Assembly (NCBI RefSeq): GCF_001194135.2
Contig: NC_068989.1
Coordinates: 3,498,035 to 3,554,924 of the forward strand
DNA: 56,890 nt
Direction of reading: 5' to 3'
DNA from: Octopus bimaculoides
Lineage: Eukaryota
Part shown: positions 1 to 56,890 of the stretch, piece by piece
Layout: each line of letters starts with the position of its first letter
How positions within the stretch are numbered: position 1 is the first letter of the stretch
Program-made: the position numbers and the translations under genes
The notes under the pieces: generated by a model
Told to the model about the DNA's origin: nothing
The model's database searches: none
Seen by the model: the letters and a program-made list of their open reading frames with translations, nothing else

Positions 1-290
1 ATAGCCTCGGGCCAACCAAAACCTTGTGAGTGGATTTGGTAGACGGAAACTGGAAGAAGCCTGTCGTATATGTATATATACATGTATATGTTTGTGTGTC
101 TGTTTGTCCCCCCAACATCGCTTGACAACCGATGCTGGTGTGTTTACATCCCCGTAACTTAGCGGTTCGGTAAAAGTGACCGATAGAATAAGTACTAGGC
201 TTACATGGAATTAGCTCTGGGGTCGATTTGCTCGACTAAAGGCGGTGCTCCAGCATGGCCACAGTCAAATACCTGAAATAAGTAAAGGAG
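1..290 (+). mobile_element. SINE family C with internal (TA)n/(TG)n microsatellite (5'-truncated by the window edge)
   Basis: CCAAAACCTTGTGAGTGGATTTGGTAGACGGAAAC...(TA)n...CTTAGCGGTTCGG...GGCGGTGCTCCAGCATGGCC; recurs about a dozen times in the window. Confidence 0.8.
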
Positions 291-977
291 TAAAGAGTCA
301 ACCTCGGTGGAATTAGAACTGAGAACGTAGCAGCAGATGAAATATTGCTAAGCATTTCACCCGGCATGCTAACGTTTCTGTCAGCTCACCACCTTAATAA
401 TAATAATAATAATACCCTACAATCTAGATGTATTGCAAAAGTCGGCATTGCTTGGAACTGCACGCATATTGTGTAAGGTACTGTCTGTCTGACGTCCGTG
501 TTGTGACTTGACAAACTGTACAAACCCCCAGCAGACACAATATCTTCAATCAACAACCTCGTGATATTGTGTACTGTCACCAGTCCTCAGTCAAATCGTC
601 CAACCCATGCTAGCATGGAAAGCAGACGTTAAACGATGATGATNNNNNNNNNNNNNNNNNNNNNNNNNNNNNNNNNNNNNNNNNNNNNNNNNNNNNNNNN
701 NNNNNNNNNNNNNNNNNNNNNNNNNNNNNNNNNNNNNNNNNNNNNNNNNNNNNNNNNNNNNNNNNNNNNNNNNNNNNNNNNNNNNNNNNNNNNNNNNNNN
801 NNNNNNNNNNNNNNNNNNNNNNNNNNNNNNNNNNNNNNNNNNNNNNNNNNNNNNNNNNNNNNNNNNNNNNNNNNNNNNNNNNNNNNNNNNNNNNNNNNNN
901 NNNNNNNNNNNNNNNNNNNNNNNNNNNNNNNNNNNNNNNNNNNNNNNNNNNNNNNNNNNNNNNNNNNNNNNNNNNNN

Positions 978-1027
<50 letters not shown>

Positions 1028-2249
1028 ATATATATACACACACACCATCATTATCACCATTTAACATCCACTTGCTATGTCGGCATGAGCTGGATGATTC
1101 GACAGCATTCAGCAAGCCCCTGGGCTGTGTCAAGCTCCCATGTTGGCTTTGGCATGGTTTCAATGGTTGGATGCCCTCTGTCATGCTAATTACTCTACAG
1201 AGTGTACAGGGTGCTTAAAAGCACCATAATTTCTCTATATCTTCTGATGTGTGAAAGACTTTTAGATCTTTCTAGAAAGGCAATGTGGCCATTTCATGGA
1301 ATGTCTGCTACTGTGACCTTGCAAAGTGTAAATGACATCATTATAGGGTTTAACGATGATTACTTTCTTCACATCAATTTTTAATGAGCAAGTTTTTTTG
1401 TTGTTGTTGTTTTTTAAAAATTATAATGACCTCACACTAAAAGTAATTATTGTATTCGATCTTTTCTAAAAAGCAATATAACAACATAAACACAAATAAA
1501 CAACAACACACACGGCTGTTTCTCTCAAGTTCTTCAATGAATTAAATTCAATTTAAATAAGACAGAAAAACAACTCTTAACGAATAATTTATGAAAGAAA
1601 AAATTAACAGCATCATCAACATGATTGATAGCAAATAATGAACGTTAAATACTGTGAAACAACAAAACAAAAACAAGTATAATTAAAATTGTTATTTTGT
1701 TTTCAGTTATTCTATATTTCCTGAATTTCAAAAACCATTATTGTTTTCCATTAATGTTTTACTCAAACAATTTCTAGTAATATTTTTGTATTTTCCTGTA
1801 AAATAATGAGCTTTATCTAATTCTGAAGTACTTAGGTATTTAAAAAAGAATAACAAAACAAAGAAAAAGCTGTAGGTATTTATAATTGCTTGTAATATCA
1901 TAGACATCATCTCATATTCCATAACTTCATTTTCAGCACCATCTAATGTATACATAACACACACACACGTGTACATACATGTGCTTGTATATATTTATAG
2001 GTTTGGTGTTACGAACAGGAAAAACACAACTTAAAACAAGAGCATATATAATTTCTATTTAACCAGCAGAAGAGACTTCAGAGTGACTCAAAAGCCGACA
2101 GTTTTCTGCATTGGCATTTACCAAATTTTCATAAGTACCGATACACAAAACTTTCAGTCCTTGAGTCACTCTGCAACTTCTATTAACTACAAAAATACAT
2201 AAAGAAGAAAATTGGCAGTCCTGATTAGGACGATGTTACTGCCTTTTTT

Positions 2250-3030
2250 TTTAGCCCCAGGAAAACATTTCCAGCTGGCTACCGATGCACAACATGCATC
2301 ATAGTCTACTTTTCACTCTGAGCAAGAGGTCCTTTGTTACCAGCAGAGGCAGGAACTCTCTGAACTTTGCCCTGACTATTCTTATTCTAGCAGCTACACT
2401 CTCAGAGCATCCACCCCTACTACTGACTTGGTCACCTAGGCAATGGAAGCTATTAACTACTTCTAGTTTTCCCCCTGGCATGTGACAGAAGCTGTTTTCT
2501 TCACATTTTCAGTGTTTATTGCCCCTGTGCATCTGTCACACACAAAAACTATCTTCCCAGTTAGCCTTCCTTTGATATTACTTCACCTCTTATGTGTCCA
2601 TAGCTTACACTGGATACATCGTATGGAGTTTCTAGCTATGCCTTTTCTACAGATTAAGCAGGGCCATATACCTGAAGGGAATTGTGATTTGTCTGCCTTC
2701 CTACTTACTTAGACTTTGATTTTTGCTAGATTGACTCTAAGGCCCTTCACTTGCTTCCACACCTGAAACTTCTCCAGTTCTGGTAGTGACTCAGCAATTA
2801 GAGCAAGGTCATCAGCATAGAGGAGCTCCCAGAGGTATCCTGTCTTGAATTCTTCTGTTATTGCCTGGAGGACTATGATGAATAGGAGGGGGCTGAGGAC
2901 TGATCCTTGGTGGAGCCCTACCCGGAATTCTTCACTATACTCGTTGCCAACCCTCACCTTACTGACAGCATCCCTATACATGGCTTGTACAGCTCTCACT
3001 AATCACTCATCTATCCCTATCTCGGTAACT
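2250..3030 (-). mobile_element. RTE-type LINE reverse transcriptase fragment (decayed)
   Basis: GLHQGSVLSPLLFIIVL and LLYADDLALIAES motifs; downstream LEVVNSFHCLGDQV...ARIRIVRAKFREFLPLL; broken frames. Confidence 0.9.
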
Positions 3031-3145
3031 GAAGATTTCCAGTTTACCACATTACCCAGTTGAGATTCTAGTATGTATATTTAGCAAGCAGAATACTCCC
3101 TTGGCATATTTTCACCACACTCCTAACACAAACACACAAGATATA

Positions 3146-3578
3146 CAGGGTGCGATGGGTAAATTGTCACCATTTTATATTTTAAAATTCTGCACCATGT
3201 TACACAAGCAGGAGAACCCAGTCATGGTTGTCAGACAATTTCTGCAACCACATCACCCCTAACATTTGGTCACTTAACTCCCCAGATTGCAACCCCCTTG
3301 ATTATTATGCATGCGGCACAGTTGAGTGAAAGACCAACAAAACTCCTAGTAACACCAAAGATGAACTGAAGGCAAGGATTATGGCAGCATTCACCAATTT
3401 AAACAAGGAGACTGTCCAGAAGAGCTGTAGGAGATTCCAAAGTCGTCTGAGACCAACGACGATTTTATTGAATAGACTTTACTCTTTAGTATTTCAACTA
3501 AATATATCTGTTAAAATGAGATGTCATATTATTTTCAATTTTGTGTAATCTTGACGACAATCTATTCACTGCTCCCTG
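3146..3578 (+). mobile_element. Internally deleted Tc1/mariner-superfamily transposon
   Basis: TA-flanked imperfect TIRs (CAGGGTGCGATGGGTAAATTGTC / GACAATCTATTCACTGCTCCCTG); transposase C-terminus APCYTSRRTQSWLSDNF...WSLNSPDCNPLDYY...ELKARI with one stop. Confidence 0.85.
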
Positions 3579-4270
3579 TACATATATATGTGTGTTATCA
3601 ATAGTTTATCAAATAACTAACTTTCTCCTTAACCATAGTGAAGTTTGCTACTTAACATGGTGGTGGCAGTGTAGAGGTGTTTAGTGATAAGATGGTTGAA
3701 AACAGAGCAGATGACCTTTGCCTTTACTTGTATATATGTATGTATGCATACATAAGTGTCAATGAAGGTGTGAATGTGTGCATGTGTGTGTGTGTGTATG
3801 AGCAGGTATGCATGTGTGTGTGCAAATGCATGTATGTGTGCAAATGCAAGTGTGTATATGCATGTGTGTGTATGCATGTGTGTGTATGTATTTGTATATG
3901 TATGTATGTGTGTGAATGAATATAATTTGAGAGTGAGGGGCAGGAGATAGAAAAGGCGTCCAGCAGCTGATAGTTGAGGAGGAATGATGAGTGTGAGTGT
4001 GAGTGAGTGGAAGTAGCGTCAATAATATATCAAATAGCAATGAACCCGAACAGTGAGGTTTGATTGATGATTGTGGTGATGGCAGAAATCTTAATGGCTG
4101 TGATATAATAGCTATCGGGCTGGTGGTAGTTGAAGTGGTGCTGATAGCAATAAAATGGTGGTGGAAATGGTAGCATAGGAGCCATGATTGTGCTGGAAAT
4201 GGTAGCAAGAAATAGAAGCAATCACTCAACTAGGGAATGTGATTTTGCATGTGACATATGAATGTGAGTG

Positions 4271-4312
<42 letters not shown>

Positions 4313-4569
4313 AGTGGGAGCGCATATACATCTGATCTGTGGATTTATGAGCATCAGTGTGTGCGTGTGTATATAAGCATGACTGAGCAAATATATACAA
4401 GTCAGTGTGTATACGAGTTTAAACTTGTATGTGTATATAAGTGTTTGTATGTGTGTGTGTGTGTGTGTGTGTATGCATGTGCATGCGTATATATCAATGT
4501 TTGAGATGTGTGTTAAGTGCCTGCATTGAAATGTGTTCAGCACTGATTGTGCAAGTGTAAGCACTGCCG

Positions 4570-4985
4570 TACATGATTGTTGGTATCTGTTAAATTCTTC
4601 ATTAACTCTGCCACAGTCTGTCCTAAGCCGGGTCAAGAAATAAGGAAGGTTGGTCATAAGACTGGTACCTTTACTCTGAAAAAAGACCCTCCCTCTACAG
4701 CAGAAACCCCTATGAACTTTCCAAACGAAGAGAACTAGCATGGGAGAGAAGGACTAATTCAACATGGATTGACCATGAAGGGTCCAGATCAAAATTGAAA
4801 GGACATCCAGATCCTGGTTGCCCAGGTTTTCCAAAGTGAACAAACCTTAAACGTCAACACTTGGAATGTCTGCCCCTTATATCAAAGAAGAAAGCTTTGA
4901 TATAAAGTCATTCAAGAAATGGCCAGATACAATCTGGACATACTGGGATGGAGTGGAATGAAAACTTGTGGCCCATTGCCATGAG
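4570..4985 (+). mobile_element. 5' portion of an RTE-like LINE with the start of an APE endonuclease
   Basis: LNVNTWNVCPLYQRRKL*YKVIQEMARYNLDILGWSGMK resembles the (G)TWNVRTL...EMARYxLDILGxSExR APE N-terminus; upstream boundary approximate. Confidence 0.65.
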
Positions 4986-6539
4986 GCTGGAGGAACCAGC
5001 TGACCATGTGTGTTACTGTGATAAGAACAGGGACTGTGATGGAAATTATAACATGAGTGACAAGAGGAAGAGAAAGAAAGACAAATGGACTCTGTGGGCC
5101 TTGGTGAAGGTGGTGTGCAAGTAACTAGTTCAGAGGAACAGAGGCCATTATGGTAGCAATGGAAAAGACAGAGAGAGAGGAAAGAGTGAACCTGTGTGCT
5201 AGTTTTTACTGCTGTTGTCATTTAGTCATAAGTCAGTCCTGAGTGGGGAAAAGTACGATCAAGTATATTTTGAGATGCGACAAGCTTGTTCTGAGCATCT
5301 AGAATTACAAAGCTTAATGACTTCTTTTTTTAAGGAGGGTGCGATGTAACAGTTATTGAATTATTTCTAGCAGGTCAAGTTACCATAGAAACTCTTGTAC
5401 GGATTCCTGTAAGGAGTCTTTGTACTGAGTTTGGGAGTGAATCAGTTGTCAATAAGTTGAATGGTTCTCAGGTTTCTGTTTGTCCACATGCACATATACA
5501 GTTTACATTTATCAAAAGGCATGTATACTTATGTGTGTATATGTATATACATACATGAGTCCCACCCATGCCAGCATGGAAAGCGGACACTAAATGATGA
5601 TGAAGTGTGTACATGTATGTAGTCATGTTAAGTGTACACAATTATTTATACATATGAATATTCAGAACACAATTGTAGATATAAGCTTTTCAAGTATATA
5701 ATTGTGTCTGTATCGTGTAAGTATGTAATGGTTATTGGCCAGTATGCGACGTGTACAAATATGTTTTTAATGTTTTGTTCGTGTTTGCCTAATAATTCAA
5801 ATACATTATGTGCATACAGCACCTAACTTCCTAGAATACAATCATTACTGCAAATCTAATGCCCTTTGCAAAAGCTGCACAAGTTTTCCTGTAAATATCT
5901 TATTTTTTAAACAAACCTGTTTTCAAAAAAAAAAAAATAACGCCCTCAAACACACACAAAAAGATATTAATAAAAAAAATATCAAAAGTAAATAACTAAC
6001 CACTTTGTACACAGTTTGTAATAAAAGGTTTTTATAGTCAAGTACATTCTCCATTTAACACATTTTCATATCACCTTTCGGCACACCTGAAAGCCCATTG
6101 CTCTAATGCAAATTCTATCAAACCGGTAACCATTAGTACATTACTGTTTGTTGTGCTTCACCAAATATGTCTTTGCCATCATTGGCCACCAACACTCTGC
6201 AATTGTTTACAGGAAAGTTGAAAAGAACAGTGGCATTGCTAAAGTGATTAATATGAAACCTTTATCTACCTGCGAATGTGTTCCTGCTTTGGTGAGAATG
6301 TATTCCAATTCTAACGAGACTGAGTTGGGTGAGGTGTGAAAAGGAGAGCAAGTTGAGTTTAATATTGGAGGTATCAGAAAATTGAAATGATGTAAGTATT
6401 TGTAAAAAGGTGAAAAAGAGAAATACTTTTCCGCATGAATATATCTTTTATCATTTGTTTGTTTCGGTCATTAGACTGTGGCCATGTTGGGGCATCACCT
6501 TGAAGAATTTTAGTCAAACAAATCGACCTCAGTATTTAC

Positions 6540-6653
6540 ATGGGTTCCAGGTTCAGTCACACGGTGTGGCACCTTGGGCAAGTGTCTTCTACTATAGCCT
6601 CCGGCCAACCAAAGCCTTGTGAGTGGATTTGGTAGACAGAAACTGAAAGAAGC

Positions 6654-6710
<57 letters not shown>

Positions 6711-6787
6711 GTATATGTGTGCGTGTTTACATCCCCATAACCTAGTGGTTTGGCAAAAGAGACTGATAGAATAAGTACTAGGCTTAC
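6540..6787 (+). mobile_element. SINE family C copy running into a gap
   Basis: Same head, central (TA)n and tail. Confidence 0.8.
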
Positions 6788-7611
6788 NNNNNNNNNNNNN
6801 NNNNNNNNNNNNNNNNNNNNNNNNNNNNNNNNNNNNNNNNNNNNNNNNNNNNNNNNNNNNNNNNNNNNNNNNNNNNNNNNNNNNNNNNNNNNNNNNNNNN
6901 NNNNNNNNNNNNNNNNNNNNNNNNNNNNNNNNNNNNNNNNNNNNNNNNNNNNNNNNNNNNNNNNNNNNNNNNNNNNNNNNNNNNNNNNNNNNNNNNNNNN
7001 NNNNNNNNNNNNNNNNNNNNNNNNNNNNNNNNNNNNNNNNNNNNNNNNNNNNNNNNNNNNNNNNNNNNNNNNNNNNNNNNNNNNNNNNNNNNNNNNNNNN
7101 NNNNNNNNNNNNNNNNNNNNNNNNNNNNNNNNNNNNNNNNNNNNNNNNNNNNNNNNNNNNNNNNNNNNNNNNNNNNNNNNNNNNNNNNNNNNNNNNNNNN
7201 NNNNNNNNNNNNNNNNNNNNNNNNNNNNNNNNNNNNNNNNNNNNNNNNNNNNNNNNNNNNNNNNNNNNNNNNNNNNNNNNNNNNNNNNNNNNNNNNNNNN
7301 NNNNNNNNNNNNNNNNNNNTGTATATATATATATATATATACAGATGACTTATAGAATAAGAGGTTTCTATTTTGGCAAACCATCCACCACCACCACCAC
7401 TACCAGAGTAAAACAATTCCAAGCTAATTTGGCACTAAGCCACAGAGTTGTCCCCCGTACTCACCTCACTTTCTGAGTATGTATATCTGCATATATATAT
7501 GTGTATATCCTTATACACATGTGCATATATTATATACACCCACGCATCCACACATGTAATATACATCTGTGCATATAAACATACACAAACAAATATGTGT
7601 GTATGTGTATG

Positions 7612-7652
<41 letters not shown>

Positions 7653-8404
7653 GTAGTAAATGTATGGGTATATAACATATACACACAGAGACTCATATGA
7701 ATCTTCCTGCTCACTTCGTCTTCCTCATTGCCCTATTGACATATAGGTGAGACAGCAGGAGCTAGTTCAGAGTCTGAACCTAACAAACAGCAAACTCTGT
7801 ATCTCTTGCCAAGTAACTTCTATTAATTACTTATAATTATTATGACAAGTTACTTGATACGAGATGCAGGTTGTTGTAGATGCTGAGATGAGGCACTGAA
7901 CTAGTAACTTGAAGTAATAATAAATTGTGGTGCCTAAGTCCACCTACTTAAGCTTAACCACGAAGATGTTGCAATAAAATATAATTAGCAGAAGTTGCGC
8001 ATAAGAAAAGATATGCTTAAAGTGAAACGAAAACTTCAGTTATAATTTCTGCAGATGTAGATTTGCAGATTTTTTATTTTCTGGAGAACGCCAATGTTAT
8101 AGAAACAAACGCTTGTTGGAAACATGCCAGTGTCACAGAATCACAGACACCAGAAAACAAAACCAAAAAAAGAAAGAAACGAAATTGTTCATGCCAAGTC
8201 ATTGAAATATAAAAGATGTGTGGCCTCAGCTTGAGAATGGAGAAAATTATAAATCTGTATCCAAGGGAACTTGTGGAGGTCTGTGCAGATGTGAAGTTTG
8301 AAAATTTGGATTGATGATGTTGTAGATTAATCTCAAGTAATCTTTCATCAAGCAACAAGACTGATCAAAGATATTCTGGCCATGACCATTTCTTTTTTTT
8401 TACT

Positions 8405-8745
8405 TTCTTTTGCTTGTGTTGGTCATTGGATTGTGGCCATGTTGGGGCACCACCTTTAAAAGATTTTAATCAAACACATCAAGCCTGGTACATATTCCAT
8501 CAGTCCCTTTTGCTGAAATGTCAAGTTATGAGGACATAAACAGACCAACACTGCTTGTCAAGCAGTGGTAGGGAATACACACACACACAACAGGCTTCTT
8601 TCAGTTTCCATCTACCAAATCCACTCACAAGGCTTTGGTTGGCCCAGGACTACAGTAGAAGACACTTGCCCAAGATGCTCAGAATGGGACCAAACCCAAG
8701 GCTACATGGTTGGGAAGCAAGCTTTCTTAACCACACAGCCAGACC
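8405..8745 (-). mobile_element. SINE family C copy
   Basis: Reverse complement of family C with central (CA)n. Confidence 0.75.
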
Positions 8746-10215
8746 TATAAAACTACATTGGCATAAAGACCCCCTCCTGTCATGAATAACCACAAGATTG
8801 CACCTAGAAGGTTCCCTTCAGAAGCACAAGTCTGGATAAGGTCGTTTATGGAAATAACATGTATGAGTCTGTTTGTTATTTCCAACAGGTCAAGCAACAA
8901 TGCAGAAAGCTCTTTGTTGGCAAAGAAAATTTGGTTAAGTTCATTTACTGTAGAGAGACAAACTTTATTAAGAATATGGAGCCAGAGGCTTACTAACTAA
9001 AGATACTAGCCAGTTCTGCAAATTCCTGAAACAATGCCAAAATCTAAATGTTGCAGCATCTTTGGGGAACCACCTTAGTATAAAACACCACTGCAGAGAG
9101 ACGATGGAAGGAAAAGACTCCAGTTAAAAGCTGATTTCTCAAAATCTTTAACATGCTGTTATGTTAGGGGAGGAAGCCCTGAAGACAGAAAATGAGGACG
9201 GACAAATCAAACGTAAGGGGAAAAAGTTTTTCTGCTTTAGCATGTACGAAATCAAAATACAGAAGTTGTTGGCAAACAGGTGATATGAGACTTGCCTTGA
9301 CAAGAATTCACCCCAGAATTGATGAGTTTGTTAATAAATATAACATTTTTTATCTTTTACTAGTTTCAGTCATTAGACTACAGCCATGGGAAACGGGACA
9401 CACACACACACACACACCATTTTAAAGAATTTTTAGTCAAATGAATCAACCCCAGCACTTATTTTATAAAAGCCTGTTGCTTATTCTATCAGTTAATTTT
9501 GCTGAATCACTAAGCATCCAGCTGTAGAAACTATGCCAAAGCAGACGCTGAGGTTCGACACAGCCTTACAGCTCACCAGACCCTGCCAAACGCTCCAATC
9601 CTTGCCAGCATGAACCACAGACATCAATTTGTATATCTTTTACAAGTTTCAGTCATTTGACTTCGGCCATGCTGGGGCACCGCCTTGAATTAGTTGCAAA
9701 AAAAAAAATACCAGTACTAAATTTTTAAAGCCTGGTATTTATTTTATCGATATTTTTTGCCGAACCGCTAAGTTACTGGGATTCCGTCTACCAAATTCAC
9801 TGACAAGGAATTAGTCAGTTCGGAGGTATAGTAGAAGACACTTGTCCAAGGAGACACGCAGTGAGACAGAACTCAAAACCACATAGTTACAGAGAGAGCT
9901 TTGTAACCACGTAGCCATGTCTGCACCTATATTGTACAGTTAGCTTTCTAAACTTGAGTGACACCATTTTGAAAGAAGAATTCAATTTGTTTTGTTTATT
10001 ATAAACCTCCAATTCATTTGGGGAGTTGCAGAGTGTTCGTCTACAGCCCTGAAAGTTATAAAACTGACTTAAAACAGAGAGAGGAGTAAAAACAATAGAG
10101 GGAACTGGAAGCAAAATGAAAAGAGAATGGTATTGGAGGAAGTGTTTATTTACATAGAAAGTAGCTTTAAAATAATGGCAACATGTTGAGAGAAAGAGAG
10201 AGAGAGTACAAGGGC

Positions 10216-10246
<31 letters not shown>

Positions 10247-12176
10247 GCACAAATGTGTGCGTGTATGCATGTATTGATACCTATGTACGTGTACATATTA
10301 CATAGACACACACGTCCGTGTGTGTATGGGTGGGATGTAAATGCATGTAAGTATATATAATAAATATGTCGCAGTGACTAGCGATTCGGCAAAATCAACC
10401 GATAAAATAAGTACCAGACTTAAAGTACAGGAGTTGATTTGTTCAATTAAGCTTACTAGCCTGTGCTCCAGTATGGCTGCGGTCCAATAATTGAAACAAG
10501 AAGGAGGATAGATAGATAGATAGATAGATAGATCCACGTAAATATATCTAGACCAGTGGTTCCCAACCTTTTTACTATCAAGGACTCCTTTTATTTTAAT
10601 GAGTTTTCCCACGCTTATCCTTATCCTTCACAAACTCGGAACAACGATTTAAGAATCTGTTTCATTGATTTCTTTATTCAGAAATATCAATGAAACATCT
10701 TTTTTCTAGGATTTACTATATAGAAAAAGAGGGAGAAGAACGAAAGCAGAGAGAAAAACGAAAACTGAAAGAGCAGACGCCCCTTCGTTCAACAGCAGAC
10801 GATCCTTCCTTTAACAGCAGGCGCGTTTAAGATTACATAAAATAAGTATGAATGAATCGGAACAGGAAACATTTTGGGTTTTTTTTCTGTCTTTGTTTTT
10901 CTTTTCTTGTTTTACAGCTGATACCGCTCCTATTTCCAGACGGAAAAGAATTTCAAGTGACAAATTCCTCCTTCCCACCAAATGTATAACCAAACGACCG
11001 CCATCTTTTCTGCCCTCCCATTCCGAAAAAAACAAAAAAACTCCAGAATAAATGTTGGAATTATCATTATTATTATTATTAGTTTATTATATTTTCTTTA
11101 GTCCTGTATTTATCTTCTTCATTCTCCTCAGCCAAAAACGCACTCTATTTCCGCTCGAAACAACGAAATATTTATATATAATGGTTTAACAATGGCGCAT
11201 CATTTCAATTTATTTTTGTATAATTTCCTACTAACTTAAAAAAACATTTTACACAAGCCAAAAGATTAGTTTCATCGTGTATGTATATACGTACACACAG
11301 ATTATATATATACTTTACACACACACATATATATATACTTTAGTTTGATAAATGCTATACACGAAACTTTTGGTCATTGAGTTACTTTCCCCGATTAAAA
11401 ATTGTGTATTGAGTTCTATTTATTCTGTTTGGTTCATTATATAGAGGAAGGACGTTTTTGACTTTAAGAAATATATTTTTATATGTTCACAAACTGACAA
11501 AAACTATATCAGCGAAGCAAACGATCTTCTTTAAATGCATTAAAAACATTGTAACAAAATCTGAACATTATCTTCAGGAAATTATTACCGCTCTGTTTGA
11601 GAATATAAAAGAGGAATTTAGATGGGGCAAAATGAGTCAGCCACGAAAGGTAAATTTGCCGCTTCAATTCTCCAGAATTACATCTGAAAACATAACTCAT
11701 ATACATCAATATCCATTCTTAGACATCAGAAAAATCAGAAAAGCAGCAAAAGTTTAGGATATCTAGGTTAATTGAAAGCAGGCGGGAGAAAATGGTGCAT
11801 ATGAAATTAACGAAACTCGACTAAATAAAAAGAAAAACTCAACATAAAATATTCTCTATAGCTTCTTCACGATCTGCTGGAGTGTCTCTCTTCGTGATAT
11901 ATTTACACACCATGCAGTTAAAGAGGAGAAATTATCGAAATTAGTCATTATTCATTTACCCCATTTTAAGCACATTCTGACACTTGTTTAATGGTAAAAA
12001 CTGACTTGGAATCCAACAGAGAAAAGAAATATCCATTATTAAACACCCAAAATTATCCAGATATCTTAGCAAACTGAAGTTGAAAAATTCCTTGAAAAAT
12101 TTTTTTTAAAATAAAGGCCCTGTCACCTGACTATGTTCCAAACCCTAACTCGGAGTCCCTTAACTGTAACAACTGT

Positions 12177-12539
12177 TGTTGGCACTCCGTCGTTTACGAC
12201 GACGAGGGTTCCAGTTGATCCGATCAACGGAACAGCCTGCTTGTGAAATTAACGTGCAAGTGGCTGAGCACTCCACAGACACGTGTACCCTTAATGTAGT
12301 TCTCGGGGATATTCAGCATGACACACAGTGTGACAAGGCTGACCCTTTGAATTACAGAAACAGGAAGAAAGAGTGAGAGAAAGTTGTGGTGGAAGAGTAC
12401 AGCAGGGTTCACCACCATCCCCTGCCGGGGCTGTAGGTGTTTTCGCTCAATAAACACACACAACGCCCGGTATGGGAATCGAAACCGCGATCCTATGACC
12501 GCGAGTCCGCTGCCCTAACCACTGGGCCATTGCGCCTCC
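12177..12539 (-). mobile_element. tRNA-derived SINE, family A, full-length copy
   Basis: Minus-strand head GGAGGCGCAATGGCCCAGTGGTTAGGGCAGCGGACTCG...GTTTCGATTCCC with A/B-box-like motifs; near-identical copy at 13578-13964. Confidence 0.85.
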
Positions 12540-12544
12540 TATAA

Positions 12545-12577
<33 letters not shown>

Positions 12578-13577
12578 CCTACATTCATATACGTAAGTTC
12601 GAATTACATACAAAGTACCTTAGAATAAGTTGCCTATTGTTAAAATGTGTGACGTAGATTCATTTTCTCGTTGAAGACATTACTTTCCACTCAGTGACAT
12701 TGTTACTGAGGGGAAAGTCACGGATGTTATAAACTTACCAGTTCCGTTTCTTTTCATGGAAACATTATCACGTATGACGAAGCGAAGCAAACACGGCCAA
12801 CATTAATGGATCTCTATCACTAATCTCTAGCTATCCCCCCCTCTCTCTAATCTCTGTCTTTCTCCTCCCCCTCCCTCTCTGACACTGCGCATTTGTCTCA
12901 TTCTACCTCTCTGTCTTTCTCTTCCCCCTCACACTCCGTCTTTACCTTATCCTATCTCACCTCTTTCCCATTTCACTCTTCGTCTTCCTTCAACCTACCC
13001 CTCTCTTTGACTCTATCTCTTTGATGTCTCTATCTTTCCTTTCACCCTATCGCCTCTTTTAACCTTTCTCTCTCTGTCCGTCCGTCCGTCCGTCCATCCT
13101 GTCACCCTCATCTTTATAACCCATTTATCACTCATTCTCGCGCCCATATCGTTCATTCTAAAAAGGACCTTGAAAAATTACTTGGCATTTGTTAAGTTGA
13201 AAGATGAGACAGATGACATCAAACAACCGACTCATTTCTGAATTTTGGTCTTTTGTTAAAAGACATTTTAAACTTTCGTTTCTGCTACTTGATACAATCC
13301 AGGTATATTAGAGCAACGGTTATCATTTCATATTGATGAGTCATCGAGACACAATTCGTTACGAATCACGAAATGAAATACAAAACTTAATAATTCATTC
13401 TTTTATTGGCCACAAGGGCTAATATATATTATACATAAAAGGCATTACAAGACAATACAAAACGTTTTCACATTCGTGCAAACAATAGTGAATGGAAATA
13501 ATAATAAATAGAAGTCAGATTATAAATGTACTCCAATATTTAACTTTACTCTGAGTTTAAATACTCTCATGGGCTAA

Positions 13578-13964
13578 TAGATGTTGGCACTCCGTCGCTT
13601 TCGACGACGAGGGTTCCAGTTGATCCGATCAACGGAACAGCCTGCTCGTGAAATTAACGTGCAAGTGGCTGAGCACTCCACTGACACGTGTACCCTTAAC
13701 GTAGTTCTCGGGGGATACTCAGCGTGACACAGTGTGACAAGGCTGGTCCTTTGAATTATAGGCACAACAGAAACAGGAAGTAAGAGTGAAAGAAAGTTGT
13801 AGTGAAAGAGTACAGCAGGGTGCTCCACCATCCCCTGCTGGAGCCTCGTGGAGCTTTAGGTGTTTTCGCTCAAGAAACACTCACAACGCCCGGTCTGGTA
13901 ATCGAAACCGCGATCCTATGACCACGAGTCCGCTGCCCTAACCACTGGGCCATTGCGCCTCCAC
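13578..13964 (-). mobile_element. tRNA-derived SINE, family A, full-length copy
   Basis: Colinear and highly similar to 12177-12539. Confidence 0.85.
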
Positions 13965-15783
13965 ATTGATGAACACACGAAGGTAAATCCATACATATAT
14001 AAACATATTAAAATAACCGCTGCCCCACATCATTGGAGGCGCATTTTTGCGGTCCGCGCAGGATCTTTGATTGCCGACCTGTGTTGTCACATCAATTCGT
14101 GATAAGCGTTACATGGTTCGTAATTGTGCGTACTATGTCATCCCGCATCAGTGATGGATAAGACTTAAACGAGGATAAATGTACTTCAGATGTGTCGATT
14201 GTTTTATGTCTCCCAGTTAGATAAGCTCACCACCGGTGACTGACCTAACTCTTAGAGACATTTTTTATTTCAACGCGTAACTAATTTTAAATGTGGACAG
14301 TGAGTTTCTTAAGAATGTTTGTACGCTGCCAAACATTATTAAAAATAGTAAACCAATACCTGAACAAGAAACAGCTATTACAGTGTAAATAGTACGAAGA
14401 TAATGCACACATTTCGAAAGGCGTGGTAAACAGTAGCAAGAAAATGCGATTATGTGGGCGACACTAAGAAAATACTCGCAGAAATCAATGTAACGAAATA
14501 CAATAAAAATACGAACATCTTAAAATATTCTCAAGAAAAGAACAATGTTTCAAATATGTATCTATGTAATCATGTCTTTTTCTTCAAGTATAAACTATAT
14601 AATTGTATAAAATACTCAACAAGGATAGTATTGTTTGACCCAATACTATAATGATTCCACCAGATTCGCTTTTAAGAGATACAAGCAGGATTCCTTGCTT
14701 CGTTGTATATACAGGAATTTAGTGGAGTCACGATACTGGATCATACAATACTACCCTTGTTAAATATATTATATAATTATGTATCCTTTACTTAAAGAAA
14801 CATGAAATATTTCTATCTAAAATATCATTATTTGTTTCTTTAGATAGTTTAATGGCGTTCCTGTCTGTAGTTAGTTTTTCTTTCTGGTTTCTGTATTGTC
14901 TGAGCCTTGTAACAAGGATTCCTATTGTGTGGGTGTATTATACAAAACTGGTTCCACATTTTTGGCATTTTCTGTATCTTATGAAGGTGTGTAGTTAAGA
15001 ACCGGCTCACGTGGTTTAAATCATTTGCCAAATGCTTAAAGTAAACAGGAGGAATCTGCTGTACATTGGTTCATTCATTGTTCATTCGTAAATGAATGGT
15101 AAGGGCTTTCGTTGGCAGTTGACTTGATACCTATTGCCTACCCTAAATATTTATTCTTCACGTGTACGTAGTGTGAGAGTGTGCCTTTGTAGAATTCTTT
15201 ACTGAAAGTGGAAAACGTTATTAAAGTAAAAAGAAATGAGGGGAGAACTTCAAGAAATTAGCAACAACCTTTTAAACTGATACGTTTAGAGAAGACGGTG
15301 AGCTAGCGGAATCAGTATAAAGGCGCCGGACAAAATACTTAGCGGTATTTCTTCCGCCTTTTTGCGTTCTGAGTTAAATGACACCGAGGTCGACTTTGCC
15401 CTTCAGGATCGATAACATAAGATTCTGTTGACTATGAGGTCGATGTAACCGACTAACCCCTTCCACCAAAAATTCTTGACCTTGTGTCAAAATTAGAATG
15501 TATATGTTTAGAGGAGGAGAGTCTGATCTTTGCAGACAGGGGACAACTGTACGCTAGTTTCGGTCTATTACACCTCATCAGCGTATTATAGTCAATGAAA
15601 CGCTAGGGCTGATATGCTGCTTTTACACTTTTTACCATAAGAAAGAATTCTTTTCTCCGCGGCAAACTGCAGGGCATTTGCCTTTAGGAAGCTGAAATAG
15701 GTCACAAACATATTTTAACTGACCTAAAGTTTGTTTAACTTCAAATTTATGTGTGCGCGCGTGCGTATGCAAGACATTGCACA

Positions 15784-15818
<35 letters not shown>

Positions 15819-15848
15819 CCAAATATGAGTGTGTATATATACACACAC

Positions 15849-15884
<36 letters not shown>

Positions 15885-16098
15885 CAAATATGAGTGTGTA
15901 TATATACACACACATATATATANNNNNNNNNNNNNNNNNNNNNNNNNNNNNNNNNNNNNNNNNNNNNNNNNNNNNNNNNNNNNNNNNNNNNNNNNNNNNN
16001 NNNNNNNNNNNNNNNNNNNNNNNNNNNNNNNNNNNNNNNNNNNNNNNNNNNNNNNNNNNNNNNNNNNNNNNNNNNNNNNNNNNNNNNNNNNNNNNNNN

Positions 16099-16135
<37 letters not shown>

Positions 16136-17448
16136 ATTGTATTGTAGTTCGCTTGAAGCCTTGTGTATTGTTTGTAAAAAATAAAGTGTTTCGAATGACA
16201 CAACAATGCACTATAATAACCCCAATGGATTATAATAACTGTTGTAATTTAATCATCCATAGTCTGATATGATATTTCGGAATATCACACTTAATGCAAG
16301 TACATTAAGGGAAACCAAATTACCTGCGGTGGATTACAGCTAAGATGATGTGTACACAAACTATACAAGAAAAATCTACCACATCTAACTTTCTTTCGCA
16401 CGCTTTCGGATTTTATCGCCTGCCCCTCGAGGTAAGGTATTGTAAAATGTAACGGGTAAAAATAAATATTTCCTTAAAACTTCATGCATTGTTCATCTTT
16501 CACATCTTACAACTTGCCGTTACAATTTAATTCCAACCGTTGCACACACACACACATACACATATATATATATAAAAAAGCACAGAAACATCATACAACT
16601 CAACGGCAACATGTTCCATCGACCTGTTAGAAAATAGCAAACAAGTCTCTCTCTCTCTCTTCAAATCTCAACAGAATGAAAAAGTCACATTGGATAATAT
16701 ACTCCAACACACACAAGGTCTAAAAATAAGGCGGTTGTAGCTATAAAGCCTTTGATTACAAGTCTGCTTGTTCAAGAGCAATTTGGAGCTCACCAACCAC
16801 ACCTAATCAACGTGACATCCGTTTGCTTTGAGAGAAGGAATTCCCAATTCACTGACAGTACCTAAGGGAATAGTATGACCATTACACCTTTCTATTACCA
16901 TCCCTTCACCAAAATATAATTAAAATTACGGATACTGTTGTTATTATAATTTGTTTTTCTTTCGCTTTCTTTTTCTCATGGCATTTATTCGTTTTATAAA
17001 TAATTTCCCAAGACATATGTTACACATACATAAGCTCTTTCGACACACTAACAAGATCAGCAAAATATGTTTAATGAGTGGTTTGTCGAGCTTCTGTTAC
17101 ATCGGTGTCTAAAAATATTGTTGTCATCCAGCCGCAGGAAAATGCATCTACGATAAAGAGTAAGGTGTCTCTCGATCATTAGAGATTATCCAAGCAATCA
17201 GTAGTTAACAACTCCCTTAATGCTGTTTAGTTTAAACAATGAAAATAAAAAAAATAAAAAAGCAAACAAGAAAGAAAGGCTTATGCATCACCATCTGCTT
17301 CCCGACGTTTGCTTCCCAACTTCATGATTTCGTGGCCCTTTGAGCAAACGCCTTCATGGTACCTTGAACAAGTGTCTTGTACTATAGCCCTGGGTCAACC
17401 AAAGCCTTATGAGTGGATTAGGTAGATGGAAACTGAAAGAATCCCGCC

Positions 17449-17482
<34 letters not shown>

Positions 17483-19332
17483 AACGCCAAAACGAATTTG
17501 TGTGTCAGTATGTCACACTTTGACCCCCCCCCCCACTCTCTCACTATTCAATGACACTTCTGCTCCTCTTGCTGGGGTGAGAGACGGTGAGGACAGTAGT
17601 GGATTGACAGTTGTGATAGTAATGGGGTATGAGTTAGTAATAGTATGATTTGTAGTTGTGATAGAGGCGGAGGCGACGGTGATGGTGGTGGTGGTGGTGG
17701 TAGCTGAGGTGGTCAAGCATGACGATGACAGTAAGGGGTATGAAAAGACAGTGGTGGTGGTGATGGTGTTGGAGGAGGAGGCGGCGAAGTCAAGGTGTTG
17801 ATGGTGGTGGCGTCAAAAGTCTGAATGGTGTGTGTATAGCAGTTGTGGTGGGAACGGTGGTGGTACTGGTGATGGTTAAAAACAATCAACAGAAAGAGAG
17901 AGAGAGAAAGAAGGAAAGAAAAGTTAGACAGAAAAAAAAAATTGTACTGACCCCTGAATGGGAAGACAAAAAATGTTGTTTATCAAGAAGCTTTGCAATA
18001 AGTTCCAAGTTGACAAATTATATTATTGTTTTGACGAAAATTGTTCATTGCTTGAAATATATTGGTCAAGTTTAATAAAATTTAATAAGTATTCAATGCA
18101 TGGAGTGTCATTGTTGGGCTCAAGGCCCAATGAAGAACCCTCCACGGGAGCTAACTTAAATGCTGCCTGATGGGACAGCTTTTAAGCTAGTATGGCAACA
18201 AAACCATGAATCCTACATCTGTTTGACCAAGACTGTTCTGATTGCAGAACATTTTCGTTAATTTTTTTCTCTCTCCGTTTTCTTTCGTCTTCTTTCCCCC
18301 TCCAAATCCTTTCTGTCGAAGAGCGTAAGCTCGAAACGTCAAAGACTTTTCCATTTTTTCCGAGCGTTGAACTAATACACCTGTTTGTTGTTCCTCCACC
18401 TGTCTTCGTCTTTTGCTTTCTGTAAATTGTAAGTTTGAACTATATATATATATATATATATATATGCACATACACAAACATACATGCATACATACATACG
18501 TACATACATATATGTATGTGTTCTCCAACAGCTTGACAACCGGTGTTGGTCGGTTTACGTCCCCGTAACTTAGCGGTTCGGCATAAAGAGAACGATACGA
18601 TATGTACCAGACTTCTAAAAGGACAAGAAATACAGGGGCCAACTTGCTGGTCTAAAACCCCATTAAAGCGGTGTCTGCAGCAGAGTTACAGTCCAACAAC
18701 TAAAACAGGTGAAAGCCAAAAGTTAAGCGATGCAACCACGTACAAGTATTACATTTGAAATGATGAGCGTCGTACACTTACTAGTGGATGTTCATACACG
18801 TGCAAGCTTGTGTCTAATTACTTTTCCGGTTGCGAAACCATAGGTGCTATGCACAAGGATCCGTGTTTATGTATTATATATCTGTGTGAATGAGAACGTC
18901 AGTAGGCTTGCAATGGCAATAAAAAGACGTGTATTTGTATAAAGAGAGGAAATACAGTTGCGAGAGAAAGAAAACTGTCTGTCTGTCTCTCTCGGATTCT
19001 CTTTCGTACGCACACACCCAAATATATAAATGAGGTTACGCACATTAAGCAAGTGGTTGCAATCCAAAGCAAAAAAGATTACGAAATAATCAAAGAAAAG
19101 AAACAAACATTTCACATTCTCTATGACAGATGGAATGTCCAGCGAAACACAACTTTCCCGATGTAAAAAGGATAAACAGAGAAAACACCTCTATCTATCT
19201 ATCTGTCTGTCTGTCTGTCTATCTATCTATTGACATAATACACTTGAAGGTATGTATGTATGTATGTATGTATATATATACAGATAGATAACACGATAGA
19301 CAGACGAACAGAGACAGTACTGGAATTTCTCT

Positions 19333-19561
19333 CGCGGGTCGGTACTACTAAAGCAGCGCGGACCCGAACGCGCAGTCGCGCGTCCGCGCTAGCTAGTCGT
19401 GAGTGGTCGATCCTAACCCTAACCCTAACCCTAAACACGTATTCATTTGCATACGCGGGTTAGGGTTAGGGTTAGGGTTAGGTTCGACCACTCAAGACTA
19501 GCTAGCGCGGACGCGCGACTGCGCGTTCGGGTCCGCGCTGCTTTAGTAGTACCGACCCGCG
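19333..19561. repeat. 229-bp CpG-rich palindrome with inward (TAACCC)n/(GGGTTA)n telomeric repeats
   Basis: Arms 19333-19434 and 19460-19561 are reverse complements at 100/102 positions. Confidence 0.95.
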
Positions 19562-20429
19562 GGTCTCCCTTGATCACTACAAAGTCTTTTACCTCGTTTG
19601 TAAATCCAAACGCATAATTGTGTGCGCGCGCGCGCGTTTGTGTGTACGTATGCATTTGTATGTATGCATGCGTGTATGTATATGTGCATGAATGTATGAT
19701 GTATGTACAATGTATGTAAGTATACATGTGTATGTTTGTGAGGTATTGCTTAGTCCATATTCCATAGAATGAGAGAGCAGTGTTATGGTCAAAAGCATTC
19801 CACCCACGACCACTTCATCAAAAAGTATGTTAAACTACATAATTCATTATGCCTTTCCAGTTTTAAAACGTTACACAGTGATTTCAAAGGAAATATGGTT
19901 GCTGTTATTCCCAAAATGATAAGCTGTGAATAAGTTTGTTCGTTTGCCTGTAAATATAATGTACGCACAGTTTTACATACTTAACAGGACAAACAACCTG
20001 TGGATACTGTCAAAACACGATTTCTTTTTTTCTTTTACTTTTCGTACTATAAAAATGCAATCAGTCTCCGAATTAGTTACAAACTCTTCCACTATTGTCT
20101 ACTTAATAACAGAATCTGTGGCGTTCAAGCCTTCTATTTCTTGCAAGTAATTTATTTACATGCAGAATACCAGAGATATTTAAACATTGCGAGAACAATA
20201 CAATCACACACACACGCACGCGTGCGCGCAGAATTACAATAAATGTAAAAGCGATAAAAATATAATACCAGTAATATACCGAGGTCGATTTAATATACTT
20301 TACCTCTCCCCGTAACTGCTGGCCTTGTGCATAAGATATGAAATCATTCTCAAAGCAAAAACAAGAGATTTATCTGTGTCTGTCTGCATGTGTCTTCGTT
20401 TGTTAGTACAATCATACACACACACACAC

Positions 20430-20462
<33 letters not shown>

Positions 20463-20504
20463 NNNNNNNNNNNNNNNNNNNNNNNNNNNNACACACACAC
20501 ACAC

Positions 20505-20535
<31 letters not shown>

Positions 20536-20627
20536 ATCGTCAGAAATTACAAAGTTGCCGAAGGGCCGATAATATCTATCATACACGAAACTCTCAGGCC
20601 TTGAGTCATTTTGAGACCGTTACAGTT

Positions 20628-20665
<38 letters not shown>

Positions 20666-22818
20666 TGTATGTATGCATGCATGTATGTGTGTGTATACGC
20701 GCGTGTGTGTGCTTTTATGTTAAGTTTTAATAAAAACAGCTTAACATTAAACTGAAGAATTTGTATAGTACATGTTTTACAAGACGAGTGACAGGGACTT
20801 GGAAGTTTCGGTCTCAGTCCGACGAAGGTCAGTAGGTCGATACTTCGAACTCACTGTCATCCCTCTTGTAACAGTTATGTACCATAGATATAAGGCAAAT
20901 ATTGGCGGTGGTGCCGTAAATTAGATTAAGCTTCAGTTCTCGAATGTTATTTACTCCATCGCTCTCTGAAAGAAGGAAAAAACAGAGTCGACCCCGGCGG
21001 GATTTGAACTCAGTATAATAAACTTACTCGGTATGAGAAATCAATAAAAAGATATAAGGCTCACCCCAAATGTTTCCTGGAAGCTTGCCATTGGAAATCC
21101 AGGTTAAAATCCTTTAACAACAAGTGAAGTACTGTATTCCTGTAAACGGGACACGTTCAGTGCGTCACTCTTTTGAAAGTTCATAAACATAAATAAAAAC
21201 TTTCAGCTGTTTACAGTTAGTTGATATTTGATGTAAGCGGCGCACCTTCAGATTTATACCTCAATGGAACTTGTGAAAAGAATTTAAATAACGATCGGCA
21301 AATAGTTTTGTAGTCTTATTTAGAAAAGGTGAAAGATTTTTCTATGTAAGAAAGTTACGAGAAATGAGACTGTACGAAGAATAGTTTCTGTTTTACACCA
21401 GGACATTAGCGGTTCAACTGAGTTACAACCGGATAATGTGAACGAGACCGGAGTGTCAAGCGCACTTACTTTGCTGGGAACTTTTCAACTGTCTTATATT
21501 GCAGTTGTAAATTCGGTCCCGGCTGAGCAGATTAAAAAATATTGTCTTCTTTTTTTTAATGAGGAAATAGGCGGGGGGGTCTAAATTTTGAATTTGAGAT
21601 TTTTGAAAATTATTTTTCAGAATCGGAATCTCCATAGCCTAAAACGTGGGATTCCGTAAAAAAAAAAAAAATAAGGGGGGGGGAAGGTTCAGATTACATA
21701 TAGTCCGTCTCTGCCCACCCGACATACACGTGTTGGGTGCATCATAAATCAACAGCAGTATTTAACGTACTTTTATTATAAGAACTTGTACATAAAGCTG
21801 TGATCACCCTGTTTTTATTGTTTGGAAAAGTATGGACTACATTTATTATTTTAATGTATTCTTTTTTAAAAACTGTAGGCTGTAGTTTAGAGAAATTTGG
21901 CTGCTCTTTCTACATGTTTAAGCGACCACTTGGAGATCCGTTTATTAGCTAGCCGTCTGCTCGCACAGTGGTAACACATTTGTTCATTGGTCTATTCACG
22001 TACATACAGAAGCTAAATAGGAAACCCTCCATATTATCGTTAGAAATAGCTTCAGTTTCCTTAAGTACTCATTATCGTCTTAAAGTGAAAAGTTATACTG
22101 AATAAAGTTATCCCTTGATTTATTATGTGCAACCAAACAATTAGATGTTTCTGTCTGTTTTTCTAGGTTCGCGCTATCATGGCTGACCTGGGGTTAAAGA
22201 AGAACAGCAACACGCGCATTTCAGAAACATTGAAGCGCGAATCTTAATGTATAACTTTGCGCGTATAATTTTAATTCTGATAACAATGCGGTCTCTTTGT
22301 TTAATTATATTTTGTCTATAAAGTATTTTGTAATATTGTCAACTTGTTTCCCTTGTAACGAATAAAAATTACACGTACATACATACATATGAATGCGGGT
22401 GTGTTTATTTACACTTTAACCATTTAAAAAATTTATAAACCCCAATTTTATTCCTGTTTTACTCCCATAGCTATTCTATGTTTCAAAAAAATCCTATTAT
22501 ATTTTTATTATTAAACATTTTAAGGAATTGTATAGAAATATTGTTAAAATATTTTGCACGTTAGTATTTTATGTATTGTAGAAGTATAAAGCAAGTTATT
22601 GCACATAAATTTTATCAATAAAATCTTATATGAAGCCCCAAAGGACCCATATTGCGAACCATCGAGCTAAACGCATGAACGAGCCACCAAGTAAAACCGC
22701 TTGGCGATCACTCGACCTGCGCCAAATAACAGCCAAAACAACCTGAGATCACGTGGAGTTAAACAAATCTAATTTCCGTGGAAGGCCGTAAGCGGCCTCC
22801 AGTGTGGCATTAACCACA

Positions 22819-22982
22819 ATGGTAAATGGCGCTTTAAGTGGTTCGTCTTTTGCAGCGATGTCAGCATGTTTGGAAGACGGTCGGAATGTATCGGGTTATC
22901 ACCACAAGAAGACATGGTCCATGTTGTATGCCGAAAGACTGAAGAATCTAGGAAGGTTCTCGCTGTATCTTAATGTCGACAG
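22819..22982 (+). CDS. UBE3D: UBE3D exon 1 (start uncertain: in-frame ATGs at 22819, 22858, 22921)
   Basis: Open frame ending MLYAERLKNLGRFSLYLNVDR; donor AG|GTTTAT at 22983, phase 2, matching the exon 2 acceptor; positioned like the vertebrate UBE3D N-terminus. Confidence 0.7.
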
Positions 22983-24344
22983 GTTTATATGATTTTCATT
23001 ATTCTTCATCGTTATATTTCTCCAATTTCTATCGCACACCGTAGAACAATTAATTTTGTTTTTATTGTATAAATAATCATTATGATGAAAATAACAATAG
23101 ATTATTAATTAATTAATTAATTATCATGAGTGTCTTAAAAATAAAAATAACATTCCACTTACAATATTTATAATTCAATTAAGACCTTTCTTTTATTTAT
23201 ATTTCAGTTAATAAAGAATTACATAAAAATGCATATAAGTAAATTGATATAAATACATGGAAATATCCGGTAAAACCGAATTAGTGTCGAAATCTTTATT
23301 ATAAATAGTTTTCTTCTTCGTATATCGTGTAATCAAAACATGATGTGAGGTTCACGTGTGTCTGGTAACATAATTAATTTTGAGTAACTTTGTGAAAATT
23401 AAATAGTATTTTTATCATCAGAATTGCTATTATTAGCAAGAGTGGCTGGAGCTTTGGACTAAATTTCCCTTCAAAGAATTTTAGTTCCCTTCGGTCTGGC
23501 TTAAAACCCGCGGGCTTTTCGTTTAGTCTCTAAACCAAATCGTTCCGTAACAATGCGGTACGCCGCGGATTTTTAAAACTGCAATTTAAGGTTTTTCAAA
23601 ATCCACACTAACTACTTGAGCCTTATGAAAATGTGTTACTCATAATGTCTGGAGTATTTTTTTATTTTGATAATTTAAAAACTTTAAAACAGATTTTAAA
23701 GAATTTCCTATGTGTAGTGCGCTCGTAATTTTACTTGATTTCCACTGAGTCTAAAAGAGTGGTTCTCAACCATTTTCTGCTTATGAACCTCTTTGATATC
23801 TATTTTACTCTACTGGTCCCTCATATCCATACAATCTTTCATCTTGCTTCAGTCATTTGAATGCTGCCATGCTGGGGCACCGTCTTGAAAGGTTTTAGTC
23901 GAACAAATCGACCCCGGGACTTAATTTTTTAAGCCTGGTATTTATTCTACACACCAACACCGGTTGTCAGGCGGTGGTGGGAGGACAAACACACACACCA
24001 AAGATGCACACACCTATCTATATAAATAAATAAATAATCGAAAAATATTTAACAATATTTCTTAAAATAAAAACACAACTTATCGAAGAATTGCTGTAAA
24101 CTCTTCCATAAGTTGTGTCTTTATTTTTGACTCATTTGATTAAATCATCTACCACTCCCCCTCACCATACCACTGCTGTTGATGTTTATCAATCCAAGGA
24201 AGAGGGAAAATAAAATCCAAACCAATTCTGATGGGATTCAAAATCAATTTTCACTTGGTCTGTTGTGCTTTTACTTCTGTTATTCCTCTCTGCCTTAATA
24301 CAATAACTTAGGATAACGATGATTACTTTTATATTTTTCTACAG

Positions 24345-24677
24345 GATCCAAAATGAAACGGGCTACAGCAACATTAGAGTCCAAGTAGATTCTGGGTCAG
24401 TCAGCATCACCACTGGACAAGGACGTGGCCGAGAATGGACTTGGAAGCTGGGCATTCCAGAGGTTCAGTTTCATCCTGCTTCTTGTCGAGGTCTTCGCTG
24501 TTCCCGCCATGGAGAGTTGCAGTGTACCCTGCAGACCTCTTTACCCAACCTGCTGATGTCTCCAGCACCTCCCACCACTTCCAGCCAACTGTCTTCCCAT
24601 CTGGTGGCTTCCCTTTCCAAGGGAACAGACAGCTGTAGATGTCGTATTTGTGGTAATGTTATTCTACCAGCCGAAAG
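24345..24677 (+). CDS. UBE3D: UBE3D exon 2
   Basis: Acceptor TTTTTCTACAG|G, donor AAG|GTAAAC; PEVQFHPASCRGL...CRCRICGNVI resembles my recollection of human PAEVRLVPSSCRGL...YCQSCGEVI. Confidence 0.9.
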
Positions 24678-24904
24678 GTAAACTAACTTCTCTTAGATTA
24701 TCATTTATTTCACTTCCTCACCTGAGGAATAATCGTTTCCTTGATCAGCTCTAATTCATTGACATCATCCACATATGCCACTTTTTTAGTTTAAAGGGAT
24801 AACCCTCAATTTCTCATTTTTGAAGTGGTACATACAGATCTATATTTAAGAGATGAGGAATTATTTACATTTGACGGATATTTGTCCTCATCTTGTTTGT
24901 TGTT

Positions 24905-24950
24905 AACACAATGTTTTGGCTGATATACCCTCCAGCCTTCATCAGGTGTC
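24905..24950 (-). ncRNA. Hammerhead ribozyme copy, probably inactive
   Basis: Core GAAA mutated to AAAA and ACGU to ACAU (CpG-type decay). Confidence 0.55.
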
Positions 24951-25185
24951 TTGGGGAAATTTCAAACCTGGGTTCTCATTCCTAGGGTATTTTTTCGATA
25001 TTATTATTATTATTATTATTATTATCATCATCATTATTATTATTATTCAGGTTAATGCTGAGCATTCCAGAATTTCAGTTCCATCCTGTTTGATTCCAGG
25101 CAGTGACCTGAATAATAGAAATAATAATAATAACAACATTGAAAAATACCTTAGGAATGAGAATCCAGGTTTTTAATTTCGCCAA

Positions 25186-25231
25186 GACACCTGATGAAAG
25201 CTGGAGGGTATATCAGCTGAAACGTTATGTT
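25186..25231 (+). ncRNA. Hammerhead ribozyme copy, core intact, stem I weakened
   Basis: GACAC-CUGAUGA-A-AGCUG-(10 nt)-CAGCU-GAAA-CGU-U-AUGUU. Confidence 0.6.
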
Positions 25232-25369
25232 AACAACAAACAAGATGAAGACAAAAGTCCATCAAATGTAAATAATGCAGTACATACAGAGTCGGTACTT
25301 ACAGAAGAGATGAAAGGAAACAACCTTGACAGAGCATGATACTGAATAGTTCTGATTAGTGGTCTTTCA

Positions 25370-25720
25370 CTCTAATCTTCCTGCAGATGTCATATGTTGC
25401 AGCAATCTAGGCTCTGAAAATGGTCCCAGAATCAGCTGCTGTGAGGTCATCTGCCAAAGTGTTGGTGCTCAGCTTTATTAAAAGATTTTGATTAATCTAA
25501 GTTGACAGGAACCCACTCGTGCCAGACTCTGTATCCACATTTCAACACTTTCTTTGATGTATTATATGGAGTGGAAATTGTTGTTCATTCGATCTATTCA
25601 AGGCGGCATGTGTCTACTCATTACCAATCAGCACGGCGACAAGTGTCAACCTCGTAGACCTTGGCTAAAATCTTGAATTCTGGGGTCTCTCTTGATCTGG
25701 TCCTTATCTCAGCAGTGCTA
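25370..25720 (-). mobile_element. Decayed L1/Tx1-like LINE RT fragment in UBE3D intron 2
   Basis: Minus-strand translation across frameshifts gives EFKILAKV...IGNE*THA...LADDLTAADSGTIFRA*IAATYDICRKIRV, resembling L1/Tx1 RT domains 1-3. Confidence 0.55.
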
Positions 25721-26663
25721 CCACTCCTTGGTTCACAACTGGGGATTCTCCAGTTCTGCTGCCAGTCACAGTGGATATCTGCCTAGAGGCCTCCAAACAA
25801 GTCTGACTTTGGTCAGCCTGGGTTAAAGTGGAAGACATTTGCCCAAGGTACCATCCAGTGGAACTAAACTTGGAACCATTGGTTGGGAAGCAAACTTCCT
25901 ACCACACAGTCACGCTTCTGCCTACATATTCATGTACTATGTGTGTGTGTGTATATATGCATACATATATATATATATACTCGCGCACACACACACACAC
26001 ACACAGGACCACAAACCACAGACAGTTTCTGATGAGCCTTCGAGCAGAAACAGAATTTATGTTGTTGGAGCCGTGGTTATGGATTAACCTTGTCTGTTGG
26101 TGTAAGATGACCAGAACACCAGTTAAACGAGGAAGATTTTTCAGTTCCATTCCTTGTATTTAATAGTTACACTGATTACTGGTACGTCCATGGCTTGGAC
26201 TAAAATCGACGTAGGTTTTTCTAAGATACCCGAAGGTCACTAGTTTCGGTGAAGGAAGCAATCAATTAAAAATGATTCTGGTATTCGGCTGATAATTTAA
26301 TTTCACGGTCCCTGAAGAATGAAAAGGCAAAAAATCAAACGCAGATCAGAAGTGATCTAAGGGGAATAACTATCATCGAGCTGTTTCAGAAAGGGAGATT
26401 AATCAGATCAGATGTAAATTTCTATTTTGGTTCAGTTATTTGGTAGTAATATTCCACGATCCATAATCTTTGGAGGTTGCGAAAGAAAACTCATTTTCGT
26501 ATCGTGTGAGCATGAACTTGTTTTAAGACTGAAAAAGAAAGATGGACTGATCACTGCTAGAATGCTTTTCTTTGATCATGGATCTATTCAGCTTGACTTG
26601 TGGCTAAACAATGATGGCAGACATTCATTATTTCTTTTTCTTTTTCGTTTTTATTTCCTGTAG

Positions 26664-26956
26664 AAAATTCCGAAGAGTTCTTCCCCTACCATCAGAAGCC
26701 TGGATGGAAATGTCTGGCAACCATTTCTGTCATCAACATGAAACGAGTGGTTCTTCAAAGAAGTCTAAAACCAGTTCAGTTTCTAGTACCAGTTTGTCAC
26801 CCAAACCTGGTGATTGTCTGGTCAGTGATTTGTACTTTCTAGTGAATTCTACTGATCTCAGCCCTACGTCTCTCATCAAAAAGATGGACTCCACTCAGTT
26901 GGTGTGCAGAAGATGTCGAACAGAGCTTGGTACTTGCTTACCATCCTGTGGAGATG
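26664..26956 (+). CDS. UBE3D: UBE3D exon 3 (HECT_2 domain core)
   Basis: Acceptor TTCCTGTAG|A, donor G|GTGAGT; RVLPLPSEAW...FCHQH...PKPGDCLVSDLYFLVN...VCRRCRTELG matches UBE3D motifs (RVLPLPSENW, CCH, DCFIGDSFFLVN, ICKRCKVMLG). Confidence 0.95.
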
Positions 26957-27581
26957 GTGAGTTAATTTCTCAGATTTTGAATTATCATTTTCTCACTCTT
27001 GTCTTTCTCTTCTCTCTGAAAATGTGTGATATGTATGTGTGTGTGTGTATATATATATATATAGAGAGAGAGAGAGGAGAGTATTGTAGTTCGCTAGAAG
27101 CATTGTGTATTGTTTGTGAAATATAACATGTCTTGAATGGCACAACAATGCATAATGGGCCATAATAACTGTTATAATTCAATTATTCATTGTCTGATAT
27201 AATATTTTCGAATATAAAAATTCCTTCTTCAGGCATTAAGACAAGAGGTTATGTCCCTTCCTTGATGTTTTTAGATTTGAACACATCCAAAGGACGTTCT
27301 TGCTTTCTAATTGCAAAACAGTCTTAGTTGATTGAAAGGTTCACATACATACGTTTTGTCTTCCATTTTGCCTTTGCTGCATGCTTCAGACAGCTAACTG
27401 CAGCAGATTTTCTACGGCTGGTACCATCCATTATCTGTTTCTAAGCATAATATTTCTCCGTGACTAACATGCTTTCACAGAATTTTGGAAATGAAGGATA
27501 ACGATTTACACCTATTGTATGATGTCAAGACAAAGCAACACAAACATACACATACCCACATGTCCATACTCTCTCACACAC

Positions 27582-27615
<34 letters not shown>

Positions 27616-27696
27616 TGATAATCTTCTTTCAGTTTTCATTGTTAGCTTTTTGCATATTATTATTATTAATATTATTGTTGTTGTTGTTGTTTATAG

Positions 27697-27805
27697 CCTC
27701 TCAAGATAACGAGCCTGGCAGATTTGTTTGCAAGATTTATTCCTACACCATCAACATGACGAATCTAATCAACTCTGTAACTGAACCTCTCACTGGTATA
27801 AACAG
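27697..27805 (+). CDS. UBE3D: UBE3D exon 4
   Basis: Acceptor TTATAG|CC (phase 1), donor AG|GTGAGT (phase 2); ASQDNEPGRFVCKIYSYTINMTNLINSVTEPLTGINR. Confidence 0.85.
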
Positions 27806-28534
27806 GTGAGTTATTATACTTTCCTTCTTCTTCTTTTATTGGTGCTTCCAGTCATTTGCCAGTTGCCATTGTGGGGTACAGAGCTTTAGAACTTGAAAGG
27901 TTGGAAAGCAAGGTCAACCTCAATGGGATTTGAACTCAGAGTGCCGTGTGCTGGGGCAAAATATTTTGCACACTTCATTTCACTTTGCTCCAGTCCATTC
28001 AGCTGTAATGATTAATCTGTGAAGGGCTAGCTTCTCATCCAGGGGGAATGTTGTGATCTTGGTCACTTATATGCTATGGAAATTAGATAACCGTCCTTAT
28101 GAGTCTTATGTCTTGGGGTTGTTGATGATGATGATGATGTGATCTTATATGTTCTTTTATTTTGACTTCTATTTCTAGTAGGTCATTCGCTCAGGCATAC
28201 ATATAGTGCCATTATGTTAAACTGTCGTATGTCCTAATTTTTATTTTTGCTTGCAATAACAGGTTCTTTTGGTCTGCAGATGCCAAGATATGAAAATTGC
28301 CAAAATGTAGTCCAATGGTTTTGCTATGAAATGGTGAAAGTGATTTTTCGTTTTCTGAAAAAAGAACGTTTTGGACTTACAACACTTTTGCATAATAGCA
28401 ACAATATATATAATCCTGCACAAGTGCATGTGTCTTGTATATGTATGTCATATTTATCAGTACAGCTCTATGTATCGATGTATATATAATGGTGTTTATA
28501 CGTAGTGCATACTTTGATATTATTCTGCTTTTAG

Positions 28535-28658
28535 GTGGACCTTTACGGAAGAGTCTTATTTGGCCAGTTATCTCTTAGAACAGAGTCGAATCTACACCAG
28601 TTTCAAATTCATCATTGAATCTTCAAAATCCGACAACCAGCCAGCCATCACCTGCTTG
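28535..28658 (+). CDS. UBE3D: UBE3D exon 5
   Basis: Acceptor CTTTTAG|G, donor TTG|GTATGC; RWTFTEESYLASYLLEQSRIYTSFKFIIES aligns with UBE3D ...SVIAQCLVQLSSARSTFRFTI. Confidence 0.9.
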
Positions 28659-29106
28659 GTATGCTATAAGTTTGTGCTTTGTTTTTCGTAAAAATTGACA
28701 TTGTTATTATGATCACAGAGAATGTAACTCAAATACAGGAGAGATGGTCATGTTCTCAATAACATAAAAGAATCATTATTATTGCTGCAACTAAGGTAGC
28801 AAAGCTGACAGAATCCTTAACATCCCAGATAAAACGCTTAGCAACATCTCGCCCATCTTTGTCCCGAGTTCAAATTCTGTTGAGGTCAACTTTGCTCTTC
28901 ACCCTTTCAGGGTCAATGTAATCGACTTACCCCTTCCTCAATTGCTGGCCTTGTGCCAAAATAAGAAAGGCTGCATCTCCCCTCAGCATCCGAACTGCCA
29001 CACCCACTTGTCTTCTCCCACGGTGCTGGCACTTATCAAGTATCTTAGCATCATGGAGACCATGCCTCTCGATATGTATATAAAGATAAACATTTATTTC
29101 TTGTAG

Positions 29107-29267
29107 GTTTGGTTGTTAGATACCATTCAAGTGTATGAACTCAACGATATTCCAACTGCTGCTGAACATAAGCATGTCCACGAACTGTCCTTGGAACCAG
29201 AAGTACGACAGAAAATTCTTTATCAGGCTGAAATAAAGGGTGTTCCTAAGTCTTCCAATAAAGAGAG
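29107..29267 (+). CDS. UBE3D: UBE3D exon 6
   Basis: Acceptor TTCTTGTAG|G, donor AG|GTAAAA; VWLLD...QKILYQ matches the LWLLN...VKVLYQ motifs. Confidence 0.9.
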
Positions 29268-29309
29268 GTAAAAAAAATTTAGTTTTATCTTTTATTTTAA
29301 TACAGTTCT

Positions 29310-29588
29310 ATATTTAAGAGATGATGAATTATGTACATTATTTACATTTGACGGATGTTTGTCCTCATCTTGTTTGTTGTTGACACAACGTTTCGGCTGA
29401 TATACCCTCCAGCCCTCATCAGGTGTCTTGGGGATATTTTGAACCTGGGTTATCATCGTCGTTGTTGTTGTTTTTGTTGCTCAGGTTACTGCCTGGCATC
29501 GAACTCGGACGTATGCCGTACTGGTTAAGAGTGCGGGCTACTAACCCCAGGATTCCAAGTTCGATTCCAGGCAATGACCTGAATAATC
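29310..29588. mobile_element. Same family: hammerhead-bearing arm plus tRNA-like centre, in UBE3D intron 6
   Basis: Arm matches 24842-25000; centre has A-box-like TGCCGTACTGG (29514-29524) and B-box GTTCGATTC (29559-29567) between 25-bp inverted repeats. Confidence 0.85.
29382..29427 (-). ncRNA. Minimal type I hammerhead ribozyme (Penelope-type)
   Basis: Minus strand GACAC-CUGAUGA-G-GGCUG-(10 nt)-CAGCC-GAAA-CGU-U-GUGUC: 5-bp stem I, full core, 5-bp stem II, palindromic ACGU in place of stem III. Confidence 0.8.
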
Positions 29589-29823
29589 AGTTTTTGTTCT
29601 CAGAGACAAATGTAAAGGCAACCAACAAGTCAAAAACTGTTATTCAAAAATCTGCCATTTACAGTCAAAACTTATACATTTGAGGCTTCCACATCAGGGA
29701 AGGCTATTTCTCTTATACTGTCTGGTATGATTCGAGTCACATCAGGAAACCTACCCATGCCAGCATGAAGAACAGACATTAAATGATGATGATGATGTGT
29801 TATTTCTGTTTTGTTTTTCTCAG

Positions 29824-29977
29824 GAAAATTGCTGAAGAAGTTCTGAAACTCTGGAAGTCAGATGTTTCTGTTCATATGCTGACCCTTTCACCTCAACTGA
29901 CCACAACGTTGCTACGCTATTTAATTTGCAGCACCAATTCTTTGCCATTCTCCTGTCGAAGGATTAATGAATTTCAT
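29824..29977 (+). CDS. UBE3D: UBE3D exon 7
   Basis: Acceptor TTTTCTCAG|G, donor CAT|GTAAGA; LWKSDVSVHMLTLS...STNSLPFSCRRINEFH matches LWESDISVHPLTLP...SNANLPSSLRRVNSFQ. Confidence 0.95.
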
Positions 29978-30253
29978 GTAAGAACAATTTTTTTTCTCTA
30001 TTTGTTTAAATTGCACTGATAATAATGAAAATAACAAAGGAAATAGGTTTGGTTTGGTCAAAATTAGTGTGGCTGTCTGTCATAGCTTTGCTTGTTCAGA
30101 AATGACTTGTATCAAAACAACTTGTACCATAGATTTCAGATCAAAATCCATTAACTGATACTTCAACATCTCATTAATATATTTCTATAATCTGTTCAAA
30201 TGACAATTTATTTGAAGATATTAAATCTCTCTTTTTTTTTTGTCATTTTTCAG

Positions 30254-30277
30254 GTTGGTTTCTTACGTCCACCCTAA
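30254..30277 (+). CDS. UBE3D: UBE3D exon 8 (terminal coding exon)
   Basis: Acceptor CATTTTTCAG|GTT; VGFLRPP* corresponds to the vertebrate terminal VAFLKM*. Confidence 0.85.
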   Translation, partial: VGFLRPP

Positions 30278-30499
30278 AATCCAAAGATGTTCAGTTCTAT
30301 TGACTGTTTACAAATGTCTGTGTTATTGAATTTTTATTGAAGACACTGAGCTGGTTGAATTGTTAGCATGACAGACAAACTGCTAAACACAAGTGTTTGC
30401 ACATGCATGCGTGTGCACACACATACACGTTAGCCTCACACATACATCCATACACATAACAATAATATACACATCCATACACATGCACACACATAATAT

Positions 30500-30895
30500 C
30501 ATCATCATCACCATCGTCGTTTAACGTCCGCTTTCCATGCTGGCATGGGTTGGACGGTTTGACTGAGGACTTGCGAGCCAGAAGGCTGCACCAGGCTCGA
30601 ATCTCAATCTGATCTGGCAAAGTTTCTACAGCTAGATGCCCTTCCTAACGCCAACCACTCCAAGATTGTAGTGGATGCTTTTACGTGCCACTGGCACGAG
30701 GGCCAGTCAAGCGCTACTGGCAACAACCATGCTCAAAAGGTGTTTTCTATGTGCTACTAGCACAGGAGCCAATCTGGCAGCACTGGCAATGACCACGCTC
30801 GAATGTTGTTTTTTCACATACCACCAGCACATGTGCCAGTTAGGCGACGCTGGCAACGATCGCGTTCGAATGGTGCTTTTTGCGTGCAACCGGCA
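30500..30895 (-). mobile_element. Element with RTE-like (GAT)n 3' tail and internal ~60-65 bp tandem repeats
   Basis: Tail CCATGCCAGCATGGAAAGCGGACGTTAAACGACGATG also at ~600-643, ~5560-5603, ~29750-29795; about 3 degenerate CTGGCAACGACCACGCTCGAATGGTGCTTTT units. Confidence 0.7.
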
Positions 30896-32533
30896 GGGGA
30901 GCCAATCAGCAAAATGTAATATCACCCCACATAACACATACACTAGGATACTTGTACACTTGCACATATATGCACACACACATACATACCAGTACATGTA
31001 ACACACAGCACTCCACATAATGTATGCACTGGGTCACTTATTCACATACACACACACACAGGTCCACTATTTTTCAGCTTGCCCTCCCATACATACACGT
31101 TCACCTCCATTCATACATACGCAATCACACACAAAAACACGAGCAAATTCATTTGACTGGGTTGCCATCATTATCTTCCTTCCATTCAGCCTCTTCTGGT
31201 TATTTCATCCTGTTGAACTGTTAAACCCTACACATTTTTTTTTTCATTCTCTCTCCTTTATTTTTCATATTCCTTTCTGTTGAAGAGCATATGCTCAAAA
31301 CGTAAAAGACTTTTCCATTCTTCTTGAGTGTTAACTAATACACCTGCATCTGGTTCCTACACCTAAATTTGAACTAATATATATACACACACATATACAC
31401 ACACACCAGAGTAAGCACATAGATGTGAAACAAGGTGAAAAAAATAGTACTCAAATACCAGAGGTAGAGTAATATACTTTCTGTTCCATTCTAAACAAAA
31501 CTGTCTGATGAACGGGAACATGAAACTCTGAGTAACAGTTTTTGTGATGTTTCTGCTGCTTTTCAATAAAGTATATACATATATTCATATACAAACCTAA
31601 AGGTGTATCTTTTTAACCCAATCTGAAGAGGTTCTTCCCCGCCCATTATTTTAGTCATATTTATTTATTCTTTATTGGGCTTAATTGAAACAGCTGTAAG
31701 GGTCTATATTTCATTTTTGCTGATAATAAATCTTTATTAAATGCTATATCTCCATTTTCTTATTTTTGATATATATATGAAATTTACTGGAATTAGAGAA
31801 ATGAATATTACATTTTGCTAGAACCATTCAAGAATGGCCTGGTATGCAATATAGCACACAATGGAAAAACTAAACGATAGAAATAGCTGAAACTAGGCAG
31901 AAACAAGAAGAGACAAAAGGGTTAAGGAAAATTTGAGAAAGACAAAAAAAAAATGGGGAATCAGAAATAAAGAAGACGAGGGGAAGTGGTTAAATAGGAA
32001 GGGAAGCGACTACAGTAAAATAGATTAAAGTTAATGTGTGTTGGCTTTTGCACAATTCACTTGAAGGTTGGCATTCAATAATGAAATGTTGAACTTTAGG
32101 TTTGATAACATGGTTGAAACTTTGGACTTTCAAGTGATGCCTAATTGAAACATTGTGTACTGTCAAGATAACATCCTGACTATAAAATATTCTGCCAGTT
32201 TTGTCTGTTATGTATTAACACCAGCTGTGAGTACCACAACTCATTTGCGGACCAAGTCGGTTTAAAAGTGCAACATGTCTCAGTATTATTCATAATCTTC
32301 ATCTTGCGTAGTTTGTTTTTATCTATGGACCCCTTTGATCCCTATTTTATTCTGCTGCTCCTGCCATCCATTTCTATGTTTAAAAAAAATCCCATTATAT
32401 TTCCATAATTAAATATTAAGAATTGTATATAAAAAAAAAAGAACATTTGGTGCCACTTTGGCGTGTGATCTACAGTTTAAAGGGAGATTACTGTGGGTTA
32501 CTTTTTAGTTTTCTTTGTGTTAGTGCCACTTTC

Positions 32534-32692
32534 GTGGAGGTGCAATGGCCCAGTCGTCAGGGCAGCGGACTTGCGGTTTCGATTCCTAGACCAGGCGTTG
32601 TGAGTGTTTATTGAGCGAAAACACCTAAAGCTCCACGAGGCTCCAGCAGGGGGTGGTGGCGAACCCTGTTGTACTCTTTCACCACAATTTTC
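32534..32692 (+). mobile_element. SINE family A, 5' part
   Basis: GTGGAGGTGCAATGGCCCAGTCGTCAGGGCAGCGG head plus shared body. Confidence 0.8.
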
Positions 32693-34714
32693 ACTGCCAG
32701 GCCAGGGATCACTGGTAATTGTCCATAGGTCCCAGCCCGAATATTGTCCTGAACAGGCGGGTCAAGTGTCCTTCGTTNNNNNNNNNNNNNNNNNNNNNNN
32801 NCCCCCCTACCCCACTAATCCCCTATAGAACGCCTTCGTGAAATTGAAGTCGTACAAGTTTGGTCCCTGACGGCAGATAGATAGATGGGCATGAAAAGGT
32901 AGACAGACACATAAATTTCTTTATTAGGCACGCAGAGCCAAACACAGAGGGGACAATACAGTGTAGAATTTTTTCTTTTCGAAAACGATCAAAAGGGATC
33001 GAAAACATTTTGGGATGTGTGCACAAGGAAATAAAAGTGTTGTTTTTAACAATTAGAGTTCTCAAAATGGGGAGTAAATATAACATTGACTAGGTTTATC
33101 CATGGAAAGAAAAACCTGCGAAAAAGAACCACGGTAATCTCGGAAAGGAAAAAAAAAAGTAACAAGACAGACAGACAGATAGATAAACGGACAGTATACT
33201 GTATATCTAGCTTGACATAATCAATTCCGTTAAGCAGAGAAACAGGATTAAAATTGTAATCTCATCGAAATTAATAATCTTGTGAATTATGTTGTCAAGA
33301 TTTAAGTTGCAAAAACTGTGACCAAAGCTTTTAAGCCTTTCATTACCTGTCGCTTATATTGTTGTTGTTGTTGCTTACTTTTCGTTTAGTTATTTGCATT
33401 GTTTGTTTATTCCTTTTTATATGCTCAATACAAAGTTATGCCAAGTCTCTTAGTCTTCAGGATGGTCATTATTCTTCTCACGCAAAGGAAGGATTACGCA
33501 AATGTTCGAGTAATTTTTAAAAAATTGTTTCTTGTGAGCACGAAACATTGTTTTGTATTTTCTGTTGTACAACTTACAATAGAAATTGTGGTGTATCTCG
33601 GGAGGGTCACTATGCCAATAATAAACACACGCACTGATTCTATTGTTCAAAACAGAAGAGCTAAAATATCCGAACGTTTTAAAGAACAATAACCAAAAAA
33701 CTGTAGCTTCCGAACGCAGAGTTTTAGATCCAAAATATTTTAACAACAGATACGATGTGAACAAAACCATTTTGACTCATTCTCAAATGTCAGCTCCAGT
33801 CTAAAGCTGTACGAATTTCTTTCATTCGAAGATACGTACCACAAGTATGGTAAATACAAATGTTGAACAACTGACCATCAGCAGAGTATTTAAATTCATG
33901 ATTACCAATTGCAGGTGTTCCATTTATCCTAATTTGTCCATTTTGTGCCACATTTTTGAAATGTTTCACATCACTAGCACCGCTGAGGAATAATCGTTTA
34001 GTCAACTCACGCGCTTACAATCGTTCAACAATCGGTCGTGATAGATTATTTAGGTTAGCTATACTCTCCACTGAGACACACTTGGTAAAAGAGGTGAATT
34101 GTAATATAATAGGAATTGATAGCTTTTGTGCAAGTACATGATAGTGGGTAGGGTATTGCACTCACGATCCCAAAAATGTGGTTTCGATTACCGGTCGGGG
34201 CAGTGCGTTGTGTTCTTGAATTCTTCATTTCACGTTATTCCAATCCACTTTGTTGTAAATGAGAAACCCCATTGATACAAAGATACAAAGCTTCGTTTTT
34301 GGAATGTAGATAATAAAGACAATGTCACACATTAAACTTGAGAAAAGTCTTGCATATTTTTACTGTTCCACTTACAGGTTGTATTTGTAATGTGCGAGTC
34401 GGTTGATTGTTTTCCCGAAGATCCAAGCTAATCTAGACTGTGAGATAAGCATTCATTCAGAAAGCCACGTGTCCCAGTTATTTTTGGTATAGATGTGAAT
34501 TTATGATCTGGATATAAAAGCAGGTTTTGAAGCAGTTCTATGTATGTCATCATTCAGTTTATATCAAGATTTCTTGCCAATAGAGAAAGGGTCGGTTTCT
34601 AACCTAGATCCAATGTTCCTTCATTGGAATTTCAACCTCAACAACAGGGTATTTTTGTAAGTATGTATTCAATAAGGAAAGGAAAAAAAAAGGGTAATAT
34701 TTTATTATATAAGT

Positions 34715-35235
34715 GAGCATGGCTGTGTGGTTAAAAAAGCTCGCTTTGCAATCCTACGATTTCAGGTTCAACTGCGCTGCACTTTGACCGAGTGTCTTCT
34801 ATTATAGCTGCAGGTTAACCACTAGCGTAGCTGGTGGTGGTGGTGGTGGTGGGTCCGCCTCAGGTGGCACTTTTCATCCTGTTGTAGGCTATTGCAGTAG
34901 GCATTATGTGTTTTTTGTGGAGTCCTGGGGCGGAAAACGGAAGGGCCACGCACACTCTAGCTACGCTAGTGGGGCCAAGCAACACCTGAGTAAATGTAGT
35001 AAACGGAAACTTCATTGAAGCCCATCGTACATACGTACATATACACGTGTGTGTGCGCGCGTCTTTGTCCCCTTCCACCGCTTTACAACCGGTGTTGGTT
35101 CGTTCGCATCCTCGTAACTTAGTGGTTCGGCCAAGAGACCGATACTATAATAAACATTGGTGTCGATTAGTTCGACTAATTTCTTCAAGGCATCGCTCCA
35201 GTATGGCTGCAGTCCAATGACCGTCACAAGTAAAA
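34715..35235 (+). mobile_element. SINE family C, full-length, interrupted by a MITE
   Basis: Head GGCTGTGTGGTTAAAAAGCTCGCTTTGC...GGTTCAA, central microsatellite, tail GCTCCAGTATGGCTGCAGTC. Confidence 0.75.
34819..34972. mobile_element. Small MITE (hAT-like ends) nested in a SINE
   Basis: 14-bp TIR CCACTAGCGTAGCT / AGCTACGCTAGTGG; one end recurs at 46799-46860. Confidence 0.7.
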
Positions 35236-35714
35236 GATAGAACCGAAGTTACTCTTAGTTCGCGCTAATCAAGACTCTCGGATTAACAATAGACAGCCGA
35301 GAATAATGTGGGTCGACTGAAAGCGTTGTGAATGAAATGGGGGTAGATGAAAACTGATAGCAATACAAAATATATTCAACATTTTAATATTCGTAATTTG
35401 AGAATCGCAGTCGGGTTACGTTGACACAAGATCATACGAGATTTCATCAGCAAGCGAGTTGGCAGTAATAATAAGAGAACTTGTTACTGATTTCGTGGCC
35501 GCGGATCGGACCTCACCAATATCGTAGGTGTTGCAGACATTTCTATCTCAGGTTAAATGCTTAATTTATGAAACATTGTTAACTTCCACGTAGTTTTCCG
35601 TTTCAAAGAAGGTGACACGTTAGTTATGTGATGTTTGACTTCTATTTCTAGTGTTTTTAACGACCATCTGGGGGCTTTCTCGTTGTTTGTGTAATAGGGT
35701 TTTACGTGGAGTTA

Positions 35715-36660
35715 AATAAATGCGGAAAGTAGGAAGAAGAGACAGCGATAAGAATGAGAGAGAAAAGGCTAGAGAGAGGAGAAAGAGAGAGATAGAGAGA
35801 GAGGGACGAAGAAAGAAAGAGAAAGGGGTGAAGAGAAGATATACGTGTAGAGAAATCTTGGAAATGGAATAAAGATCTAGCGAGAGAAAAGCAAGTAAGA
35901 GAATAGAAATTGAAAGCAGGATAGAGAGGGAAAGAGAGAGAGAGAGAGAAGGAAACAAAAGTAGTGAGGAGAACGGAGAGAAGGAACATTGAATATGTGG
36001 CGGAGAAGAAAGAGAAAGTGTAAGAAAATAAAGAAATCGAAAAAGATAGCGTAAGAGAAAAAGAGGGAGGGAGAAAAAAGGAATAGGCAGAGAATAAGAT
36101 GGAATGAAGTTTAAAGGACGAAATATAGTTTAAAAGGAATCTGAAGGAGAAATGGTGAGAGGGAAATACATGTGTTTGATAGAGAGTGAAATGTAAGCGA
36201 TTGTGAGTGAGGGAATGAGGAGAAGAGGAAGAATGAATGAGTAGGAGTATAGAAGTGATAAGATAGAAGCTTAGATTAAGAGAGGGAGAGAGAGTGAAGG
36301 AGTGAGTGAGTTCACGCGAAAGAGAGATAAGGAAAAAGAGTGAGTGAAAACATGTTTGTGTGTCTGCGTGTGCGCACGTGTGGTAGTGAGTGATTGATAA
36401 GAGCAAATAGACTAAGACGAAGGGGGAGTAAGAGGAAGAGAGAGAGAGACCAGGAGGGAGACAGAAGTGTGTGTGTATGTATGAAAAGAGAGGGAGAGAG
36501 AAGAAAAGACTGAATGAGAGAGTGATTAAGAAAGAGAGAGAGAGAGTGGTTGCATTTGTGTAAGGAAGGCAATGAGATTGAGCAACAGAGAAAGTGGAAA
36601 ATGTTAAATGAAAAAGTTCTGAGGGGAAACTTTAGTGGAAAACGAACTAAAGACAAACAG
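35715..36660 (+). repeat. ~0.95-kb purine-rich (GA) low-complexity tract
   Basis: Plus strand almost exclusively G/A over long stretches. Confidence 0.85.
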
Positions 36661-36929
36661 AATGTCCTCCACGGAAATGTCTAACTGAGAGGAAAGTTAT
36701 TTGATTTGTAAAACGCCACAAAACTGGAAATATCAACAAACCATTGATTTACCTGGAGAAGCTGTTTTCAAAGGCAAGTTGTCAGGTTTTTTTTTCTATT
36801 ATTATGATTCTCTGTCGTAGTCAGGCAGTCTGTCTGTCTGTCTGTCTTCTGTCTGTCTGTCTGTCGATCTCTCTCTCTCTCTCTCTCTCTCTCTAAGTCT
36901 GTCAATCTGTTTGCCTGTCTATTTCTTCC

Positions 36930-36970
<41 letters not shown>

Positions 36971-37102
36971 CTCTGTTTGTCTGTATGTCTGTCGTCTATC
37001 AAAACCTTTACCCATAACACACACTTATAATTTGTACACACACACACACACACATTATCCTTTCTATCAATTTATCGAATCAACTCTGATTGTTGTCCTG
37101 CT

Positions 37103-37143
<41 letters not shown>

Positions 37144-37270
37144 TCACTCTCACACACGCACTCATTCCTTTTACACACACGCACGCACACACACTACCTT
37201 TCGATCGACATTGTGTGTGTTATTTGTCTTCCAATTCTTCCAATTCTTTCTTTTTTCCATTCTACAGTAC

Positions 37271-49631: not shown

Positions 49632-49681
49632 ACACCACCACCACCACCACCACCACCATCACCACTATCACTACTACTACT
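49567..49681. repeat. (ACT)n/(ACC)n microsatellite
   Basis: Direct inspection. Confidence 0.95.
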
Positions 49682-50789
49682 GAATTCTGAAATAAATAAA
49701 TAGATAGATAACAAACAGTGTTGTGGAGTTCATACATTTCCTAAGGGCTATTTCTTAGAGAAAGGAAATACTGTTTTCAAATTTACCTTTTTCTAGTTCA
49801 GACTTACTTTAAGAATAGATAGGAATGGAATATCCCGGCGAGTACCGTTCAAGCACTCCGATATAATCTTGGGTTTGACTAACCGCAGTTGTAAGAAACA
49901 CCTAGGATTACCTAAGGTGAACAATCCCAATGTGTTTCACCTGACAGGATTTCCTTCGCTAGATTATAGATTTCTACCAAGTGTATATCCAAGACAATTA
50001 CAATGAATAAGGGGGTTAGTACAACTGTATGCTTTTTCTGTCTACAGTCAATTATACACCGTGTTTGATTTAAATGTGTCCAACGCACGTTTCTGCTGCA
50101 TAGACATCTCGCAATTGCATTTGCATCCAATTACTTTCGACTAGTTATTGGTCTCTGCAACTTTATTCGAGGTCGATCCACTGATGTGGTCTGAAGCGAC
50201 CTGCGCGTATGTGGCTTTAGCTAGTATTATATTTGGCAGGTGACTAAAATTTTTTAGTGCAAAGAATGTGAGAGGAACATTTGGAAGCTCGATACGGCTA
50301 TAAAAACTGCGATGAATTTAACCCTGTCCTGACCTTAGGTTTTGAATTTCGAATTGAGAATACGAGACATTTATTTAGGTCAATGTATGATTAAAAGAAA
50401 TCAAACACGCTAGCCTTTAGTGGAATAGAAATTAGTGAGTTTCAGATATTGCGTACAATTGCTGGTCACTAATTCAGATATAATTAAATATATGAGATAT
50501 GTAGAAGCAACACAACCACACTCGTTTTTTTAAGAAGGCAATAAAATTACAGGTTAAGTAAAAAAGAGAGAGAGAAAAGAAAAAGAAGCGTCTTAGATAG
50601 GAAAGAATTACAGGAAAAAAATGCCAGGTTTTATTTGAATAGCATAAATAACAGTTAAAGTAATTGAAAAAAATGTAGGCCACTCGTTAATGACAATAAA
50701 TTAATATCTTGACACAATGGGAAGTTTATTAAACGTACGGAAAAATAAAAGCCACGGCTTAATTGTATTTTTTTAAAAGAGAACAATAT

Positions 50790-50933
<144 letters not shown>

Positions 50934-51098
50934 ATATTTATATAAATGAATGTCTTGAATATATATATATATATATATATAGATATACATGTGTGTGTAT
51001 GTCAGTGTGTATGTATGTAACTGCATGTATATATATCACATTTCTCTCTGTGTCTCTGTCTGTCTATCTGTCTCTCTGCATATATATATATATATATA

Positions 51099-51135
51099 CG
51101 AGGGACAGTCAAAAATTATACGCACTCGGTCAAGC
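51099..51135 (+). mobile_element. Isolated mariner-like TIR
   Basis: TA-CGAGGGACAGTCAAAAATTAT pattern; no partner TIR found. Confidence 0.4.
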
Positions 51136-51754
51136 TGACAACCTGGCCAGTCCGCCAGTTTACACCGGTTTTAAGCGTAAATCCTTATCAAATTCTATTC
51201 TCCAGACACAACTCTACAATAGACAACATTTATCAAAAGTTCCACTCAAGCGACATTTTTCTTTGTATGAAAATGAAATGTTCTTGATTTAAGTATGAAG
51301 TCAATATTTTTTTTATAATTAAAAAAAAACTATTTGCAAGTTGATGTTTATAAATGACATCGATTTAAGAGATCAGTAAAAACAAAAAAAAGTATTGTAA
51401 GGGAGATAAATTTACGAAACATTTCAAGTATATTGGAGTTATTTCCCTTGTCAATCCTCGAGATTAGTCTGTTAGGTTTCCAAACTTTGGTCTTTCGCAT
51501 TTAATATATTAATATTCGAAATTCCATTTACGAATCCCCAAATTTCGAGCAATCGTACACTTTTACTGAAGTGTGTTATTCCTATGAGATTCATGTTTCT
51601 ATTTCTTCATTGTCTGATTAAATTCCTAGGACGTATTGTTGTTTTGTCTTTTATTCTTCTTATTATTATCGTTACTACTATTTAGTTGTTTCCTAAATTC
51701 CCAGAGTGGATTTTTATATATTATTTGCAGAATTGAATTTTATTATTATTATTT

Positions 51755-51792
<38 letters not shown>

Positions 51793-52338
51793 AGCGCACC
51801 AGGTAAAATGCTTAGCGGCATTTCGCCCATCTGTACATTCAGAGTTGTATCGTAAACAAAAATATTGTCTTTATACAGTACAGCTTAACTATTTATCTTT
51901 TACTCATTTTATCGTTTTTATTTTTTGCCGAACCACGATGGGAAGAGTGACAAACATATGCACATACATGCATATATGCACGCTGGAACACACTCACTCA
52001 CGCACATATGTACGCACATACACACACGCGTAGATACCTACATATTTACCAAATTACCTTCCATGCTTAGCGGCATTTCATTTGTCTTTAAGTTCTGGGT
52101 TCAAATGCCGCCAGGGTCGATAAAATAAGTACCAGCAAAGCACTGGGATCGATTTAATCGACTTAACCCCTAGCCCGAAGTTGCTGGCCTCGTACCAAAA
52201 TTTGAAACCTATATACATACATACATATATATACACACATACTATCATATATATACTTGTGAACGTGCTTGTGTATGTGTGTGTGTGTGTGTGTATGGAT
52301 CTATCTCTGTAAACATGTATGTATATATATATATATAT

Positions 52339-52470
52339 CAGGTATATCTGTCCGAATTTTGGATAAAGAAAACAAGTGATCAGAGGAGATATTTAATTGA
52401 AATTTAATCATCAATGTACTTTCCCTCATTATCTACAACTTCCTTCCCTCTATTTACAAGCTTTTTAATC
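52339..52470 (-). mobile_element. mariner transposase 3' remnant with probable right end
   Basis: Minus translation IKKLVNRGKEVVDNEGKYIDD* is a typical mariner C-terminus; ends at a TA run. Confidence 0.65.
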
Positions 52471-52494
52471 TCATCAATGTAAAAGAGTACAGCA

Positions 52495-52640
52495 TGGTTC
52501 GCCATCACCCCATGCCGGAGCCTCGTAGTACTTTAAGTGTTTTCGCTCAATAAACACTCACAACGCCTGGTCTGGGAATCGAAACTGTGATCCTATAACT
52601 GCGAGTCAGCTGCCCTAACCACTGGGCCATTGCGACTCCA
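52495..52640 (-). mobile_element. SINE family A, 5' part
   Basis: Same head and body in reverse orientation. Confidence 0.8.
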
Positions 52641-53016
52641 CAATTTGTAAATAGTATTGTTGTGTAAGAGACTGCGATGTGGTTTGAGAAGGAATATCAA
52701 CCAAATATAAAAGCTTCTCTCTTCGCACACAAAGAATTTTTAGTGGATAAAAAAACGTGTTCCTGCAATGTTCATGCCTTTCTGTCTATGGCATTGACAC
52801 TGTTTATAGAAGGATTACAGTCGGTAATCGCAACTGAGACGCGGAGTTGGTTCGCTGGTTGTTTTTCTCTTACGCAACACAGAAAAACGTTCGGTTATTG
52901 GCAAAGATGGTGTTTATCTAGGGTAGATAACTCTTATTAAATAATTAGCGTAGACTCGAACCCACGTCTCCTGTAGACTTGTTCTATCCTAAAATGTAAC
53001 TATTTATAGCATATAA

Positions 53017-53230
53017 GGTTGCGAGCTGGCAGAATCGTTAGCACGCTGGACGAAATACTTAGCAGTATTTCGCCTGCCGCTACGTTCTGAGTTCAAATTC
53101 CGCTGAAGTCGACTTCTGTTTTTCATCCTTTTGGGGTCGATAAAATAAGCACCAGTTGATCACTGGTGTCGATGTAATCGACTAGCCCCTCCCCTCAAAT
53201 ATTAGGCCTTGTGTCAATAGTAGAAAGGAT
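53017..53230 (+). mobile_element. SINE family B
   Basis: GCGAGCTGGCAGAATCGTTAGCACG...GAGTTCAAATTCCGC...CATCCTTTTGGGGTCGATAAAATAAGCACCAG; further copies near 298-400(-), 15295-15500, 20905-21010(-), 28795-28970, 40935-41147, 51805-52210. Confidence 0.8.
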
Positions 53231-53273
53231 TATTTATAGCATATAAATAAGAGATCCAGTTCAAAAAGATGTA

Positions 53274-53481
53274 CAGTAATCTCTCGCCATATCGCGGTTC
53301 ACCTATCGCGCTCTCAGTACATCGTGGATTTCTCTGGCTGATATACGTAAAGTTATATATCGCGGACTGCTCAGTATATCGCGGGTTTTTGCGGCCGATA
53401 GGTATTTATATTTATTTAGATTTTAATTACTTCTGTGGGAAGTTTGGGAACGTAATAACCGTGATAGTCGAGGGATTCCTG
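53274..53481. mobile_element. pogo/Tigger-like MITE
   Basis: TA|CAGTAATCTCTCG ... CGAGGGATTCCTG|TA; imperfect TIRs, TA target-site duplication, 208 bp. Confidence 0.8.
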
Positions 53482-54001
53482 TATAGGGATCTGTCTGTCT
53501 GTCTGTCTGTCTGTCTATCGCTTAAATTTTGTTTTTATGATGGGTTTATGTCACTGTGAGACTTCTAACTCGTATACATGCACTTACATATTTCATTATC
53601 TCTCTGATGCTTGCATACACACACACACACATACACACACGTATAGTGACATAAGTATCACTTCGCTCTTTTATCTCCAAGTATCCATTAGCCACCCGTT
53701 CAACTTCCTCTCAGCCAACGACTAACTTCTTACCCGAAGACCTGTGCACACAAATACATTCCTATTCTAATGTGACAGACATGCACATTGCTATATCCGT
53801 ACAAGAAATGCGCGTCCGCGTGCACACACACACATACATACACATAGAATCACACACACACACACACACACACATACATGACACACAAAGAGCCAAACAT
53901 ACAAAAAAAAAAGAACAGCTCTTTTGCATCCCTTACACAAACAGACATGCACACGACAACACGCGCGCGGACACGCATGTTTTCTTCTGTATGTATGTAT
54001 G

Positions 54002-54035
<34 letters not shown>

Positions 54036-54210
54036 TGTATGTATGTATGTATGTATGTATGTACGTATGTATGTATAATCTGAATCAGGAAAGCAGAAGT
54101 CAAATTGACGTTACAGTTGTTTCCATAAACGGACAATCATTTCTCCCCCCCCCCCTATCTTGTGCGTTGTTATGCAATTCATTCAGTGTTATGCATTCGT
54201 GTCATGTTCA

Positions 54211-54308
54211 GTCCATTCGCTTCCTCAGATGTCATGATTTGAAGGCACCAGCGACCAATTTTGGTTAATGGTGCCTTCAAATCATGACATCTGAAGAAGT
54301 AAATGAAC
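54211..54308 (-). ncRNA. Long hairpin, pre-miRNA-like or tiny fold-back element
   Basis: 31-bp arms 54220-54250 / 54269-54299 (30/31), extending to ~40 bp; three C.A mismatches become G.U pairs on the minus strand. Confidence 0.45.
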
Positions 54309-54615
54309 AATAGATTTCTTGCTTATTTCCATATATCATCGCGTATATTATGTAACATTGTACGAATTACAGAACATTACACAAGACATGGAATAAAATT
54401 ATTGTAATGTCGATTTGGCTTCTCGTTTCCTCATTTATGTTATTTCTTTTATTATTAACTTTGCTGAGGTTATTTCACCTTGGAGTTGTGTAGTGCTCCC
54501 ACTTATGCCACTCGAAGTCTTACGGATCTCCTTTTGATCCTGGAATACTACGCTAGCCAAGATCCGGCATAAAGTGTTCAGGAGGCGGTAGTAAAGATTA
54601 TAATACCCGAATAGT

Positions 54616-54616
<1 letters not shown>

Positions 54617-54678
<62 letters not shown>

Positions 54679-54704
54679 GATAGATAGATATATAGATAGA
54701 TAGG

Positions 54705-54744
<40 letters not shown>

Positions 54745-54755
54745 CAGATAGCTAG
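54617..54755. repeat. Head-to-head (TATC)n/(GATA)n tetranucleotide arrays
   Basis: Direct inspection; the orientation switches at ~54678. Confidence 0.9.
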
Positions 54756-55483
54756 ATATATATAGATATATGCACATATACATATTTGTATGTATACACA
54801 CACACATATACACATACATATACACACACGCATAAACATGCACTTCCACACCCACATATATAAAAAAAGACACATACACATGTATATATATTTATGAATG
54901 GTTATATAGGTGTCACTATGCTATCACTATATATATATGTGTGTGTGTGTATGTATGGATATACATACACATATATATATATATACATACACTCACACAC
55001 ATATACACACATGTATATGTATATGTATAGCCGCCTCCAATACTACACAATTCAAACTGTGTGTAATATTAAATGATACAAGCATTAGTGGCAGACACTT
55101 TGGTGTCGAATCAATGGAGATAAGCGTTGGGTGTGTTTCTACCTTAAAATAATATAAAAAGAACAAACAAACTATATTTTTCAAAAGACTACACAGAATT
55201 TTCAGAAAAAACAAAAAACAAAAAAAGCAACAAGAACAAAACAGCAAAGTCGAATATACACTACGATGGACAAATCTTTCTTCAAAGGAAATCTCCAAAG
55301 GATATTGAAAAATAACTAAAGAGACTAAAAACAAACCTATTGAAGTGATAAAGTAAAATGTGACAAACGGAGAACTGACAAGTTTAATGAAGAAGAAAAC
55401 ATTAAAAAAAAGATATTGGCACCTACTCACTCGTATGTACACCTAAGGTACAGATACTTACTCATACATATATACCCGTAATG

Positions 55484-55534
<51 letters not shown>

Positions 55535-56518
55535 NNNNNNNNNNNNNNNNNNNNNNNNNNNNNNNNNNNNNNNNNNNNNNNNNNNNNNNNNNNNNNNNNN
55601 NNNNNNNNNNNNNNNNNNNNNNNNNNNNNNNNNNNNNNNNNNNNNNNNNNNNNNNNNNNNNNNNNNNNNNNNNNNNNNNNNNNNNNNNNNNNNNNNNNNN
55701 NNNNNNNNNNNNNNNNNNNNNNNNNNNNNNNNNNNNNNNNNNNNNNNNNNNNNNNNNNNNNNNNNNNNNNNNNNNNNNNNNNNNNNNNNNNNNNNNNNNN
55801 NNNNNNNNNNNNNNNNNNNNNNNNNNNNNNNNNNNNNNNNNNNNNNNNNNNNNNNNNNNNNNNNNNNNNNNNNNNNNNNNNNNNNNNNNNNNNNNNNNNN
55901 NNNNNNNNNNNNNNNNNNNNNNNNNNNNNNNNNNNNNNNNNNNNNNNNNNNNNNNNNNNNNNNNNNNNNNNNNNNNNNNNNNNNNNNNNNNNNNNNNNNN
56001 NNNNNNNNNNNNNNNNNNNNNNNNNNNNNNNNNNNNNNNNNNNNNNNNNNNNNNNNNNNNNNNNNNNNNNNNNNNNNNNNNNNNNNNNNNNNNNNNNNNN
56101 NNNNNNNNNNNNNNNNNNNNNNNNNNNNNNNNNNNNNNNNNNNNNNNNNNNNNNNNNNNNNNNNNNNNNNNNNNNNNNNNNNNNNNNNNNNNNNNNNNNN
56201 NNNNNNNNNNNNNNNNNNNNNNNNNNNNNNNNNNNNNNNNNNNNNNNNNNNNNNNNNNNNNNNNNNNNNNNNNNNNNNNNNNNNNNNNNNNNNNNNNNNN
56301 NNNNNNNNNNNNNNNNNNNNNNNNNNNNNNNNNNNNNNNNNNNNNNNNNNNNNNNNNNNNNNNNNNNNNNNNNNNNNNNNNNNNNNNNNNNNNNNNNNNN
56401 NNNNNNNNNNNNNNNNNNNNNNNNNNNNNNNNNNNNNNNNNNNNNNNNNNNNNNNNNNNNNNNNNNNNNNNNNNNNNNNNNNNNNNNNNNNNNNNNNNNN
56501 NNNNNNNNNNNNNNNNNN

Positions 56519-56551
<33 letters not shown>

Positions 56552-56734
56552 CATATATATATCTCACGAGATTTCTCTCAAATAGATAAGACTCAATGAG
56601 CTTATAAACATATGTGCTGATAAGAAACTGCAAATTTTATGATCTCCCCCTTATATCAATTAGCCGATCCTACATCGCAACAGCAACACATCAGGATAGA
56701 AACAAGATTTGTTACTAGATACTAGCCACTTCTT

Positions 56735-56811
<77 letters not shown>

Positions 56812-56890
56812 TAGTTTGATTTAATTCCTTTCATTATCTCTTTTCTTATTGTATGACTAAATTGTCTTGAGCTGTTGAAACCGGTAGCAT

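What the first reader, a model, noticed from the sequence alone, without database searches (positions are those of the whole stretch)
19333..19565. Near-perfect CpG-rich palindrome with inward-facing telomeric repeats and an octamer motif at its apex
Seen in sequence: 102-bp arms match at 100 positions and their inner ends are (TAACCC)~4 and (GGGTTA)~4. The 25-nt spacer also pairs (CGTAT/ATACG), leaving an 8-nt apex that overlaps ATTTGCAT (19445-19452), the POU octamer motif. Each arm has its own sub-hairpins (CGGGTC..GACCCG, GCGCGGAC..GTCCGCGC, CTAGCTAG). The right end continues into a 12-bp palindrome GACCCGCGGGTC, as if another inverted arm began there. CpGs are undecayed in an AT-rich, CpG-poor background, so the insert is young or constrained. 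No target-site duplication is evident. Inference: it may be a telomere-repeat-bearing fold-back transposon, a captured hairpin end of a linear replicon (rolling-hairpin-like junction), or a telomere-fusion/healing scar. It could extrude a cruciform; telomeric G-strands lie on opposite strands, the plus-strand GGGTTA run being long enough for a G-quadruplex. It lies ~3.3 kb upstream of UBE3D.
Basis: partly seen in the sequence, partly recalled or inferred. Interest (0 to 1): 0.8.

Follow-up and report, generated by a model that had tools for sequence, protein, structure and literature searches.

The report
Young fold-back transposon carrying telomere repeats
The palindrome is real. It is a small, non-coding, hairpin-shaped mobile DNA element that inserted upstream of UBE3D in Octopus bimaculoides after that lineage split from O. 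vulgaris and O. sinensis. It is an ordinary kind of element with one unusual feature: telomere repeats inside its inverted arms.

Summary

The window is Octopus bimaculoides chromosome CM046609.1. I rebuilt the neighbouring UBE3D protein from its exons and used it to reach the orthologous loci in O. sinensis and O. vulgaris. Both lack the palindrome and carry one clean copy of the site, ...TCTCT-CGCG-AGTCTTCC.... In O. bimaculoides, CGCG flanks the insert on both sides.

So this is a lineage-specific insertion with a target-site duplication of 4 bp. The duplication could be read as up to 8 bp (CGCGGGTC), because the element's first four bases equal the host's next four. The element proper is about 222 bp (19337-19558), has 5'-GG...CC-3' tips and no coding capacity.

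A telomere-fusion scar is excluded because the repeat orientation is wrong and a duplication is present. A captured viral hairpin is disfavoured.

The best reading is a non-autonomous fold-back MITE. It has Merlin-like hallmarks, but membership is not shown. No relatives were found in any collection I could search, and genome-wide copy number could not be tested.

The parts
19333..19336 (.). Left copy of the target-site duplication, CGCG
   Evidence: O. vulgaris and O. sinensis carry a single CGCG at the orthologous site.
19337..19558 (.). The inserted element in its symmetric reading: 222 bp, tips 5'-GGTCGGTAC...GTACCGACC-3'
   Evidence: No BLAST hit and no shared 16-mer in the orthologous loci L125 and L126. 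Flank homology ends near 19230 on the left, apart from the few bases TCTCTCGCG directly before the insert, and resumes at 19558 on the right.
19337..19340 (.). GGTC: either the first 4 nt of the element or the last 4 nt of an 8-bp duplication (CGCGGGTC)
   Evidence: The same 4 nt follow the right-hand CGCG at 19563-19566, where the sister species have AGTC. This is why the duplication length is ambiguous between 4 and 8 bp.
19337..19434 (+). Left inverted arm: about 75 nt of unique GC-rich sequence followed by the telomeric array
19412..19434 (+). C-strand telomeric array CC(TAACCC)3TAA at the inner end of the left arm
19435..19459 (.). Apex or spacer ACACGTATTCATTTGCATACGCGGG, with mini-stem 19438-42/19451-55 and 8-nt loop 19443-50; it contains ATTTGCAT at 19445-52
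   Evidence: Octamer frequency in the window is at chance level.
19457..19482 (+). G-strand telomeric array GGG(TTAGGG)3TTAGG, with four GGG runs
19460..19558 (-). Right inverted arm
19559..19562 (.). Right copy of the target-site duplication, CGCG, followed by host GGTCTCCCTTGATCAC
19281..19327 (.). Roughly 47-nt segment specific to O. bimaculoides just left of the site. It is an imperfect inverted copy of the upstream TCTA/TCTG microsatellite and may or may not belong to the insertion event.
   Evidence: Absent from both sister species. Inverted repeat I2.
22819..30277 (+). Neighbouring host gene UBE3D (8 coding exons, 453 aa), used as the anchor for orthology
   Evidence: The spliced product is exactly XP_014770243.1. 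HECT_2 domain.

Best explanation
The feature is one copy of a non-autonomous cut-and-paste (terminal-inverted-repeat) DNA transposon of the fold-back or MITE type. It is about 222 bp and consists almost entirely of two 98-nt inverted arms joined by a 25-nt apex. It inserted into a CGCG site 3.3 kb upstream of UBE3D in the O. bimaculoides lineage. Shown: it is an insertion, its target is duplicated, it has sharp symmetric ends beginning 5'-GG, it encodes nothing, and it is younger than the split from O. vulgaris and O. sinensis. Inferred: a transposase supplied in trans by an autonomous relative recognised the arms, made staggered cuts at the target, and gap repair produced the 4-8 bp duplication. 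Inferred further: the hexamer arrays near the inner ends of the arms act as subterminal repeats, that is, as binding sites for the transposase or an accessory or host protein, rather than being a product of telomere biology. The Merlin superfamily is the leading candidate: it has 5'-GG tips, long TIRs and an 8-bp duplication, and it is abundant in this species. That assignment is a lead and has not been demonstrated.
For: Collinear orthologous loci were obtained from O. sinensis (L125) and O. vulgaris (L126). The flanks align on both sides, but the palindrome gives no hit, shares no 16-mer, and those loci contain no telomeric 12-mers. The empty sites read ...TTTCTCT-CGCG-AGTCTTCCTTGATCAC (O. 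vulgaris) and ...TATCTTT-CGCG-AGTCTTCC... (O. sinensis). The filled site reads ...TTTCTCT-CGCG-[GGTCGGTAC...GTACCGACC]-CGCG-GGTCTCCCTTGATCAC. The arms differ at 2 of 102 positions, against 7-9% substitutions between species in the flanks. Six-frame Pfam scans of the whole gap-free contig 16099-20462 found no domain. The literature describes Merlin with TIRs of 24-462 bp, a conserved 5'-GG and 8-9 bp duplications, and reports 191 Merlin sequences in O. bimaculoides (PMC8101967). A genuine octopus Merlin examined here has 5'-GGC tips, imperfect tip pairing, short direct repeats near its tips, and 8-bp duplications. Other long-armed fold-back elements occur in the octopus DNA I read.
Against: Only one copy is known. 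No autonomous partner was found, and the two octopus Merlin families I looked at share no arm sequence with it. At GC 60% it is unlike the usual AT-rich MITE. A 4-bp duplication alone could also arise when foreign DNA is joined into a staggered break. The duplication length, and therefore the superfamily, is ambiguous. Only two lineages were compared, so precise loss in the O. vulgaris/O. sinensis ancestor is not formally excluded.
Confidence: 0.65

Rival explanations
1. A snap-back or hairpin DNA fragment was captured by end-joining at a staggered chromosome break. The fragment could have been the terminal hairpin or terminal repeat of a linear viral or plasmid-like replicon, or a fold-back replication by-product. 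On this reading the 4-bp duplication comes from fill-in of 4-nt overhangs and not from a transposase.
For: The whole insert is one hairpin with a tiny 8-nt loop and two bubble mismatches. Its composition is foreign. It is single-copy as far as can be seen. Telomeric repeats a short distance inside genome termini, in the same polarity as these arms, are seen in large herpesvirus-sized IMG/VR records. Two small Rep-encoding viral contigs carry telomere-repeat hairpins.
Against: No viral or other coding remnant lies in the surrounding 4.3 kb, and tblastn finds no Rep or Cap. The unique arm sequence has no significant match in 120 telomere-repeat-bearing viral loci or in three direct scans of viral contigs. 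The clean duplication, perfectly symmetric tips and unaltered empty site are what transposition gives; end-joining usually leaves small deletions or filler.
Confidence: 0.15
2. A retroelement insertion primed from both ends of a break, as in Penelope-like elements, left two head-to-head, 5'-truncated copies of an element's 3' end.
For: Penelope-like elements often form inverted 5'-truncated copies, prefer microsatellite targets, and some carry reverse-complement telomeric repeats (PMC8557442). This insert sits between TATG/TCTA and GC/GT microsatellites.
Against: There is no reverse transcriptase or GIY-YIG remnant. There is no hammerhead ribozyme or other Rfam family above threshold. Both copies would have to be truncated at the same base. 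The literature places reverse-complement telomeric repeats at the 3' end of endonuclease-lacking members, which would put the 3' ends at the centre of this palindrome and not next to the host DNA, the opposite of what priming from the break requires.
Confidence: 0.07
3. An assembly or gap-closing artefact in the short-read O. bimaculoides assembly.
For: The window is a draft with eight N gaps. Palindromes are hard to assemble from short reads. The chromosome-level record is identical to the window, so it is not independent evidence.
Against: An artefactual fold-back would copy adjacent genomic sequence, but both arms here are foreign to the flanks. The arms differ at two positions and the apex is asymmetric. 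The insert is bracketed by a duplication of a sequence that is single-copy in two long-read sister assemblies.
Confidence: 0.03
4. A scar of telomere fusion or of chromosome healing by telomerase.
For: Perfect TTAGGG-type repeats are present on both strands.
Against: The orientation is (TAACCC)n...(GGGTTA)n, the reverse of the (TTAGGG)n(CCCTAA)n that end-to-end fusion produces (established telomere polarity). The flanks are collinear with two sister species, with no rearrangement. The insert has a duplicated target.
Confidence: 0.01

Closest known systems
Merlin-superfamily MITEs (IS1595/IS1016-related DDE transposons)
   Same: 5'-GG...CC-3' tips. Arm length lies within the reported 24-462 bp. 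An 8-bp direct repeat (CGCGGGTC) can be read at the junctions. The superfamily is unusually abundant in O. bimaculoides (PMC8101967). A real octopus Merlin has imperfect tips and short direct repeats near its ends.
   Different: There is no transposase. There is no arm similarity to the two octopus Merlin families examined. The duplication may be only 4 bp. The element is GC- and CpG-rich, and its subterminal repeats are telomeric hexamers.
Foldback-type elements (Drosophila Foldback, Galileo; Mutator/P-related)
   Same: Almost the whole element is two long inverted arms with tandem short repeats inside them and a minimal centre. MULEs have long TIRs and 8-10 bp duplications (PMC5225508).
   Different: The arms are far shorter than in classical Foldback or Galileo. 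The tandem repeats lie only at the inner end. The duplication is at most 8 bp. No related transposase is known.
Telomere-bearing elements of ciliates (TBE1/Tec; Tc1/mariner family)
   Same: A DNA transposon that carries the host's telomeric repeat inside its inverted ends (PMC4724952 for TBE; otherwise my own knowledge).
   Different: In the ciliate elements the repeats are at the outer tips, and the elements encode proteins. Here the repeats are about 75 nt inside the tips, at the apex, in a metazoan, and the element is non-coding.
Endonuclease-lacking Penelope-like elements (Athena, Coprina)
   Same: [quoted passage not shown]
   Different: There is no RT and no hammerhead ribozyme. The location is internal and not telomeric. 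The symmetric ends with a fixed duplication point to DNA transposition.
Fusion-type interstitial telomeric sequence
   Same: Two telomeric arrays in opposite orientation at an internal site.
   Different: The opposite polarity, only about 4 repeats on each side, non-telomeric arms outside them, a duplicated target, and intact synteny.

Membership tests
Non-autonomous TIR DNA transposon (MITE / fold-back) | Terminal inverted repeats reaching the element ends | tested here: met
   98-nt arms (102 nt including the duplicated CGCG, which is itself a palindrome) matching at all but 2 positions; the tips GGTCGGTAC / GTACCGACC pair perfectly.
Non-autonomous TIR DNA transposon (MITE / fold-back) | Target-site duplication flanking the insert and a single copy at an empty site | tested here: met
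   CGCG lies on both sides in O. bimaculoides and occurs once in O. sinensis and O. vulgaris. The length is ambiguous between 4 and 8 bp.
Non-autonomous TIR DNA transposon (MITE / fold-back) | Small size (under 800 bp) and no coding capacity | tested here: met
   222 bp. There is no room for a protein-coding gene between the arms (25-nt apex), and no Pfam hit in six frames of 16099-20462.
Non-autonomous TIR DNA transposon (MITE / fold-back) | Multiple dispersed copies forming a family | not testable with these tools
   No whole-genome search is available. There were 0 further copies in about 215 kb of octopus DNA, and no predicted ORF anywhere carries the arm peptides.
Non-autonomous TIR DNA transposon (MITE / fold-back) | AT-rich composition typical of MITEs (PMC5199201) | tested here: not met
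   GC 0.60 and CpG o/e 1.56.
Merlin superfamily | 8- or 9-bp target-site duplication | tested here: inconclusive
   CGCGGGTC is present on both sides, but its last 4 nt can equally be the element's own tip.
Merlin superfamily | Conserved terminal 5'-GG | tested here: met
   The tips are GGTC... or GGTA... under either reading. The octopus Merlin tips are GGCG / GGCA.
Merlin superfamily | DDE_Tnp_IS1595 transposase, or arms shared with an element that encodes one | tested here: not met
   There is no ORF in the element. There is no similarity to L127-L129 or to the Merlin-bearing contig L130 beyond telomere-like hexamers. Only two families were sampled.
Mutator-like / Foldback elements | Long TIRs with an 8-10 bp duplication | tested here: inconclusive
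   The TIRs are long. The duplication is at most 8 bp and possibly 4 (PMC5225508).
hAT superfamily | 8-bp duplication fitting nTnnnnAn and short TIRs (my own knowledge) | tested here: not met
   CGCGGGTC has G at position 2 and T at position 7. The arms are 98 nt.
Fusion-type interstitial telomeric sequence | Head-to-head (TTAGGG)n(CCCTAA)n polarity | tested here: not met
   The observed polarity is (TAACCC)n...(GGGTTA)n.
Integrated hairpin or terminal repeat of a linear virus (parvovirus-like, herpesvirus-like) | Adjacent viral genes, or sequence match to a viral terminus | tested here: not met
   No domains. No Rep or Cap. No match in viral contigs.
Penelope-like retroelements | RT (with or without GIY-YIG) reading frame and a hammerhead ribozyme in the terminal repeat | tested here: not met
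Helitron / Helentron | No target duplication; 5'-TC...CTRR-3' ends; 3' subterminal hairpin (my own knowledge) | tested here: not met
   A duplication is present, and the ends are GG...CC.

The most novel reading that the evidence does not exclude
A family of metazoan DNA transposons may carry functional host telomere repeats inside its inverted arms. These could serve as docking sites for telomere-binding (Myb/TRF-type) proteins, or as seeds that would let a broken chromosome be capped. That would be an animal counterpart of the ciliate telomere-bearing elements. A second, older fold-back element with a telomere-like apex on another O. bimaculoides contig hints that the association recurs in this genome.
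Probability: 0.08. Interest if true: 0.7.

Novelty: new variant of a known kind. Interest (0 to 1): 0.38.

Why it matters
The finding turns an odd-looking palindrome into a dated, sharply bounded insertion with a known empty site. That makes it a useful marker of recent DNA-transposon activity in octopus. It also warns that inverted telomeric arrays inside chromosomes need not record telomere events. If the telomere repeats in the arms prove to be a family trait, they would be an unusual example of a transposon borrowing the host's chromosome-end sequence. The insert places a long perfect hairpin, a CpG-rich block and a G-quadruplex-capable run 3.3 kb upstream of a gene. That could matter for local replication stability or regulation, but nothing here shows any such effect.

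Tried and rejected
- **Exact arm segments against public collections.** Viral contigs gave nothing. Prokaryote genomes gave nothing. Metagenomes gave one 24-nt chance match inside bacterial coding DNA.
- **Whole insert by BLAST.** Searches against plasmids and phages matched only the telomeric hexamers.
- **Arm-derived peptides.** No candidate was found among 5.8 billion protein clusters. ORFs spanning the palindrome are not on record.
- **Non-coding RNA and tRNA.** Rfam gave only sub-threshold miRNA-like hairpin matches. No tRNAs were found.
- **Literature.** Searches by arm sequence strings and by topic found no prior description.
- **Architecture scan.** A scan for inward telomeric arrays found two Rep-encoding viral contigs. 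They share nothing else with the insert, and the window has no Rep or Cap.
- **Telomere-bearing viral loci.** The unique arm sequence gave no significant match against 120 such loci; the best E-value was 0.09, in GC-rich herpesvirus repeats.
- **First UBE3D search.** It missed the octopus orthologues. The 90% cluster merges UBE3D with the neighbouring gene through a fused O. vulgaris model, so its representative is the other protein. An exact cluster look-up solved this.
- **Merlin test.** The two octopus Merlin families sampled do not share the arms.

Full report
**1. The observation**

- The repeat finder gives arms 19333-19434 and 19460-19561, 102 nt, 98% complementary, 25 nt apart.
- The two mismatches are 19399/19495 and 19411/19483.
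- As single-stranded DNA the 251-nt stretch folds into one long hairpin of -149.8 kcal/mol. Shuffles average -44 kcal/mol, giving z = -28.6.
- Telomeric hexamer arrays occur only here in the window, where none are expected by chance.
- The arm sequence has no other copy in the window.
- The 229 bp hold 32 CpG (o/e 1.56, GC 0.60). This is the densest CpG stretch in a window whose background is o/e 0.72 and GC 0.38.
- The mini-stem CGTAT/ATACG, the octamer ATTTGCAT and the 12-bp palindrome at the right edge are all present.

Two embellishments do not hold up statistically. The octamer occurs 4 times in the window against 5.2 expected. Single arms fold little better than shuffles, with z of -2.2 and -0.8.

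**2. Where the window comes from**

A 557-aa single-exon ORF in the window lies on NCBI record GCA_001194135.2 CM046609.1, which is Octopus bimaculoides. The window is identical to that record over 27,459 nt, so the two are not independent evidence. The palindrome sits at 3,517,367-3,517,595 of that chromosome. The gene downstream is UBE3D, which carries a HECT_2 domain. I spliced its eight coding exons (22819-30277). The 453-aa product is exactly XP_014770243.1.

**3. The decisive comparison**

The same protein cluster holds the O. sinensis and O. vulgaris orthologues. Their genomic loci, each with 10 kb upstream, could be fetched:
- L125 from GCA_006345805.1 (O. sinensis);
- L126 from GCA_951406725.2 (O. 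vulgaris).

Both loci are collinear with the window on either side of the palindrome:
- window 18450-19230 aligns to L125 4119-4923 and L126 4229-4992;
- window 19558-20434 aligns to L125 5300-6228 and L126 5381-6288.

The palindrome itself has no hit in either locus. Neither locus shares a single 16-mer of the element, and neither contains a telomeric 12-mer.

The sister species read as follows:
- O. vulgaris: ...GTATGTTTCTCT-CGCG-AGTCTTCCTTGATCAC...
- O. sinensis: ...GTATGTATCTTT-CGCG-AGTCTTCCTTGATCAC...
- O. bimaculoides...GGAATTTCTCT-CGCG-[GGTCGGTAC ... GTACCGACC]-CGCG-GGTCTCCCTTGATCAC....

The palindrome is therefore an insertion, bounded to the base and flanked by a duplicated host CGCG. 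The 12-bp palindrome at the right edge is element end GACC, plus duplicated CGCG, plus host GGTC.

The element's first four bases (GGTC) equal the host's next four bases. For that reason the duplication can be read as anything from 4 bp (CGCG, giving a perfectly symmetric 222-bp element, 19337-19558) to 8 bp (CGCGGGTC, giving an element whose right tip is 4 nt longer than its left).

**4. Age**

Substitution divergence in the flanks between O. bimaculoides and the other two species is 7-9%. The arms differ by 2%. If the arms were identical at insertion and have not been homogenised since, the insertion is several-fold younger than the species split. That agrees with its absence from the sister species. 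Neither arm difference is a CpG transition, so the CpGs have not decayed measurably. The comparison involves only two lineages. A precise loss in the O. vulgaris/O. sinensis ancestor is therefore less parsimonious but not excluded.

**5. What the insert is not**

*Telomere-fusion or healing scar.* End-to-end fusion gives (TTAGGG)n(CCCTAA)n. Here the C-rich strand is on the left and the G-rich strand on the right. Synteny is intact, and the target is duplicated.

*Recognisable virus-derived sequence.*
- Six-frame Pfam scans of the whole gap-free contig 16099-20462 find no domain.
- The window has no Rep or Cap by tblastn.
- The unique arm sequence has no match in IMG/VR, by three direct scans and by BLAST against 120 telomere-repeat-bearing viral loci.
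- It has no match in prokaryote genomes, plasmids or phages.
- Its only metagenome hit is a 24-nt chance match.

*Other classes.* No Rfam family reaches threshold, and there is no hammerhead ribozyme. No predicted protein anywhere in 5.8 billion clusters carries the arm-derived peptides.

*Assembly artefact.* An artefact is very unlikely. The arms are foreign to the flanks, they differ at two positions, and a real duplication brackets them.

**6. What the insert most likely is**

Sharp symmetric inverted ends, a duplicated target, a clean empty site, small size and no coding capacity together define a non-autonomous cut-and-paste DNA transposon, in other words a fold-back MITE. The mechanism is inferred and not shown. 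A transposase supplied in trans would bind the arms and make staggered cuts at the target. Repair of the single-stranded gaps would then create the duplication.

The tips begin 5'-GG. The arms are long. An 8-bp direct repeat can be read at the junctions. The literature describes Merlin elements with TIRs of 24-462 bp, a conserved 5'-GG and 8-9 bp duplications, and singles out O. bimaculoides as unusually rich in them, with 191 sequences (PMC8101967).

To test this lead I took an O. bimaculoides Merlin transposase fragment from that paper's supplement and retrieved octopus relatives.
- One family has three loci that encode an identical 305-aa transposase. Its copies span about 8.7 kb and are 98-99.6% identical in DNA.
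- That family has roughly 354-nt TIRs, tips GGCGATG / GGCATAG, short direct repeats near the tips, and 8-bp duplications: GCAAATCT at one locus and CAAGGCTT at another.

So the hallmarks fit. However, neither this family nor the Merlin-bearing contig L130 shares arm sequence with the palindrome. Merlin membership therefore remains a lead. MULE/Foldback elements (8-10 bp duplications, PMC5225508) and the superfamilies with 4-bp duplications remain possible.

**7. The telomeric repeats**

Their role is unknown. My preferred reading is that they are subterminal repeats of the kind many transposons use as protein-binding sites. They would then have nothing to do with telomere maintenance.

One observation bears on this. 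The second is a roughly 730-bp, older element on contig L130 (5565-6294). Its arms are 76-93% identical. Its degenerate telomere-like repeats run in the opposite polarity, and its arms are unrelated to those of the palindrome. This could be coincidence, or it could hint at a recurrent association.

**8. Rivals**

*Capture of a hairpin DNA at a staggered break.* This could also give a 4-bp duplication. It is favoured by the single-copy status and the hairpin-like whole. It is disfavoured by the perfect tips, the clean site and the absence of any source. I give it 0.15.

*A doubly primed Penelope-like insertion.* This reading fits the microsatellite setting and the inverted arrangement (PMC8557442). 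It fails on reverse transcriptase, ribozyme and polarity. I give it 0.07.

*Artefact* (0.03) and *telomere scar* (0.01) are minor.

**9. Verdict**

The feature is real and young, and it is a mobile-element insertion. It is a new variant of a known kind, notable for the telomere repeats inside its arms and for having no detectable relatives in the collections I could reach. Interest is moderate to low. The one result that would raise it is a genome-wide family of such elements.

Noticed in passing
L130:5565-6294 (O. bimaculoides unplaced contig LGKD02092233.1): A second fold-back element of about 730 bp, with nested arms 76-93% identical. Its apex (about 5890-6020) consists of degenerate telomere-like repeats in the opposite polarity: TTAGGG-like on the left and CCCTAA-like on the right. 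Its arms are unrelated to the window palindrome. It lies 1.5 kb downstream of a Merlin transposase ORF (3223-4056), and a third partial arm copy sits at 4505-4563.
   Followed up: partly
L002:3183-3285 and L003:2134-2190 (IMG/VR contigs): Two small contigs (3.4 and 2.6 kb) that encode a Rep (CRESS-DNA-virus-like) carry hairpins built from inward telomeric repeats just downstream of rep. In a separate scan for telomeric arrays, 82 of 120 hits were contigs under 6 kb, many from one sample series (33000200xx).
   Followed up: partly
L127:265-8996, L129:252-8997, L128 (O. sinensis and O. vulgaris): A Merlin element of about 8.7 kb that looks recently active. Its three copies encode an identical 305-aa DDE_Tnp_IS1595 protein and are 98-99.6% identical in DNA. 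It has roughly 354-nt TIRs, an internal 344-nt inverted repeat, and 8-bp duplications GCAAATCT (L127) and CAAGGCTT (L129).
   Followed up: partly
window:19281-19327: A segment of about 47 nt specific to O. bimaculoides lies directly left of the insertion site. It is an imperfect inverted copy of the TCTA/TCTG microsatellite 60-100 nt upstream, and both sister species lack it. It could be an independent indel or a by-product of repair at the insertion.
   Followed up: partly
L125:about 4924-5230 and L126:about 4993-5250: Left of the site, the sister species carry a T-rich insertion of about 200 nt plus longer TATG/GT microsatellites that O. bimaculoides lacks. This intergenic stretch turns over quickly.
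   Followed up: no
window:24860-25276 and window:about 29290-29600: An inverted repeat with 135-nt arms (90% identical, 147-nt spacer) lies in a UBE3D intron, and a related partial copy lies in another intron. This is an AT-rich, MITE-like family unrelated to the palindrome.
   Followed up: no
window:22819-30277 and 37271-38944; P0007: The O. vulgaris annotation (CAI9728106.1, 1004 aa) fuses UBE3D with the downstream 557-aa NHL-repeat-like gene. This fusion merges the two genes into one 90% protein cluster and hid the octopus UBE3D orthologues from the homology search.
   Followed up: yes
window:37271-38944: A single-exon 557-aa ORF with cysteine-rich N-terminus and a weak NHL-repeat match (16.8 bits, below the cut-off). 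It is conserved in O. sinensis (555 aa) and present in a Logan transcript-sized contig.
   Followed up: no
L125:1-6759 (minus strand): In O. sinensis the gene upstream of UBE3D encodes an FCH/HR1/SH3 (TOCA-like) protein on the opposite strand. The palindrome therefore lies in a divergent intergenic region. I did not look for the corresponding exons in the window.
   Followed up: no
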